Positions 1-64,000 of a stretch of 64,000 nt of DNA are shown here, in pieces (positions within the stretch are counted from its first letter, which is position 1; each line of letters opens with the position of its first letter). The stretch covers positions 2,669 through 66,668 of IMG/VR virus record IMGVR_UViG_3300008740_000600; one strand, 5' to 3'. The stretch is from a virus. The notes under the pieces were generated by a model, which saw only the letters and a list, made by a program, of their open reading frames with translations, ran no database searches and was not told the origin of the DNA. The translations under genes were made by a program, and so were the position numbers.

Positions 1-7
1 AACTGAA

Positions 8-190
8 ATGCGTGAATTACAAGAACAACATAAGATGTTAGACCGTAAAACAACCGATTTAGAAAAAGAAAGAAGAGCTAATCGATCACCTACATTAAAA
101 TTCGAGTTAGTTGAATTAAAGAAAGAAAAATTAAAAATTAGAGATAAAATAAACAACCTACGATTACTCCAAGAACAGGACAATGGCTAG
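8..190 (+). CDS. DUF465/YdcH-like small coiled-coil protein (may be 5'-truncated)
   Basis: ELQEQHKMLD...LVELKKEKLKIRDKI pattern typical of DUF465. Confidence 0.55.
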   Translation: MRELQEQHKMLDRKTTDLEKERRANRSPTLKFELVELKKEKLKIRDKINNLRLLQEQDNG

Positions 191-542
191 GTTCAAAAAA
201 AATATTCCATTTGAAAGAAATAAATTTGGAATTAAAATTCGTAAGATTGACAGTCGAAATAGATTACACGGTATTATGGAATACCAATTACGAATACCAT
301 TAGATATGTTTTTAGAAGTGCGAGAATGGTGTTGGGAAACTTGGGGAGGATCAGTAGAATATATTTTATATGACAAGTTCAAAGGAAAACAACAATGTAA
401 TAATGCTTGGTGCTTTGATGCTGATATTTCAACTACAAAATTTCCAGAACGTAATAGAGAACTATATAGAACTGGACTAGTTTATTTGGCATCAGATGCC
501 GAATTAGATTTATTTTTCTTGAAATGGGCACAAGATGTATAA
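183..542 (+). CDS. hypothetical phage protein
   Basis: ORF with AGGA RBS, overlapping neighbours; EVREWCWETWG and LFFLKW segments. Confidence 0.6.
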   Translation: MARFKKNIPFERNKFGIKIRKIDSRNRLHGIMEYQLRIPLDMFLEVREWCWETWGGSVEYILYDKFKGKQQCNNAWCFDADISTTKFPERNRELYRTGLVYLASDAELDLFFLKWAQDV

Positions 543-933
543 AGCAATAATTGTATTACTATTAATTTTTTCTTGCTCTGTAAGTAAAGCTGAAGGCATA
601 CTTGATTGGCAAACATACGGAGTTAATACAGAACCATTAACAAAGGAAGATAAAATTGGTATAACTATGTTCAACGTATTCCAAGGAATAGATATGCTTC
701 AAACACTTGAAATAGTTGACGATGACAGGTTTTATGAAACAAATCCGATACTAGGCAAATATCCAAGTCATACCGAAGTAATTGGCTATTTTGTTTTACG
801 AGGTATAGCACATTGGAAACTTACTGAACTAATACCACAAAAATATAGGAAGGCTTGGTTGGCGGTTTCAATTGTCCCCCAAATTGATACAATACATCAT
901 AATCATAAAATTGGTGTAAGGATAAGTTGGTAA
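535..933 (+). CDS. secreted/membrane hypothetical protein
   Basis: N-terminal signal peptide; YETNPILG motif; C-terminal aromatic residue. Confidence 0.6.
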   Translation: MYKAIIVLLLIFSCSVSKAEGILDWQTYGVNTEPLTKEDKIGITMFNVFQGIDMLQTLEIVDDDRFYETNPILGKYPSHTEVIGYFVLRGIAHWKLTELIPQKYRKAWLAVSIVPQIDTIHHNHKIGVRISW

Positions 934-939
934 TAATGG

Positions 940-969
940 TTGACAGGCATACTTGTATAATGTTATAAT
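940..969 (+). promoter_or_regulatory. sigma70-type early promoter
   Basis: TTGACA-N18-TATAAT with TG extension. Confidence 0.75.
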
Positions 970-993
970 AACAGAAAGTAAAGGATTAAACAA

Positions 994-1458
994 ATGGATA
1001 ACAATGTAACAATAATGGCAGAACATAGTACTATGAGAAGCCAAAGTCTAGCAGAGCAACGTGAACAGCAAAAAGCAAATGCTAAAAAGTTTATTTGGGT
1101 TAAATTTCAAAAAGAAGGAATCCACAAATATCCTGCGGCTCTAGATGATCCTAAACTAGCAACAGGTGATGAGTATGATGTTAGTTTTTTAGGTTATCCC
1201 CATAGACATATTTTCCATTTTAGAGTTTGGATTGAAGTATTTCATGATGATAGAGATATTGAATTTATTCAATTTAAACGTTGGCTAGAAAAATTATATA
1301 CAGAAAAAACATTAGAACTTGATTATAAATCTTGTGAGATGATATCAGATGATTTATTTTTAAAAATAGCAGAACGCTATCCTGGCCGTTCTGTTTGGAT
1401 CGAAGTAGCTGAAGATGGCGAAAACGGTTCTTTCATTCCATACAATTATGAAAAATAA
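994..1458 (+). CDS. QueD-like T-fold protein, DpdL-type (putative 7-carboxy-7-deazaguanine decarboxylase)
   Basis: LGYPHRHIF matches the LxxxHRHxF variant of the QueD CxxxHGH motif; SCEMI and EDGENG T-fold motifs; near folE. Confidence 0.65.
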   Translation: MDNNVTIMAEHSTMRSQSLAEQREQQKANAKKFIWVKFQKEGIHKYPAALDDPKLATGDEYDVSFLGYPHRHIFHFRVWIEVFHDDRDIEFIQFKRWLEKLYTEKTLELDYKSCEMISDDLFLKIAERYPGRSVWIEVAEDGENGSFIPYNYEK

Positions 1459-1473
1459 TAAGGATAATTTAAA

Positions 1474-1701
1474 ATGGAACCACAGGTTGAACAAGTGTTT
1501 AACGACCTTGACGAATTTAAAAAGTTTTGTATTCAATTTGGGTGGGTATACGATGAAGCAGATTTATACACTAATAATAAACCCTACATGGCTTTCCTCA
1601 GATTTAAAGACGGAAAGCGAGTACCAAATAATTGGGTTAAAGACTCAAGAATACCAGGAGGTGGGAGCAACAAACGTAAATGGCATATAAAAAAGAAATA
1701 A
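1474..1701 (+). CDS. hypothetical phage protein
   Basis: AAGGA RBS; compact ORF in operon. Confidence 0.6.
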   Translation: MEPQVEQVFNDLDEFKKFCIQFGWVYDEADLYTNNKPYMAFLRFKDGKRVPNNWVKDSRIPGGGSNKRKWHIKKK

Positions 1702-1961
1702 CTTTAGAAATATCAAAGTTTAGTAGACGTGAACGTTATATAGGCGAACATACTGGCAACACTATAGAAGGTGGTGCTCTTAATGCCAATTATACGTTAG
1801 TAGATGCTGTAGGAAATGTGTGTAATCAATTAGGAAAGCATGGATATTCTTATGGTAAGGATTTTGTATGGGGTGATCATGCTTGGACAGATCAAATGAA
1901 TGACGCCATCAGCATTAAATATAACGATCCAAAAATTGAAACATTGTTAGGTATAAGATGA
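1680..1961 (+). CDS. hypothetical protein
   Basis: ORF in tightly packed operon. Confidence 0.55.
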   Translation: MAYKKEITLEISKFSRRERYIGEHTGNTIEGGALNANYTLVDAVGNVCNQLGKHGYSYGKDFVWGDHAWTDQMNDAISIKYNDPKIETLLGIR

Positions 1962-2284
1962 AAAAGCAGAAAAAAATAAAAAAAGTAAAGGTACAAAAAA
2001 TTAATCCAAAACCTGCTGTAAAAAATCCTGCTGATATTATAAGAGATTTTCAAGATCTTATAAAAGACGCTGACAGTTACACTGGTAAAGATTATAAAAA
2101 ATATTGGGAAGGTTTAAGAAAGACTGGTCCTGAGATGCTAGGTATAACTAAAGCAATCTTAGAAGAACTAGAAAAGGCTATAAAAACTATTAATGAACTT
2201 AATAGTAAAATTAAAGATGCTGAACCAGTTAGAATTGTTGAGGACGATCCTTTTAAAGGAACCTCAATAGAAGGTAAAGATTAA
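1958..2284 (+). CDS. hypothetical protein
   Basis: ATGA overlap with upstream gene. Confidence 0.55.
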   Translation: MKKQKKIKKVKVQKINPKPAVKNPADIIRDFQDLIKDADSYTGKDYKKYWEGLRKTGPEMLGITKAILEELEKAIKTINELNSKIKDAEPVRIVEDDPFKGTSIEGKD

Positions 2285-3339
2285 TGACAATTTACATTGT
2301 AGACATTGAGGCAGTAGATACTCGTTACACATCACAGTGGAAGGAGCATTTACCAAAGCAACTACAGAAGCATTTTGCTTTTAATGGAGTAGATGAAGTA
2401 GTAACTATTAGTGGTGGCGAAACCCCACAAGCAACAACACCTGGTGCTTTTTTAAACTTTGGTGGTACTAATGTTTATAAATCAAATCAATTAGAACAAA
2501 TCGGTGAAATGTTTTGTAATGGTACAATTAAAGACGGTGATTACTTTTTATATACTGATGCTTGGAATCCTACTGTTATACAACTAAAATATATGGCATC
2601 ACTACTTAAAGTTAATATTAAAATAGGTGGTATGTGGCACGCCGGTAGTTATGACCCAGCAGACTTTTTAGGTAGACTTATTGGCGACAAACCGTGGGTT
2701 AGAAATGCTGAACAAAGTATGTTTGATTGCTACGACGATAATTTTTATGCTTCAAAATTTCATGTAAAATTATTCCTACAAACTTTCCCAGAAGCAGACG
2801 AAAGTAAAATTAAAATTGTTGGATGGCCAATGGAATATTTAGAAGAAACATTAAAGCCTTATGCTGGAGCACCTAAATATAATAACATTTTATTTCCTCA
2901 TAGAGTAGCACCAGAAAAACAACCAGAGATTTTTACAGACTTGGCAAATAGTATGCCAGAGTATAATTGGATTATTGCTCAAGAAAAAGAATTATCAAAA
3001 GATGAATATCACAAACTGTTAGCTACAAGTAAATTAGTGTTTAGTGCTAACTTACAAGAAACATTAGGTATCAGTTGGTATGAAGGTGCTTTGGTAGGAA
3101 CACTACCTATGGTACCGGATAGGTTAAGCTATAGCGAAATGGCAACACCAGATGTATTATATCCTAGTGAATGGACAAGTTCATGGGACAACTACTTGAA
3201 ACATAAAGAAAAAATAATGGAACATATTAACAAAATAATGAACCTAAAAGATTATGATTCAGTATGTAAACAATTAACTAAAAAAGTTTCACCTTTCTTT
3301 AATGGCGAGAGACTATATGAAGCAACTGAAACTTTTTAA
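2284..3339 (+). CDS. GT-B (GT4-like) glycosyltransferase
   Basis: FPHRVAPEKQP and ETLGISWYEG (EX7E) motifs. Confidence 0.75.
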   Translation: MTIYIVDIEAVDTRYTSQWKEHLPKQLQKHFAFNGVDEVVTISGGETPQATTPGAFLNFGGTNVYKSNQLEQIGEMFCNGTIKDGDYFLYTDAWNPTVIQLKYMASLLKVNIKIGGMWHAGSYDPADFLGRLIGDKPWVRNAEQSMFDCYDDNFYASKFHVKLFLQTFPEADESKIKIVGWPMEYLEETLKPYAGAPKYNNILFPHRVAPEKQPEIFTDLANSMPEYNWIIAQEKELSKDEYHKLLATSKLVFSANLQETLGISWYEGALVGTLPMVPDRLSYSEMATPDVLYPSEWTSSWDNYLKHKEKIMEHINKIMNLKDYDSVCKQLTKKVSPFFNGERLYEATETF

Positions 3340-3374
3340 AATAGACATCCACGTCTATAACTCGGAGAAATAAG

Positions 3375-4049
3375 ATGGACATAAGCAAAGTAATTAAACA
3401 AAGAATTTTAGCAAAGAATAAACGATTTCATTGTAACGACAATATATCAGAATTTATTGAAGATGGTGAATTGGATTTACTACAAACAGAAGTAGAAGGT
3501 AAATTACAAGACGTTATGGAAAGTTTGGTAATTGATACCAAACACGATCACAATACACAAGACACAGCCAAACGTGTAGCAAAGATGTATATTAAAGAAA
3601 TATTTGGTGGGAGATTTAATCCCCACCCAAGAGTTACTTCTTTTCCAAATATGGGATATAAAAGTTTATACACATCAGGACCAATAAGCATCAGATCAAC
3701 CTGTGCCCATCACTTTCAAAATATTGTAGGTAAAGCATGGGTTGGTATTATTCCTGAAGATGAAGTAATTGGGTTAAGCAAGTTTAATAGGTTAGTCCAT
3801 CATATTGCTGAACGCCCTCAAATTCAAGAAGAAATGACTACACAAATTGCTGAAGAATTAGTTAAATTTGCCAAAACACCACACGTTGCGGTAGTAGTTA
3901 AAGCAGAACATCATTGTATGACCCATAGAGGAGTACGTGAGCATGAGTCAGATATGACAACAGCTATAATGTTAGGTGGTTTCCTCGAAGATCCTGCTTT
4001 AAAACAAGAGTTTTATGACATTTGCTTGAGTATGAAAGGTCATAATTAA
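3375..4049 (+). CDS. folE: GTP cyclohydrolase I
   Basis: TAKRVAKMY, STCAHH, GLSKFNR, RPQIQE, HHCMTHRG. Confidence 0.95.
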   Translation: MDISKVIKQRILAKNKRFHCNDNISEFIEDGELDLLQTEVEGKLQDVMESLVIDTKHDHNTQDTAKRVAKMYIKEIFGGRFNPHPRVTSFPNMGYKSLYTSGPISIRSTCAHHFQNIVGKAWVGIIPEDEVIGLSKFNRLVHHIAERPQIQEEMTTQIAEELVKFAKTPHVAVVVKAEHHCMTHRGVREHESDMTTAIMLGGFLEDPALKQEFYDICLSMKGHN

Positions 4050-4091
4050 TAAATAACATTGTTATAACATAAAAGATCCGGAGATAAAAAT

Positions 4092-4643
4092 ATGGCACAT
4101 AAAGAAGGACACGGCGTCCCATACATCCAATGGCACTTAAGAGTTGATGGTTCTTGGGAAACTGTAGATTCAGATTATTGGTTTAAAAATAAAACTGTGG
4201 TTGTTTTTAGTTTACCCGGTGCTTTTACGCCAACTTGTTCAACTCAACACCTACCAGGATATGAAGATCGCTATCAAGAATTCAAAGATGAAGGTATCGA
4301 CGACATTTATTGTATTTCAGTAAATGATGCTTTTGTAATGAATGCTTGGGGTAAAGACCTAGGTATTGAAAATGTAAAACTATTACCAGATGGTAACGGT
4401 ATGTTTACAAAAAGAATGGAACAAATGGTTGAGAAACAAGGCGCTGGAATGGGTAGTAGATCATGGCGTTATGCTATGATCGTTAAAGACCAAAAAATTA
4501 TTAAACAATGGGTTGAAGAAGGAAAAGGCGACAATATAGAAGCTGATCCATACTCAAATACAGACCCTGGAACAGTAATTAATTGGATTAAAGGCGACTT
4601 TGGCAAAGATAAGTTGAGCAATAAGAAGAAATCAAAAAAATAA
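4092..4643 (+). CDS. peroxiredoxin (Prx5/redoxin family)
   Basis: LPGAFTPTCS, SVNDAFVMNAW, RSWRYAM. Confidence 0.92.
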   Translation: MAHKEGHGVPYIQWHLRVDGSWETVDSDYWFKNKTVVVFSLPGAFTPTCSTQHLPGYEDRYQEFKDEGIDDIYCISVNDAFVMNAWGKDLGIENVKLLPDGNGMFTKRMEQMVEKQGAGMGSRSWRYAMIVKDQKIIKQWVEEGKGDNIEADPYSNTDPGTVINWIKGDFGKDKLSNKKKSKK

Positions 4644-4658
4644 TGACATTACACATTG

Positions 4659-4689
4659 AAAATAGGAGACTTTGCTCTCCTATTTTTTT
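4659..4689 (+). terminator. intrinsic terminator
   Basis: AAAATAGGAGA/TCTCCTATTTT stem followed by T-run. Confidence 0.85.
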
Positions 4690-4727
4690 GGATTTGGAAA
4701 AATAATACAAAATAGTTAAAAAAATGG

Positions 4728-4756
4728 TTGACCTTAGGTTTAAAATTTGCTATAAT
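4728..4756 (+). promoter_or_regulatory. sigma70-type promoter
   Basis: TTGACC-N17-(TGC)TATAAT. Confidence 0.7.
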
Positions 4757-4857
4757 GTATACACTATGTTAGAAAAGTCTAGCATACGTGAAAAACTATG
4801 TTAGAAAATACTTTAACATTTATTAGTAAACTTATAAATCCTATGGAGGGTAATTTA

Positions 4858-5115
4858 ATGGCTAATACAAAAACAATCAATGCTCGAGTACTTACGGCGT
4901 TCCAAAACGGAAGAGAATTGACTTCAGATCAGATTTCCAACACTTTTGGTGCTGGTAATCCACAGGCTGTAGTTCAGTCTTTACGTTTTGCTGGTTATCC
5001 AGTTTATCTTAACACAAAGAAAAATGGTGTTAAGAAGTATCGTTTAGGCACTCCTAGCAGACGAGTTATCTCTGCTGGTTACAAAGCGATTGCTAAAGGA
5101 CTAATTGATGCCTAA
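4858..5115 (+). CDS. winged-helix DNA-binding protein
   Basis: GGAGG RBS before ATG 4858; LTSDQISNTFGAGNPQAVVQSLRFAGYPVY HTH-like. Confidence 0.6.
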   Translation: MANTKTINARVLTAFQNGRELTSDQISNTFGAGNPQAVVQSLRFAGYPVYLNTKKNGVKKYRLGTPSRRVISAGYKAIAKGLIDA

Positions 5116-5443
5116 TAGGCATTCCAATAAAGTCAAAGCTGACAAGGGCGGGGCGGCGAAAGTCGCCCTTCCTGATTACCATGATCCGGTTAAAGAATTT
5201 AACTTTTATGTAGTTTATTGGAAGGATATTGAAAGTGATCCTAGTTGGAGAACTCTTAAAGATATCCAAGCAAGTAAACCTGCTGTTTGTGTAAGTACAG
5301 GATGGCTGGTTAAGAAAGACAAAGAAACTCATGTGCTAATGAGCGATTTTAACTTTGATAAAAATGGTGAAATAGGTGATGGTGGATCAAGTACAGTTAT
5401 ACCGTCAGGAAACATTTTAAAATTGATTAAAATCGATATATAG
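5105..5443 (+). CDS. hypothetical phage protein
   Basis: VYWKDI...CVSTGWL...TVIP pattern common in marine phages. Confidence 0.6.
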   Translation: MMPNRHSNKVKADKGGAAKVALPDYHDPVKEFNFYVVYWKDIESDPSWRTLKDIQASKPAVCVSTGWLVKKDKETHVLMSDFNFDKNGEIGDGGSSTVIPSGNILKLIKIDI

Positions 5444-5450
5444 AATTCAA

Positions 5451-5711
5451 ATGCTAAATCAAATCATTACAATTCGCAATTTATTTAAAGTAGCAATTTT
5501 GGCACTACTACTTTTCATAGCAACATCCATATATAAAGTTCACGATAAATTAAATAACGTTGAAAGTTATTTAGATGCTATATATATGGAATTATCTACA
5601 GAAATCGACGACTTAAACAGAGTATTAGAAATGACTCAATACAATAGTGTTAGGTTGTTAGAACTGTATGAGAGTGCCATAACAAATAAAGAAGACAAAG
5701 GAACAGAATGA
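5451..5711 (+). CDS. membrane-anchored coiled-coil protein
   Basis: N-terminal TM helix. Confidence 0.55.
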   Translation: MLNQIITIRNLFKVAILALLLFIATSIYKVHDKLNNVESYLDAIYMELSTEIDDLNRVLEMTQYNSVRLLELYESAITNKEDKGTE

Positions 5712-5911
5712 ACACAGGTAAAATAAAATGGTTTAACCCAACCAAGGGTTACGGTTTTATAGAAACTGGTGAGCAAGGTAAAGATATATTCCTACATATT
5801 TCTGCCCTACAAGAAGCAGGTATTGATCAAATCACTGAAGGTGAATCAGTATCCTACGAAATTGGGGAAAATAGAGGAAAACCTACTGCCATCAATATTA
5901 AAAAATTATAA
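5708..5911 (+). CDS. cspA: cold-shock protein
   Basis: GKIKWFNPTKGYGFI, DIFLHISAL. Confidence 0.93.
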   Translation: MNTGKIKWFNPTKGYGFIETGEQGKDIFLHISALQEAGIDQITEGESVSYEIGENRGKPTAINIKKL

Positions 5912-5924
5912 AATCTAATATCGG

Positions 5925-5953
5925 TTGACAAACTTCATCTATTATGCTATATT
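5925..5953 (+). promoter_or_regulatory. sigma70-type promoter
   Basis: TTGACA-N17-(TGC)TATATT. Confidence 0.65.
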
Positions 5954-6102
5954 ATATGTATAGTTAGAAAAAGGAGTTACAAATGGCTAATATTAGTAAT
6001 GAAGAAGCTCGAAATAAACTTAATCCAAGATTTAAGTCACGAGCTCTCCTAGATGATAATTCCCATAAAATAATTTCAAAGAATTCAAATGATGTTGAGC
6101 CT

Positions 6103-6188
6103 GCTCTTGTGGTGGAACTGGTATACACAGCAGACTTAAAATCTGCCGGCCATCGGCCATGCTGGTTCGAGTCCAGCCAGGAGCACCA
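6103..6188 (+). tRNA. tRNA-Leu(UAA)
   Basis: GCTCTTG/CAGGAGC acceptor, GCAGA-CTTAAAA-TCTGC anticodon arm, long variable arm, GGTTCGAGTCC, encoded CCA. Confidence 0.95.
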
Positions 6189-6289
6189 ACATCTTGAACG
6201 AGTTAACGGTAGTTATTCCTTAACTAACTATACGAATCCGGCTTCTGTTCTACCGTGGGAGTCGGATTCACTTTTTATAGGAAATAATC

Positions 6290-6670
6290 ATGAAAAAGCT
6301 CATATGGGTTCTATGTTTGGTCTTTGTATCTAATTCAGCTATTGCTGAAGACACATCAATTTATACAGATCCGTATCAAGAAGCATACACAAAATTATGT
6401 GCTGAAGTTCCTGAGTTAGCCAAAGCTATTTACAAGTATGGTTCTTGGGTATCTAAAAAATATGCTATCAAAGAAACTCGTAAAAAAGCTCTAGAAATTA
6501 TACCATCCGGTACAATAGGTCGATCAGAGTATATGTTAAAAACCGAAGAGCAAGTTGAGTATATGCTTATTTCATATAAAGAGAAAATTCCATTAGAAGA
6601 TGTAATAGTAGTAGCATCTTCTGATTGTATTGATTTTCAGGATAATTTGTTAGTTTTAAACGGTATTTAG
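6290..6670 (+). CDS. secreted hypothetical protein
   Basis: signal peptide MKKLIW...SAIA; AGGA RBS. Confidence 0.65.
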   Translation: MKKLIWVLCLVFVSNSAIAEDTSIYTDPYQEAYTKLCAEVPELAKAIYKYGSWVSKKYAIKETRKKALEIIPSGTIGRSEYMLKTEEQVEYMLISYKEKIPLEDVIVVASSDCIDFQDNLLVLNGI

Positions 6671-6671
6671 G

Positions 6672-6794
6672 TTGACTTTTTCGCCAAAATCCATTATAAT
6701 AGTATATTATAGAAAAATAAAGTGTAAAACCCTTGATTTTACTGGATTTTTAACGCCAATAAATGGTTGACAAATCCATACAATATGCTATAAT
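6672..6794 (+). promoter_or_regulatory. tandem sigma70-type promoters
   Basis: TTGACT(6672)..TATAAT(6695) and TTGACA(6767)..TGCTATAAT(6794). Confidence 0.7.
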
Positions 6795-6823
6795 AATAGT
6801 AGTTAATTAAGGAGTATGATTAT

Positions 6824-7009
6824 ATGAAACAGACAATATATGCTACAATTTTTATTTTTAGCATGGTTTTTGCCGTTGGTTCAATAGACGGTGGATACCA
6901 CGGAGTACCAGTAAATGACAATTGGTTAGGATTTTTTATCTTTACAGCCATTGGTATACTATTTGCTGTCTTAACAATTAAATCACAGTCAGAGACTCAG
7001 GAGGAGTAA
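6824..7009 (+). CDS. small two-TM membrane protein
   Basis: AAGGAG RBS; two hydrophobic helices. Confidence 0.65.
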   Translation: MKQTIYATIFIFSMVFAVGSIDGGYHGVPVNDNWLGFFIFTAIGILFAVLTIKSQSETQEE

Positions 7010-10000
7010 TGAAACTTACCTATCACATCAAAGGTATTTTACTAGGATCATTAGTATTTGTATTAACAGCTTGTGGTGGTGGCGGAGGTAGTGGCCCAAC
7101 AGGCGTAACATTAGGCCCAGGTACTGGAAATAGTGCCATGGATATACTTGGCGGTAATATAGGTACAAATATCGCGGCCGTTGATGGTGCTTTATCTACA
7201 CTAGCAAACATTAATGGTATAAGTGCTATGGTTGATGCCGACTCAGGACAGTTCACAACTATTAAAAATGGTTTTGAAGCAATTAAAACATTAAAGACTC
7301 AAGTAGATGCTCTATCGGCTACAGACAAACAACTATTACAAAATATGGATGTTTGGGTTGAAATGAGTGGATGTAATGGCGGTCAAGTAGGTTGTGGTAA
7401 AACTATGAGTATCTTAGATGCTATCAACCTTGGTAGTAAAATGTATGATCGTTATTATGAGCCATATAAAGAATTTTGGACTAACGGTGCCGAGAATGGT
7501 AAGGTAGATGATTCTACATCTGCTTTCGCTGGCATTAAAGCAAAAGTTGAAGCAGACGAACAGTTAAGTAAAAACGACTTAATTAATATGATTAATTCAG
7601 ACGGTGCTGATAAAACTGTTACAGATACAAATTATAATATTGTAATTTATACTGAAACTAGTGAAGTAATTATTGGTACTGATTTAACTAAAACGGTTAC
7701 AGTAAGTGAAGAAACGGTGGCATACAATGCCGACACAGTTTCAGATTACTGGCCAACAGATTTTGACTCAACTACAGCAACTGGTTGTAATTGTACTAAA
7801 ACGTATATTAATACAACTACGGCAACTCAAACATATGATTCTTATAGAGAAGACGCTGTAACTTATAAACGAATTGATACAGTTTATACTTACTCAGATG
7901 GTAGTGTTACAACTATACCTGGAAATCCAGAAGTTACTAATACTGTAACAGGTACTACAAAAGAAAGAAACATAACATTCTCAAATCATCAAACAGTTTC
8001 ACAATATGTTTCTACATCAAATAACGGATCAGGTGGTGATAATAATGATTCAGATGATTCTGATAATACAGCTAATGTTGATTACACAGACACAGATGAA
8101 AACTTAGGTACTAAAACTACAGGGCTACCTACTAATCCAGATACTTTTATTAACCAAGAATTTTTAATGGGCTATGTAGATAATGGGTATAACAATGCTT
8201 ATAGAGATCAATTAAAAGAAATAAAAATTAACTATGCTTGGGCAAGAGGTTGGACAGGTAAGGATAGTAAAGTTGGTGTTATTGATACAGGTATTAATAC
8301 TAGTCACCAAGAGTTTACAAATTCAATTGCTGAAACAAAAGACTTTACAGGTTATGGGGTAACTGATGCTCACGGGCACGGTACTCACGTTGCTGGTACA
8401 ATCGCGGCCAATAGAGATGGCGAAGGTATGGTCGGTGTAGCATTTGATTCAAAATTATATATTGTTAAAAATACTCACAACGGTTATGGTGGTGGGCACT
8501 TTGGCGAAGCAATGGAATGGTTAAAGACACACAAAGTTGATGTCGCTAACATATCGCAAAACAACAACTACGATTATAGAATTAGTACAACAGGTGGTAC
8601 AATATACACATTAATAGATGCTAACAAAGGTATCTACAAATTTAATGATAGTTATATTAAAAACGGCCATACTTATACTACACCAGAAAGTTGGTTACAA
8701 AATGGTTATGGTGATGCCGTAACTGAAGCCAATACTTGGTCAACTTATATGGCAGGTAGTGAAATTGTTGTAGTTAATAGTGCTGGTAACCAAGGTTTAC
8801 CATTCGCGGCACAACCTGGATCACTTGCTCCAGAAGTAGATGCTAATGGTAATCTTAAACTAGACGGCAGAATGATTGTAGTAGGAAACTACAGATTATA
8901 TGATGGTGCTAGGTTAGGTAACCATGCTGGTACAATTTGTCATAATGTAATTAATGATGTTTGTCAAGATCAATATTCAGTAAGTGACTTCTTTATTAGA
9001 GCACCTGGATATGGTAAGAGTGCTAGTCATACAACAAATGATGGCTATGCTTGGATGAGTGGAACATCAATGAGTGCTCCGCTTGTTACAGGTTCAATTG
9101 CTGTATTACATCAGATGTGGCCACATATGACAGGTAAGAATTTAGTACGATTAATTTTAGAAACGGCTGATGATACATATTCAGGTTATAGTGTAGCATT
9201 AGATGGACACGGCAGATTAGATATGGATGCCGCGACACAACCGGTTGGTGCTACTGGTATTCCAACTGATGGAAGAATGTCAGGATATACTATTAGTTCA
9301 AATGGTTATACTGCCGGTACAAATACTGTACCAAGTTCAGTTAGTTCTCTTATTATCGAAACAGACAATACAAGTTTTAATAGAGAATGGTTAGTACCAA
9401 TTGCTAAAGCAAGTGTTCCAGTTGATACAGCCTTTCATGATTATAAAAGTTATGCCGGTTTAGTTACGTTACCAGTTAACAATGACTTTGCGGTACATTT
9501 AAAAGAAAACAGTATGGACAGTCTTGCTGTAACATATGATGGTACAACAGTAGGTTATATGAAAGAAGATGGACAATACCTAGGACGTTACTTTAACGGA
9601 TTCTTTGGTATTGGTCAAACAGAAACGGCTTTCGTACAAAAAAGTAATAACTTTGATATTGCTGACAATACAACATTAACAACTAATGTAAACTTAGGTT
9701 ACACAACTGTAGATACAGTTAGTAACTCGCTTATTAATAAGAGTGATGACTTAATGAGTTATGGTTGGTCGGCTACAACTAATACTAAACTTAATGACGA
9801 ATGGAGTGTTTCAGGATTTGTTGCTCAACCAGTTACAGTATTCTCAGGTAGCATGAATATTAATGCTCCTACTAGTAGATCAGGTGACAATGTATCGTAT
9901 ACTGATACAGACTGGACACAGGTTGCTAAAGTAGAAACAGACGTTGGTATAAGTGCTCAATATAATAAAGGAGACTTTAACTTTACTGTAGGCGGTACAC

Positions 10001-10065
10001 AACGTTATGGTACTGTTTCAGGAAACGATTACACTATTCAAACAACATTTGGTTGGAAGTTTTAA
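7009..10065 (+). CDS. S8 subtilase lipoprotein with probable C-terminal beta-barrel (autotransporter-like)
   Basis: lipobox LTAC+GGGGG; catalytic VIDTG, HGHGTHVAG, NSAGN, GTSMSAP; C-terminal FGWKF. Confidence 0.88.
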   Translation: MKLTYHIKGILLGSLVFVLTACGGGGGSGPTGVTLGPGTGNSAMDILGGNIGTNIAAVDGALSTLANINGISAMVDADSGQFTTIKNGFEAIKTLKTQVDALSATDKQLLQNMDVWVEMSGCNGGQVGCGKTMSILDAINLGSKMYDRYYEPYKEFWTNGAENGKVDDSTSAFAGIKAKVEADEQLSKNDLINMINSDGADKTVTDTNYNIVIYTETSEVIIGTDLTKTVTVSEETVAYNADTVSDYWPTDFDSTTATGCNCTKTYINTTTATQTYDSYREDAVTYKRIDTVYTYSDGSVTTIPGNPEVTNTVTGTTKERNITFSNHQTVSQYVSTSNNGSGGDNNDSDDSDNTANVDYTDTDENLGTKTTGLPTNPDTFINQEFLMGYVDNGYNNAYRDQLKEIKINYAWARGWTGKDSKVGVIDTGINTSHQEFTNSIAETKDFTGYGVTDAHGHGTHVAGTIAANRDGEGMVGVAFDSKLYIVKNTHNGYGGGHFGEAMEWLKTHKVDVANISQNNNYDYRISTTGGTIYTLIDANKGIYKFNDSYIKNGHTYTTPESWLQNGYGDAVTEANTWSTYMAGSEIVVVNSAGNQGLPFAAQPGSLAPEVDANGNLKLDGRMIVVGNYRLYDGARLGNHAGTICHNVINDVCQDQYSVSDFFIRAPGYGKSASHTTNDGYAWMSGTSMSAPLVTGSIAVLHQMWPHMTGKNLVRLILETADDTYSGYSVALDGHGRLDMDAATQPVGATGIPTDGRMSGYTISSNGYTAGTNTVPSSVSSLIIETDNTSFNREWLVPIAKASVPVDTAFHDYKSYAGLVTLPVNNDFAVHLKENSMDSLAVTYDGTTVGYMKEDGQYLGRYFNGFFGIGQTETAFVQKSNNFDIADNTTLTTNVNLGYTTVDTVSNSLINKSDDLMSYGWSATTNTKLNDEWSVSGFVAQPVTVFSGSMNINAPTSRSGDNVSYTDTDWTQVAKVETDVGISAQYNKGDFNFTVGGTQRYGTVSGNDYTIQTTFGWKF

Positions 10066-10066
10066 T

Positions 10067-10495
10067 ATGTTTAAAACTCTTATGTCAAAGTTAGGACGAT
10101 ATAGAATTATCAAAGATCGCATAGGAGATGATATTTACTTGGAAAGGTATTACTTGTTTTTAAGAGACCGTAATACTTTTCCATTTAATATTTTCTTACA
10201 TAAATTTAGAAAAAGTGATCCTGATGATTTACACGACCACCCTTGGAATTATAGAACTATAGTTATTAAAGGTGGTTATTGGGAAACTACACCAGAAGGT
10301 AAATTCTGGAGAGGTGTAGGACATTATAGATTTTGTGAAGCAAGGAGTTTACACAGAATAGAACTAGAAAAAGATGTTGACTGTTGGACATTATTCATCC
10401 CAGGAAAATATAAACGTGAGTGGGGGTTTATGACAAATAACAAATGGGTTCAATGGGAAGAATATCTGTATAACAGGAAAAAAGAAAGTGCCTAA
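10067..10495 (+). CDS. cupin-fold protein
   Basis: LHDHPW...GGYWE...HRIEL...WTLF; ATG at 10067 after the upstream stop. Confidence 0.7.
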   Translation: MFKTLMSKLGRYRIIKDRIGDDIYLERYYLFLRDRNTFPFNIFLHKFRKSDPDDLHDHPWNYRTIVIKGGYWETTPEGKFWRGVGHYRFCEARSLHRIELEKDVDCWTLFIPGKYKREWGFMTNNKWVQWEEYLYNRKKESA

Positions 10496-10967
10496 TAAAA
10501 AATTTTACAGTTGGGCTGACATTGAAAAAATGTGTAACCAACTTATTAATCAACTTTATAAAGACGATTGGAAACCAGATTACATAGTAGGAATTACCAG
10601 AGGTGGTAATGTACCTGCTACTATTTTAAGTAACATGACTGGAATTAGATGCGAAGCATTAAAGGTTGCTTTACGAGATGGAGAGTCTGGTAAGTCTGGA
10701 GATAGTATTGAATGGATGGCTCAAGATGCTTTAGAAGGTAAAAAGATTTTAATAGTAGATGATATAAATGATACTGGTGCTACATTCAAATGGATTAGCA
10801 ACGACTGGAAACTTAACGGGCAAGATAATGTTCGTTTCGCTACACTAACTGAAAACTTATCAAGTGAATTTGATGGCGTTAACTATTGGTGTGATGAAGT
10901 TAACAAAGCCGAAAAAGATGTTTGGTTAGTTTACCCATGGGAAAACGTAGGTGAATATGATGGTTGA
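10488..10967 (+). CDS. purine phosphoribosyltransferase (Gpt-like)
   Basis: VGITRGG, PRPP loop ILIVDDINDTGAT, WLVYPWE. Confidence 0.88.
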   Translation: MPNKKFYSWADIEKMCNQLINQLYKDDWKPDYIVGITRGGNVPATILSNMTGIRCEALKVALRDGESGKSGDSIEWMAQDALEGKKILIVDDINDTGATFKWISNDWKLNGQDNVRFATLTENLSSEFDGVNYWCDEVNKAEKDVWLVYPWENVGEYDG

Positions 10968-11211
10968 AGAATTTAAAGAATACAAATGTACATACACAAC
11001 AAAATGGCCAATTGATGAATATGGGCGACTTGGTGGTATGTATAGTTTATCCGATTTACCAATATCTGGATATGTTGAATTAGAACGCGATGGCTTTTTG
11101 GTAAAACAAGACTCCAAACGTGGGTTATACGAGGTACGAGATGCTGAAAAGAAGTTTGTTACACGGTTGGTGGAGCAGGCCAAAGTTAAAAATATAGAAG
11201 AGGTTGAATGA
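10951..11211 (+). CDS. hypothetical protein
   Basis: ORF in operon. Confidence 0.5.
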   Translation: MNMMVEEFKEYKCTYTTKWPIDEYGRLGGMYSLSDLPISGYVELERDGFLVKQDSKRGLYEVRDAEKKFVTRLVEQAKVKNIEEVE

Positions 11212-11225
11212 TTAGGATAAATATA

Positions 11226-11255
11226 TTGACAGTCCCTAGTACTATATGTTATAAT
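11226..11255 (+). promoter_or_regulatory. sigma70-type promoter of queD-clpP operon
   Basis: TTGACA-N18-TATAAT with TG. Confidence 0.7.
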
Positions 11256-11332
11256 AGTGCTATGATAAACGAGGTCTACAAGGGATCGCCCCTCACTAAA
11301 TATTCCGCCCCCTCTAACCGGAGGATAAAAAA

Positions 11333-11821
11333 ATGAAAAGACAATGTAAATATGTCTCTACGAAGACGTATCATCAAAAGTTTCCTGTAGCATACAGGCA
11401 ATGGAGAGCAGACAGCCATTGTAATATTGTACACGGGTACGCCTTAAGTTTCCATTTTGAATTCGAATCTGATGTTCTAGATGTTAGAAATTGGGTTATG
11501 GATTTTGGTGGCTTAAGACCTTTAAAAGAATTACTTGAAGATTGGTTCGACCACACATTTTTAGTAGCACTAGATGATCCAAACTATAAAGACTTTAAAA
11601 AGTTAGGAGAATTAGGATTAGCAAAAATTACAGAAGTTGAGAAGACTGGCTGTGAAGGACTTGCTGATTGGTTATACGAATACATCAACACAATCTTCTT
11701 AAAAGATTATGGCGAACAAGATAGGATATGGTGTTGTAGAGTAGAAGTTAGAGAAACTGATAGTAATATGTCGTATAGACAAGGCCATAGAGAAGATGGC
11801 GACTTTGAATCAATACATTAA
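11333..11821 (+). CDS. queD: 6-carboxytetrahydropterin synthase (QueD/PTPS)
   Basis: HCNIVHGY, WVMDFGGL, FDHTFL, GCEGLA, EVRET. Confidence 0.88.
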   Translation: MKRQCKYVSTKTYHQKFPVAYRQWRADSHCNIVHGYALSFHFEFESDVLDVRNWVMDFGGLRPLKELLEDWFDHTFLVALDDPNYKDFKKLGELGLAKITEVEKTGCEGLADWLYEYINTIFLKDYGEQDRIWCCRVEVRETDSNMSYRQGHREDGDFESIH

Positions 11822-11836
11822 TATAGGAGATTATAA

Positions 11837-12436
11837 ATGGCATTAATACCAATAGTTATTGAACAGACAGCAAAAGGTGAACGTAGTTACGACATATACA
11901 GTAGACTACTTAAAGATCGTATAATAATGTTAAGTGGTGTTGTAGAAGAAAATATGGCAAATGCTGTCGTGGCTCAAATGTTATTTTTAGAAAGCCAAGA
12001 CCCTAAAGGTTTAATTACAATTTATGTAAATTCACCAGGAGGTTCTGTTACGGCAGGTATGAGCATTTATGACACTATGACATTTATTAAACCTGAGATA
12101 TCAACAGTAGTAATGGGCCAGGCTTGTTCAATGGGTTCATTATTAGCAAGTGCTGGAACAAAAGGTAAACGTTATGTATTACCTAACTCAAGACATATGA
12201 TTCATCAACCTTTAGGAAGTGCTAAAGGTCAAGCAACTGATGTTGAGATACAAGCTAATGAGTTATTACGTTGGAAGAAAGTATTAACAGAAATTTATGT
12301 TAAAACTACAGGCAAGGATTATAAAACATTAGAGTCTGATATGGAACGAGATAACTTTTTAACAGCCGACGAAGCCGTTGCTTATGGACTTGCTGATAAA
12401 ATCGTAGAGGAGAGAAAAGACGATGAAGGATCCTAA
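11837..12436 (+). CDS. clpP: ATP-dependent Clp protease proteolytic subunit
   Basis: [36 protein letters not shown]. Confidence 0.96.
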
Positions 12437-12608
12437 AATTTCAAAATTAGTAAAAGAGCTAAAAGAAGTTGTAGTTAACTTAAACAAAGTTAATGAAAAT
12501 CTGAGAAGTGAAGGTTGTTATTTTAGAATTGATATGGACGACAAAGCAGTTTATTCAATTCAGAACTTTACACAATCAGTAAAGTATGACGAGGAACTAA
12601 ATGAATAA
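12423..12608 (+). CDS. hypothetical protein
   Basis: GGAG RBS, overlap coupling. Confidence 0.5.
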
Positions 12609-12828
12609 AGAGCTAGGATATCGAATGCTAGTAAAAAAATTAACAACACAACCTAAAGATACGAGCAAAGGACACTTTTACGTTAGTTTAGTTAAAAGTG
12701 TTTTTAGAATAATAACAGCTATATTATTAATATATGTTGGTTGGCAATATAGTTTCTTTTGGTTACAAGTAGCTGGTGGTACATTATTAATTGCTGAAGC
12801 ATTAGGAATAGTAGAGGAGTTAGTATGA
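12601..12828 (+). CDS. small membrane protein
   Basis: HFYVSLVKS...AEALGIVEELV; two TM segments. Confidence 0.6.
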   Translation: MNKELGYRMLVKKLTTQPKDTSKGHFYVSLVKSVFRIITAILLIYVGWQYSFFWLQVAGGTLLIAEALGIVEELV

Positions 12829-13700
12829 AATTAAGATATTCTGAAGCATTCTATAGTATACAAGGAGAAGGACGTTATGTAGGAGTACCTAGTGTATTTT
12901 TAAGAACGTTTGGATGTAATTTTAGATGTAAATTATTTGGTCGTGATAAATCAGAATCATATCCAGGGTTAAATAATGCTAATCCGGAAGTTGAAGCTAT
13001 TATTAATAATATAGATCAATATAACGAATTTAAAGAACTTCCTATAGTACATACAGGTTGTGATACTTATGCTTCGATATATCCGCAGTTTAAAAGATTT
13101 ATGAAAGACGATAATATTGATGGTGTAGTAGATTACTTACTATCATTAACACCGAATGGTAAATGGATGTTAGACAATGGTCAAGATATTCATTTAATAT
13201 TTACAGGTGGTGAGCCGTTGTTAGGGTGGCAACGAGCTTATATAGACTTACTGGAACACCCTAAAATGAAAGGACTAAAGAATGTTACATTTGAAACAAA
13301 TACCACACAGGCTCTTAGACCTGAGTTTAGAGAGTATCTCGAGTCTCAAAGAAAGTTTACAGTCACTTGGTCTTGCTCCCCTAAACTCTCAGTATCGGGA
13401 GAAAGCTGGGCAGACGCTATTAAGCCTGATATCGCTCGTTCTTATTATGACGTCCCTAGGACTAATCTTTATCTTAAATTTGTTGTCGCTGACACTGATG
13501 ACGTTGAAGAAGTTGATAGAGCTGTTAGGGAGTACCGCAACGCCGGTGTTGACTGCCCTGTCTACACTATGCCGTTGGGTGGTCGATACGATGAATATAA
13601 AGCAAATGCTCAAAGAGTGGCAAAACTGGCGATGGAAAAAGGATGGAGATACACACCTAGACTCCATGTCGACATATTCGGAAATGCCTGGGGGACTTAA
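12825..13700 (+). CDS. queE: 7-carboxy-7-deazaguanine synthase (radical SAM)
   Basis: EAFYSIQGEG, RTFGCNFRC...GCDT, TGGEP, FETN, SPKL, PRLH. Confidence 0.9.
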   Translation: MKLRYSEAFYSIQGEGRYVGVPSVFLRTFGCNFRCKLFGRDKSESYPGLNNANPEVEAIINNIDQYNEFKELPIVHTGCDTYASIYPQFKRFMKDDNIDGVVDYLLSLTPNGKWMLDNGQDIHLIFTGGEPLLGWQRAYIDLLEHPKMKGLKNVTFETNTTQALRPEFREYLESQRKFTVTWSCSPKLSVSGESWADAIKPDIARSYYDVPRTNLYLKFVVADTDDVEEVDRAVREYRNAGVDCPVYTMPLGGRYDEYKANAQRVAKLAMEKGWRYTPRLHVDIFGNAWGT

Positions 13701-13806
13701 GAATTATGAAGTACCTGTAGCAGAGATGGGCGGATTTGACGAGGATGATAACAAACTAAAACCTGTAGATCCTGCTCATGAATTTAGAAAGAAAGGAATA
13801 GTTTAA
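13684..13806 (+). CDS. small hypothetical protein
   Basis: MPGGLKNY...KKGIV fills the gap; TAATG coupling to next gene. Confidence 0.4.
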   Translation: MPGGLKNYEVPVAEMGGFDEDDNKLKPVDPAHEFRKKGIV

Positions 13807-14021
13807 TGGATATAACAAAAGGATTATATAAAGCATTAGAGTCAAAGTATACATCTGAGATTGCTGACGCTAAAGTACGTTTAGGTATATATTTTGAAAA
13901 GTCAGTTGCTATAGGAGAACATCCACAGCATACTGAAGAAATGGATAAATTGTTATCTCAAATTTCTAGTGCTGAAGATAACTTAGAAAATTTAAAAAAA
14001 CATTTTAGTGAATATAACTAG
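13806..14021 (+). CDS. hypothetical protein
   Basis: VAIGEHP motif, seen in marine T4-like phages. Confidence 0.6.
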   Translation: MDITKGLYKALESKYTSEIADAKVRLGIYFEKSVAIGEHPQHTEEMDKLLSQISSAEDNLENLKKHFSEYN

Positions 14022-14029
14022 GAGAAGAA

Positions 14030-14392
14030 ATGGAAAACCCATTTAAAAAATTGTTTGAAAAGAAACCTAAGACTAAAAAAGAACATAAGTCTGATAAAGA
14101 CCTTGCTACTGAACAGCAAAAGCCTTATGTTAATGTAGTAGGTTTTGAATTAGACAATCCAAAGAAACCAGACCAAGGTGCTTTTGAACTTGATTGGAAT
14201 GTTTACTTTGTTAATCAATTACGAAGTGAAGGATACCAAGGCGTTAAAGATGAAGATGTCGTTGACCAATGGTTTCAAAAAGTATGTAGGAACATAGCAT
14301 TAGAAACTTGGGAAAATTATGATGCTGACCCTGAAAACAGAGGAACAGTAACCAAGACTAAACGTGATGATGGTAAAACTGAGGTTAGCTAA
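14030..14392 (+). CDS. hypothetical phage protein
   Basis: GAFELDWN...VVDQWF; AGGAG RBS. Confidence 0.65.
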   Translation: MENPFKKLFEKKPKTKKEHKSDKDLATEQQKPYVNVVGFELDNPKKPDQGAFELDWNVYFVNQLRSEGYQGVKDEDVVDQWFQKVCRNIALETWENYDADPENRGTVTKTKRDDGKTEVS

Positions 14393-15378
14393 TGTTTTTT
14401 TTAAACTTCGGTGACGGCCATGCTGGAGGTGTATGTAGTGAAACAAACTACACACAGGCAAATCAAGATGGTACTTGGGTAGGCCTCGAACGTTACCCGC
14501 ATCCAACAGATTCTCAATATAGCTGGGTTAGTAGAATGGCGGAAATTTATTCTGCTAGAACAAAAAATCTTTGTAGACATAATGCTTGTATAGAAACTAT
14601 CTTAAAAGAAGTTAGAGATAATATAGATTTATATAATTTTGACGAATGCTTTTTCTTTATAGGATTACCAAATTACCAACCTAGACTATTTCCTATATAT
14701 GGCAGTTGGGGTAATGCTAAAAATAATCAATGGAGCACCCATTACAAATACTATGGCTTAGAATGTCAAATGGATGGTAACGATTTTAATAGAGAAGAAG
14801 GTCACGAACTAATTTTAAATGTTATGAGAACTGGCGGAATTAGACCTAAAGATACTACATATACACCTTATATTGATATGGGATTTAGAGGTTTTTTAAA
14901 TGTAAGAGGATTAAACCCTGACGATATTGATAATCCTCTAAATGCTTTTCATCCTGATAATCCTATATACCATAACATTGTTCACGATTGGCTAACCGAA
15001 AAAGAAAAAGAATACTTAAAAGAATGCGAAAGAATTTCAAAACTAGTTGGTACTGAAAGATATGATAATATAACCGACGATTTAATTTCAACAATAAAAC
15101 TAATGAAAAAGTCGTCACACCAATTCTTTTTTTACTTTACTGACCAAGTTCCTGGGTCAAATAATATACCCTACGATCTTCAAAGTAATGATGAAACTGA
15201 AACTGAAAAATTAGACCATCCAAACCAACATTGGTTCTGGGGAGTAAGTATGGCAAATCATTTTAATAATATGGATAATAGCAAACCAAGATTTAAAGGA
15301 TATTATAAACACGAAGACCATTTTCAATTTTCAAAATATATGAGACATAAGTTGACAGAAACAAAAAAGATGTTATAA
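14392..15378 (+). CDS. hypothetical protein, SGNH-hydrolase-like N-terminus
   Basis: FGDGHAGG resembles a GDS(H) block; TAATG coupling. Confidence 0.45.
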   Translation: MFFLNFGDGHAGGVCSETNYTQANQDGTWVGLERYPHPTDSQYSWVSRMAEIYSARTKNLCRHNACIETILKEVRDNIDLYNFDECFFFIGLPNYQPRLFPIYGSWGNAKNNQWSTHYKYYGLECQMDGNDFNREEGHELILNVMRTGGIRPKDTTYTPYIDMGFRGFLNVRGLNPDDIDNPLNAFHPDNPIYHNIVHDWLTEKEKEYLKECERISKLVGTERYDNITDDLISTIKLMKKSSHQFFFYFTDQVPGSNNIPYDLQSNDETETEKLDHPNQHWFWGVSMANHFNNMDNSKPRFKGYYKHEDHFQFSKYMRHKLTETKKML

Positions 15379-15385
15379 TAAAATT

Positions 15386-16372
15386 ATGAAATATTTAATA
15401 GTAGATACAGCAAATACATTTTTTAGGGCAAGGCACGTTGCTTTTCGTGGTGCCGACCTTGATGAAAGAATTGGATTGAGTATTCATATTACAATGAATA
15501 GTGTTAATAAAGTCTTTCGTAAATTCCAAGCAGACCATGTAGTATTTTGTTTAGAAGGTCGTAGTTGGCGTAAAGACTTTTATGAACCTTATAAGAAAAA
15601 TAGAATAGTAGCCAGACAGGCATTAACAGATAAAGAATTAAAAGAAGACAAAGCATTCTGGGAAACGTTTGACGAGCTTTGTACATTCTTAAAAGATAAA
15701 AGCAACTGTACAGTTCTTCAAAACGAAATAGCAGAAGCAGATGATTTAATTGCTAGATTTATTGATAAACACCCTAATGATGAACATTTTATTATTAGTA
15801 GTGATACAGACTTTATTCAACTAATAGCACCTAATGTTAAACAGTACAATGGTATTACAAATGAGTTACACACTATTGAAGGTATATTTGATGATAAAGA
15901 TAATAGAGTAATTGATAAGAAAACCAAAGAGCCCAAAATAGTACCAGATCCAGAGTGGCTTTTATTTGAAAAGTGTATGAGAGGTGATTCAAGTGATAAT
16001 GTGTTTAGTGCTTATCCAGGTGTCCGCAAAAAAGGTTCAAAAAATAAAGTAGGATTAGTAGAAGCATTCGACGATAAAAATCGTAAAGGATTTAATTGGA
16101 ATAACTTAATGCTACAACGTTGGGTAGATCATAACGAAGTAGAACATAGAGTTTTAGATGATTATAATCGTAATGTAACATTGGTAGATTTATCAGCACA
16201 ACCAGAAGAAATAAAAGACTTTATAGACGAAACTATAAAGGCTATAGAACCAAAAAATCATAGTATGGTTGGAGCAAAGTTTTTAAAATTTTGCGGCAAA
16301 TATGATCTACAACGAATAAGTGACAACATAGAAAGTTATGCTCACTTTCTACAGTTAGGATATAAGGAGTAA
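15386..16372 (+). CDS. rnh: T4 RNase H-like 5'-3' exonuclease
   Basis: IVDTAN, SWRK..YKKNR, EADDLIA, SSDTDFIQL, GDSSDNV. Confidence 0.9.
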   Translation: MKYLIVDTANTFFRARHVAFRGADLDERIGLSIHITMNSVNKVFRKFQADHVVFCLEGRSWRKDFYEPYKKNRIVARQALTDKELKEDKAFWETFDELCTFLKDKSNCTVLQNEIAEADDLIARFIDKHPNDEHFIISSDTDFIQLIAPNVKQYNGITNELHTIEGIFDDKDNRVIDKKTKEPKIVPDPEWLLFEKCMRGDSSDNVFSAYPGVRKKGSKNKVGLVEAFDDKNRKGFNWNNLMLQRWVDHNEVEHRVLDDYNRNVTLVDLSAQPEEIKDFIDETIKAIEPKNHSMVGAKFLKFCGKYDLQRISDNIESYAHFLQLGYKE

Positions 16373-16376
16373 AAAT

Positions 16377-16883
16377 ATGGCAATGAAATTAAAAACAATA
16401 GTTAAGAATAACTTTTGGATATTAGAAGAAGACGGTACCAAAGTTGGAACTGTAAGTAAAATAGAAAACCAAAAGCATTTTCAAGTTTTTAGTAAAACAG
16501 AAGGAACAAGACCAGTTAAACTATCATTAAGTGAAATTGTAGAAAAATGGGGCGAAGATTGTTTTAAAGAACCTGTTGAAACTAAAAAAGATACAAGTAT
16601 CACAAAAGAAGATGGTGGATATTATATGTTATTCGGATATCCATGTGCTAGTGAACCTACAAATGAAATGTATGAAGTTCAACGTAAACTTCCTTTATAT
16701 ACAAAAAACAATAAATCAAATAGTGTACATTCAGCAGGATATTATATTGTACAATACCCAAGTAACGGTTGGACAAGAAGTTTTTGCCCAAAACTAGTTA
16801 CAATAGAAAGATACCCATATCAAGGACCATTTAAGACTAAAGCAGATATGGCATTGGCACTTAAACAAAGTAGAGTTAAATGA
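16377..16883 (+). CDS. hypothetical phage protein
   Basis: SAGYY...FCPKL...GPFKT; AAGGAG RBS. Confidence 0.65.
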   Translation: MAMKLKTIVKNNFWILEEDGTKVGTVSKIENQKHFQVFSKTEGTRPVKLSLSEIVEKWGEDCFKEPVETKKDTSITKEDGGYYMLFGYPCASEPTNEMYEVQRKLPLYTKNNKSNSVHSAGYYIVQYPSNGWTRSFCPKLVTIERYPYQGPFKTKADMALALKQSRVK

Positions 16884-17107
16884 GTATCCATATAAATAAT
16901 TTTAGACAGATAGTACAAGCTAATCAACAAAAAAAGCTGTCTACGACGACCTTAGAGACCTCTAAAGCGGCGGATTTGCTACATAGTATTACAGAGCTTC
17001 AAACGAAGTTAATTGACGTACAAAGCGAATTAATAAAAGCACAAAAGAAGCTACTCGATTCCCAAGTAATTGATGTTGAAATGGACGGCGATAACTGGTC
17101 TAATTAA
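16880..17107 (+). CDS. hypothetical coiled-coil protein
   Basis: ATGA overlap. Confidence 0.55.
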   Translation: MSIHINNFRQIVQANQQKKLSTTTLETSKAADLLHSITELQTKLIDVQSELIKAQKKLLDSQVIDVEMDGDNWSN

Positions 17108-17176
17108 GTACTCATATAAAAAGGGTTATATACTCATAGAAAGAAGATAAATACTCTTATATACAGGAGTATCAAA

Positions 17177-17464
17177 GTGAGTAGACCAAAACCAGTTATA
17201 CTGTTAGAAAAAACAGACAACAAAAGCTACCAAACCGATCAGGTCTTGGCTAGTGACGGCATCTGGGCTGTGTACTATGAAGACAGACCAATTAACTTAA
17301 AGACATTCAATATGCTGGTTTCTTATCCTGGACCTAAATATAAAAAAGTAAGTTTTTCCAATCCCGGTCATGCTATTAACCTAGCAAAGAAGCTCAATCT
17401 AAAATATGCCACTGATCGTTTTACTGTAGTGAAGCTAGATCGCGGTGAGCAAGTTAAACTCTAA
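17177..17464 (+). CDS. conserved hypothetical phage protein
   Basis: MSRPKP...YPGPKYKKVSFSNPGHA; AGGAG RBS, GTG start. Confidence 0.7.
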   Translation: MSRPKPVILLEKTDNKSYQTDQVLASDGIWAVYYEDRPINLKTFNMLVSYPGPKYKKVSFSNPGHAINLAKKLNLKYATDRFTVVKLDRGEQVKL

Positions 17465-17828
17465 AAAAGCTGAAATAACTAAAGCATTGGCCTTAGAATT
17501 AAAAGGCATATCGTATGAAGATGCTATGTCACAATGGTGGCGTAATACTAGAAGTAATTCTGGTCTTCGTCTTACAGGATATGGCTTTAACGTATTTGTT
17601 AAAAAACTAAAATTAAAACGATATACAGTTTCAATAGAACAATCAATAAAGCATATTAAAAGCAACCCTAGAGTACTATTAGATTTGGATAGATACTTAA
17701 CTTGCCCATACTACTTTCCACCAAGAAAACAGGCTATTATAGTATTTGGTGAACAAGAAGCTAATATGATATCTCTATATAATGGTGATATTATGCTATA
17801 TATGAAGAATACATCTGCTTGGTATTAA
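17445..17828 (+). CDS. hypothetical phage protein
   Basis: WWRN...GLRLTGYG...LDRYLTCPYY. Confidence 0.65.
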   Translation: MSKLNSKKAEITKALALELKGISYEDAMSQWWRNTRSNSGLRLTGYGFNVFVKKLKLKRYTVSIEQSIKHIKSNPRVLLDLDRYLTCPYYFPPRKQAIIVFGEQEANMISLYNGDIMLYMKNTSAWY

Positions 17829-17956
17829 GGTATTTTCGGTCCAAAAACCGTCAAAACCAACCCAAAATCCACACCCAAAACTACCCAAAATCTAAAAAAA
17901 GATTGAAAATGTAGTAAAATCAATGGTTTATACTAGGAAAAAAGACGTCTTTTTGG

Positions 17957-17985
17957 TTGACAAATTGGATAAAAGACTGTATTAT
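17957..17985 (+). promoter_or_regulatory. sigma70-type promoter of MoxR-vWA operon
   Basis: TTGACA-N17-TATTAT. Confidence 0.65.
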
Positions 17986-18017
17986 AGTATGTATAAACTA
18001 AAACAAAAGGTAAAAAT

Positions 18018-19130
18018 ATGTCCTCAAATCAAACAGAACACAGAACAGTAACTTCCGAAGGGGCTCGTAGGAGCATCTTAAAGGCGTTTGCTAAAAAACG
18101 TCCTATCTTCCTTTGGGGTCCTATGGGAATTGGTAAATCAGAACTTTCCCAAGGTATTGTCGATTCAGGAGAACTTGGTAATGCTTTACTAGTTGATCTT
18201 AGAATGGCACTTATGGAACCTACAGATGTTAAAGGTATTCCATTTTATAACAAAGACACAGGCACAATGGACTGGGCACCTCCAGTTGATTTACCTAGTG
18301 CCGAACTAGCCAAACAATATGATACTATTGTATTGTTCTTAGACGAGCTGAATAGTGCTCCTCCAAGTACACAGGCGGCGGCCTACCAGTTAGTTCTTAA
18401 CCGTAGGGTTGGTAACTATATACTTCCTGATAACGTGGTTATAATTGCCGCGGGTAATAGGGAGACTGATAAGGGTGTTGTTTACAGAATGCCTGCTCCG
18501 TTGGCTAACAGATTTTTACACTTAGAAATGAGAGTCGATTACGACAGTTGGTTGAACTGGGCCGTAAACAATAATATCCATTCAGATGTTATTGGTCACG
18601 TTACCGTTCACAAGCAAGACTTATTTGATTTTGATCCTAAAGGTTCAAGTCGTTCTTTTGCTACTCCAAGAAGTTGGACTTTTGTTAGTGAGCTAATTGA
18701 TGACGATGATCTTGATGATGAAACTTTTACTGATTTGGTATCAGGTGCCGTTGGTGAAGGTATTGCCGTTAAGTTTATGGCAACAAGAAAAGCTCGTAAT
18801 AAACTTCCTAACCCAACTGAAATTTTAGAAGGTAAGATTAAAGAGTTAGATCAGTCAGTTGAAATGTCAGGTCGTTATTCACTTACAATGTCTATGTGTT
18901 ATGAGTTAAGAGAAAGAGCTTTAAAGTCTAAAGGAACTTCTCAAAAATACATTGAAAACTTTTTAAGGTTTATGATGGACAACTTTGACGCTGAACTTAC
19001 AGTAATGGGAGCTCAGACTGCCATAGTAAGATACGGTATTAATGTTAAACCAAAAGAGCTACCTAGTTTTAACGAATTCCACGAAAGATTCGGTAAGTAC
19101 ATTAGAAAAGCTCGTTCAATGGAGGCGTAG
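18018..19130 (+). CDS. MoxR-like AAA+ ATPase
   Basis: Walker A GPMGIGKS, Walker B LFLDE, AAGNR, LANRF, TPRSW. Confidence 0.9.
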   Translation: MSSNQTEHRTVTSEGARRSILKAFAKKRPIFLWGPMGIGKSELSQGIVDSGELGNALLVDLRMALMEPTDVKGIPFYNKDTGTMDWAPPVDLPSAELAKQYDTIVLFLDELNSAPPSTQAAAYQLVLNRRVGNYILPDNVVIIAAGNRETDKGVVYRMPAPLANRFLHLEMRVDYDSWLNWAVNNNIHSDVIGHVTVHKQDLFDFDPKGSSRSFATPRSWTFVSELIDDDDLDDETFTDLVSGAVGEGIAVKFMATRKARNKLPNPTEILEGKIKELDQSVEMSGRYSLTMSMCYELRERALKSKGTSQKYIENFLRFMMDNFDAELTVMGAQTAIVRYGINVKPKELPSFNEFHERFGKYIRKARSMEA

Positions 19131-19135
19131 GAAAT

Positions 19136-20437
19136 ATGTCACATACTACAGCACCATCAACTAAAGATAAGCCACTTTGCGAAGTTGGATTTGAAACTGA
19201 TTTCGCTTTAGATCTTAAAGTACGTGAGCAATTAATTCAAGCAAGAATTGGCTTACTTATTTTACATCCATTTTACGGTAACCTTGCTTTAAGGCTTAAA
19301 CTTGTTAATGCTGATGCTTGGTGTCCTACCGCGGCCACTGATGGTAGAAACTTTTTCTACAATACTAAATTTATTCAAAAATTACCAGATGGTGAAATTC
19401 TATTTTTAATGGGACATGAAATACTTCATGTAGTTTATGATCACCTAGGACGAAATGATGGACGTGATCCACAGTTATCAAACATTGCCGCCGACTATTG
19501 TGTTAACGGTGACTTGGTAGAAAACAAAGTTGGTAAGCCAATTGAAGTTGTTCCTATTTTACACGATACAAAATATAAAAATTGGTCATTTGAAAGAGTA
19601 TATGATGATCTTTATGAGAATGCTGAAAAAATTGATATGGAGTCTTTGTTAGACAAAGTATTAGATGAGCATTTAGATAACGAAGAAAATAAAGACAGCA
19701 ACGGTGGTGGTAGCCAAGAAACAGATAAAAACGGAAACCAAATTAGTAAAAGTAAGCCTAAGATGTCTGAAGAAGAACGTAGACAAATTAAAGACGAAAT
19801 GAAAGAGGCTGTTATAAATGCGGCACAGGCGGCCGGTGGTGCTCAAGCTGGTAATATGCCTGCTAACATTAAAAGATTAATTCAACAATGGACTGCTCCT
19901 AAGATGGATTGGAGAGAATTACTTCAACAACAAATTCAGTCAACTGTTAAAAACGATTTTACTTTCCAAAGACCAAATCGTAGAAGTTGGCATATTGATG
20001 CTGTTCTTCCTGCTATGGATTATGATGAGAAAATTGATGTTTCAGTTTGTGTTGATATGAGTGGTTCAGTTTCAGATACTATGATTAAAGATTTCTTTAG
20101 TGAAATTAAAGGTATTGTTGAAATGTACGAAGATTATAAAATTGATCTTTGGACTTTTGATACAGACGTTTATGGTTATAAAACATTTGATCCAACTAAC
20201 ATAGATGAACTTTTAGACTACGAGCCGATGGGTGGTGGTGGAACAGAGTTTGAAGTTAATTGGAAATTTATGAAAGACAACGAAATAATGCCTAAGAAAT
20301 TAATTATGTTCACAGATGGTTATCCTTGGGGTAGCTGGGGTGATGAAAACTACTGTGATACAGTTTTTGTTATTCACGGTGCTAAAGATATTGAAGCACC
20401 ATTTGGTGTTACTGCCCATTACGAAGATCACAAATAA
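19136..20437 (+). CDS. metallopeptidase-like + vWA domain protein (MoxR partner)
   Basis: TAATDG, HEILH, MIDAS DMSGS, GGGGTEF, FTDGY. Confidence 0.88.
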   Translation: MSHTTAPSTKDKPLCEVGFETDFALDLKVREQLIQARIGLLILHPFYGNLALRLKLVNADAWCPTAATDGRNFFYNTKFIQKLPDGEILFLMGHEILHVVYDHLGRNDGRDPQLSNIAADYCVNGDLVENKVGKPIEVVPILHDTKYKNWSFERVYDDLYENAEKIDMESLLDKVLDEHLDNEENKDSNGGGSQETDKNGNQISKSKPKMSEEERRQIKDEMKEAVINAAQAAGGAQAGNMPANIKRLIQQWTAPKMDWRELLQQQIQSTVKNDFTFQRPNRRSWHIDAVLPAMDYDEKIDVSVCVDMSGSVSDTMIKDFFSEIKGIVEMYEDYKIDLWTFDTDVYGYKTFDPTNIDELLDYEPMGGGGTEFEVNWKFMKDNEIMPKKLIMFTDGYPWGSWGDENYCDTVFVIHGAKDIEAPFGVTAHYEDHK

Positions 20438-21018
20438 TGAGCAATTTTAAACAATTATATTTTGAGAAATTTGATATGGCTTCGGCCTTATCAGATTTAA
20501 GTGATTTGACCCTAGGAGATGAGGACACTCCTAAGGGTCAAATTTGCTTAAATTCTGTACCGGGACACGAAGACAATCCATTTTATGGATATGGTGGTCT
20601 TTGGAAAGATTGGCCAAACCAAAAAACTGTTACACACGACGATGGTACTAAAGAAACTATTGTTCCATGGAGAACAGAAGGTTTAAAAGAAGAAGATTTT
20701 ACAGTACTTTGTGACAGATTTAAAGGTACTGTATTTGAAGAAGCTTATAATGAATTAACAAGCAGATTTATAATTGGTAGAGTTAGGTTAATGACTATGG
20801 AGCCTAGAAAATGCTTAACATGGCATAAAGATACTAGTCCTAGAATACATTATCCTATTATTACTAGCCCAGGTAATTTAATGATTATTGAAGACGAAGT
20901 AAAGCATTTAGAATCTAATACTTGGTGGCTAGTAGATACTACTAAACATCACACAGCTCTTAATGGATCAAGTGAATCTAGGATTCATTTAGTAGCGGTT
21001 TTACTAGGTAAAAAATAA
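20437..21018 (+). CDS. aspartyl/asparaginyl beta-hydroxylase-like 2OG-Fe(II) oxygenase
   Basis: RVRLM, WHKD, RIHYPI, HTALNG, RIHLV. Confidence 0.75.
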   Translation: MSNFKQLYFEKFDMASALSDLSDLTLGDEDTPKGQICLNSVPGHEDNPFYGYGGLWKDWPNQKTVTHDDGTKETIVPWRTEGLKEEDFTVLCDRFKGTVFEEAYNELTSRFIIGRVRLMTMEPRKCLTWHKDTSPRIHYPIITSPGNLMIIEDEVKHLESNTWWLVDTTKHHTALNGSSESRIHLVAVLLGKK

Positions 21019-21320
21019 TGGAACTTAACCCGCATAATGTTTTAGGTGAAAGAATAGTTACTCTTTTACCACCTCATTTTACTAAAATAATTTTACCAGT
21101 AACTAATACTTGGCAATCAAGCGACATTATTAGGCGAATGAAATTTTGGATATATAATAACCTAGATAACAGGTTTTACATATCAGATGGCGAATCTGGT
21201 ATTTCAACTTTTGACTATCAATCCGACGAAGCTGGTATTACTATTGGCTTTGAAGATCCTGCTGAAGCAACATTTTTTAGTATTGCTTATCACGACGAGG
21301 GTGAAAACGAGTCTAACTGA
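21018..21320 (+). CDS. hypothetical phage protein
   Basis: LPPHF...WIYNNL..RFY...IGFEDPAEATFF. Confidence 0.6.
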   Translation: MELNPHNVLGERIVTLLPPHFTKIILPVTNTWQSSDIIRRMKFWIYNNLDNRFYISDGESGISTFDYQSDEAGITIGFEDPAEATFFSIAYHDEGENESN

Positions 21321-21907
21321 CTCTTCCACCAAACTTGATCAACCATACATTTCTGTATAACCATTGTCATTCCTGCTAAAAATTTCTCCGATGTATTTAA
21401 AGCATGACCTTCCCACATCTTTACACGAAGACCTTCATATAAAGTAAGCTCTTCTTCTCTCATTTTAGCTGTCAATTCCATTACTTGTTTTTCTGATAAT
21501 TCTTCGTCACTAGATATTGCTAAATTTCTTAATTGCTCTATTAATAAAACAATCCCATTAAAATAAGTTCGTAAGTAACTACGATAAGCTTCTACCATTT
21601 TTAATTGTTCTGGTCCTGACATAAAAAGCTGAGACAATCCATAATAATCAAGCATCATACGATCTTGTACTACATAGGCCGCCTGACAAGCTACTAATGG
21701 TGTGACCCAAGTAGTATATGTTTCAGGTGTTACAGGTGCTTTATCGGATTTCTCCCAAACATAATCTTGTTCTGTAATAACCATAGCATCAAGTGGATTA
21801 TTTGTGGTATCTATTGGTGATTCTGACAAATCACCGTTTGCTTGTGCCAAAAACGGCAATAATACCAGAAATACAATTAAATAAATCTTTTTTTTGTAAA
21901 TAAACAT
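21290..21907 (-). CDS. secreted hypothetical protein
   Basis: signal peptide from M at 21907; ATAAGTA upstream; lone minus-strand gene in the + block. Confidence 0.55.
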   Translation of the reverse strand: MFIYKKKIYLIVFLVLLPFLAQANGDLSESPIDTTNNPLDAMVITEQDYVWEKSDKAPVTPETYTTWVTPLVACQAAYVVQDRMMLDYYGLSQLFMSGPEQLKMVEAYRSYLRTYFNGIVLLIEQLRNLAISSDEELSEKQVMELTAKMREEELTLYEGLRVKMWEGHALNTSEKFLAGMTMVIQKCMVDQVWWKSQLDSFSPSS

Positions 21908-21975
21908 AGCATATAATGATTCCAAAAACTGTTTCATATATGTACTTATCAAAATGATTGAATGGAGATATCAAT

Positions 21976-22386
21976 ATGACAAAGGATAATAAAGAACAAA
22001 CAGGAACACCTGAGCCGATTACGGCTGAGAGCACTACTGCTCCGACAGGCACTAGTTCCGCCGCCCCAACAACTGAAGCACCTGAAGGTGCCCAAGTTCC
22101 ACAGGCAAATTTAACAATTGGTGACTTACGTTTGGTTGCTAGATTAGTACAAGTGTCTAGTGAACGTGGAGCCATCAGAGCAGATGAAATGGCTACTGTA
22201 GGAGATCTATATAATAGATTAGTCCAATTTTTAAATACAGTTGCTCCACAACCTGCTCCGCCGGCTACTGATGAAAAAGCAGAAGACGGTAAAAAGGAAG
22301 ATGGTCCGAAAACCAAATTCCAAGAAAAAATGGCTGAAGGAACTACAGACACAGCTAAAAAACCAGAAGACGATAAAAAAGCATAG
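21976..22386 (+). CDS. hypothetical protein with low-complexity termini
   Basis: GGAG RBS; LTIGDL...SERGAIRADEM..VG.LY core. Confidence 0.65.
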   Translation: MTKDNKEQTGTPEPITAESTTAPTGTSSAAPTTEAPEGAQVPQANLTIGDLRLVARLVQVSSERGAIRADEMATVGDLYNRLVQFLNTVAPQPAPPATDEKAEDGKKEDGPKTKFQEKMAEGTTDTAKKPEDDKKA

Positions 22387-22395
22387 GAGAATAAC

Positions 22396-23037
22396 ATGGC
22401 CTTAAATTTAAAACACGTCGGAACTCACAACAACAAAAAAGTTGTAGTTCTTTTTCGACAAACTCCTAACGAGGATCATATGGCGCTTGTGGCTTACAGT
22501 GAAAGTTTGCCGTCAACTGTTCATGATGCCGTTATGGAATGTGTGTCAAGTGATGTAGGTCAACAAGCTGAAAATCTTGCTGATGCTCTTCAAAGAAAGA
22601 CAATGCCCGATGGTCGTATTGCTTTAACGGCACTACACCAAGAAGGCTTTATTAAGAAAGTACAAACGAATCAAGTAATCATGAAGCCAAATGCTAAATC
22701 TACTGTTAGATTAGATGAGCTTAATGAAGTAGTCAATAAACTCAAAGAAGGTGGCGAAGCCGCTCAGAAAATGAGAGAAATTGACGCTGGCGCTGGTATG
22801 GTAAGTCCACCAGTTGGTGGGCGTGATGTTGGAGAACCTAGTAACGTTCCTCCTGCTACCGCATCAACAGGAACAGCCTTAGATGACAATTCTATTGCTG
22901 AAGGATTACTAAACCAAGCTAAAGGATTCGAAGACGAAGCGGTTAAGTTAAGGGAACAAGCATATAATTTGAACCCTGATCTAAGACCTCGTCGTGGTCG
23001 CCCGGCTAAGAAGACGGCGACTGATGTCACAGCTTAA
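22396..23037 (+). CDS. hypothetical phage protein with C-terminal AT-hook
   Basis: LKHVG start; RPRRGRPAKK. Confidence 0.7.
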   Translation: MALNLKHVGTHNNKKVVVLFRQTPNEDHMALVAYSESLPSTVHDAVMECVSSDVGQQAENLADALQRKTMPDGRIALTALHQEGFIKKVQTNQVIMKPNAKSTVRLDELNEVVNKLKEGGEAAQKMREIDAGAGMVSPPVGGRDVGEPSNVPPATASTGTALDDNSIAEGLLNQAKGFEDEAVKLREQAYNLNPDLRPRRGRPAKKTATDVTA

Positions 23038-23350
23038 TGATGATGGGCACTATGATAAGATAATTCAAAGAGCATGGGATAGGCTTCTTCGTGAAGTTTC
23101 AATGAATGATATCCCATTAGAATTACTTAATAAAGTGCTGATACATTTTAAAGATGGAACAGTTAAATCTGTTGATATTTCCGATATTGCTGACTCTAAG
23201 ACTGATTATCAGAAACTAGAGTCAGCTTTACAACGTCAACTAGACAAACTTCAAGATACTATAGCTCACGTTGACTGGGTTATTAATAGTAAAAAGATTA
23301 TGGATACTGTAGAAACAGCAAAAACTGAATTATTTAAAGATAAAAAATAG
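23023..23350 (+). CDS. hypothetical protein
   Basis: probable start MSQLND (approximate); IPLELL...FKDG. Confidence 0.55.
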
Positions 23351-23383
23351 GCAACCCGGAGCGGGAGAACTGTGAATTAATCA

Positions 23384-23920
23384 ATGAATAATACAAAACA
23401 AATAACCAATCCTACCGAACTAACCGAATTCATCGAACTATGTAGACACATGGGATTCTCTAATAATGAGAGCCTAAGTAAATTAAAGTGGCAATGGATT
23501 TTAGAGAATAAAGGTTCTTGGTGGGCTACAGTATTAAAAGATAAGACACATAGTAACATAGTAGCTCTAAGTGGTATACATACGTTTAAAAACGGATACA
23601 GAGCCCTATTTAGAGGTGTTCAAACGTTCCAAAGAAATGCTGGACTGAATAAATACCATATGTCCAGTTATCCTTTTGCCGAGCATTTGCCAAAACAAAT
23701 GGAATGGGCTCAGTCTAAATCAAACGATAAAGATGTTCCAATATATATTACTACTAATGTAGACAATGATGCTAGTGGTAAAATGCTAAGAATCAATAAG
23801 CTATTTCATTTATTAGAAAAAGCAGGAATAGTTAATTATGTAAATGAAGAAATAGTCTTCAATACCAAACAAACTATATGGGAAGTGAACAAAGAAACAT
23901 ATTATGAAAAATGTATTTGA
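23384..23920 (+). CDS. GNAT-like hypothetical protein
   Basis: IVALSGIH...YRALFRG pattern. Confidence 0.4.
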   Translation: MNNTKQITNPTELTEFIELCRHMGFSNNESLSKLKWQWILENKGSWWATVLKDKTHSNIVALSGIHTFKNGYRALFRGVQTFQRNAGLNKYHMSSYPFAEHLPKQMEWAQSKSNDKDVPIYITTNVDNDASGKMLRINKLFHLLEKAGIVNYVNEEIVFNTKQTIWEVNKETYYEKCI

Positions 23921-24137
23921 TATTGATATGAAACATTTAAAAAATGTAAAGACTGGTTATTTTAAACATTTGGCTTATGCTACCTATTATAACTTTTTGG
24001 CATTACTAATATTCATCACTGGAACAATACATAGTATTTTTCCATTTATGTTTGCTCTAACACCTTACAGAATAGCAAAGAAGATAGTAGATGGAACTGA
24101 AAAAAACTTTATCCAACATTCTAAAAGACGGGACTGA
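23904..24137 (+). CDS. DUF6356-like small membrane protein
   Basis: HL....GYFKHL..A...IHSIFPF. Confidence 0.55.
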   Translation: MKNVFDIDMKHLKNVKTGYFKHLAYATYYNFLALLIFITGTIHSIFPFMFALTPYRIAKKIVDGTEKNFIQHSKRRD

Positions 24138-24801
24138 TTTAAATTCTAGTGGTACTACAGGACCACAGAAAACAATCTTTCAAACTCCTGAAAAATTATA
24201 CTTCGCCAATCGAGCGGCCGTTGAGTGTCAAAATTTAACACCCGATTCAAAAGTATTTACAGTATGTAAAATGGCCCATGCTGGAGGACTACTCGCCCAA
24301 ACATTACCAGCTCACTCGATAGGGGCGTCTGTGACCGTCACAGCCTTTAATGCTTACAGTTTTTCACGAGAGATAGTCAAGTATACCCATACACATTTAA
24401 CGCCAGGACACGGTCGTATATTAGCTCTAACGAAGGGTTTTAGTAGCCTAGACTTAACTGGTATTCATGTTACTTGTGGAAGTGATCCTGTGCCTTGGGG
24501 AATGATAATATCATTTGTATCTAAAGGTGCTACATTTACAACCAATTGGGGAATGACTGAAGTTGGTCCATGTGCTATTAATACTACTTTTACTAATTTA
24601 GATCAAGTAGAAGATTTTAGATCAAGAAGTATTAAAGGTTCTACATTGATGGGACATAAAACATATTGTAGTGTTGATATACGTGATGGAGAATTATTTG
24701 TTAAAGGAAACATAAGTGTATACGGTGACAATTGGTTTGCTACTGGTGATATGGTAACTGTAAACGATAATGGTGAATTCTATTTTGATGGACGAAAGTA
24801 A
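24091..24801 (+). CDS. minimal ANL-family adenylating enzyme (acyl-CoA synthetase-like)
   Basis: SSGTTGPQK, WGMTE, GELFVKG, WFATGD, FDGRK. Confidence 0.8.
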   Translation: MELKKTLSNILKDGTDLNSSGTTGPQKTIFQTPEKLYFANRAAVECQNLTPDSKVFTVCKMAHAGGLLAQTLPAHSIGASVTVTAFNAYSFSREIVKYTHTHLTPGHGRILALTKGFSSLDLTGIHVTCGSDPVPWGMIISFVSKGATFTTNWGMTEVGPCAINTTFTNLDQVEDFRSRSIKGSTLMGHKTYCSVDIRDGELFVKGNISVYGDNWFATGDMVTVNDNGEFYFDGRK

Positions 24802-25555
24802 ATTAATATTTGTTAGTTTTGAACAAGGTACTGGTGGTCATGGTATTGCTAGAACACTATGTTCATTACCAGATGTTTATTGGTATAGTCACCCGGATAA
24901 TGGGAGGAGCCCTTGGAATATTGCTAGTGCCAAAAACAGTAATATACGCCAACGTAAGGTTGCTCCAAAGCATTTTGATCGCTGGATAAATGGCGTAAAA
25001 TTACCACCTATGTACGACTATGTAAAGGACTATTTCCCTGATAGCAAGTGGTATTTAAGAGCCATCTTTTGTCCTGCCATTGAAAAAGCACAGCGACAGA
25101 CGTCTAAAAAGCTGGTTTTTCCCACACATTTAACCCCTTTTCAGTTAAAGGGCTACTTTGGTACTAGTATGTGCTTAAACGTGCTGTACGACCCTTTAAA
25201 AGCGTCTAAACGGTATATTTTAACTACTAGTAAGTTCCCTGCTTATGTTAAACTCCCTGAAATAGTACCCAAAAACAACGAATATTTAAAGTGGTTAGAA
25301 TCTATACATATCCAAAAGCCAAACTTCACAATATCTGATGTTTGGGCTATGAAAAAACACAATGAACTATATAATGAAAAGTATGATGATGAATATCATG
25401 ATGAAATATATGGTTTTATGAAATCTCAACTTAATATACGAAAACAATGGTCTAGTCCAACTGTTTGTAATATTCAAGATCATAACGTTGATTGGAAAAA
25501 AGTAAAGGATTATTTGTTAAATATAAATGTTGGACAAGAAGAATTAAATGGCTAA
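24770..25555 (+). CDS. sulfotransferase-like/hypothetical protein
   Basis: IFVSFEQGTGGH N-terminal loop. Confidence 0.4.
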   Translation: MVNSILMDESKLIFVSFEQGTGGHGIARTLCSLPDVYWYSHPDNGRSPWNIASAKNSNIRQRKVAPKHFDRWINGVKLPPMYDYVKDYFPDSKWYLRAIFCPAIEKAQRQTSKKLVFPTHLTPFQLKGYFGTSMCLNVLYDPLKASKRYILTTSKFPAYVKLPEIVPKNNEYLKWLESIHIQKPNFTISDVWAMKKHNELYNEKYDDEYHDEIYGFMKSQLNIRKQWSSPTVCNIQDHNVDWKKVKDYLLNINVGQEELNG

Positions 25556-25766
25556 AAAAGAAAGAAAAACATATAAGATAGGCGCTCCAAAAAAGAAGCC
25601 TAAAAATAAAAAAGTGAAGAAATCAATCAATATTCCTGAAAAGAAAATCGTTAAAAAAGAAACTTCTTTCAAAGATCCAAATCCACCAAAGTTAAAAAAT
25701 AATGTGTTCGCTGAAGCATTTGCGAAGGCAGGATTATCTGCGGATGATTTTGGAAAAAAGAAATAA
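25548..25766 (+). CDS. lysine-rich small basic protein
   Basis: very K-rich; NVFAEAFAKAGL end. Confidence 0.55.
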   Translation: MAKKERKTYKIGAPKKKPKNKKVKKSINIPEKKIVKKETSFKDPNPPKLKNNVFAEAFAKAGLSADDFGKKK

Positions 25767-25767
25767 G

Positions 25768-26394
25768 CTACATAGGATAATCAAGTAAGAAAGTTTCTAA
25801 GCCCTGGTAAGTATCTTTACTCCAGTTAGAAAACTTATCCCACTCTTTAGGCGTTTCCCAATTTTCATTATTAATGAAAACAAATTGTGTCTCTGGATAA
25901 TGCTCAAATAATTTAGCATGATGATAAATCCAAAATTTAGGATCTACAGCATCAGCACTTTTCTTTTTATATCCATTTGTATCTGAATAAACATTATTCT
26001 GTTCATTGTGAGCATTCCCCCACATATCAAATCCTATATGGCAAATAATTTCATGTTTGTTTTGACAAGCTAATAAACATGAGTAGTGACCACTACCCCA
26101 ATGCTCTGCCTTATCGGCTTTATTAGGACCTAGGTAAGGTAGATCCGGTACTACTTGAATACTTGGATCATTATTCTCATCTAACCATCTTGCTCTAGTA
26201 TATAAGAATGATATTTTTTCTATACGATTGCTTGTTGCTTCTTTTAACATAACTTTATCACAACAAACAAGATAGTTAACCGGAAAGTCTCTGAATATAG
26301 CATTCGACCCGTATGTAACTCCTGCTACATTTAGTCGTCTAAGATCAAAGCCTATTCTACTTCTACCATTTCCTATAGCGAATGCTGGTCTCAT
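25768..26394 (-). CDS. glycosyltransferase-like (Maf/GT-related) protein
   Basis: IGNGRSR, YGSNAIFRDF, WGSG, IGFD. Confidence 0.55.
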   Translation of the reverse strand: MRPAFAIGNGRSRIGFDLRRLNVAGVTYGSNAIFRDFPVNYLVCCDKVMLKEATSNRIEKISFLYTRARWLDENNDPSIQVVPDLPYLGPNKADKAEHWGSGHYSCLLACQNKHEIICHIGFDMWGNAHNEQNNVYSDTNGYKKKSADAVDPKFWIYHHAKLFEHYPETQFVFINNENWETPKEWDKFSNWSKDTYQGLETFLLDYPM

Positions 26395-26585
26395 TTATCA
26401 AATGTCTCCATTAACAACGGTCCGAATGTTGTAAAACAATAACTCAAAGCAATTATAGTTATTACACCAAATATTAACCATTTCATTTTAAAGTCATCTA
26501 CAACCATTTTAAATCCTATAAGTTCATTGCCTAATACTCTTACAGCAAGTTCAATCTTTCCTTCATCTTCTTTACTTCCACTCAT
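26391..26585 (-). CDS. small membrane protein
   Basis: VRVLGNEL + C-terminal TM. Confidence 0.55.
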   Translation of the reverse strand: MSGSKEDEGKIELAVRVLGNELIGFKMVVDDFKMKWLIFGVITIIALSYCFTTFGPLLMETFDK

Positions 26586-28027
26586 TTAATATCCCCAAAT
26601 TTTGCCCAACGGGTATCACTGAGGCAAACCCAACCAACGGGCTTACCAATGTCCGGTTCTGTATTCCAATGTATATCACCAATTGAACCGGCATGACCAG
26701 GAACTTCTGAACCTTGTGTATATGTTCTATCATTTAAAACAGGATTCTTAATAATTGTTTCAGTAGATGTAATAGTTATTTTAGGGTCTCTATTAACACC
26801 TAACTCTAAAGAATGATCTCTACCAGTACCAACCCAACCTGTTTTTGCTTTACTCTTACCGAGTGTAATTTGTACTTCATCGTCCCATACATCTAACGGT
26901 GCTGTAGGATCATCTGTATTAATTCCTACTCTACCTAATGAAGAAAAATAAGTGCTGTTTAGTTTTGATTCACCCGCCACTTCAAGTTCTTTTAAAGTTC
27001 CTACTTTTCGTAGGTTTGACGATATGATGGTACCTCCCAAGGATTGTTCATCTAATACAGCTCTTTTTCCTATGTAAATACTTCCACCTTCAGGAACAAT
27101 GCTTTCTAAATTAATTTTAGAGTTCATATACTCTACTAAACTGTCTTTTAATGTATCCGGTATTGACATAACACCTCTAACATCTATGCCATCTAGTACT
27201 GTTAGCTTACCATGTACATCTACATTTTTACTTGCTGTTACATTGTCATGAATCTCTGTATTACCTTTTAATATAGAACCATTTTCTACTTGTAAACTAT
27301 CTGATATAACTTTACCTGAAAGAATAACACTTGTACCTTCAATCTTTCTAGCTGACAAATCACTATTAATAGATACAAGCCCATCTGTAACATTAACTTG
27401 AGTTGATGTTGCTTTATCTTCTATACCTAAACTGCTAAAGTTTTCAATCTTACCTGATTGTACTTGATCTTGAGGTATCTCAAAACCTTTCCAATTAATT
27501 GCACCATGTGGGATTTGACCATCATTAAATTTTACATCAATGCCACCAGTAAATTTAGTTACACCTTTAAATTCGTTTTCACCTTGTGTAGTTAGTTTGC
27601 CTAGCATTAATGTATTACCAGCAAACAATGATGATTCTGTAATTGATAAACTTTTAGCTTTTATTCTTTTTCCTACATCAATATTATCTTGGAGGGTAAT
27701 ATTTTTTGCTACTAAAGAATTTTCTATTACTACATTCTCATTAAGAACTGTAAGTTGAATCGATTCACTACGGTCATCTATTCCTGTACTTGTAAAATTT
27801 TTATGGATTTGCTTATAGCCTTCAAAATTAATTGATTCGGCTTTAATGCTGTTTTTAGGAAATGTATAATTTGTTAAAGAAGTCTTTAAATGATCACTAA
27901 CAAAGTCTCCAACTATCTTTTGGAAATCTAAACTTCGTAATGCTTTTATTACTGCTCCGTTTACTTGTCTAGTGACAGTCTCTTTAACAAGATCGGTAAC
28001 TACCCCATCGAGTGCTTGATTTTTCAT
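26582..28027 (-). CDS. probable virion/tail-associated protein
   Basis: internal repeat NF(T/S)S(T/L)GI(D/E)D, RVGINTDDP, GDIHWN...GWVC...WAKFG. Confidence 0.55.
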   Translation of the reverse strand: MKNQALDGVVTDLVKETVTRQVNGAVIKALRSLDFQKIVGDFVSDHLKTSLTNYTFPKNSIKAESINFEGYKQIHKNFTSTGIDDRSESIQLTVLNENVVIENSLVAKNITLQDNIDVGKRIKAKSLSITESSLFAGNTLMLGKLTTQGENEFKGVTKFTGGIDVKFNDGQIPHGAINWKGFEIPQDQVQSGKIENFSSLGIEDKATSTQVNVTDGLVSINSDLSARKIEGTSVILSGKVISDSLQVENGSILKGNTEIHDNVTASKNVDVHGKLTVLDGIDVRGVMSIPDTLKDSLVEYMNSKINLESIVPEGGSIYIGKRAVLDEQSLGGTIISSNLRKVGTLKELEVAGESKLNSTYFSSLGRVGINTDDPTAPLDVWDDEVQITLGKSKAKTGWVGTGRDHSLELGVNRDPKITITSTETIIKNPVLNDRTYTQGSEVPGHAGSIGDIHWNTEPDIGKPVGWVCLSDTRWAKFGDIK

Positions 28028-28038
28028 TGATTCTCCTA

Positions 28039-28809
28039 TTATACATACTTGATCGAAATAACGTGTTCGAATGTTTTATTAATTAGCGGTTTATAGAATA
28101 CGTTTTTATGAACTGTGAAACCAGTAGCACCGGAATCAGTAGTAAATTTTGCTAATTGTTTAAAGAACATCGTTCTCCTTTTTGTTTGACTAGTGCCTTT
28201 TAACTCATCTTCTTCTATCCAAAGCCAATTATTAATGTAACTTTGTTTGTCTTGAACATTCCAAGTTCTATGGTTTACAAAAAGATTCTGTTTACCTTCT
28301 ATGTTTATTGTTAATGGTAAATCAGACATTCTACTTTGACTTGTTTGGTTTTTAAAATCAACTAAACTAGTAATAAATGTACCTTTAGTAACTTTTGCTA
28401 TATGCCCAATTAATGCTTTTTGCTCATCTTCAGACGAACAGTACGTCATTAATTGATCTAACCCTAATACAACATCATATGTATTACCTTGGGCTATTTG
28501 CTCTACTAAACTATCTGGACCTTTATTAATTTTTATATTAAGCCCTTCAAAGACCATTCCAGGACCGTAAACTTCTTCACAAATGTCTGTATTAAAAACA
28601 GTTGTAACATCAAATTTCCTTTGGGCTAGACCCATTGTTACAAGATTACACCCTAAACTTAATACTTTAACTTTACTAGGATCCTCTTGGTGACCAATTA
28701 TACCATCAATGATAGAAGTTTTTACCTCTGCTATCTCTAATGTCTTTTTGGGATTTGTGACCATTACTTTAACAATGGCATTGTAATAGTCTGTTGAATG
28801 ATCTTCCAT
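28039..28809 (-). CDS. SAM-methyltransferase-fold protein
   Basis: VLSLGC, YDVVLGLD motifs. Confidence 0.45.
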   Translation of the reverse strand: MEDHSTDYYNAIVKVMVTNPKKTLEIAEVKTSIIDGIIGHQEDPSKVKVLSLGCNLVTMGLAQRKFDVTTVFNTDICEEVYGPGMVFEGLNIKINKGPDSLVEQIAQGNTYDVVLGLDQLMTYCSSEDEQKALIGHIAKVTKGTFITSLVDFKNQTSQSRMSDLPLTINIEGKQNLFVNHRTWNVQDKQSYINNWLWIEEDELKGTSQTKRRTMFFKQLAKFTTDSGATGFTVHKNVFYKPLINKTFEHVISIKYV

Positions 28810-28862
28810 AATTGATTTATTTAAACCTCTATTATTTTTTTGTATAAAGTATTTATCAATGA

Positions 28863-28938
28863 TGGTGGAGGATACAAGAATCGAACTTGCGACCTCCTGA
28901 ATGCAAATCAGGCGCTCTCCCTACTGAGCTAATCCCCC
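28863..28938 (-). tRNA. tRNA-Ala(UGC)
   Basis: GGGGGAT/ATCCTCC with G3:U70, CCTGA-TTTGCAT-TCAGG, CCA. Confidence 0.95.
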
Positions 28939-28954
28939 ATACTATATAGTTGGT

Positions 28955-29335
28955 TTAAACGTCTATTTCAATTAAACCGTTTTCTCGATCAATAAACTTG
29001 TACTCCATGCTCTCTGCTTCAAAATCTTTATCTATTAAATCAAAAATAAGTTTCGGGTCGAAGTCCGCACATGAATAAACATCCATTTGTACTAGTCCAG
29101 GATCTGTTTCATCCCAACAATGGACAGCTATATGAGATGTTTCAATTATTACTACTCCAGTTAAACCACGATTGCCAGGAACATCAACATATGATGTAAT
29201 TGGCCCTTGACATATAACCATGCCAATTTTATCAACTAATTCTATTAACCAAGTATGTAACCACTTTTGGTCTCTAGGTGTGTTTTTTGTTTCTGCCCTT
29301 ATAATAAGGTGCTTATGTTTTACTTCTAAATTCAT
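28955..29335 (-). CDS. speD: pyruvoyl-dependent S-adenosylmethionine decarboxylase homolog
   Basis: HLII, GLTGVVIIETSHIAVHCW, QMDVYSC; GGAGT RBS before ATG 29335. Confidence 0.8.
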   Translation of the reverse strand: MNLEVKHKHLIIRAETKNTPRDQKWLHTWLIELVDKIGMVICQGPITSYVDVPGNRGLTGVVIIETSHIAVHCWDETDPGLVQMDVYSCADFDPKLIFDLIDKDFEAESMEYKFIDRENGLIEIDV

Positions 29336-29355
29336 ATTATACTCCAAAAGTGTAA

Positions 29356-29431
<76 letters not shown>

Positions 29432-29456
29432 ATTCGTTTACACTATTTACTAACTA

Positions 29457-30023
29457 TCAAATATATTCCCTTAAAATCGTTTTTAATTCAGGATTGATCT
29501 TCGACAACCAAGTATCTACACTATAGCATTCATTTTCACGTTTGTCAAGAGATCTTTCCTCCATATATTTAAAGTCAATGGCTTTAATTTCACCAGCATC
29601 ATTGCCTGTAAGATTTGCCATGGCATTATTGAATTTATATACATTATGCTTCTGAAAAAACTTAAAGAGGTCGGTTATTTGTTCTTTTATGTTGGGGAAG
29701 TGGGTATGTAAGGTACCATTAGAATAGTAATCAAGTAACGTAGGGCCATAATATTCTTGAATCATGTACCATCCAGGCTCATTTTTTAATGATCCTGCCT
29801 CATAAAGCTCTACTACATACTTAGATTTTAAAACTGTTAACCACTTTCGTTCACGATCATACATTTTTTTAATTTCATCTAAATCAGTAATCATAGGTGG
29901 CTTATTTTTTATAGTTATAGCATTTGGCTTATAATACTTTTTAACAAGTTTGTCTTCTTTATCAATCCAAACTTCTGCTAACGACCCTCTAGAGCTTTCA
30001 CTATTCAAGTACAGTTGATACAC
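29457..30023 (-). CDS. protein-kinase-like fold protein
   Basis: LVKKYY, E helix, MIQEYYG hinge, AIDF. Confidence 0.55.
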   Translation of the reverse strand: MYQLYLNSESSRGSLAEVWIDKEDKLVKKYYKPNAITIKNKPPMITDLDEIKKMYDRERKWLTVLKSKYVVELYEAGSLKNEPGWYMIQEYYGPTLLDYYSNGTLHTHFPNIKEQITDLFKFFQKHNVYKFNNAMANLTGNDAGEIKAIDFKYMEERSLDKRENECYSVDTWLSKINPELKTILREYI

Positions 30024-30729
30024 TTCTAACCTCAGTATAATATTCTTTTAAAATTAACTCAACTTTCAAAATTTTATTTTGATCAAAATCGGCACCTAGT
30101 TGTTTTTTAAACCAGTCTATTATTTCACTAGTATTTTCACTTACTAATATATCACAGAAATCAATCGAGTTGTCAAATTGTTTATTATTCCATTTATCAA
30201 CAAATGAATCAAACTGATTTACTATCGGTACGTTGCCTAAGAATTTCTTTCCACGGTTAATTTGATATGTTCTGCTTTTATCTGTTTTTGACTGTATTGT
30301 TATAACTTTTATATTTTTATGTACTTCGTTCCACGGTATTTGACCCCAACTATGTAAATGGTATACTACTCTTTCGTTAACAGGCGGTTTAGTATACTCT
30401 GGATAAAAAGTAGAATTATCACCTAACCATAAAACGGGTATCTCTCTACAAGCAAACAATGTTGTTGCTAAAAATTCAAAATAATAATTATAATCATTAG
30501 CTAACTCACCTATTATTGTTGGCTTCTGTTGTTCTATAAAATAATTTACAACCCTTTTAGGAAACATAGTATCATGATAAATTTCTCCTGTTGGTGTCAT
30601 TACTTGTGGATCATCATAGTTTTGTTTTAAATCAAACTCGCACCATAAACGTGATAATAATTGTCCACTAGAACCAGGTAGATAATCTACAAGAACCAAT
30701 TCATTATTGTTTAAGAAACTATATTCCAT
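30001..30729 (-). CDS. sulfotransferase-like/hypothetical protein
   Basis: VDYLPGSSGQLL N-terminal loop. Confidence 0.4.
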   Translation of the reverse strand: MEYSFLNNNELVLVDYLPGSSGQLLSRLWCEFDLKQNYDDPQVMTPTGEIYHDTMFPKRVVNYFIEQQKPTIIGELANDYNYYFEFLATTLFACREIPVLWLGDNSTFYPEYTKPPVNERVVYHLHSWGQIPWNEVHKNIKVITIQSKTDKSRTYQINRGKKFLGNVPIVNQFDSFVDKWNNKQFDNSIDFCDILVSENTSEIIDWFKKQLGADFDQNKILKVELILKEYYTEVRSVSTVLE

Positions 30730-31879
30730 GTCTTAAATATTCCATATATAAATCTACATCAGCATCTAATTCTTCTATGTTAAATCCTCTAATAGAATTA
30801 CATTTTTCCATCCAAGCTAATGCTGTCTTTAATTCAGTTACATCATCATCTTGATTATAATTTATAAGTGAATTTAAAAATTCTTCATTATCATTTGATG
30901 ATATTAAATTTGACAAATCAAGATTTTTGACTTCTTCTATAGTATCTCGTAACAATTCATGTGGTATGTTTTTAATACTACAATATGAAGGACCTTGTAC
31001 AAAATTATTAATCTTAATTTTACTTTCATTTTTTAAATTTAAACTCAACATCCAACGTAATAATTGAGGAGTATGCCAAATATTAAAAAGACTAAACACA
31101 GGCATGAATATCAATTTTATATTAGCATCAATAAGACGTTTTACATTTTGTTCTACTATGTTAAAGTCATAGTTTCTAATATAATCATACAACCGACCAG
31201 TAGCATCTATACTTGGGTTTATCCAAATATTAAGATTCTTAATGATATCTATAATGTTGTTTGATATTAAAGTACAATTACTAGTAAGAGAAACTTCATT
31301 AGGCATATTATTTTTAGACATTTCTGTAAGCAAATATATACCTTCTTTATTAAAAAAAGGTTCACCCCCAATTAGCTCAATAGAAAGATTTGGGTTATTT
31401 TTCATTTTGTCTAATAACTCATCTATAAAATCTCTACTAATTTTAAAATTATATTTTAAAAACTCGTGCCTGTCTGAAAACAACTCGGGCATTTCTTTAT
31501 CATACTGCCTCCAACCACTTGAGAAATCACTACCACAAGTTACACAGGCAACATTACATTGATTGCCTAATGCTACTTCTACAAATTTAGGATTTGTATT
31601 AAATTTTTGAAATGGTTTATGAGTATTAGCAATATTATACTTTTGCCTTTTAGATCTAAAACCAGATTCTTCTTTACTTTGACAACCACGACATCCTGGA
31701 TGCCATTTACCGTTATCAAAGTCAGTTATTATTTCTCTTCTTAAATCTGATTTCCAGTAGTCCGAAATTGATTGTAAATCATTAGCATACGAATTTTGAA
31801 AGGCACAACAAGGGCTAATTTTTCCTACAGATGTTACTGCTACTGCTTCATATGGCATTTTACAGAATTTTTTATCCAC
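30719..31879 (-). CDS. radical SAM protein with N-terminal SPASM/twitch-like domain
   Basis: CNVACVTC, GGEPF, FCKMPY..PCC, GCRGC. Confidence 0.85.
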   Translation of the reverse strand: MDKKFCKMPYEAVAVTSVGKISPCCAFQNSYANDLQSISDYWKSDLRREIITDFDNGKWHPGCRGCQSKEESGFRSKRQKYNIANTHKPFQKFNTNPKFVEVALGNQCNVACVTCGSDFSSGWRQYDKEMPELFSDRHEFLKYNFKISRDFIDELLDKMKNNPNLSIELIGGEPFFNKEGIYLLTEMSKNNMPNEVSLTSNCTLISNNIIDIIKNLNIWINPSIDATGRLYDYIRNYDFNIVEQNVKRLIDANIKLIFMPVFSLFNIWHTPQLLRWMLSLNLKNESKIKINNFVQGPSYCSIKNIPHELLRDTIEEVKNLDLSNLISSNDNEEFLNSLINYNQDDDVTELKTALAWMEKCNSIRGFNIEELDADVDLYMEYLRHGI

Positions 31880-31882
31880 AAA

Positions 31883-33067
31883 TTAAACTCCATAATCTTC
31901 CTGGTCACCTTCACGTTCAACATCTAATGTAACACAATGCCAACCGGCATCCCAAAAATGTCTATGCCTATTTGGTACATGAATCATGTCAATGCCATGC
32001 GACTTAAATGTTTTTTCAAGTTCCAAATTTTCAGCGTTTACTATTGCTGTTTTTTCATCTAACATTAATAAGTTAACATCAAATACTGTTTCTTCTACAA
32101 ACCCAACCCAATCATCTAACCAGGTTTCTACAAAGTCTGTAAACTCTGTATTATCTTCTTCACCAGGCATCCACCATTTACCTTCATTATGTCTTTTAAT
32201 TTCTAAGAAAGGTCTAACTTGATTTAAGTTACTATCTGGTAGATAAATTTTGTCCCAATTAGGAAATGATTCAGCATAATGTCCTATATCTTCTGTTGTT
32301 AATAATACGCCAGGTTTTAATACATTAAAAACAGCATCATTATGACCGCCTATGAATACACCTTTATAATTAAACTGCGGATATGCTAATTCCATATAGT
32401 CAGCAATATCTACAGCCTGTTGAGTATCACAAAAACAAGTTTTACCTACCCTAGTTAATTCTGGGGCACAAAAACCTGTCATTCTATCTGAAACAAAAGG
32501 TGTTCCTGCTTCATCTATTAATGAATCAATATCTTCTTCTTTTACACCTAACCTGCCTAGCCTATTTCTATGATTTGCTGTTGTTCTTGTAAATTTCTTT
32601 TTATCTCTAACAATAGTCCAATCAAAATCGTCACCAAACCATTTTTCAAATAAAGGAACCCAAGGTTTGGACTCAAAAGCACTACCTGTCATAACAACTT
32701 GTTTACCCATAGTAACAAAATCATCACGTGGGTTAAGAGGAGGTACAGGAAGCTGATTGCGACCTTTTTCATGCTGGCCATGTTTATCACTACCCATGCC
32801 CATTTTGCCTTCATCATCCAAGTAATCCATTATACTTGTTTTATATCCTAATTCTTCAGTAGTTGCTGTATATGTTTTTACACCACGATCTTCTACTACC
32901 TTCTTTAGGTTATCTAAATCTTCTAATGTTTCAGTAGCAATACGTTGAAGGCATTCTTTAGCCTTAGTATTCTTTACATCATTAAAAAATTCTGGTGGAT
33001 AAGTTGTACCAATTACTAATTGTTTGAGCGGTTGAAATTCGCTCCACGAATTTACATTATTTGCCAT
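31883..33067 (-). CDS. amidinotransferase (glycine/inosamine-type, pentein fold)
   Basis: SWSEFQPL, PRDD, GGHND, FDVN, RHFWDAGWHCVTLD. Confidence 0.82.
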   Translation of the reverse strand: MANNVNSWSEFQPLKQLVIGTTYPPEFFNDVKNTKAKECLQRIATETLEDLDNLKKVVEDRGVKTYTATTEELGYKTSIMDYLDDEGKMGMGSDKHGQHEKGRNQLPVPPLNPRDDFVTMGKQVVMTGSAFESKPWVPLFEKWFGDDFDWTIVRDKKKFTRTTANHRNRLGRLGVKEEDIDSLIDEAGTPFVSDRMTGFCAPELTRVGKTCFCDTQQAVDIADYMELAYPQFNYKGVFIGGHNDAVFNVLKPGVLLTTEDIGHYAESFPNWDKIYLPDSNLNQVRPFLEIKRHNEGKWWMPGEEDNTEFTDFVETWLDDWVGFVEETVFDVNLLMLDEKTAIVNAENLELEKTFKSHGIDMIHVPNRHRHFWDAGWHCVTLDVEREGDQEDYGV

Positions 33068-33422
33068 TTTCTAGTGCTTCTCTATGTTTAGTTAAATCAT
33101 CGGGGAAATCCCGGTATAGGAAATGTTGAATTGTTTCAACATCAACGTATTTATTGAACCCAACGTGTTCCTTATTGACGTTATTCTCGTTAGTTACAAC
33201 ACCAGACATAGCACTATCTAATTGTGTCATATCATTAAACTCCATATCAATACGAAAGTCTGGCATATCCATAGATCTGAACCCTAATTTCATTCTGGTA
33301 ATTCGGTATTTCTCCATTCTACCGGCTTCAACTAACTTATCTAAGAATTTAGTCATGTATCTTATGAATTCATGAGCTGTGACCTCTTCGGTGTGGTCGG
33401 CGTAAATAGTATAAACGTCCAT
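33057..33422 (-). CDS. DUF6614-like alpha/beta barrel protein
   Basis: YRITRMKLGF..MPDFRIDMEF..MTQLDSA..LYRDFPD. Confidence 0.55.
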   Translation of the reverse strand: MDVYTIYADHTEEVTAHEFIRYMTKFLDKLVEAGRMEKYRITRMKLGFRSMDMPDFRIDMEFNDMTQLDSAMSGVVTNENNVNKEHVGFNKYVDVETIQHFLYRDFPDDLTKHREALENGK

Positions 33423-33478
33423 GTAGGACCTCCTTGTATATAAGTAATTATCTGACTATATAATAGAAAAACAAATTA

Positions 33479-34165
33479 ATGAAAATCTACTACGATCATA
33501 TATACGGCACAATGGAAAAGCTAGATATCCGTTGTTCCGAAATTTTAGCAAAATACGTCAAGCCTGACGAGGAACTTAAAGCACTTGATATGGGCTTTTT
33601 ATGGCATAGTGTCGAAGGTGACTACGAACTATGGTATAACAGCCGTTCTGTAAGAGTTGATTTAAAAGTTTGGCAAGGTAAACGTAAAAAACCTGCTTGG
33701 AACAATGTTAAAGAACTCAAACGTGATGATCCTCGTTGGTTAAAAATGTATCATAGCTATATCAAAAGTAAAGATCTATATGCTTACCCAGGTGATGATG
33801 AAATTCACAAAGAAAATAAATTATTTGGTTACTTTGACGATGACGATAAACTAATAGGCTTATCTAAAATACGCGAATACCAAGGTGCTTGGGAAACGTG
33901 TGTATTTGTCCATGATCATTCCATACCTCATTTTGGTCGTATAACTTTAAACCATGAATTACATATGGCTTATACATTGGGCCATAAACATCTTTACATT
34001 GGTGGTGGTTACGAAAAAACTTGTATATACAAAGGTAAACTAAAAGGCTTTGAATACTTTGACGGTGAAAAATGGCAAAAAAATAAAGAAACGTATATTA
34101 AACTTTGTCAACGTGATAGTCTTATTCACTCTTTACAGGATCTTCATGATGTGTACGCCAATTAA
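33479..34165 (+). CDS. ATE1/Bpt-like aminoacyl-tRNA--protein transferase
   Basis: ALDMGF...SRSVRV, KLIG, FGRITLNHELHMAYTLGHKHLYIG, YK, FE...W resemble ATE_N/ATE_C. Confidence 0.6.
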   Translation: MKIYYDHIYGTMEKLDIRCSEILAKYVKPDEELKALDMGFLWHSVEGDYELWYNSRSVRVDLKVWQGKRKKPAWNNVKELKRDDPRWLKMYHSYIKSKDLYAYPGDDEIHKENKLFGYFDDDDKLIGLSKIREYQGAWETCVFVHDHSIPHFGRITLNHELHMAYTLGHKHLYIGGGYEKTCIYKGKLKGFEYFDGEKWQKNKETYIKLCQRDSLIHSLQDLHDVYAN

Positions 34166-34647
34166 CAACATCATCTAAATTTTCTTTACTCCAAACATCA
34201 TAGTAACCTTTCTTTTTAAGAAATCCACTAAACATTTGTATTTTACTTAAACGTTGCATTAGTACAATAGGATATTTCCCATTATTCATACAAACACCAT
34301 TAATAATTTCTTTATCATCTGGGTGATCTTCTAGCACTACAAAATCATTTTCCATTAAGTAATTTTCATTTGTACTTTTTACTAAACTGCTTAATAGTTC
34401 AGACGAAACACCAGGAACAAATATACAACAAACATCTATATTTTCGTCCCATTGTTCTGCTTTCTTTATTAAGTAAAGATTAATGTCCATATCAGCTACT
34501 TCAAAAGCTACTTTATTTTCAAGTATGGCTTGTTGAGCATAAGGACAAGGAGGAAAATTATTTAATAACGGGTTAGGTTGTGTAACAAACTCATCTAACC
34601 ATTTTTTTATGTAATTTGTTGCTTCTTCTAAATTAAACATCATCATA
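34122..34647 (-). CDS. DUF1415-like protein
   Basis: WLDEFV...PPCPYA, EDHP, YPIVLMQR; start approximate. Confidence 0.55.
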
Positions 34648-35649
34648 AACTCCTGGAGGAATAATACCGTTATCAACAGTTGAAAACTTCATGTCAGTTC
34701 TATCGTATACTTTTGCCCATACAATAGAATTTACCAATGTTCTTAATACCCATGATAAAGAATTTATTCTTTTATATCCCATAGTCCACCAGGCAGTTGG
34801 TTGAATTAATCTACTACCTATAATCCATAATGTATCTTTTCTTTTTTCTAACACTAATTTTTCTAATTCTTCTATAGTATGAAATGTCTCAATGTTTTCA
34901 AAATATTCTAATTCTTTTTTTGTAAATTTATAACCATCATAATAAACTAAATTAGGTAATTGGGCATTAAACAATTCATCTTGTGTTGTCCTAGTAAAAG
35001 GTATCATTTGATCTATAAAAACTGACTCCATACCTTCTGTTTTTTCTTTTGATTTAGTCCATTCAAGAAAATCATTCCTCCATTCTTTTAAGTTGCTAGT
35101 ACTTAACTCGTCATGTCCTCCCTCATAAAAATCATCTCCAACTGACAAGTCAAAATCTTTTATAACTTGAAGTTTTTCAGTTTTACATTTCTTTTCCCAC
35201 TCGTCTACTGAGTCTCCTTGAAAACAATCATTATGCTTGTAATTTAATATACAAAAAAGGTCGTGTTCTTTAGCACGGATCATCCCCCATTGTTCTGATT
35301 CTCGAATATGGTCCCAGCCTTTTTCAACATTAAACATCATAGATATAGCTTGATTAATTTTTTCCATTAAATCATAATACACGAGTATACCAGGACGTAC
35401 CCAAACAACAAAATCAAGATGGTTCTGTAAAGTTCGACATTGCCAAAGTATATTATGAAGTGGTATTTGACCGTCATTTATAATAACATTTTTACACATA
35501 TTTTCATGAAATGTTAATCTTAAATACGATTCAGTAAATCTACAAATTTCTCTAGTATTAAAATCTTGTTTAGGGGAATAAGTCATCCATATTGACTTCT
35601 CAGAAAATCTGGTGTTCATATCTGACTCTAAAATAAAATCTAATAGCAT
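34633..35649 (-). CDS. hypothetical protein
   Basis: long ORF in operon. Confidence 0.55.
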   Translation of the reverse strand: MLLDFILESDMNTRFSEKSIWMTYSPKQDFNTREICRFTESYLRLTFHENMCKNVIINDGQIPLHNILWQCRTLQNHLDFVVWVRPGILVYYDLMEKINQAISMMFNVEKGWDHIRESEQWGMIRAKEHDLFCILNYKHNDCFQGDSVDEWEKKCKTEKLQVIKDFDLSVGDDFYEGGHDELSTSNLKEWRNDFLEWTKSKEKTEGMESVFIDQMIPFTRTTQDELFNAQLPNLVYYDGYKFTKKELEYFENIETFHTIEELEKLVLEKRKDTLWIIGSRLIQPTAWWTMGYKRINSLSWVLRTLVNSIVWAKVYDRTDMKFSTVDNGIIPPGVYDDV

Positions 35650-36047
35650 ACTAAAATTGTCCCTGCCTTAAGAACACCCGGCTCTTTTCTTTCATCTTCA
35701 GGCCCGTCTTCATTTCGTATAACTTCTTCAGCTTTAAAACTATATTTTGATTCCCAAACAGTGACGTCACTAACATAAAAACATTTCCTAAAAGCATTTA
35801 CTCTTATTTCTCTAGGTGGTACTGTATTGTATAGCACTATTTTTGAAATCCCGAAATTCTTTATATGTTCTAACAGTATTTTTTTATATTTAAGAGCTGT
35901 TCCTTCTGGTGTCCAACCTTCTTCATACAATTTCAAACCTTTTCTTGGGGTTTGACTCGCTAGATTTAATAACTCTTTCTTACAAAGAAGATTTAAAGTT
36001 CTAACATAGAAATAATTGCTGGCGGTATTCTGATTAGATAAATTCAT
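35640..36047 (-). CDS. hypothetical protein
   Basis: ORF in operon. Confidence 0.45.
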   Translation of the reverse strand: MNLSNQNTASNYFYVRTLNLLCKKELLNLASQTPRKGLKLYEEGWTPEGTALKYKKILLEHIKNFGISKIVLYNTVPPREIRVNAFRKCFYVSDVTVWESKYSFKAEEVIRNEDGPEDERKEPGVLKAGTILVCY

Positions 36048-36078
36048 TCGAACTCTTTTGTTATTATACTATTAATTA

Positions 36079-37008
36079 TTACGCGGCAACTGGAGCGGCT
36101 TGAAATCTTTTACCAAAAATATTCTCAGTAAACAACGGCCAGTCAGCGTCTTTAGGATGCCATTCTTGTTTTTGTATTTTACCGTGTGAGAAATTCCAAA
36201 TCCAGCTACCAACACAACAAGCTTCAGCATAATGCCAAGCACTTGCTCCTTGTGTTGCCGGGATTCTTGTATAGTATATATCACATTGAGGAGCACCAAA
36301 TTTTACACCAACTACATTACAAAATATATCTAAGTAACTGTCTGTGTGATTATAAAACTTTTTAGCATTTCTCACAATATCTCTATATCCCCTACTCAAG
36401 TACAACCAATTCATAGTATAATCATAAGCATGATATGGAAGGTATAATGAATGTCCAATAGTTTCTGCTACATAATTTCTACTTCTTAAACTAACTTCTG
36501 TAAAACTGTCAGTACCACTATTAACAATATCCCTATATAATTCTGGATCTATATTAGGTGCTACGGCTGTTCTACCGTCCCACATATTTGGATTCATTCC
36601 TATATAATAATCTAGTCGATCAACTGTTGAAAAATCTAATGTCATAACTGCCGACATCATATCCATTAATCCTGAAAATACACCAACTCCATCTACTATA
36701 TTCTTACCAGTACCATGAAACATATCAGTTCTATTGATCGTTATAAGCGTATTATGGTCGGGTAAAGCGTTGGCTATAGCATGAGTTGTACCAAAATCAC
36801 AATTAGTAACAATATAGTCGTGATTTTCAGCTATTTCCGTTGGTGTGTAGTTAGCAAATGGTAAAGCGCCTTGGGATAGTGTTTTTCCAACTTGGGTATC
36901 ATCAAACCAAGTACAAATTACATCAGTCGTAAATCTATTTTTCTGCCTAGTAATAACATTCCTTACAGCAGACCCTAATTGACCGTTACATACTATTGCT
37001 ATCTTCAT
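36079..37008 (-). CDS. divergent saccharopine dehydrogenase/carboxyspermidine synthase-like Rossmann protein
   Basis: MKIAIVCNGQLGSAV; DGVGVFSGL resembles the G(L/F)xPG motif. Confidence 0.45.
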   Translation of the reverse strand: MKIAIVCNGQLGSAVRNVITRQKNRFTTDVICTWFDDTQVGKTLSQGALPFANYTPTEIAENHDYIVTNCDFGTTHAIANALPDHNTLITINRTDMFHGTGKNIVDGVGVFSGLMDMMSAVMTLDFSTVDRLDYYIGMNPNMWDGRTAVAPNIDPELYRDIVNSGTDSFTEVSLRSRNYVAETIGHSLYLPYHAYDYTMNWLYLSRGYRDIVRNAKKFYNHTDSYLDIFCNVVGVKFGAPQCDIYYTRIPATQGASAWHYAEACCVGSWIWNFSHGKIQKQEWHPKDADWPLFTENIFGKRFQAAPVAA

Positions 37009-37118
37009 TTGATACCTTCTATTCGTTGTATAAATATATTTAGCACATAAAGGAATGGGAGCAATTTTTTCTATTTGGCAGGGAAAGGGATTTTCCTTGT
37101 TTTAACAGAGGGATCTAG

Positions 37119-37286
37119 ATGGATGGTGAATTAATAGTACTAATATCAAAATTATGGCCTATATTTTTAGGTTTTATAACACTAGTAATAGTGTTAGCCA
37201 AAATGCACAGCTCAATAACAGTATTAGAAGAGAAAGTTAAAGTAGCTTTTGAACTAATTAACAAATTAAACTCAGAAAAAAAGTAA
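37119..37286 (+). CDS. small TM + coiled-coil protein (not in ORF track)
   Basis: MDGELIVLISKLWPIFLGFITLVIVLAKMHSSITVLEEKVKVAFELINKLNSEKK; GAGGG RBS. Confidence 0.6.
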   Translation: MDGELIVLISKLWPIFLGFITLVIVLAKMHSSITVLEEKVKVAFELINKLNSEKK

Positions 37287-37309
37287 ACTATTCCGTTGAA
37301 GGGAAATAG

Positions 37310-37465
37310 ATGACATCAAGAAGCGAATATGAACAGCGAGCCTGGGATTTACTTAAAAAACAATCTGGTGGTAGAATTTGGACCGGTTGCGATCTATGTA
37401 AAACTTTCTGTTTGGGAATGATAGTTGGTTTCGTAATAACACTTATTGCTACGACTATTTTGTAG
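37310..37465 (+). CDS. small C-terminal TM protein (not in ORF track)
   Basis: MTSRSEYEQRAWDLL...GCDLCKTFCLGMIVGFVITLIATTIL. Confidence 0.45.
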   Translation: MTSRSEYEQRAWDLLKKQSGGRIWTGCDLCKTFCLGMIVGFVITLIATTIL

Positions 37466-39341
37466 TAGCTACAAACACCCCGTCCCAGCCTATAGGTGGC
37501 GGTGTAGATTTAAAACCTTTAATTCGATCAGCTATTATAACATAATAACTATCTAATTCACCACTGAATTTGCCCATAAGGTTATCTATAGCGTCTTCAC
37601 AAAATTTCCAATTTTGTTTAACGTAATTTTCTCGTAATTTGTTATGTAAATTAACCAAATTTTCCAATGTTGGCAATTCTTCAAATTTAACAATGTCAGG
37701 ATCTAATACAGTATAGATAGCTACTGGTTCTGTTTTACCTTTAACAGCAATTTTGTCTAACTCTAAGACTGTATGCTTATCAGATAAATTTTTAGCTGTT
37801 TCTTCTCCAAATAATATTTTCACGCCATACCCTTTTGTTTGTCCTTCTAGTCTTGCCGCTAAATTAACAGCATCACCTAAACAACTATAATCAAATCTTT
37901 GATCTGATCCCATATTACCAACAACTACATCACCAGTATTAAGTCCAATACCTATGTTAATTGGTAACTTGTTTTCTTCTATTAACTGAGTATTTAACTC
38001 CTTTAATCCTTTTAACATACTAAGACTGGTATCTACGGCCTTATCAGCTTGTTGTTCAACATCTAATGGAGCATTCCAAAAAGCCATAATACAATCACCC
38101 ATATATTTGTCTACAGTACCTTCGTTCTTCATAATAATATCTGTCATAGGCGTTAAGAACCTGTTGACAAGTACTGTTAAACCCTGTGGATTGGTTTTGA
38201 ATTGTTCTGATATAGGAGTAAAACCTCTTATATCACAGAATAATAAAGTTAACTGTCTTGTATCGCCTCCTAACTTTAACAAACTAGGATTTTTCTGGAG
38301 CTTTTTAACAAGTGCCGGAGCTAGATAATGTTCAAATTGTTTTTTAATTTGTAACTTTAATCTATTTTCTCTAGCAAAGTTATTGTATATCAAATGAGCC
38401 CATACTATTGAACCCATTATAAGAGGTTCAATCCAACTTATCAAATACAAATACGTTTGGAATACATAATAGCTTGTCCAAAAACAAATACCAGTATATA
38501 TTACTATAGGCACAACAGACCATAGCACACCTAAACGTGGTATTAATAATAAAAAGATTAAACAACTTGTAATTAAAAATGCCCACTCAACGTTAGGCAT
38601 CCAAGTAGGTCTGCTAATGTACTTTCCAGACAATAATGTTTCTGTACTAATGGCCATTGCTTCATGTGTATTCTTAAGACCATTAGGTGTTGTAATAAAC
38701 GTTGAACCTTTAAACGTTGTACCAATGAATACAATTTTACCTTGTACAGAAGACCAATCTTTGTCTGTATAATCTATTCTAGGTATGTGATGTCTAAAGT
38801 CAATCCATATATGCTCTTGATCAGGCACAGGAAACTTAATAACGTCCATTATAACTTTAGGAATAGAATTTTCTAATGGCAATTTTCTTATTGTACCATC
38901 AATATCAACAGGCACTTCAACATTACCTATTGCTAATGCTTTACGTTCTATGCTTATTAGGTTTTTAACATCATTAGTTTCTGTTAAAATAACAGGATAC
39001 TTTGATATCATCTTAAGGAACATCTCATCACCGCCAAGTCTATCCTTTTGTGTAAAGACAACTTGTAATACAACCAATGAAGCACCTTTTTTATAAGCAT
39101 TAACAATTATACGACCTAATTGATCTCGCTTCCAAGGCCATTGTCCTTTTTTCTCTAATGCTAAATCAGATATATCTAACAGAACGATACTTTTAGAGTC
39201 ATACTGATTGCCAAAAGTTTGATAATAATCAAACGTTTTTAACTCTAGGGTTTGTAGTGGAGGTGGGTTATATGCTTTTAACCCTAATAACAAAATTACT
39301 GTTATGACTACTGCCCAGGTACTGGTCAATATCCTGTTCAT
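37455..39341 (-). CDS. CHASE2-domain class III adenylyl cyclase
   Basis: GQWPWKR CHASE2, 3 TM, LFCDIRGFT, DKYMGDCIMAFW, GDAVNLAARLEG. Confidence 0.92.
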   Translation of the reverse strand: MNRILTSTWAVVITVILLLGLKAYNPPPLQTLELKTFDYYQTFGNQYDSKSIVLLDISDLALEKKGQWPWKRDQLGRIIVNAYKKGASLVVLQVVFTQKDRLGGDEMFLKMISKYPVILTETNDVKNLISIERKALAIGNVEVPVDIDGTIRKLPLENSIPKVIMDVIKFPVPDQEHIWIDFRHHIPRIDYTDKDWSSVQGKIVFIGTTFKGSTFITTPNGLKNTHEAMAISTETLLSGKYISRPTWMPNVEWAFLITSCLIFLLLIPRLGVLWSVVPIVIYTGICFWTSYYVFQTYLYLISWIEPLIMGSIVWAHLIYNNFARENRLKLQIKKQFEHYLAPALVKKLQKNPSLLKLGGDTRQLTLLFCDIRGFTPISEQFKTNPQGLTVLVNRFLTPMTDIIMKNEGTVDKYMGDCIMAFWNAPLDVEQQADKAVDTSLSMLKGLKELNTQLIEENKLPINIGIGLNTGDVVVGNMGSDQRFDYSCLGDAVNLAARLEGQTKGYGVKILFGEETAKNLSDKHTVLELDKIAVKGKTEPVAIYTVLDPDIVKFEELPTLENLVNLHNKLRENYVKQNWKFCEDAIDNLMGKFSGELDSYYVIIADRIKGFKSTPPPIGWDGVFVATTK

Positions 39342-39363
39342 ATACAATACTTATTTGTCTAAA

Positions 39364-41916
39364 TTACTTGATTTGTATGATTGTGATTGTAGCTCTACTA
39401 CCGGCTGTACCGGCTGTTGTTGCTTGTGTTTCTTCTTCTTGTATAATCATAACGTCAAAATTTTCTATTGAATTGGTCGTTATATATGCTCTATGATTAC
39501 TATAAGTTCTATCTATTCTTTTATAACCGTTTTCACCGGCATAAGCGTCAACATTACCTGTATTACCATAAGTTGAATATCTACCAGTTTGTGTTACGGA
39601 AGATGATGAACCATCTCCAGCTGTAGTAGTAACTGTTTGTGTTATGTCACCTGTTTCATAGTTAATTGTTTCACCACTTGCTGTTACTAAAGTTGTTGCG
39701 CCACTATTATCAACCCATTCTGTACCACAGGATTGATTTGCTTTATCCCAATAGTAACCCATATAGATACAATCAGGTTCTGTGTCAAGACTTGCTAGAT
39801 ACTCTATTTCCCACTCATCGATTTCAGTAGTTTCAAATGAATATTCCTCTTCAATACTTAATTCTTCGTATTCTGCCTCCCAGTTATCATATGTACCTTG
39901 CTGTTCCCATTCCCAAAAAGCCTCCCAGTAAATATCCCATTCTTCCCAACCCCATTCTGTTATGTACTTGTTTTTTATTTCAGATATTGTCCAAGGTTTT
40001 GGAGCATCTTTAGTATCACCGTACCATTGTGGATTTAAATATAAGTCTTTAAATAATTGTTTAGATTCTTTTGTCCATGAATCGTATTTTGTATTTAGAT
40101 CCCAATCCATTTGTATCCATTCATTAGTTTCATCAATGTATTGTTGTGTACACCAAGATGGATCACACCAATCTTCGTTACCTGTCAGTAATTGTGGACC
40201 GTCTTGTGAGTAATAATCATTATACGCTTCTTCGTATTCTACTACTCCTTCGTCAACAAATATTTCTTGGTCATCATCTGCCCAGACATCTAGAGTAGTA
40301 TCTTCTGTTACATCACCTTCAAACTTCTCGACATCATCAAATACGTCATCTGTAACGTCAATTGAATCATCTGTTTCCCAATCCTCGGAATAATCTTTCC
40401 AATCAGTATCTAATCCATATTTTGCCATTGTGGCATCTTGTTGTTCGTATAAAGCGTCCCAATCAACACTATCCCAGTCAACATCATTCCAATCAATACT
40501 TTCCCAATCACAATTATTTTCACAGCCTATAGCATCATAATACGCTTGGTCCATTTCAGCCCACATCTTTTTACTATCTTCGTAATCCATTTTAACTTCA
40601 CCTGAAGCGTCCCAAACAGTTACTTGATCGTTTTCATCTACCCAACCATATTCGTCATCGTAGGCTTCATCGTCCCATTGATCGTAATATGATGTATCAA
40701 CTTCTGTGTCAATTGAATCATCTACAATTATATCTTCTGTTACTGCTTTTGTTTGAACTGTATCTGAAGTAATAAAATCCTCGTTGGTCATTATAATTTC
40801 AACTATATCAGTAGTATCTAAAACTTGATCATCGCCCTTTATATCAAAATTAACATCAGAATCAATAGTGGCTTTGTCATTTATTAAACTTTCTTCTAAG
40901 TCTGAAGCAACTTCATCTGTTACTTCTACGTTAAAGTCTTTTGTTTCTACTTCTATTATTTCAATCTTGTCAAGAACTTCGTCATTTTGTTCGAACGTGT
41001 CTAACTCTACTTTAACTTCTTCTTGTGTTTCAAATTCTATAACTTCTTCTTTTTGTTCTTCTTGTATAAGTTCTTTAGTTTCTTCTTTTTGTTCGATTTG
41101 TTCAATTTCTTTAGCATCATCAACTTGTTCATCTTGTACTAATTCTTTATCCTTAACTTCAACTTGTTCATCTTGTACAAGTTCACTGTCAATTTCTACT
41201 TCTTCATTTAAATTTTCTATTTTTTTAACTTTTGTTGGATTAGATTGCTCCTCAAACTCTTCGATAACTTCTTCGTTTGTATCTAAATCAAATAATTCTT
41301 GTTTAGCATTGTTATCTAATGGTGATGGAGGAGAAGGCATTAAGTTATCTGATAGAACTGTAACACTTGAATATGCTGTACTAATCATTGATGATCCAGC
41401 ATCATTTTTAACTGTAACTTGTCCTACATTACCATTACTATCAGGTAATAATGTAATTGTTGTTTTACCATTAGGATCTACTGTACCTGAAAATGCTGTA
41501 CCTTGTACTGTTATAACTGCTGATGGTGTAACCATAGCAACTTCACCGCCTAATTTTGATATGCTACCACTTTCGTATGTAAATGTACCAACGTTAACTG
41601 CTATCGCTAATGCTACTTCTATAGGAACTGCTGTTGTGTCAAAGGCAAACTCATCAATTACCATTTCACTATTAGGTGCTACTGTAACTTTTGTACCATC
41701 AACAAACTCAATATTCATGGCGCCGTCTTCACCTGTTTGTAAAAAGTCATCCATGTACAATGGAAACTCAGGATCGTTAATTGTTATATTTTCAAAATCT
41801 CTTTCTACCCAAGTTGTACCCATTTTTTGTTTAACTTCGCCCACTTGAGGACCACCCCAAGCATACGTTGAAGTAAACATTATAAAACAAAGTATAAAGG
41901 TAAAAAGTCTTTTCAT
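39364..41916 (-). CDS. secreted FecR-domain protein with long acidic region
   Basis: signal peptide; LQTGEDG..IEFVDGT...PNSEMVIDEF, TPSAVITVQGTAF; D/E/W-rich C-terminal half. Confidence 0.8.
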   Translation of the reverse strand: MKRLFTFILCFIMFTSTYAWGGPQVGEVKQKMGTTWVERDFENITINDPEFPLYMDDFLQTGEDGAMNIEFVDGTKVTVAPNSEMVIDEFAFDTTAVPIEVALAIAVNVGTFTYESGSISKLGGEVAMVTPSAVITVQGTAFSGTVDPNGKTTITLLPDSNGNVGQVTVKNDAGSSMISTAYSSVTVLSDNLMPSPPSPLDNNAKQELFDLDTNEEVIEEFEEQSNPTKVKKIENLNEEVEIDSELVQDEQVEVKDKELVQDEQVDDAKEIEQIEQKEETKELIQEEQKEEVIEFETQEEVKVELDTFEQNDEVLDKIEIIEVETKDFNVEVTDEVASDLEESLINDKATIDSDVNFDIKGDDQVLDTTDIVEIIMTNEDFITSDTVQTKAVTEDIIVDDSIDTEVDTSYYDQWDDEAYDDEYGWVDENDQVTVWDASGEVKMDYEDSKKMWAEMDQAYYDAIGCENNCDWESIDWNDVDWDSVDWDALYEQQDATMAKYGLDTDWKDYSEDWETDDSIDVTDDVFDDVEKFEGDVTEDTTLDVWADDDQEIFVDEGVVEYEEAYNDYYSQDGPQLLTGNEDWCDPSWCTQQYIDETNEWIQMDWDLNTKYDSWTKESKQLFKDLYLNPQWYGDTKDAPKPWTISEIKNKYITEWGWEEWDIYWEAFWEWEQQGTYDNWEAEYEELSIEEEYSFETTEIDEWEIEYLASLDTEPDCIYMGYYWDKANQSCGTEWVDNSGATTLVTASGETINYETGDITQTVTTTAGDGSSSSVTQTGRYSTYGNTGNVDAYAGENGYKRIDRTYSNHRAYITTNSIENFDVMIIQEEETQATTAGTAGSRATITIIQIK

Positions 41917-41917
41917 G

Positions 41918-43036
41918 TTAGCAACCGTTTGTCACGGTCGCTGTTACATCACCTGATTGTGAACTTCTATCAAAAGAATATGTACAAGTATCTGAACCGT
42001 CTTGAGTGAAATTTAATGTATAATCGTATATGCTATCACCACTTACTGTTATGTTAGCTGTATTACTACCGCCTGTTTGTGAAGCATAAACTGTAGCATT
42101 TGATGTATAAACATTGAGATACATAGTATTGTTACCACCGGCTTGGTAAGCACCAATTCTATTAGTACTACCATTAACTCGTAAATACATTTTATTTAAA
42201 TCACCTATTTGCATTAATCTATTAAAGCCGGCACTATAAGCAGATGGTGTATAATCAATTCTATTGCTTGACGATCCATTAAATAACTCAATAAGCAAGT
42301 AATTACTATCTCCTCCTGTTTCTGTCTTTATAGAATTACTAGATCCAATTATATAAAAGTCAATTGACGCCAACGAAGCATCAGCAACTGCTCCGTGATT
42401 GTGTGAATTGTAATGTCCTACAGCCGCATTGGCTGTTGTATTCATGCCATCGGCACCGTCATTCATCATGTAATCTACATAATTGTCATCGCCATAGATA
42501 TAAACATATAAATGATGTCCACTACCTGAATTGTTTTCAGTTTTAAATAACAGGGCGTTATCATTGCCGTCGATATCAATGTCGTAATTTTGATTTGCTA
42601 CATCAGAGCCATTAGGAGAATCTTGAATAGTAACAATATTGTCACCACCTCTGATATCAACATCTAACCACCAACCTGTGTCGCCGGTGTCGTCCATATC
42701 TAAGTTTATTCTGTTGTCACTACCTTTAATATTGACGTCTAGTGTACAGTTAGTACAATCAAATGTAGAGTATTGATAAAAGTCATTAGTAAATCCAACC
42801 TGTCTAATATAAACAGAGTTTCCTGTACCTGTAACTTCAAATTGATCACTGGTAGAATTACCGACCCAGTTATCGGTGCCGTCTTGCTTTATGTAAATTG
42901 TTTCACCAGCGCCTGCGCCAGAAGTATCATCTACTAAAAGGTATACGTTATTTCCGTTACTATCTGCTAATACAAGATTAGTGCTGGAAATAATAAGCAA
43001 TAGGCTTAATGTAAGAATCCTCACTAGTGTCTTCAT
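41918..43036 (-). CDS. curlin-repeat-like secreted protein
   Basis: signal peptide; recurring IxQxGxxN / IxGxxN units about every 22-25 aa. Confidence 0.65.
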   Translation of the reverse strand: MKTLVRILTLSLLLIISSTNLVLADSNGNNVYLLVDDTSGAGAGETIYIKQDGTDNWVGNSTSDQFEVTGTGNSVYIRQVGFTNDFYQYSTFDCTNCTLDVNIKGSDNRINLDMDDTGDTGWWLDVDIRGGDNIVTIQDSPNGSDVANQNYDIDIDGNDNALLFKTENNSGSGHHLYVYIYGDDNYVDYMMNDGADGMNTTANAAVGHYNSHNHGAVADASLASIDFYIIGSSNSIKTETGGDSNYLLIELFNGSSSNRIDYTPSAYSAGFNRLMQIGDLNKMYLRVNGSTNRIGAYQAGGNNTMYLNVYTSNATVYASQTGGSNTANITVSGDSIYDYTLNFTQDGSDTCTYSFDRSSQSGDVTATVTNGC

Positions 43037-44027
43037 CGCTATCTCCTGAATTAATTATTTCTTCTTCGACAGGTGTTTCTTCTAATGTTTCCGTTTCTAT
43101 TGCTTCTTCTTTGACAGTTTCTTCTTCTGTTTCAAGGGCGTTCCATTCAGCTTCTTCGGCCGCCTTTTGAGCCGCCTCTTCGGCCGCTTTCTTTTCTAAT
43201 TCTATTCTAAGTAATTCTTCTGCTTCAGCGTCTAATTCTTCTTGAGTAGGTCCAAACTTCCATAACTCTAATTTCGCACCTTCTTTAATTAATTCTACAA
43301 CGCCTGCTTCAATAGATTTTCTTACAGCATAAGTTACTGGCTCATTTCTGGCGTAACCGGCTTCAATTTCAACTAACATTGTGTCAGCATCAACATACCT
43401 AAATACATCTCCACCTGTACTTGATGAGTATATAGTTTTTTCAATAGTAGTAGAAATAATAACTTCGCCTGTTTGTACATTAATCAAACGTAAAATAATA
43501 GACATAATATCTTGTCTATATTCTTTGTGAGCTTGTATACCTAATACTCTTGCTCCAAATCCGCCTGATATAATATCGCTATCGTACCCTATTACACCGC
43601 CTGTAATATAAGCACCTGCGAATAGTAATGCTGGCAATGGTTGAGCATCCTCACCATCTGCCATTTGTCTTGTAGTTCTAATTAATTTACGTTCTTGTAG
43701 TAAAGATGCTAAACTATGACGTTCAACAACCCTAAACCATTTACCTTTTCCAGCATCTTGTAATGCTTTAATTAGTATTTGATAAGAACCTTGTGTTACA
43801 GCACTTGACATCGAAGCATAGTTACCGCCTGGCTTCTTTTGTCCAGTCATATCACCAAAATCGTAAACAGCAATAATAATTGGTGCTCCTTCTGGTTGTG
43901 TTATAGTTTCTAGTTCAGAAAAAGCTGGTTTTTGAACTTTGTGATCCCATCTTTCAGCTGTCGCGGCACAACCTGCCACGAAGCCAACTAATAAAAGCAT
44001 CGAAAGTATTCTATATATTTTATTCAT
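42978..44027 (-). CDS. csgG: curli secretion channel CsgG
   Basis: lipobox VAGC; AVYDFGDMTGQKK, SAVTQG, WFRVVER, LLQERKLIR, PALLFAG, NEPV. Confidence 0.92.
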   Translation of the reverse strand: MNKIYRILSMLLLVGFVAGCAATAERWDHKVQKPAFSELETITQPEGAPIIIAVYDFGDMTGQKKPGGNYASMSSAVTQGSYQILIKALQDAGKGKWFRVVERHSLASLLQERKLIRTTRQMADGEDAQPLPALLFAGAYITGGVIGYDSDIISGGFGARVLGIQAHKEYRQDIMSIILRLINVQTGEVIISTTIEKTIYSSSTGGDVFRYVDADTMLVEIEAGYARNEPVTYAVRKSIEAGVVELIKEGAKLELWKFGPTQEELDAEAEELLRIELEKKAAEEAAQKAAEEAEWNALETEEETVKEEAIETETLEETPVEEEIINSGDSDEDTSEDSYIKPIAYYFQH

Positions 44028-44028
44028 G

Positions 44029-44496
44029 TTAGCTGTTATCCTCTTTAGGCATTGTAAATGTAGTTACTGTACCATCGGATTCTGTTACTGTTACTACAAC
44101 ATTACCTGTACCTGAAGGTGTAGTCCAAACAACTGTTTCACCATTTGTTCCTGTAAATGTTCCTGAATCTTGTTGGTTTCCGTCTGATCCAAATACGTTA
44201 TCTGTAATTTGTTTAGCCAAAGCTGTGTAAAATCTTGCTTCTAGATTTGCTTTGAATTTAGCAAACGCTGTAGCCTTGATTTCATCTTCTAAAAGCTTCG
44301 CGTCAGCTCTTTTCTTTGCCTCAATGGCATCTTTTCTAGTCTTTTCTATGTTTTCAATAGTCAAATAATGAGATGATTGTCCTTCTCCACTGAAGGAAGG
44401 GCTACCAAACTTATAAGTCAGCTCACTCGCGTTAGCTGGTATAGAAAAGAAGTTATAAATGATGTATATTGACAGTATTAAAAAAATTCTATTCAT
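44029..44496 (-). CDS. csgF: curli assembly component CsgF
   Basis: signal peptide then SELTYKFGSPSFSG; C-terminal DGTVTTF. Confidence 0.85.
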   Translation of the reverse strand: MNRIFLILSIYIIYNFFSIPANASELTYKFGSPSFSGEGQSSHYLTIENIEKTRKDAIEAKKRADAKLLEDEIKATAFAKFKANLEARFYTALAKQITDNVFGSDGNQQDSGTFTGTNGETVVWTTPSGTGNVVVTVTESDGTVTTFTMPKEDNS

Positions 44497-44591
44497 AATC
44501 TTAACTCACTCCGATTGATTGATTTTACACTTATTATAATCTTATTTATAATATTTACAAGCTAAAAGCTAAGGATAGAAGATAAAATTTT

Positions 44592-45317
44592 TTAAGATGT
44601 TCCGGGATCTGTACGGTTTAACTGCTCGAAACCCCAGGCACGTTCACAGCACCACATACAGTTATTAACAAGCTCATGAGCATCGGTATTATAATGTGAA
44701 AAACACCTTCCTACTCTTTCGTCTGTACAGCTATGGGTTGGTAATATGAGCTCTTCAGCATCTAATTTATAGTACATATCTATAATATGATACTTGTAAA
44801 GAGGCAACAACGGGCATATAATTTTGTCATGGCCTATTACTTCAGGGTCCATTCGCCATGGTCTAGAACCCCTAGCATAATCAACTAAATGACGTTCGGG
44901 GAGCCCAAAATTAAACCCTAGTGGTACTTGATGATTCAGCCCATCATATATTAATTTGAATCTTTCAGATTGTATTAAAAGTCTAGTAGCAGGTACACTA
45001 TCATTGTCAGTCGGTTCTCCAATTAATTCAGGATCATCTAATCTACTATATGGTAATAATTTACGAATCTTTTTATGTACGTTTTTAGAATGAGTCTCGG
45101 CATCGTCTGCCAACCGCGGAACACAAAACGTTTTAATTCTTTTTTCTGGGTTAAATTTCAATAAGCAATATAATAAAATGGCGCTATCCATACCACCAGA
45201 TACAAGTAAACCTACTTCGTCGATATCTTTAGGAATTTTAACATTGATTACTCGTCTATCCCAATCAGGGCCAACAATAAAGTTACTTGGATCAATCATT
45301 TGTAAAGAGTTCATCAA
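44592..45317 (-). CDS. QueC-like PP-loop ATPase
   Basis: LVSGGMDSA; C-terminal THSC...RC...CMWCCER Zn-binding pattern. Confidence 0.6.
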   Translation of the reverse strand: MMNSLQMIDPSNFIVGPDWDRRVINVKIPKDIDEVGLLVSGGMDSAILLYCLLKFNPEKRIKTFCVPRLADDAETHSKNVHKKIRKLLPYSRLDDPELIGEPTDNDSVPATRLLIQSERFKLIYDGLNHQVPLGFNFGLPERHLVDYARGSRPWRMDPEVIGHDKIICPLLPLYKYHIIDMYYKLDAEELILPTHSCTDERVGRCFSHYNTDAHELVNNCMWCCERAWGFEQLNRTDPGTS

Positions 45318-46194
45318 AATTATTTATTGGTTCTATAACATCTTGGGGATTATAGTTCATAATTAATAACTCTGTACGTTCTGGTCTTATACCATCGGCT
45401 GGTTCACCAGTTTTTGTTAAGGCACCTTCTTGTTTTAATAATCCATTTCTTGTAAATGTTACTTCTTCGTGCCAGTGAAACTTATCACGTGGTAGCATAC
45501 TTTCAAGCTCATTAAAATAGTAATAACTTAAAGCCCATTTACCTTTTGTAGTTTTAAGTTGTTCTAATAACTCTAAATGATCTAGTTTATTAAATTCATC
45601 TTCAGTGTAATAACTTTCAAGTTTAAAATAAGGTGGGTCAATATAAAAAAATGTATCAGCACTATCATATTTTCTAATTAAATCTCTACAATCAACATTT
45701 TCTACTGTAAGATGTTTTAGTTTATCTAAATATCTTACTTGCTGAAATTTTTCTGTCCAAGTTTTAAATTTATCTTTGTAATTTGTTTTATATATTCTAG
45801 ACTTAGGTGTTAAACCAACTCCTCCAGCAAATATCTGTAACTGTAATAACATATATTTTGCCGCCAAGTCATAATCTGGTATGGGGAACTGCTGACCGTA
45901 AATAGCAAATACTTCATCTCTGTATTCTAAGAACTTATCAGCATCTTTTATATCTTTATAATAGCTTTTACAAGTTTGTTCCATCTTTACTGGATCTGTA
46001 CTGCTACATAAAAATACATTTGCCAAATGTCTATTAAAATCATTATAAACATTTGTGTCAACAGGAAACTTACCACTCATCCAGTATAGCCACATGGCTC
46101 CACCGAATACTTCTACATACGTTTTACATTCGCTTGGAAATAATGGATCAATCCATCTACTATGAAGTTTCTTACCACCTATATACGGAAACAT
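45292..46194 (-). CDS. Dam-family (D12) N6-adenine DNA methyltransferase
   Basis: FPYIGGK, YVEVFGG, YNDFN, YIDPPY. Confidence 0.88.
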   Translation of the reverse strand: MFPYIGGKKLHSRWIDPLFPSECKTYVEVFGGAMWLYWMSGKFPVDTNVYNDFNRHLANVFLCSSTDPVKMEQTCKSYYKDIKDADKFLEYRDEVFAIYGQQFPIPDYDLAAKYMLLQLQIFAGGVGLTPKSRIYKTNYKDKFKTWTEKFQQVRYLDKLKHLTVENVDCRDLIRKYDSADTFFYIDPPYFKLESYYTEDEFNKLDHLELLEQLKTTKGKWALSYYYFNELESMLPRDKFHWHEEVTFTRNGLLKQEGALTKTGEPADGIRPERTELLIMNYNPQDVIEPINNFDELFTND

Positions 46195-47273
46195 TATTCA
46201 CCTATTGTTGTACTTTCATAAACCGTGTTTAACTGATTTGATACTTGTATAAATGTAGCACACTTAGAAAGTTGTTTTAATCTATTTGCTCCAACATAGG
46301 TACAGGCACTTCTAACACCGCCAAGTATATCTTGAATCGTATCTCCTACAGCACCTTTATATTCAACTAGTACTGTTCTACCTTCACTACTGCGATATTG
46401 TTTTAGTCCACCAAAATGAAGTTCATTTGCTGACCTAGAACTCATGCCATAAAATTTTACAAACTGTTTTTCTTCTGTTACACCAACTTCATTTGTAAGA
46501 TATTGTTTAGTAATTATTTCTCCGCCGCCCTCATCATGCCCTGCTAACATACCACCAAGCATAATAAAATCAGCACCTCCGGCAAAAGCCTTAACAACAT
46601 CTCCTGGACAAATACAGCCACCATCAGCAATAATATGTCCTCCTAAACCATGTGCCGCATCGGCACATTCAAAGACTGCTGAAAGTTGCGGATAGCCTAC
46701 GCCAGTTTTAAGCCTAGTAGTACAAACACTTCCAGGACCAATACCAACTTTAACAATATCAGCACCATTTAATATTAATTCTTGTGTCTGATCTGCTGTA
46801 ACTACATTACCAGCAATAATAACAATTTGTGGAAATTTTTTTCTAAAAGTTGAAATGAAATCTAAAAACCTTTCTGAATAACCGTTTGCTACATCAATAC
46901 AAACATATTTTAATTTTTCATCTACTTTGTCGTATACTTCTTTAAACTTGTTTAAGTCTGGATCTAAGATACCAATACTCATAGCAACATATTCTGTTCT
47001 AGCAGGAGAATCAAAAAAGTCTATTAATTCTTCTGCTGAATACATTTTAACTAAACAAGTAAAAACTTTTTGCTCTGCTAATGTATCAGCCATTTCCATT
47101 GTGCCAACACCATCCATATTACTTGCCATAATAGGAACACCATTATACTTGTTATGACTCTTAAATGTAAACTCTCTTGTAAGTTCTACGTCTTTTCTTG
47201 AACCTAGTACACTTCTTTTTGGTCTTAGCAATACACTATTAAAATCTAATTTAATATCTGGTTCGATTCTCAT
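46194..47273 (-). CDS. guaC: GMP reductase
   Basis: [46 protein letters not shown]. Confidence 0.95.
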
Positions 47274-47677
47274 CTTTCATTTATCCTTGTTCGTAAATCA
47301 GTTGTGCTAAACCTATGATCTCTTGAATTAAAATGAATTTGAATATCTCTGCTTTTACAAATTTCTTTTCCTGTAAAATCTTTTGTTCTATATTCTTCGC
47401 CTAGTATTCTAATATTAATTGGATACATAGATAAAATATCTTCTAAATCTTTTTCAGTTTGGTATGGTACTATTTCATCAACATACTTTACAGCATTTAA
47501 TTGGGAATACCTTTCTACTAAACTTTGTATTGGTGTATTTTTTTCTGACCTATCAATACTTGGGTCTACTTGTAAACCTACAATCAAATGATCACAAGTA
47601 CTTTTAGCTTCTCGTAACATTTCAATATGTCCGGCGTGAAGTAAATCAAATGTTGAGCAAGTGAAACCTATCACCAT
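47270..47677 (-). CDS. glycerol-3-phosphate cytidylyltransferase-like
   Basis: [16 protein letters not shown]. Confidence 0.88.
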
Positions 47678-47679
47678 AA

Positions 47680-48219
47680 TTAGTTACCTTTAATTCCTAA
47701 TGCTTTATATGTCTTTTGGACACATACACTTTGATAATAAGCATCAGCTAAAGCATTATGTAAGTCTTGTTGTATTTCTTTTCTTGGATCAATAGGCATT
47801 AAACTAAACAACGTTCTTGAATCTCGTATTTGCCAAAAGTTCCACGGTGTTGGTAATTTCATATTTTTATATAAGTCTTCTAACATAACAATATCAAAAG
47901 CAGGACCTTGAGCCCATATATAATCTACACCAACTAAAAATTTATTAAGTTGATTAGTCATATCTTCTAATGTACTGCGACCCTCATCTGAGAGAGCTTC
48001 ATCTCGTACTTTAGAATCTTGTCGACCCCACCATTCGAGAGTGTCGTCATTTATAGTACGACCTAAATCTTGTTGCTCATCAATGTCTGGTTTAATATAT
48101 AATCCACCATCAGGTTCAACATCTGTATGTGGATTAAATTTAATAGCACCTAAAGAAATTATAACACTATTAGGATCAGTGCCTAAAGTCTCTAAATCTA
48201 TCATAGCATGAATTGACAT
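47680..48219 (-). CDS. DEDD 3'-5' exonuclease
   Basis: MIDLETLG, FDIVML, RDSRT, HNALADA. Confidence 0.88.
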   Translation of the reverse strand: MSIHAMIDLETLGTDPNSVIISLGAIKFNPHTDVEPDGGLYIKPDIDEQQDLGRTINDDTLEWWGRQDSKVRDEALSDEGRSTLEDMTNQLNKFLVGVDYIWAQGPAFDIVMLEDLYKNMKLPTPWNFWQIRDSRTLFSLMPIDPRKEIQQDLHNALADAYYQSVCVQKTYKALGIKGN

Positions 48220-48221
48220 TT

Positions 48222-48530
48222 TTACTCCGGTTCTACTTTTACTTGTAATGGGAAGCCTCTGCCTCTTGCTAAGACTGTAACCTCAATACCTTTTTGTTCA
48301 GCAAGTTCAAATGGCAAAACTGCTACAACCGCCGATCCATTATCATGAATTTTTACTGTAATCTCTTCAGCACCTTGTGGTGTATAACCAAAAATATCTA
48401 GAAGTGTTTCAATAACAAACTCCATTGTAGTAAGTTCGTCATTTATATAGATAACTTTATATAATCCAGGTTCTTTGATTTTTTGGCGTTGCTCTACTTT
48501 TACTTTTTCTTTAATGTCTGTGTCAGCCAT
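48222..48530 (-). CDS. clpS: Clp adaptor ClpS (N-recognin)
   Basis: YKVIYINDELTTMEFV, IHDNGSAVV, AEQK, FPL; start at MADT after GAGG. Confidence 0.9.
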   Translation of the reverse strand: MADTDIKEKVKVEQRQKIKEPGLYKVIYINDELTTMEFVIETLLDIFGYTPQGAEEITVKIHDNGSAVVAVLPFELAEQKGIEVTVLARGRGFPLQVKVEPE

Positions 48531-48585
48531 GTTTATCCTCACTCTTTAATATGTTATTATAACTGATTATGTGTCGAATGTCAAG

Positions 48586-48626
48586 AAAAAAGGCAGGATT
48601 AAATCCGAAAAGACCACCCTGCCTTT
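48586..48626 (-). terminator. intrinsic terminator after hsp20
   Basis: AAAGGCAGG/CCTGCCTTT stem with T-run on the minus strand. Confidence 0.7.
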
Positions 48627-48642
48627 AATTTAACTTTTGGAA

Positions 48643-49068
48643 TTACTTGATACTAATTGTTCTTGGCTTTTTGGCCTCAGGAACAATTTTCTCCAATGAA
48701 ACTTTCAGTAATCCATCCTTTAACTCAGCCCCATTTACCACTACATCTTCGGAAATAGTAAAAGATCTAGTAAACTGTCTTTTAGAAATTCCTCTATGTA
48801 TGACACTTGGGTCCTCTTCTGATTTATCAGATTGAACTGATTTAACAGTTAAGTTATTATCAGCATATTTTACTTCAATGTCTTTTTTGCCAAATCCGGC
48901 TAAAGCCATTTCGATATCATATGTGAAGTCACCTGTTTTTACGATATTGTAAGGTGGGAAATTCACTTGAGGGAATTCAGTCAACTGTTCAAAATGATTG
49001 AACATATCGTCGAATCCTACTGTGAATGGTTTAAGTTGATTAAAGATAGATAGTCTTGCGTTTGTCAT
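48643..49068 (-). CDS. small heat-shock protein Hsp20
   Basis: FPPYNI, MALAGF, HRGISKRQF, AELKDGLL. Confidence 0.95.
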   Translation of the reverse strand: MTNARLSIFNQLKPFTVGFDDMFNHFEQLTEFPQVNFPPYNIVKTGDFTYDIEMALAGFGKKDIEVKYADNNLTVKSVQSDKSEEDPSVIHRGISKRQFTRSFTISEDVVVNGAELKDGLLKVSLEKIVPEAKKPRTISIK

Positions 49069-49213
49069 TGTTTTCTCCTTATATTAAGCAAGTTAACTTT
49101 GTACCCGAACATTCGGCGTACACTCTTATTTATACATAAGCAATTCTTTACCTATGTATACTATATTATATAAGCATTAATGGTAAAAAGTCAAGTCTTT
49201 TTTGGAAATAAAT

Positions 49214-49244
49214 CCAAAAAAATCCCCCAATTAAGGGGGATTTG
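49214..49244 (-). terminator. intrinsic terminator
   Basis: AATCCCCC-AATTAA-GGGGGATT with T-run on the minus strand. Confidence 0.7.
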
Positions 49245-49304
49245 GAATAGTGTGGGACTTTAGTTTTTTTAGAGCTCAAAAGTCCCCTGGGAAAGTTGCT
49301 CTAT

Positions 49305-49649
49305 TTAAGAATAAATTGAATTATCCTCAAATTTGGTAGTAGTACTGACCAGTGATAATACTGCTGAATTTAACCACTTATTCAATCCTTCACTATATTG
49401 GATTTCATCAGCAAACTTTATCCTATCCATAGGCTTTTTGAAAGCCATTTCCAACGCTTTCATCTTAGTTGCCTGTTCTAGGGTAACTTTTACGATTTCT
49501 CCATCGTCTGTTTTGACAGTATCTAGTGGGTGGGGATTGTCTTGGCTATCTTCAATATTACCAAACTGAATATACATTCTTGTTTGTTTATACCCAGGTC
49601 CGTACTCGTCGTCTTTGTAACCTGTTTTACGAAATAATGGCATTGGCAC
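49305..49649 (-). CDS. hypothetical protein
   Basis: own sigma70 promoter (49676-49704) and GGAG RBS. Confidence 0.6.
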   Translation of the reverse strand: MPMPLFRKTGYKDDEYGPGYKQTRMYIQFGNIEDSQDNPHPLDTVKTDDGEIVKVTLEQATKMKALEMAFKKPMDRIKFADEIQYSEGLNKWLNSAVLSLVSTTTKFEDNSIYS

Positions 49650-49700
49650 TCCACATTTAGTTAATTTAAACTACTATTATAGCATCAATTGGCCAGCTTG

Positions 49701-50318
49701 TCAACCATTTTTGGCGGTAATTAGACCAAATATCTTGTTATTTCCTTCTTGATTATAGGTATAATCACTATTATAATAACCACAGGCATTAACTAGCTTA
49801 TCTAACTCCGTATGCTTGGATATATCAGCATTATGTATATTACACCACCGAATAAACTGGTCAGATAACGCCTTTTTACTATAATATGGTGTAGTTGTAG
49901 CACCTGTCAGCTCTTCAGCCACACACGGGCTTATTTGAGCCCACTCTGTGACGATTTTAGCGTCTTTTCTTATTAATTTAATGCTATTAATGTAGGTTAA
50001 ATTGTGGTTTACCATAGTGTCGGGTGTATGTGTCATTAGTAACATATCCCTTCTTCTAGTGTGGTTAATATCCAAGTATTCTTCATTATCCCAACTGTAA
50101 ACAAAGTTACCTATTTTTTGATGAACCAAATCGGGTATTGTGATTATGATATTCTCTTCATGTTTTTGAAGTTTAATAAATTGTTGATATGTTTCTTCTA
50201 CTGATTCTGTTGTTAAAACTTTGGGTGTTTCTTTATAATGATCAGCTACTTGAAATATCCAATGCCCCTCACCTAAGTGACTAGTATTAACTAAATTGTT
50301 ATTTCCTATTATCAACAT
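49701..50318 (-). CDS. hypothetical protein
   Basis: ORF in operon. Confidence 0.5.
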   Translation of the reverse strand: MLIIGNNNLVNTSHLGEGHWIFQVADHYKETPKVLTTESVEETYQQFIKLQKHEENIIITIPDLVHQKIGNFVYSWDNEEYLDINHTRRRDMLLMTHTPDTMVNHNLTYINSIKLIRKDAKIVTEWAQISPCVAEELTGATTTPYYSKKALSDQFIRWCNIHNADISKHTELDKLVNACGYYNSDYTYNQEGNNKIFGLITAKNG

Positions 50319-51084
50319 ATTCTTTTATTTTCTCTGCGAAAGCCTTATTTGAAAGACGTCCGGGGTGTTCATTATCAGTACCTGTGTCAAGAATATCTTT
50401 CATAATATTAATATTAGGCCAACGTGTTTTATCTATTTTACTTGCTAAAGATTGAATTGTAGTAATTGGACCGTCTGTAACTTTTTCTATAAAATCTAAA
50501 GGATACCAAGAACCCCAATCTCCCGGATACCCAAATGCTTCCGAATGTAACCAGTCACCGCCGTTAACAAAAAGATACTGCTGATTATTTTCTTTAAAAT
50601 AAGTTTGAAGTATATAAGCATTTTTAATTAATCCAAATAAACTTGTAGTAGCATCTTCTACAGTTATAAATGCTTTATGTTTACTTTCTTTTAACCAATT
50701 GCCATATGGAGCACTAGCATAAAAATCTGGTTTGAATTGCTCAAACCATTTAAACGAATTTACACTTTCTTGTACTACAGCATTTAAATAATTGTAATCA
50801 GGATATGTATGATCTTCAAAATAAAATTCACTAGATCCTTCTGGTGGACCTATTGTTTCCCATCTAGGTAATTGTGTCCATTGGATAATAACAAGTTCAG
50901 GTTTATGTCTGCTACAGAAATCTATTGCTCGTCTAGTAATAAAATCATTTGAACTGCCACAAATGGCATGATTATAAACTTTAGAAAACCCTAACTGAGT
51001 TGTCCAACTATGTTTATAATCGTTTAAATAATGAAAGTGGCTATTACTACAACCTGAAATGTATACAGTATTTTTCTGTGCCAC
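50299..51084 (-). CDS. SGNH-like hypothetical protein
   Basis: ISGCSNS, NHAICGSSN, IIQWT, DNEHPG. Confidence 0.55.
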   Translation of the reverse strand: MAQKNTVYISGCSNSHFHYLNDYKHSWTTQLGFSKVYNHAICGSSNDFITRRAIDFCSRHKPELVIIQWTQLPRWETIGPPEGSSEFYFEDHTYPDYNYLNAVVQESVNSFKWFEQFKPDFYASAPYGNWLKESKHKAFITVEDATTSLFGLIKNAYILQTYFKENNQQYLFVNGGDWLHSEAFGYPGDWGSWYPLDFIEKVTDGPITTIQSLASKIDKTRWPNINIMKDILDTGTDNEHPGRLSNKAFAEKIKEYVDNRK

Positions 51085-51095
51085 TGTTAATCACC

Positions 51096-51395
51096 TTAAT
51101 ACATTCTCTTTTTAGATTGTCCCCAAGCCATTTCACTTTCACGTTGCTTTTTTAACCAACGATTACGTCCTGCTTTTTTGGCTAGCCTTCTCTTCTCACT
51201 TGGTTTGACAAAATATTGTCTATCTCTAACTTCTTGTAAAGTTCCTTCAGCTTGAAGTTTCTTTTTAAGTTTTCTTAATGCCTTGTTGACATCATTGTTA
51301 CGGACTTCAACTGTTAGTCCACCTTTTCCGTAAGAGTCTACTTTATCTCTTTTGATTTGGAAATTTCTATACCCGCCTCTATTACCTACAAACAT
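51096..51395 (-). CDS. rpsU: ribosomal protein bS21
   Basis: VEVRNNDVNKALRKLKKK...RQYFVKPSEKRR. Confidence 0.88.
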   Translation of the reverse strand: MFVGNRGGYRNFQIKRDKVDSYGKGGLTVEVRNNDVNKALRKLKKKLQAEGTLQEVRDRQYFVKPSEKRRLAKKAGRNRWLKKQRESEMAWGQSKKRMY

Positions 51396-52543
51396 TATAC
51401 CTCCTGTACGTCTGTTTCGTTAATTGTTACTTTTTTACCTTTTAATTGATCTAGTTCATAATAGTATTCTAGTAATGTACTTTCCAAAATACCTTTTAAT
51501 GCTCTAGCACCTACCTTATATTGTAACGCAAGATCCACGATCTTGTCAAGTGCTTTATCCGAAAATTCCAATTGAACTTCATCAACATTGAAATAAAATC
51601 GGGTTTGATCAATAAGATTATTATCCACCTTGGATAATATTTGCTTTAATTCAGGTTTAGTTAATTCTTTAGTTTGGACTACAACTGGGAATCTTCCAAC
51701 AAATTCTGGGATCATTCCAAAATTAACCAAATCACTGGTAATCATTTTTCTGTCAATTTTACCATCACTATTAAACCCAATTGAGTTTGTTCTAGTTTTA
51801 TCCAATCCAACAAATGCTCCACTTCCAATAAACAAAATCTTACTAGTATCAACTTCTAGCATTTCTTGTTGTGGGTGTTTCCTTCCACCTTGCGGTGCTA
51901 CTCTAACTTTAGTACCTTCAACAAGTTTCAATAATGCTTGTTGTACACCCTCGCCTGATACGTCTCTAGTAATTGAGACATTCTCGCCTTTACGACCTAT
52001 TTTGTCAATCTCATCTAAAAATATAATACCTTGTTCTGCTCTAGCAACATTAAAATCTACTTTTAATAATAATGAGCTAATAATACTTTCAACATCGTCA
52101 CCAACATAACCACTTTCTGTTAAACTTGTAGCATCAGCAATTACAATAGGTACATCTAAAAACTTGGCTATTTGCTTTGCCATAAAAGTTTTACCACTAC
52201 CTGTTGGACCTATTATTAGTTGATTATTTTTTTCAACTTCGCCAGCTTGATCAAACATCAAACGCTTGTAATGATTAACTACACCAACAGCCATATGACG
52301 TTTTGCTTTATCTTGTCCAACCATTGTGTTGTTTAAAAAGGCAACAATTTCTTTTGCTGTTTTTGGTTTTAATTGTTTAAGTCCTGCTTTAGATTTTTCA
52401 TCATTCAAGACTTTATTACATAGTGCTATACATTCATCACATATACCAACGTCGTCAGCAATTATAATTTTATATACTTGTCCTTTTTCTTTACCGCAAA
52501 AGTTACAGCGATGAACCTGTGGTAGTTCTTCAATTTTAGTCAT
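51395..52543 (-). CDS. clpX: ATP-dependent Clp protease ATP-binding subunit ClpX
   Basis: Zn finger CNFC..CDEC, GPTGSGKT, GYVGDDVE, RDVSGEGVQQALLK, IGF loop. Confidence 0.95.
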   Translation of the reverse strand: MTKIEELPQVHRCNFCGKEKGQVYKIIIADDVGICDECIALCNKVLNDEKSKAGLKQLKPKTAKEIVAFLNNTMVGQDKAKRHMAVGVVNHYKRLMFDQAGEVEKNNQLIIGPTGSGKTFMAKQIAKFLDVPIVIADATSLTESGYVGDDVESIISSLLLKVDFNVARAEQGIIFLDEIDKIGRKGENVSITRDVSGEGVQQALLKLVEGTKVRVAPQGGRKHPQQEMLEVDTSKILFIGSGAFVGLDKTRTNSIGFNSDGKIDRKMITSDLVNFGMIPEFVGRFPVVVQTKELTKPELKQILSKVDNNLIDQTRFYFNVDEVQLEFSDKALDKIVDLALQYKVGARALKGILESTLLEYYYELDQLKGKKVTINETDVQEV

Positions 52544-52925
52544 CTAATGCCTTCTCTTTCGATAGTCGTTTCTTTAACAACCAGTCAACTGGTACTGTTA
52601 GCTTTTTAGTATTTAACGGTTCATAGTTCTCATCATGGTGGATATCGTCACACCACCATACCTTTGGAAATGATAATAAGTAACCTAATACCACTTTATT
52701 AGCATATTCATTACTTACTATTGTTACAGTAGACCTAGTTGCTGTATTAACTATCCAATCTAATTTACTATTGTTTTCGCCAATGTGTAAACTATACTCA
52801 CCAAACTTTGGTAGCTCTTTAATAAATTGTTCAACTGTCCAGTTATCGCAACCTAAAAGAAATACACTCTCAGGTTTACCAAACCAGTAATCAGGCTCTG
52901 TTACTACTGTTACGTTATTGTCCAA
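52536..52925 (-). CDS. hypothetical protein
   Basis: AAGGAG RBS, TTG start; VTEPD. Confidence 0.55.
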   Translation of the reverse strand: MDNNVTVVTEPDYWFGKPESVFLLGCDNWTVEQFIKELPKFGEYSLHIGENNSKLDWIVNTATRSTVTIVSNEYANKVVLGYLLSFPKVWWCDDIHHDENYEPLNTKKLTVPVDWLLKKRLSKEKALDD

Positions 52926-55124
52926 GTACGTCTCTCCTTGTTAAATAATTTGATACTGCTTCTTTTTCATCAACACTTAAATCGTCAACATCTTTATCAC
53001 TTCGTGCTAATTGATCTACTAAATGTTTGATATAGTCTGATGTTAGATATGCTGTTGTACCATCTTTATCAACATCAATCCATTTATTACCATTCCACTT
53101 CTTAAGTTCATGTGGGTATACATTTGTTAATGTATGTAATTGACCCTTCTCAGGATCAAGTGGTAAGTTCTCTCCAAAAGTTGCTTTTGCTCCAAGGTTT
53201 TCTTCTTCCTCTTTTATTTTTGCTTTAGCATTTTTATCAATAAGATCATATTTTTTGCTTATTCGCTCAATAGCTTGGTCTCTACTTGCTACTTGAGTTT
53301 GTAAGTTTATAATATCTTTATTAAGTGAGTCGATACCAGTAGTGTCTTTAATGATTTTTTCAACTTCAACTTCTTTAATGACTTCTACTTCTTCGGGAGG
53401 TTTGTTTTCTAACTCGTTTACTTGTAATTTAAGTTTTTCATTATCGGCTTCGAGTTTAGAGATAGTAGCAATAGATTTTTCAGTTAACTCGCTAATTTCG
53501 TCCTTTTTTTTTGAAGGACGGAATATTCCTTTTCTAACTTTGACTTTTCTTTATCAAGATCGTCGTACTCTTTCTGAAGTGAAGCCAACTCTGCTTTAGT
53601 CATTTTACCACTTGCTATTGCTCCGTCAAGTTGTTCTTCTAACTGTAGCAGAAGGTTAGTATGCTCTTGTATTTTCATTTCAAGTTCCTTCTCTCTGTCG
53701 TTTGCTCTTTTTTTTAATGGTGTTGTTGTCACCGGTGTTGGTGGTCCTGGTCTAAAAGGTGGGTGACCTTTTCTTTCTCTCGCCCAACTTATTGTTTGAA
53801 CACCTGCTAACACCAACATAATAGCAAGTGGGTCGAATACTATAACGATAACAATAATAACCCAACGTACTGCTCGTTCTAATAAATCGGCATCTGCTTC
53901 TTGTCCGTAAACAAATTCAGCAATATATTTAATTGGTCCAACATCTGCTTCTAGTTTACGGTATTCTTTTTCAATATCAAATTTTTCATCAATTAATATG
54001 TCTATTTGATCATTTGAATTTTTAATCTTTTGTAATTGTTCTTCAATTATAACTTCATTAGCATCTGTTGTACCTTGTCCTAATTGAGAACGTAATCGAT
54101 TAATAACTTCATTAGCATTAGCAATTTCTTGTTCTGCTACACCACGTAAACGTTTAATTTCTTCCCTAGCATTGTTTATAATATCATTATCAACACCTGT
54201 ATTAGCCTGTTGAGATTCTGCTGTTTCTCTTAAACGTTGCTTTTCTTTATTTGCTTGAACAATAGCATAGTTAAACTTATTATCATCTTTAATCTTATCT
54301 ATTTTTGCTAATACTTCTAAACGTCTATCTGTTAAATCTTTTTTGAATTTAGTTAATTGGGTTCTAGTATTATAACCAAACTTACCATCTACTTTAACAC
54401 CAATTAATGATTGTAGTTCATTAATTTTACCTTCAGCTGGCCAAGTTTCTAACTTGTTCATCTTCTCGTCTATTACTTCTATTTCATCTAAGTACGGTTG
54501 AATACTATCTGCTAGTTTCTGCTCTTCTCTTTCAATAATAGCATTTTGCTCATCAATAGCAGGTTGTATTCTTTCAAATGCTTCGTTAACTCTACCTAAT
54601 TCTTGATCAATAATTAATTGTTGTTGATCAATAGCAGGTTGTTGTCTAGCATAAGCATTATTAATACGTTCTTCTTCTGTGGCTATTTGAGATTGTATTC
54701 TAGAATCTGTATCATCATCTTGATTTTCAGCTTCAACGATCTTTTGTTCTGCCCTAGTAATAATAGTTTCAAAACGTTCTATTTCAGATTCAATTCTTAC
54801 TAATTGTGATTGATTCTCTTCGCTTTGTGCTGTTTGTTCAATATGAGCTTTAGATAAGAATCCAAAGATTCCCATACTTGTAATAAACATTATGATTAAT
54901 ACTGCGGCCGCTAGATAGGTCTTCATCCACCGCTTGGCCGAGAACCAATACTGATGGAGCCATACAGTAGTTACGATTTTACCAACTTCTAAGACAGCAC
55001 CCATAATAATTACTGGTACTACTGCCGCGGCGAAAATGGCTGTTAAACCTATTATACTGTAATAAGCGGCGACCCCTGAAATTGACAGAGCCACCAACAT
55101 AATAAAAAGTCCGAAGAGCATCAT
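52915..55124 (-). CDS. membrane-anchored coiled-coil protein split by a -1 frameshift at A9 (53504-53512)
   Basis: 0-frame ORF 53484-55124 (TM helices, coiled coil, VDGKFG PG-binding-like motif); -1 frame open for 196 codons to 52915 with no Met. Confidence 0.75.
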
Positions 55125-55136
55125 ATATTTACCGCC

Positions 55137-56534
55137 TTATTCTAAGTTATTAAGCATATTTTTTAAGGCCTTATTCATGCCTTCTGCTGTAACTTTTGGT
55201 TCTTCTGTAGTACTAGACTCCATCTCGCCTACTGTAGATCTAGTTTTTATCTTTTCTACAACATCACTAGTATATTGTTCTGGTTGATGTCCTTCACCTA
55301 AATCTGTAATTCTTAAACTATGAATATCAAATCCTAATTCTACTTTTTGTCCAACTCCTGAACTACTTCTAGTTTTCATAAGTTGTAATTGATATTTTCC
55401 TCGTTCTCTCATAGCCCTACTTGTAAAAATACCAAATACATTATCTGCTGTATTAATTTTACTAATACCTCCAGCTATATGACTATGATCAAATTCAATT
55501 TCTTCTACTGCTCCTCTATTCAATTGAGAAGCTGTTACAAATATTACATTAAGTTCTTTTGATAAATTTCTTAATTCTTCACTAACATATTTGTCTTTAA
55601 TATATTGATCATTTGGACTTACTTTAACACTAACAGGTGTTAACAAATCTAAATAATCAACTAACATAAAATCTATTTTGTTATTTGTTTTAATTTGTAA
55701 TTCTTTACAATATGCCCTAATATCATTAATTGTACTTTGTGCTGGCATATATTTTATTCTTAAACTGCCTGAATTTTTACCTACCATCTTAACTTTTAAA
55801 TCTAAACCATCTAAGTCTTTAAAAATTTGATTGCTTGGAATCTCTGTAAGCATACTATCAATTCTCATTGATGATAGATTTTCACTTAACTCTAAAGTAA
55901 TATAAACTCCGTTTAATCCTTTTAATATCCAGTTACAAGCCATATTTTGTAAAAACAAACTTTTACCACTTCCACTACCTCCAGCGAATATGTTAAGTTC
56001 ACCTTTACTCATTCCACCAAATAATTTTTTATCTAATGTTGGCCAACCTGTACTAACTTGTCCATTGTTTTCTTTTAATGCTAACAACCTCTCTTTAGGA
56101 TTTTCAAAATAATCTATACCAAGGTCTCTTGTTAAACTTACTTGTACAGCATCTTTAATTAATTTTTCAACTGGACCATAATTGCCTTTTTCTAAATGAT
56201 CAGCACTTTTTAAAATTGCTCTTTCTAATTCTTGTCGTCTTGTAAAATTTTCAAACTCATCAAAGAACCAATTGTAATGTCCATCATTTAAATCTGGAAC
56301 TTCTTTTAGATTTGTGCCACAAGTATCGTTTACTTGTTTAAGTGTTGGCATTGTTGATTGTTTATCTGTATGATCAAAAATAAAGTGTGCCGCTTTTCTT
56401 AAACTGCGATCAAAGTTTTCAGCATTAAAGATATTTTGTATTCTAACGAAACTTTGAGCATCATTCAACATCATCTCTAAAAATAGTTTTTGAATTTCTA
56501 TTGTATATTCTGTGATTTTAGTTTCGTTGTCCAA
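55137..56534 (-). CDS. replicative DNA helicase (DnaB/gp41-like)
   Basis: STGW, GGSGSGKS, TLEL, VDYLDL, TASQLNR, KTRSS. Confidence 0.92.
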   Translation of the reverse strand: MDNETKITEYTIEIQKLFLEMMLNDAQSFVRIQNIFNAENFDRSLRKAAHFIFDHTDKQSTMPTLKQVNDTCGTNLKEVPDLNDGHYNWFFDEFENFTRRQELERAILKSADHLEKGNYGPVEKLIKDAVQVSLTRDLGIDYFENPKERLLALKENNGQVSTGWPTLDKKLFGGMSKGELNIFAGGSGSGKSLFLQNMACNWILKGLNGVYITLELSENLSSMRIDSMLTEIPSNQIFKDLDGLDLKVKMVGKNSGSLRIKYMPAQSTINDIRAYCKELQIKTNNKIDFMLVDYLDLLTPVSVKVSPNDQYIKDKYVSEELRNLSKELNVIFVTASQLNRGAVEEIEFDHSHIAGGISKINTADNVFGIFTSRAMRERGKYQLQLMKTRSSSGVGQKVELGFDIHSLRITDLGEGHQPEQYTSDVVEKIKTRSTVGEMESSTTEEPKVTAEGMNKALKNMLNNLE

Positions 56535-57528
56535 GTTTCTTCCTTGCTAATTCTATTTTTAATTTATTACTTTGTTTTGCTTCTATAATACTAGTTAATG
56601 TAAAAAGTTTTCCATACTTTAATACAGCATCACTTACATCTTTTACTTCACTATGCCAGTCTGGGAAACTAACTGACCAACCATACTCTAAAGCACTATC
56701 TATTAATTGTTCTCCTACTTTATCTTTATCTGGCACTACTATTACTTCTTTTCCGATACTATCAATTATATCAGCCTGTGATTCGTTAATATTACTTCCT
56801 AGTACACCAACACCATCAATTGCTATAGCATCAAATACACCTTCGACTACTATTATACACTCTCTGCTATCTGTTTGTCTATCACTATTAAAAACATATC
56901 CAGCAGGTCTGTGTGCCATATATTTTGGCTTAATAGTATCAACTATTGCCCTTGCGGCATACCCAACAATATTACCTCTCCACATAAAAGGTATAATAAC
57001 CCTATGCTTCATTAATGTTGTGTTTGACCAATATGTTGGCCAATCATAATCAGGATCTCTATCTAGTAAGTATTTACAGCATTCTGTGAATGGCTCTATG
57101 TCTTCTTGATTTAACCGATCTTGCCAATGTGGTAACTCTAAACTACCCTCAGGCAATACATAAGCATCAAAGTCAACATCAACATCATGTTGAATTTCTG
57201 TAAGTACTCCAACTTCGTCTTTAATTCTTACTGCTTCAATTACTAACCTTTGTATTTCATTATCATTAGATCCTAACCAAGTAAGTAACCTTCTCATCTT
57301 ATATCCAAGATGTCCTCCAGGTTTCCAACCTGTTTTGAATCCACAATTAAAACAATGGTAAGAGATGGAACCATCCCCTTGTGTAATGATACCACCTCTT
57401 CCCCGTTTGTCTTGGCTTTCGCCATTATGAATACAACAAGGAGCATTAAAACTTGTCCAACCGGATGGTGTAGTCTTACGACGAGGAGGAAGAAGGGAAA
57501 CTACACTATCTTGAATGCTGTTATTCAT
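56518..57528 (-). CDS. DNA primase
   Basis: Zn-binding CCIH...HCFNC, VIIPF, TOPRIM VEGVFDA, PDKD, KDVSD. Confidence 0.88.
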   Translation of the reverse strand: MNNSIQDSVVSLLPPRRKTTPSGWTSFNAPCCIHNGESQDKRGRGGIITQGDGSISYHCFNCGFKTGWKPGGHLGYKMRRLLTWLGSNDNEIQRLVIEAVRIKDEVGVLTEIQHDVDVDFDAYVLPEGSLELPHWQDRLNQEDIEPFTECCKYLLDRDPDYDWPTYWSNTTLMKHRVIIPFMWRGNIVGYAARAIVDTIKPKYMAHRPAGYVFNSDRQTDSRECIIVVEGVFDAIAIDGVGVLGSNINESQADIIDSIGKEVIVVPDKDKVGEQLIDSALEYGWSVSFPDWHSEVKDVSDAVLKYGKLFTLTSIIEAKQSNKLKIELARKKLGQRN

Positions 57529-57534
57529 AGTTGT

Positions 57535-57564
57535 ATTATACAGGATATAAGGTACAAAAGTCAA
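57535..57564 (-). promoter_or_regulatory. sigma70-type promoter of primase-helicase
   Basis: TTGACT-N18-TATAAT immediately before the ATG. Confidence 0.65.
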
Positions 57565-57571
57565 CCTTTTT

Positions 57572-58240
57572 TTAGGATTGACGCTGTAAATATATATAGA
57601 TTTTTTTCAACAGTTTCTTAATAACTGGATGACTAGCGTCCCAATTAAATAAGGCAAAGTATGCCATAAGGTCTGGACTTAGATAATGTCCGAGTTCGTC
57701 TTTGAATGAAGCTGTTTTGCCGGCCATTCGTATTAATTTATAAGCACCTTTATTGCCAACGTGTCTTGTTAACTCGTCTGCTATGTTCATAGCATAAGCT
57801 TCAATCTCATCAGGACGACTCATGTACTCATATTCTGTGCCTTTATCACTTACATATCCATCTCTACCTGGGTGAAAATTTCTTATTCTATGCTGTTTCA
57901 TATGTAACAATTCATGTTTCATAGCATCTCTTAATTTAAATAAGAAAAATTTCCTACCTTGTTTAGTCCATTCAACACTATCAGTATCTTTACTGCTAAA
58001 AATTAAATCAATATTAATCGGTGTTGAACCGCCCTCTTCGTCATCATCTGGATTGTAACTAGCTGAAATATTCATCTCCCCAGAGACGATTTTTTCATTT
58101 TTATGAATTTTAACAGTGGTCATTGGAAGATGTTTTGTAACTAAATTAGCTATCTGTTTAAAGGTTTGAGTTCCTCTAATTTCTCTAGCTAATGGTTTTA
58201 TATCAACCGATTCCGGGTCTGTAACTTCAATGATAAGCAT
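57572..58240 (-). CDS. putative zinc metalloprotease
   Basis: KHELLH + DEIEAYA. Confidence 0.6.
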   Translation of the reverse strand: MLIIEVTDPESVDIKPLAREIRGTQTFKQIANLVTKHLPMTTVKIHKNEKIVSGEMNISASYNPDDDEEGGSTPINIDLIFSSKDTDSVEWTKQGRKFFLFKLRDAMKHELLHMKQHRIRNFHPGRDGYVSDKGTEYEYMSRPDEIEAYAMNIADELTRHVGNKGAYKLIRMAGKTASFKDELGHYLSPDLMAYFALFNWDASHPVIKKLLKKIYIYLQRQS

Positions 58241-58253
58241 ACTATTACTTATC

Positions 58254-58817
58254 TTACTCTGACGTTCTATAAAATAAATGATCGTCTACACGACCAACTA
58301 AATGAAACTCTCTACTCCATCCAGGAGATACATAAAAAGCATGATAATGAGTAGCGCCTTCAACTAATCCAACATAAGAATTTAATACTATTATTCTCCA
58401 TGCTAACTCCTGTGCTTTGGCCCATGCTAAATCTTCAAATATTGTATCTGCTTTCCCATCACAATACCAACTAAATTGACACTTGTTTTTGATAGGATAA
58501 TATACAGCATCATCTTCTGGTGTTTGTTTTGTTTTCCAGCTTTCTCTAACTGGTCCTTGATAAACAACATCACATACATTATCTGGATATCTGATATCTC
58601 TTACGCGATTCATTACAACCAAACCAACAGCAACTTGACCTACTGTACTTTCTGATTTTGCTTCATGATAAATGTTTTGTGCCAAACAATAAATGTCAGA
58701 TGAATTATCTATTTTCATTAATCCTGGCTTATATTTGGGTTCTATTTCTGTAGCTACAGAACTAAATGCGATATTACAAAAAAGTAATAATACTAAACCG
58801 CCGAATAGTTTTCTCAT
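58254..58817 (-). CDS. cell wall hydrolase (SleB/Hydrolase_2)
   Basis: CLAQNIYHEA, VVMNRV, CDVVYQ, CQFSWYCDG, GATHYHA, HLFY. Confidence 0.9.
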   Translation of the reverse strand: MRKLFGGLVLLLFCNIAFSSVATEIEPKYKPGLMKIDNSSDIYCLAQNIYHEAKSESTVGQVAVGLVVMNRVRDIRYPDNVCDVVYQGPVRESWKTKQTPEDDAVYYPIKNKCQFSWYCDGKADTIFEDLAWAKAQELAWRIIVLNSYVGLVEGATHYHAFYVSPGWSREFHLVGRVDDHLFYRTSE

Positions 58818-58964
58818 AATAATACTCCATTGTGCCAACCTAACAATAAGCAGGTTGCGATTATAATTATCCAAAAATATATAAACAATTTTAATTCGTT
58901 CATAAACCTTTCATTAGTATATTATAATACTATAATTTTAGTATTTTGTCAAGTATTATTTTAT

Positions 58965-59041
58965 TGGTAGCTCTGGCAAGAATCGAACTTGCGACCTTTG
59001 GCTTATGAGTCCAACGCTCTAACCAACTGAGCTACAGAGCC
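58965..59041 (-). tRNA. tRNA-Met/Ile2 (CAU)
   Basis: GGCTCTG/CAGAGCT acceptor, CTCATAA loop, AGTTCGATTCT, CCA. Confidence 0.88.
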
Positions 59042-59049
59042 GTTGGTAT

Positions 59050-59940
59050 TTACTGAAATACTTTGTTCTTTTTAAGCCGTTTATCTCTAATATGGTCAAT
59101 ATCAACACCATAGATATACAATGCTGACTCAAATGTTTTATTGTCGTATTTAAACGGCAATTCGTAATTCCTAAATAACGTGGAATCTGCTTTGATATTA
59201 TGAATAACTCTACATCTATCATTTATATGATTTACAAATAAACAATGCCCAATTATATACTTGCTACCTGTAATCCAGTCAGTTTGTTTTATTTCTTTTG
59301 CCTTATCACATAAGAAATGAATTTCTCTATACGGATCTTTATAATTTTTAATAAAATCTTTAGTATCACCACTATATAAAAAATCATTTGAATGTAAAAG
59401 TTTTGATGGGTTAATTGGATCAGGGTCTTTAACTACTGCTGAAAATCTCCATCCTTTATCTATGAAACGATCGAAGTGTTTTGGCTTAACTAAACAATCC
59501 CACCTCGAATGTACAAGTTTATCGTACTTAGATAAATCAAATTGATTCACTGCTTGACTAAGATGATATAATCTTCCAAAATAATATTGAAATTTTATAA
59601 ATGCTTGTTCTGGAGAATAGCCTAATGTACCTTCTGGTGGTGTAAGATACTCGTTGAGTTCTTTGTGGAATTTAAAATATTTTTGTAATTCAGCAGGTTC
59701 TGAAAATATAAACTTAACGTCATCAAAATATTTTTCTAAATTTCCATCATATAATTTTTCTAAACGAATCCTATTAGCTGAATTGGCGAATGAAATATTA
59801 TTACTATGTGAGGTACTATAAGCCCATGAACTACTAAAAAAATCAATGTCATGTTCACTTTCTTCAGCTACACTTTTCCACCATTGGTAGCACCAATCCA
59901 TATATCGTAACTGTCCTGTAAAAACTATAGCTACTTTCAT
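59050..59940 (-). CDS. glycosyltransferase-like (WavE/DUF-type) protein
   Basis: MKVAIVFTGQLR, DFFSSSW, YDKLVHSRWD, NDFLY. Confidence 0.5.
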   Translation of the reverse strand: MKVAIVFTGQLRYMDWCYQWWKSVAEESEHDIDFFSSSWAYSTSHSNNISFANSANRIRLEKLYDGNLEKYFDDVKFIFSEPAELQKYFKFHKELNEYLTPPEGTLGYSPEQAFIKFQYYFGRLYHLSQAVNQFDLSKYDKLVHSRWDCLVKPKHFDRFIDKGWRFSAVVKDPDPINPSKLLHSNDFLYSGDTKDFIKNYKDPYREIHFLCDKAKEIKQTDWITGSKYIIGHCLFVNHINDRCRVIHNIKADSTLFRNYELPFKYDNKTFESALYIYGVDIDHIRDKRLKKNKVFQ

Positions 59941-60464
59941 TTTTTATTTTTTAAATAATTGTCGAGGGCTTCTTGATAAGAAATATCTAAAATTTTAAAT
60001 TTTATAAACAGTCTATCATTTTCAAAAACAGGAACACCATGCTCTTGAAAAACATTTAACAAAGCACATTTATAATTTGTAAGACCATAAGCTGGAAAGT
60101 TTATAGGACCAACTGGATCATTTAATTGAATGTTTACAGCACATTTTATTTGTTGCGAACCTTGATATTTGTGTGCTGACTTATCTGAATGTACAGGTAC
60201 TGATGTATTTGCTTTTTGCTTTATAACAGCAAATATAACATTATTAGTTCCTAGTAGTTCTTTTAATTGTTTACGAACACTATCAATTTCTGTATTTGGC
60301 TTATCTGGTATATCAGCATACAACCAAGATTTAGGACCAGCAAACCAACTATCGGTATTTGGGTTATCTTTAAAATATGGTTCGAATTCTATATTTTTAA
60401 CTTCGTCTTTTAATTTCTCGTTATTATAAATTAAGTCTAGCTCATGTAAAAAGTCAGCTCTCAT
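59937..60464 (-). CDS. 2OG-Fe(II) oxygenase-like protein
   Basis: VPVHSD, CAVNI, LLNV..EHGV, DR. Confidence 0.55.
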   Translation of the reverse strand: MRADFLHELDLIYNNEKLKDEVKNIEFEPYFKDNPNTDSWFAGPKSWLYADIPDKPNTEIDSVRKQLKELLGTNNVIFAVIKQKANTSVPVHSDKSAHKYQGSQQIKCAVNIQLNDPVGPINFPAYGLTNYKCALLNVFQEHGVPVFENDRLFIKFKILDISYQEALDNYLKNKK

Positions 60465-60940
60465 TTTTCTTTATCCGTGTTAATTCCTCTATCATCAAAA
60501 TTAGTTGTATAACCATACTTAGATTTATAAGTTCTAAATGATTCTAAAGTGCCGTCTTTCTTTTTAAAATGCCATTCACCTTCTCGTCTAAGTTTACCTG
60601 GCATAAACAAAGTTAAAGCTGTTGTTCCTGGTTTTAATGATATCCTATGAAAGTCTTCAGCTTGTTTATGTCTATAATGTCCTACACCTCTCCATATCTT
60701 AGACCCGTCTAAGAACTCCTCGTAATAACCTCCCATCAAAACTACAGTTGTATAATTCCAAGGGTGGTTATGAAAGTCTTCTTCATCGTCACCATAAAAT
60801 TTATGTAGGAAAGCATTAAACGGAAAGCTGTCAACCCTTGTTTTTAGAAATATTTCCCAACGTTCAAGTATAACTTTTCCTGTTCTTTTATCAAACACTT
60901 CATGATATCGGCCTAATTTTTTAAATAGAGCTTTTAACAT
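60461..60940 (-). CDS. cupin-fold protein (paralog of 10067-10495)
   Basis: FPFNAFLHKF, FHNHPWNY, GGYYE, WRGVGHYR. Confidence 0.7.
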   Translation of the reverse strand: MLKALFKKLGRYHEVFDKRTGKVILERWEIFLKTRVDSFPFNAFLHKFYGDDEEDFHNHPWNYTTVVLMGGYYEEFLDGSKIWRGVGHYRHKQAEDFHRISLKPGTTALTLFMPGKLRREGEWHFKKKDGTLESFRTYKSKYGYTTNFDDRGINTDKEK

Positions 60941-61369
60941 TTAACGTTTTACTACGCCTTCCTTGAGAAGTCGTTCTCTGTTAATCATGTGTTGCTTTTG
61001 TACATCTTCTTTAGCACCACCAAAATATGCTACAGCATGACCTTCATTGATTAAAACTTCTGTGACTTTTGTGCCACTATCTGTTTTAAAATCTCCTAGA
61101 ATTCTACCAAACTTACCTTTCATATCTTCTCCGTGTTTGTTTACTTCGGTTACTAATATTGTATGTTCTTGTAGTAATTCTGTTAATCTTTTCTTAGCCG
61201 CCAACCCAAATACTTTTTCTTCGTCATCTGATGTTCTTGATTCTGGCGTATCGATCCCCATAATTCTAACACGTTCATTTCTTTGCCATATTCCAAAGCC
61301 TAAGTCAATGTCTACATCTACTGTATCACCATCTACCACTTTCAATATAGTTGCTCTGTATTCGTACAT
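60941..61369 (-). CDS. SNase-like nuclease
   Basis: VVDGDTVD, RIMGIDTPESRT, GKFGRILG. Confidence 0.88.
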   Translation of the reverse strand: MYEYRATILKVVDGDTVDVDIDLGFGIWQRNERVRIMGIDTPESRTSDDEEKVFGLAAKKRLTELLQEHTILVTEVNKHGEDMKGKFGRILGDFKTDSGTKVTEVLINEGHAVAYFGGAKEDVQKQHMINRERLLKEGVVKR

Positions 61370-61371
61370 AA

Positions 61372-62412
61372 CTATTCCTTCCATAGGTCGCCAAAATTAA
61401 GATCTTCTTTTCTATTAAAAAGATCATCAGCGTTGCTTGTTCTATCTAAATCAAAAGTAACACAATGACTTCCACCATCCCAAAAATATTTGTGTCTTAA
61501 AGGACAATGTATTACTTCAATATTATTCTTATTTAACAGTTTTGTAACTTCGTCATTTACATGACTGGTTATAACTGTCGTTGGATTAATATGTAGCATA
61601 TTAACCTCAAACGTTGTTTCTTCACTATTACCTACCCAATGTGTTAAATATTGTTTTATAAAATCTACTGCTTCTTGTTCAGCTTCATTAACTAATTTAA
61701 AACTAACATCTTCCCATAGTCTATGATATCGCCAAACATCTTTTGGTTTATAATGAGGTAACTTATGTATTTCCCATCCAGCAAATGTATCAGAATAGTT
61801 GTCAATTTCAAATCTTGTTAGTAACAAACCTGGCTTAATAGGGCAAACACTTGAATCACTGTGACCCCCTATACTAGCTGTATGAATGTTAACATCTAAC
61901 TCATGTAATGCTCTATATTTTTTAAGCCAATTAACAAAAGGTATGTTAGTTTTATTTTCTGTATCAATTAGTAAATCTTTACCCAATCTAAAAATATCAC
62001 TAGCACAAAAATAGTCAAACATTATAATATCATCTTTGTGCTGTTCTAGTAACTGTTCATAATCGTCCCATACCCACTTTGCTCCAACAAATATCTTATC
62101 ATGCCAACGTAACAAATGATTTCGTACAGCAAAAGGTTGTCCAGGTAACTTTTTATCTTCAGCTATAGTCTGTTCAGCAAGAGTAAATCCTTGCCTTTCC
62201 ATATAGTTATGAATATTCGGTCTTACTACTTTAACACCGTAAGAACGTAACACAGAACACATATTATCTAAATCTTCTTGTGTTTCTTCTGTTATCTGTA
62301 CTAGGCAATTTTTGATTTGGGTGGGCAATCCGTCGTATACACTTGCTGGTAAAACATCTCCAACAAGCACTTTAGATAATTCGCCCCAATTATGAAAACA
62401 ATTATCCATCAT
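61372..62412 (-). CDS. amidinotransferase (second copy)
   Basis: GGHSD, FEVNML, KYFWDGGSHCVTFD. Confidence 0.8.
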   Translation of the reverse strand: MMDNCFHNWGELSKVLVGDVLPASVYDGLPTQIKNCLVQITEETQEDLDNMCSVLRSYGVKVVRPNIHNYMERQGFTLAEQTIAEDKKLPGQPFAVRNHLLRWHDKIFVGAKWVWDDYEQLLEQHKDDIIMFDYFCASDIFRLGKDLLIDTENKTNIPFVNWLKKYRALHELDVNIHTASIGGHSDSSVCPIKPGLLLTRFEIDNYSDTFAGWEIHKLPHYKPKDVWRYHRLWEDVSFKLVNEAEQEAVDFIKQYLTHWVGNSEETTFEVNMLHINPTTVITSHVNDEVTKLLNKNNIEVIHCPLRHKYFWDGGSHCVTFDLDRTSNADDLFNRKEDLNFGDLWKE

Positions 62413-62439
62413 AGTAATACTTATTTAGAACTAGTATTC

Positions 62440-62483
62440 AAAAAAAAAGAAATGGTTTAGCCTCGTAATTGACTAAACCACTT
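62440..62483 (-). terminator. intrinsic terminator
   Basis: AAGTGGTTTAG/CTAAACCATTT stem followed by a T9 run on the minus strand. Confidence 0.7.
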
Positions 62484-62650
62484 CAAAATTTATATGGGTA
62501 TGTTCATCACATCAAACTAGATTACGATAATGATATGTACTGACCCTATCTCCATTATGTTATATCCTTATAATTTTCTGATGTTGTATTGCTTAGGTTC
62601 TCTATACTTTTTAGTATATATATTTATTATAGCTTAAATTTAATGCTGTG

Positions 62651-63457
62651 TCAACCATTCTTAATATCGTGTCTGTAATCTTCGGTATCAGCTATTAATG
62701 ATGCTTTTTCTACTAATTGAATATTTTCTTCATTGTATGTTTTTATAATATCTATAATTTTTGTATCAGCAATATTTGGGTAAAGATAATAATGCTCATC
62801 TAGTTGTTTGAAACTATCAATATTTCCATTTACTAATTCATCATAATCTAAAATTATATCAGCCCATGTATTTTCAATTTCTAAACTTCTAATTAATCCA
62901 GGAGTGTTTAAATAAAACTTATTATGATTATTGAGAACTTCTGTTAAATCGGGCCCTTCGGCAACCCATGTTTCTTGTTCTCGTAAATTCTTATTTTTAT
63001 CATCTTGAATATTATAAAAACGTTTACAATTACTTTTGATATGATTTAGTTTCCTACAAAATAAAGCTGTATCATATTTTTTTGTAGTGATAGAAACATT
63101 AGGACATTCAATGCCTTTAACTTTTAAAAATGTATCATTTAAGTAAGGCCATACAGCATGGTCCAACATAAACATTCTTTTTTTGTTTGGTATTTCAAAT
63201 GTTTCTAAATATTTTTCTAGTATTGTTGGATTGTAATATGATAACTGATTTGTTTCCCAATCAAACCATTCTTCACCATATGGTAACTCAATTTGAAGTC
63301 TATAAAAGTCTTCATTTTCCCAATAAAAATATGGAAAATGATATTCATTCCAATAACTATTTGCCTTTGGAAAAGAGCCAATACCCCAACGGTAAATTAA
63401 TAGTCTAAGAAAGAAATGTCCTCCCATACCGGCTTTAAATTGAAAATTTGCTATCAT
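62651..63457 (-). CDS. sulfotransferase-like/hypothetical protein
   Basis: KAGMGGHFF loop; LDYDELV near C-terminus. Confidence 0.45.
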   Translation of the reverse strand: MIANFQFKAGMGGHFFLRLLIYRWGIGSFPKANSYWNEYHFPYFYWENEDFYRLQIELPYGEEWFDWETNQLSYYNPTILEKYLETFEIPNKKRMFMLDHAVWPYLNDTFLKVKGIECPNVSITTKKYDTALFCRKLNHIKSNCKRFYNIQDDKNKNLREQETWVAEGPDLTEVLNNHNKFYLNTPGLIRSLEIENTWADIILDYDELVNGNIDSFKQLDEHYYLYPNIADTKIIDIIKTYNEENIQLVEKASLIADTEDYRHDIKNG

Positions 63458-63473
63458 ACTAGTAATTAGTCAT

Positions 63474-63516
63474 AAAAAATGGCAGACAACATTTTATTGA
63501 AGTCCGCCATTTTTTT
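63474..63516. terminator. bidirectional intrinsic terminator
   Basis: AAAAAATGGC..GAC/GTC..GCCATTTTTTT. Confidence 0.75.
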
Positions 63517-63525
63517 GTAAACGGA

Positions 63526-64000
63526 TTAGAACGTGAACTTCAGTCCCATTGCCATTTGAGTAGTATCTGTAGTTGATCCATCATTGTCGGTTGTCTGGAA
63601 TTCAGCGTAACCTGTTAATGAATCTGATAAGTCATGGCTTACACCAGCTGTCATATAACTAGCTGTACCTTCTTTATCTTGGTAACCAACTGCGAGTGTT
63701 GTCTTCCCAAAAGTCTTTGAAGCTGTATACTCCATACCTGTCAGGTCAGTAGTAGTTGTATCTTTAAACGAGTAAGTACCAGCTAAAGAAACACCAACAA
63801 GATCAATTCCTGCTGAAGCTACTGTGTAGGTGATGTTATTAACTTTATCATCTATCAATCCACCTGATATACCCACCGGACCAATGTCCATTGAGGCCGA
63901 AATATCAGTAACATCGATACCATCTTTACCAGTTGAACCATCAATTATAGCCATAGAGCTAAAAGAAATAGGACCAATTGAATTGTCATATTTTATCGAG
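63526..64000 (-). CDS. outer-membrane porin, C-terminal part (starts beyond window)
   Basis: alternating beta strands, HDLSDSLTGYAE, terminal GLKFTF; frame open to the window edge. Confidence 0.75.
   Translation of the reverse strand, partial: SIKYDNSIGPISFSSMAIIDGSTGKDGIDVTDISASMDIGPVGISGGLIDDKVNNITYTVASAGIDLVGVSLAGTYSFKDTTTTDLTGMEYTASKTFGKTTLAVGYQDKEGTASYMTAGVSHDLSDSLTGYAEFQTTDNDGSTTDTTQMAMGLKFTF

Follow-up and report, generated by a model that had tools for sequence, protein, structure and literature searches.

Transferases of the ATE1/Bpt type are known from cells, where they act as the writers of N-degrons. ATE1, represented by structures from K. lactis (7wfx, 7wg1), yeast (7tif, 8e3s) and human (8tzv), is a protein of ~500 aa that has a C4 zinc site (Cys23, 26, 95 and 96 in klAte1) and a C-terminal extension. 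PMC9351520 describes the key residues of klAte1 as a catalytic pair (Y303/K304), an Arg pocket (S255/S273/E277/Y289) and an essential Arg, R80, which reads the acidic N-terminal residue of the substrate; for the V. vulnificus Bpt, the same paper describes a hydrophobic donor pocket made of Ala168, Ala185, Gln189 and Leu201. Bpt consists of ATE_N and ATE_C, and in Acinetobacter its gene directly follows aat in an aat-bpt operon. The product of aat, the L/F-transferase, belongs with FemX/MurM to the same fold class, that of the tandem-GNAT aminoacyl-tRNA transferases. A different use of aminoacyl-tRNA is found in the AglC/AglA pair of argolaphos biosynthesis (Streptomyces monomycini), in which an Arg-tRNA-dependent aminoacylation is followed by haem N-hydroxylation. 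Among the phages, the Rak2-like jumbo phages such as Agrobacterium phage Atu_ph07 encode ClpX, ClpP, ClpS and a ClpA that lies beside DnaJ (gp292/gp293 in PMC6102473), and the idea that a phage ClpS may feed the host ClpAP has already been published (PMC7824862). Our search of the literature found no description of a viral transferase of the ATE1/Bpt type.

The window examined here, a stretch of 64,000 nucleotides, comes from a virus contig in IMG/VR that is 66,668 b long and whose CheckV completeness is 19%; the record is thus a fragment of a phage of ~350 kb. It contains an ORF (33479..34165, + strand, ATG start) that encodes a protein of 228 aa, which a sequence-only reading of the window had proposed as a candidate ATE1/Bpt-like transferase on the basis of a series of ATE_C-like motifs. 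These motifs are all visible in the translation: KLIG at 124-127; G153..T156-L157..E160...A164...G168..H171-L-Y-I-G175; Y184-K185; and F191-E192...W199. The same reading rightly noted that the N-terminal Cys cluster is missing; the four Cys (C19, C141, C182 and C210) are scattered, they form no CxxC, none is placed as in the cluster, and ATE_N (PF04376) is matched by 0 of 83 family members. Unlike ATE1, the phage protein has neither the C4 zinc site nor the C-terminal extension; it is under half as long as ATE1, and its length is similar to that of Bpt.

Taken alone, the window protein falls below every curated cut-off in Pfam and NCBIfam. Its sole Pfam match is to DUF5479 (E 0.012), and it reaches only 17.9 bits (E 0.0019) against the NCBIfam model NF002344, “arginyltransferase,” whose cut-off is 252; a single-sequence phmmer search of the PDB, the profile of its close homologues (A1) and PHROGs gave nothing useful. 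The superfamily assignment was upheld at the level of the family. Our alignment A2 (n = 83) comprises the window protein, a 72% identical relative on a 408-kb contig (P0008) and 81 of 125 representatives, the other 44 having been left out by eye as fragments or partial matches. ATE_C (PF04377) is matched by 49 of these 83 members at E<=0.01 (best 1e-12), NF002344 by 36 (best 1.2e-16), PF13480 by six and FemXAB/MurM (PF02388) by none, and the family profile matches the ATE1 structures 7wfx and 8e3s with E values of 4.7e-8 and 1.4e-7, respectively. The protein is small, and its fold is predicted with confidence. Residues 1-215 of the model superpose on residues 9-334 of the ATE1 chain, the N-terminal domain included, and Foldseek also returns FemX (1xf8, E 5e-5) and Aat (2cxa, E 1.4e-4). 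FemX ranks under ATE1 and covers fewer residues, and over the whole length the best structural match is ATE1 and not a small-molecule transferase. By both sequence profile and fold, ATE1 comes ahead of FemX, MprF and the L/F-transferase.

The family was found in at least 529 IMG/VR viral stretches, which form 125 clusters at 50% identity and come from uncultured jumbo phages; this extent of strong conservation argues for a selected function. By contrast, tblastn (E<=1e-3) detected no ATE-like gene in 50,697 GenBank phage records, the Rak2-like phages among them, when queried with the window protein and again with a T4-like member. Short forms of the family also exist; of four such hits the two inspected, of 144-146 aa, consist of the GNAT core alone, the N-domain being missing and the partner genes described below being retained. 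The closest cellular relatives are Bacteroidota proteins that likewise have no Cys cluster. Judged from its sequence, with family relationships resting on hhalign E values, the ORF is a remodelled ATE1/Bpt relative in a cysteine-less branch that is common to jumbo T4-related phages and Bacteroidota.

A family-profile alignment to ATE1 allowed the phage residues to be mapped onto those named in PMC9351520. The catalytic Y303/K304 of klAte1 correspond to Y184/K185; 82 of the 83 members have the Lys and 69 the Tyr, with Trp in its place in 11 others. The pocket residues S255/S273/E277/Y289 correspond to T140/T156/E160/L172. The fourth of these is a Leu in the phage protein and in Bpt, where the same source names Leu201, but E160, the equivalent of E277 in ATE1, is kept in 71 of 83 members, whereas hhalign places a Gln in this column of the Acinetobacter Bpt, as does PMC9351520 for Bpt. 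Since a Glu stands where the Leu-transferring Bpt has Gln, Leu is not the predicted donor, and a Bpt-like transfer of Leu finds no support in the pocket of this protein. Arg is the most likely donor, a prediction that leans mainly on this one conserved Glu. By our counting, the R80 of klAte1 is the first Arg of a GWRRSG motif, and counting along the motif, outside the profile alignment, places G39-F40-L41-W42 of the phage protein there. By this motif inference the equivalent position is Leu in 48 of 83 members, Arg is absent from its six commonest residues, and the Arg that recognizes acidic N-termini would thus be absent. Two other Arg are nearly invariant (R56 in 81 and R59 in 82 of 83 members). 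The hhalign alignment with the canonical Bpt begins at W52, with the first 51 residues outside it, and pairs R56 with a Bpt Cys.

On the complementary strand, the 3' end of the ATE-like gene overlaps a gene (34122..34640, 172 aa, ATG at 34640) for a protein resembling DUF6875, the cytochrome P422 family, with a predicted AglA-type fold; the mechanical ORF extends further, to a TTG at 34676. On the other side, and divergent from it, lies a gene for a DUF6614 protein (33057..33422, - strand, 121 aa; PF20319, E 7.7e-24). Among the 51 loci that have at least 2 kb of sequence on each side of the ATE-like gene, a DUF6875-like gene is found within 1.5 kb in 39, the partner being missing in the other 12, and DUF6614 is found within the same distance in 25. 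The pairing of the ATE-like and DUF6875-like genes persists through changes of order and strand; two further genomes have the operon order DUF6875-like, short ATE-like, DUF6614. A T4-like setting, marked by portal, gp46/47-like and baseplate genes, is seen at many of these loci, so common descent and not function could account for some of the conserved gene order. A cyanophage without the ATE-like gene carries a distant partner homologue at a similar baseplate-proximal place.

The partner belongs to a family of 2,209 proteins (E<=1e-3). Our alignment A4 holds 29 of the 42 distinct partner sequences from the loci, after removal of fragments and of ORFs whose long N-termini were spurious. The partner has an invariant Cys32-Pro33 within a PPCPYA motif; in DUF6875/cytochrome P422 (PF21780), the haem-ligating Cys sits in an RxGxVCP motif. 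Foldseek found no match for the partner model in the PDB at E<=0.001, and AglA was singled out by the VIA search, which is independent of Foldseek, only. We consider the partner to be a candidate small, Cys-ligated haem oxygenase-like protein that presumably binds haem. The alignment of DUF6614 (A5) has a mean column identity of 52%, its ESM Atlas clusters are 100% viral, and tblastn found none in the 50,697 GenBank phage records.

The interpretation that we favor, though tentatively and with slightly more doubt than conviction, is that the ORF encodes a working aminoacyl-tRNA-dependent transferase within a three-gene module that includes the haem-type partner and DUF6614, and that this module resembles AglC/AglA rather than a dedicated writer for ClpS. 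The enzyme, of the ATE1/Bpt/Fem (tandem-GNAT) kind, would move a basic amino acid, most likely Arg, from tRNA onto the amino group of an acceptor, and would work with the Cys-ligated DUF6875/P422-like protein and DUF6614. The haem partner would then hydroxylate the product of the transferase or, alternatively, prepare the acceptor. What is observed is the homology, the fold, the retention of catalytic and pocket residues and the linkage of the genes; the dependence on tRNA, the donor, the acceptor, the binding of haem and the sequence of steps are inferred from these. The phage pair recalls AglC/AglA by analogy; the argolaphos cluster lists pfam13480 GNATs, whereas only six of the 83 phage-family members match PF13480, and the phage loci are without phosphonate genes. 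If this interpretation is correct, these phages would modify an amino acid, probably Arg, by a tRNA-dependent chemistry that has yet to be described.

The sequence-only reading had instead envisaged a phage-encoded N-degron pathway in which the transferase tags proteins that ClpS then delivers for proteolysis, and the other components that it listed are indeed present in the window. Profile matches, and ARAGORN for the tRNA, identify a ClpS adaptor (48222..48530, - strand; PF02617, E 4.2e-23, 81.4 bits vs a cut-off of 23), a ClpP protease subunit (11837..12436, + strand; PF00574, E 4.2e-79, and NF001368, E 2.2e-92, over its cut-off), a ClpX unfoldase that carries a zinc finger at its N-terminus (51395..52543, - strand; NF003745, E 7.1e-139, over its cut-off; AAA_2, 2.1e-30; zf-C4_ClpX, 7.7e-11) and a tRNA-Leu(UAA) (6103..6188, + strand). 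The ATG of the ClpS gene is residue 5 of a GTG frame. The window thus has the ClpX, ClpP and ClpS of the Rak2-like phages, and its ClpX is 49% identical to that of Atu_ph07. In such a pathway, the enzyme would add a destabilizing or pro-destabilizing residue to host or phage N-termini, and the phage ClpS would bring the products to a phage or host ClpA-ClpP. The homology to ATE1/Bpt, the whole-length fold and the conserved Y184 and K185 are all in keeping with this, and an acidic group could be bound by R56 and R59. Alignment of the phage ClpS to residues 14-103 of E. coli ClpS needs no gaps; the phage protein is identical at N34, D35, T38, M40, H66, E79, E82 and K84, D36 is replaced by E, and N34, D35, T38, E79 and E82 are invariant across eight phage ClpS. 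These we take to be the positions of the N-degron pocket and of ClpA docking, and the pocket looks intact from its sequence. The apparent shortage of a ClpA is eased, in that a ClpA-type protein (TIGR02639, E 4e-252) occurs in all seven related records that are at least 86% complete, and relatives have its gene adjoining DnaJ; none was found in three fragments of or near the window's own lineage (G000, G003 and G020). This complete set of ClpS, ClpA and ClpP in the phage lineage keeps a protein N-terminus among the possible acceptors.

The ATE-like gene is not, however, linked to clpS. In the window the two genes are 14 kb apart, and none of 81 loci has ClpS within 10 kb of the ATE-like gene. 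A screen for co-presence over G000 and the 26 of these loci whose contigs reach 61 kb found ClpS in five of the seven ATE-bearing records at least 50% complete. The converse sample, records chosen for their ClpS (19 of 80 ClpS loci, those whose contigs reach 100 kb), yielded a relative of the ATE-like protein in 3 of the 10 records at least 60% complete, all of them short forms; three of five near-complete genomes without the ATE-like gene, themselves 92-100% complete, have both ClpS and ClpA. ClpS is not known to recognize Arg or Lys at an N-terminus. With Arg as donor, a host Aat would be needed to add Leu or Phe on top; a search of five phage records for Aat (PF03588), which could link an N-terminal Arg to ClpS, found none. 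The ATE1-like rather than Bpt-like pocket, the Leu that motif counting places at R80, the missing Cys/Zn cluster, the 51 N-terminal residues unaligned with Bpt, the absence of an adjoining aat, the different partner genes and the cell-wall-type setting of the cellular relatives all point the same way. What stands of the proposal is the homology, the Tyr-Lys pair, the ClpS residues and the ClpA of the relatives; a dedicated tag-and-destroy pathway of the phage is possible but is not the best-supported reading, and we regard it as unlikely. If it were true, bacterial N-degron proteolysis would have its first viral writer in this enzyme. A variant that would also employ the partner is an oxidation-gated writer, in which the haem-thiolate protein oxidizes an N-terminal residue or senses O2/haem, the ATE-like enzyme adds Arg, and the product passes directly, or via host Aat, to the phage ClpS-ClpA-ClpP. 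We think this very unlikely; it would mean that a bacteriophage had rebuilt the logic of the Cys-oxidation/arginylation branch known from eukaryotes, and that host defence or regulatory proteins could be removed by the phage in a programmable manner.

The cellular relatives suggest another type of acceptor. They occur in Saprospiraceae, Emticicia, Lacihabitans and others, annotated as “GNAT family N-acetyltransferase” or “arginyltransferase,” and the alignment of the two families runs from end to end, with MKIxF..., GF/GW and RSxR(V/I) shared in the N-terminal part and FE(W/F)(W/F)xGxxW in the C-terminal part. With hhalign, A2 is far closer to a Bacteroidota member, P0136 (E 6e-27, 232 columns), than to the canonical Acinetobacter Bpt, with which the GNAT core is homologous (E 6.5e-11, 159 columns), and the comparison of family with family gives E 8.2e-40 over 229 columns. 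The bacterial genes have cell-wall and cell-division neighbors: of 79 loci, 21 have the gene downstream of FtsW and flanked by a GT28 (MurG-type) gene and FtsA, 11 adjoin MreB-MreC and 10 follow an S13 D-Ala-D-Ala carboxypeptidase (PBP4 neighborhoods); none is beside aat or clpS in the neighborhoods examined. These neighbors suggest that the Bacteroidota family may have an unrecognized Fem-like activity, and the phage enzyme might similarly aminoacylate a host peptidoglycan precursor or lipid, remodelling the wall during infection. Against this, the two families share only ~19% identity, E160 aligns with a variable bacterial position that is not Glu (Ser in P0136), none of the 80 bacterial loci has a DUF6875-like or DUF6614 gene, and the bacterial function is itself deduced from neighbors; such an envelope role seems to us decidedly unlikely. 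Least probable of all, indeed highly improbable, is a tRNA-independent GNAT that uses acyl-CoA, or a protein with no remaining catalysis. The short forms reduced to a GNAT core might be cited in its favor, as might the ordinary GNAT gene that adjoins the ATE-like gene in one lineage, but the profiles match ATE_C and ATE1 specifically, the Lys common to ATE1 and FemX is nearly invariant, and the conservation in so many viral stretches argues for a selected function.

Several smaller features of the window complete this description. The window has four tRNAs, among them the tRNA-Leu(UAA) that had been counted as a component of the pathway; its presence is explained by TTA being the dominant Leu codon (57% of the Leu codons over the 40 ORFs that encode 200 aa or more), and it probably lies outside the system. 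As a dedicated donor it was rejected, both on this codon usage and on a pocket that is not Leu-like. The divergent intergenic region (33423..33478), read directly from the sequence, contains upstream of the ATE-like ATG a TATAAGTA box (33438-33445) and a TATAAT (33458-33463), which together would form a putative promoter; this ATG has no obvious Shine-Dalgarno, and on the opposite strand AAGGAGG precedes the DUF6614 start. Finally, the three-gene module is adjoined by a gene (31883..33067, - strand, 394 aa) for an amidinotransferase homologue that would use Arg, which speaks for the AglC/AglA-like interpretation; this arrangement is seen only in the lineage of the window, in 7 of 80 related loci. 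The protein matches L-arginine:glycine amidinotransferase (2jdx, E 7.3e-10) and HsvA (5wpi, E 5.1e-8) in PDB sequence searches, and its C-terminal AGWHCVT aligns with the GGFHCWT of the structure.

The ORF at 33479..34165 (+) encodes a 228-aa protein with the ATE_C-like motifs quoted in the sequence-only reading, and the ClpS, ClpP, ClpX and tRNA-Leu genes named there are equally real. As a single query this protein lies at the edge of detection: its best Pfam match is DUF5479 (E 0.012), the NCBIfam "arginyltransferase" model NF002344 is reached at E 0.0019 (17.9 bits; cut-off 252), and PDB and PHROGs gave no matches. When 1.84 billion cluster representatives were scanned exhaustively with HMMER, 125 relatives emerged at E<=1e-3, and 81 of these were aligned with the window protein and its 72% identical relative P0008. 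Within these 83 rows (alignment A2), Pfam detects ATE_C in 49 (best 1e-12), Acetyltransf_6 in six and ATE_N in none, and NF002344 is matched by 36 (best 1.2e-16). The A2 profile matches the solved ATE1 chains 7wfx (E 4.7e-8) and 8e3s (E 1.4e-7), and an AlphaFold2 model built from A2 (pLDDT 96, pTM 0.91) retrieves human and K. lactis ATE1 at the top of the Foldseek ranking (7.4e-6 to 4e-5), followed by FemX, N-myristoyltransferases and L/F-transferase. Since ATE1 ranks first, the structure does not point to FemX or to a lipid or small-molecule GNAT, the matches that had been named as counting against the proposal, and the homology to ATE1/Bpt is stronger than could have been known without database searches.

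Relatives are encoded on at least 529 IMG/VR stretches, many of them contigs of 100-340 kb whose CheckV estimates point to genomes of ~350 kb; the neighbors of these viral genes include a T4-type portal, gp46/47-like genes and a T4 baseplate protein. The window (GC 29-38%) makes up 64 kb of a 66,668-b record that CheckV rates as 19% complete, and its source is thus a fragment of a ~350-kb phage. No ATE-like gene was detected by tblastn (E<=1e-3) among 50,697 GenBank phage records.

Functional residues were mapped through the alignment of the A2 profile with 7wfx, using those named in Kim et al. 2022 (PMC9351520); the chain numbering is native + 4, and S255, W260, S273, E277, Y289, Y303 and K304 land on the right letters. 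Y303/K304 of klAte1 become Y184/K185 in the phage protein, the Lys being kept in 82 of the 83 rows, and the pocket for the Arg side chain (S255/S273/E277/Y289) becomes T140/T156/E160/L172, with the Glu kept in 71/83. The Leu-transferring Bpt has Ala168/Ala185/Gln189/Leu201 at the equivalent positions (PMC9351520), and hhalign places a Gln of the canonical Acinetobacter Bpt in the E160 column. Because Glu stands where Bpt has Gln, the phage donor pocket looks, from its residues, ATE1-like rather than Bpt-like and suited to a basic donor, which speaks against Leu as the donor. The tRNA-Leu(taa) gene (6103-6188, +) is accompanied in the window by tRNA-Ala, tRNA-Thr and tRNA-Met, and its cognate codon, TTA, makes up 57% of Leu codons in the 40 ORFs of at least 200 aa. 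The C4 zinc site is absent from the phage protein. R80 of klAte1, essential for reading acidic N-termini (PMC9351520), is by motif counting the first Arg of GWRRSG, and would correspond to L41 of G39-F-L-W; this mapping is motif-level only, as the hhalign alignment with Bpt begins at W52. R56 and R59 are the two nearly invariant Arg left in this region of A2.

The most constant associate of the ATE-like gene is a ~170-aa protein. In the module revealed by clustered ORFs of 80 related loci and the window, a divergent DUF6614 gene (33057-33422, -, 121 aa) and a convergent gene for the partner protein (34122-34640, -, 172 aa) flank the transferase. Counting only the 51 loci whose flanks extend 2 kb or more in each direction, 39 have the partner and 25 have DUF6614 no further than 1.5 kb from the ATE-like gene; most of the 12 loci lacking the partner come from one lineage, in which an ordinary GNAT gene stands upstream. 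The pairing survives changes of order and strand (e.g. L006 and L024; L037-L042) and persists where all other neighbors differ, as in the window's own lineage. In two ClpS-selected genomes (L171, 2092-3361, +; L172, 2195-3467, -) the partner, a short ATE-like gene (144-146 aa) and DUF6614 follow one another in a tight, co-directional operon; neither the N-terminal domain nor the C-terminal W.G..W tail is present in these short forms, and the phage records that hold them (91-99% complete) also encode ClpS and ClpA. DUF6614 is strongly conserved and virus-only in the ESM Atlas. Before the ATE-like gene, the divergent intergenic segment (33423-33478) carries a TATAAGTA box and TATAAT, and no Shine-Dalgarno sequence can be seen for this gene; the opposite-strand DUF6614 gene has a strong AAGGAGG. 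Downstream of the partner, three ORFs (338, 135 and 309 aa; 34633-37008, -) recur in none but the three nearest relatives (L002-L004) and match nothing in Pfam at E<=0.01.

With 2,209 proteins at E<=1e-3, the family of this partner is very large. Of the 29 members in its alignment, 27 match DUF6875 of Pfam (threshold E<=0.05; best 9.7e-7) and two match DUF1415; the window copy, at 17.4 bits, falls short of the 24.5-bit cut-off. Cys32-Pro33 of PPCPYA, D105-H106-P107 and other residues are invariant. The partner model (pLDDT 91) had no Foldseek match in PDB at E<=0.001. According to a preprint, DUF6875 has recently been renamed cytochrome P422, a group of enzymes that ligate haem through Cys, hydroxylate free Trp and bear the haem motif RxGxVCP (bioRxiv 10.64898/2025.12.11.692455). 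AglA, as described in PMC12866846, is a YqcI/YcgG "sandwich-fold" enzyme, its haem ligated by Cys44, that N-hydroxylates the Arg of AMPn-Arg, a compound that AglC produces in the presence of Arg, ATP, tRNA and ArgRS; for the argolaphos cluster, PMC8976061 lists GNAT "aminoacyl tRNA ligases" of pfam13480 together with a YqcI/YcgG gene. Distant partner homologues (22-28% identity), all annotated "hypothetical protein", occur without an ATE-like gene in seven GenBank phage records, which include cultured cyanophages, Puniceispirillum phage HMO-2011 and a roseophage. In Synechococcus phage S-SCSM2R the homologue (L254, 2480-2947) adjoins a 2OG-Fe(II) oxygenase, just before the baseplate wedge genes.

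The Clp components are sound in themselves: ClpS (48222-48530, -; PF02617, E 4.2e-23; true start the ATG at 48530), ClpP (11837-12436, +; PF00574, E 4.2e-79) and ClpX (51395-52543, -; AAA_2 and zf-C4_ClpX; NF003745, E 7.1e-139). Over residues 14-103 of E. coli ClpS, the phage protein aligns with no gap and keeps N34, D35, T38, M40 and H66, which we take to be the N-degron pocket, as well as E79, E82 and K84, presumably the ClpA-docking residues; N34, D35, T38, E79 and E82 are invariant across eight phage copies. ClpS occurs in 10 of 27 larger ATE-bearing records (26 loci on contigs of at least 61 kb, plus record G000), and in five of the seven that are at least 50% complete. ClpA, which the host might have had to supply, is encoded by relatives: ClpA-type genes (Clp_N, two AAA modules, D2-small; TIGR02639, E 4.2e-252 at 838 bits, short of the 993 cut-off) adjoin DnaJ in G007 and in the complete, 338-kb G005, and occur in all five further near-complete records. 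At L082 (1328-4465, -) and L083 (1281-4405, -) they encode 744 and 761 aa and lie immediately downstream of a DnaJ gene with a J domain and DnaJ_C; this ClpA-DnaJ pairing is the one reported for Atu_ph07 gp292/gp293. But three records 92-100% complete (G030, G031 and G035) have ClpS and ClpA and no ATE-like gene, and a Clp set has already been described for Rak2-like jumbo phages (PMC6102473, PMC7824862). The Clp set therefore belongs to the phage group as such, and the transferase module is a separate accessory.

The write-read-execute pathway thus has a true ATE homologue, a ClpS with its residues kept and ClpA in relatives on its side, and linkage against it. ClpS lies within 10 kb of the ATE-like gene in none of 81 loci. 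In the opposite direction, ClpS is encoded on at least 498 viral stretches; of the 19 ClpS records examined, all 100 kb or longer, only four matched the ATE-like profile, always as the short form, the share being 3/10 among those at least 60% complete and 2/5 among those at least 90% complete. This reverse test weakens the ATE-ClpS link. Aat is absent from five of five phage records. The pathway is not the best-supported reading, and an enzyme writing N-degrons for ClpS/ClpAP seems unlikely. We tentatively prefer, by analogy, that the ATE-like protein and its partner perform an AglC/AglA-like two-enzyme chemistry, which would act on some amine with a basic amino-acid donor. That the ATE-like protein, with its widely kept K185, is tRNA-independent or inactive we hold to be very improbable; all these gradings are rough odds, and a share of the probability is allotted to no named reading.

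The cellular relatives suggest a Fem-like function in the cell envelope, which for the phage enzyme is rather improbable. These relatives are cysteine-less ~260-aa proteins of Bacteroidota (Saprospiraceae; Spirosomataceae such as Emticicia and Lacihabitans; Cytophagales), found on 151 stretches of GTDB (one genome per species), which align with the phage family over its full length (hhalign E 8.2e-40, 229 columns). In a like-for-like comparison, A2 matches one of their members, P0136, at E 6e-27 over 232 columns and canonical Bpt at 6.5e-11 over 159. Among 79 of the loci (L173-L252; e.g. L216, 6860-8777, Emticicia aquatilis), the gene stands between FtsW-GT28 (MurG-type) and an unknown gene followed by FtsA in 21, beside MreB-MreC in 11, and after an S13 D-Ala-D-Ala carboxypeptidase and an MR_MLE enzyme in 10. 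These contexts point to the cell wall, and by analogy the family may perform an unrecognised Fem-like, tRNA-dependent step of peptidoglycan synthesis. Canonical Acinetobacter bpt, unlike this family, directly adjoins aat (aat first). ClpS, DUF6875-like and DUF6614 genes were found within 8 kb of the Bacteroidota gene in 0/80 loci.

In the window's lineage the module is abutted by a gene for a 394-aa amidinotransferase homologue (31883-33067, -; AGAT E 7.3e-10, HsvA E 5.1e-8), with the catalytic Cys in its AGWHCVT motif region, located downstream of a radical-SAM-like gene. It would be another enzyme of arginine/guanidino chemistry beside the module, and together with its neighbors it looks like a guanidino/polyamine gene island.
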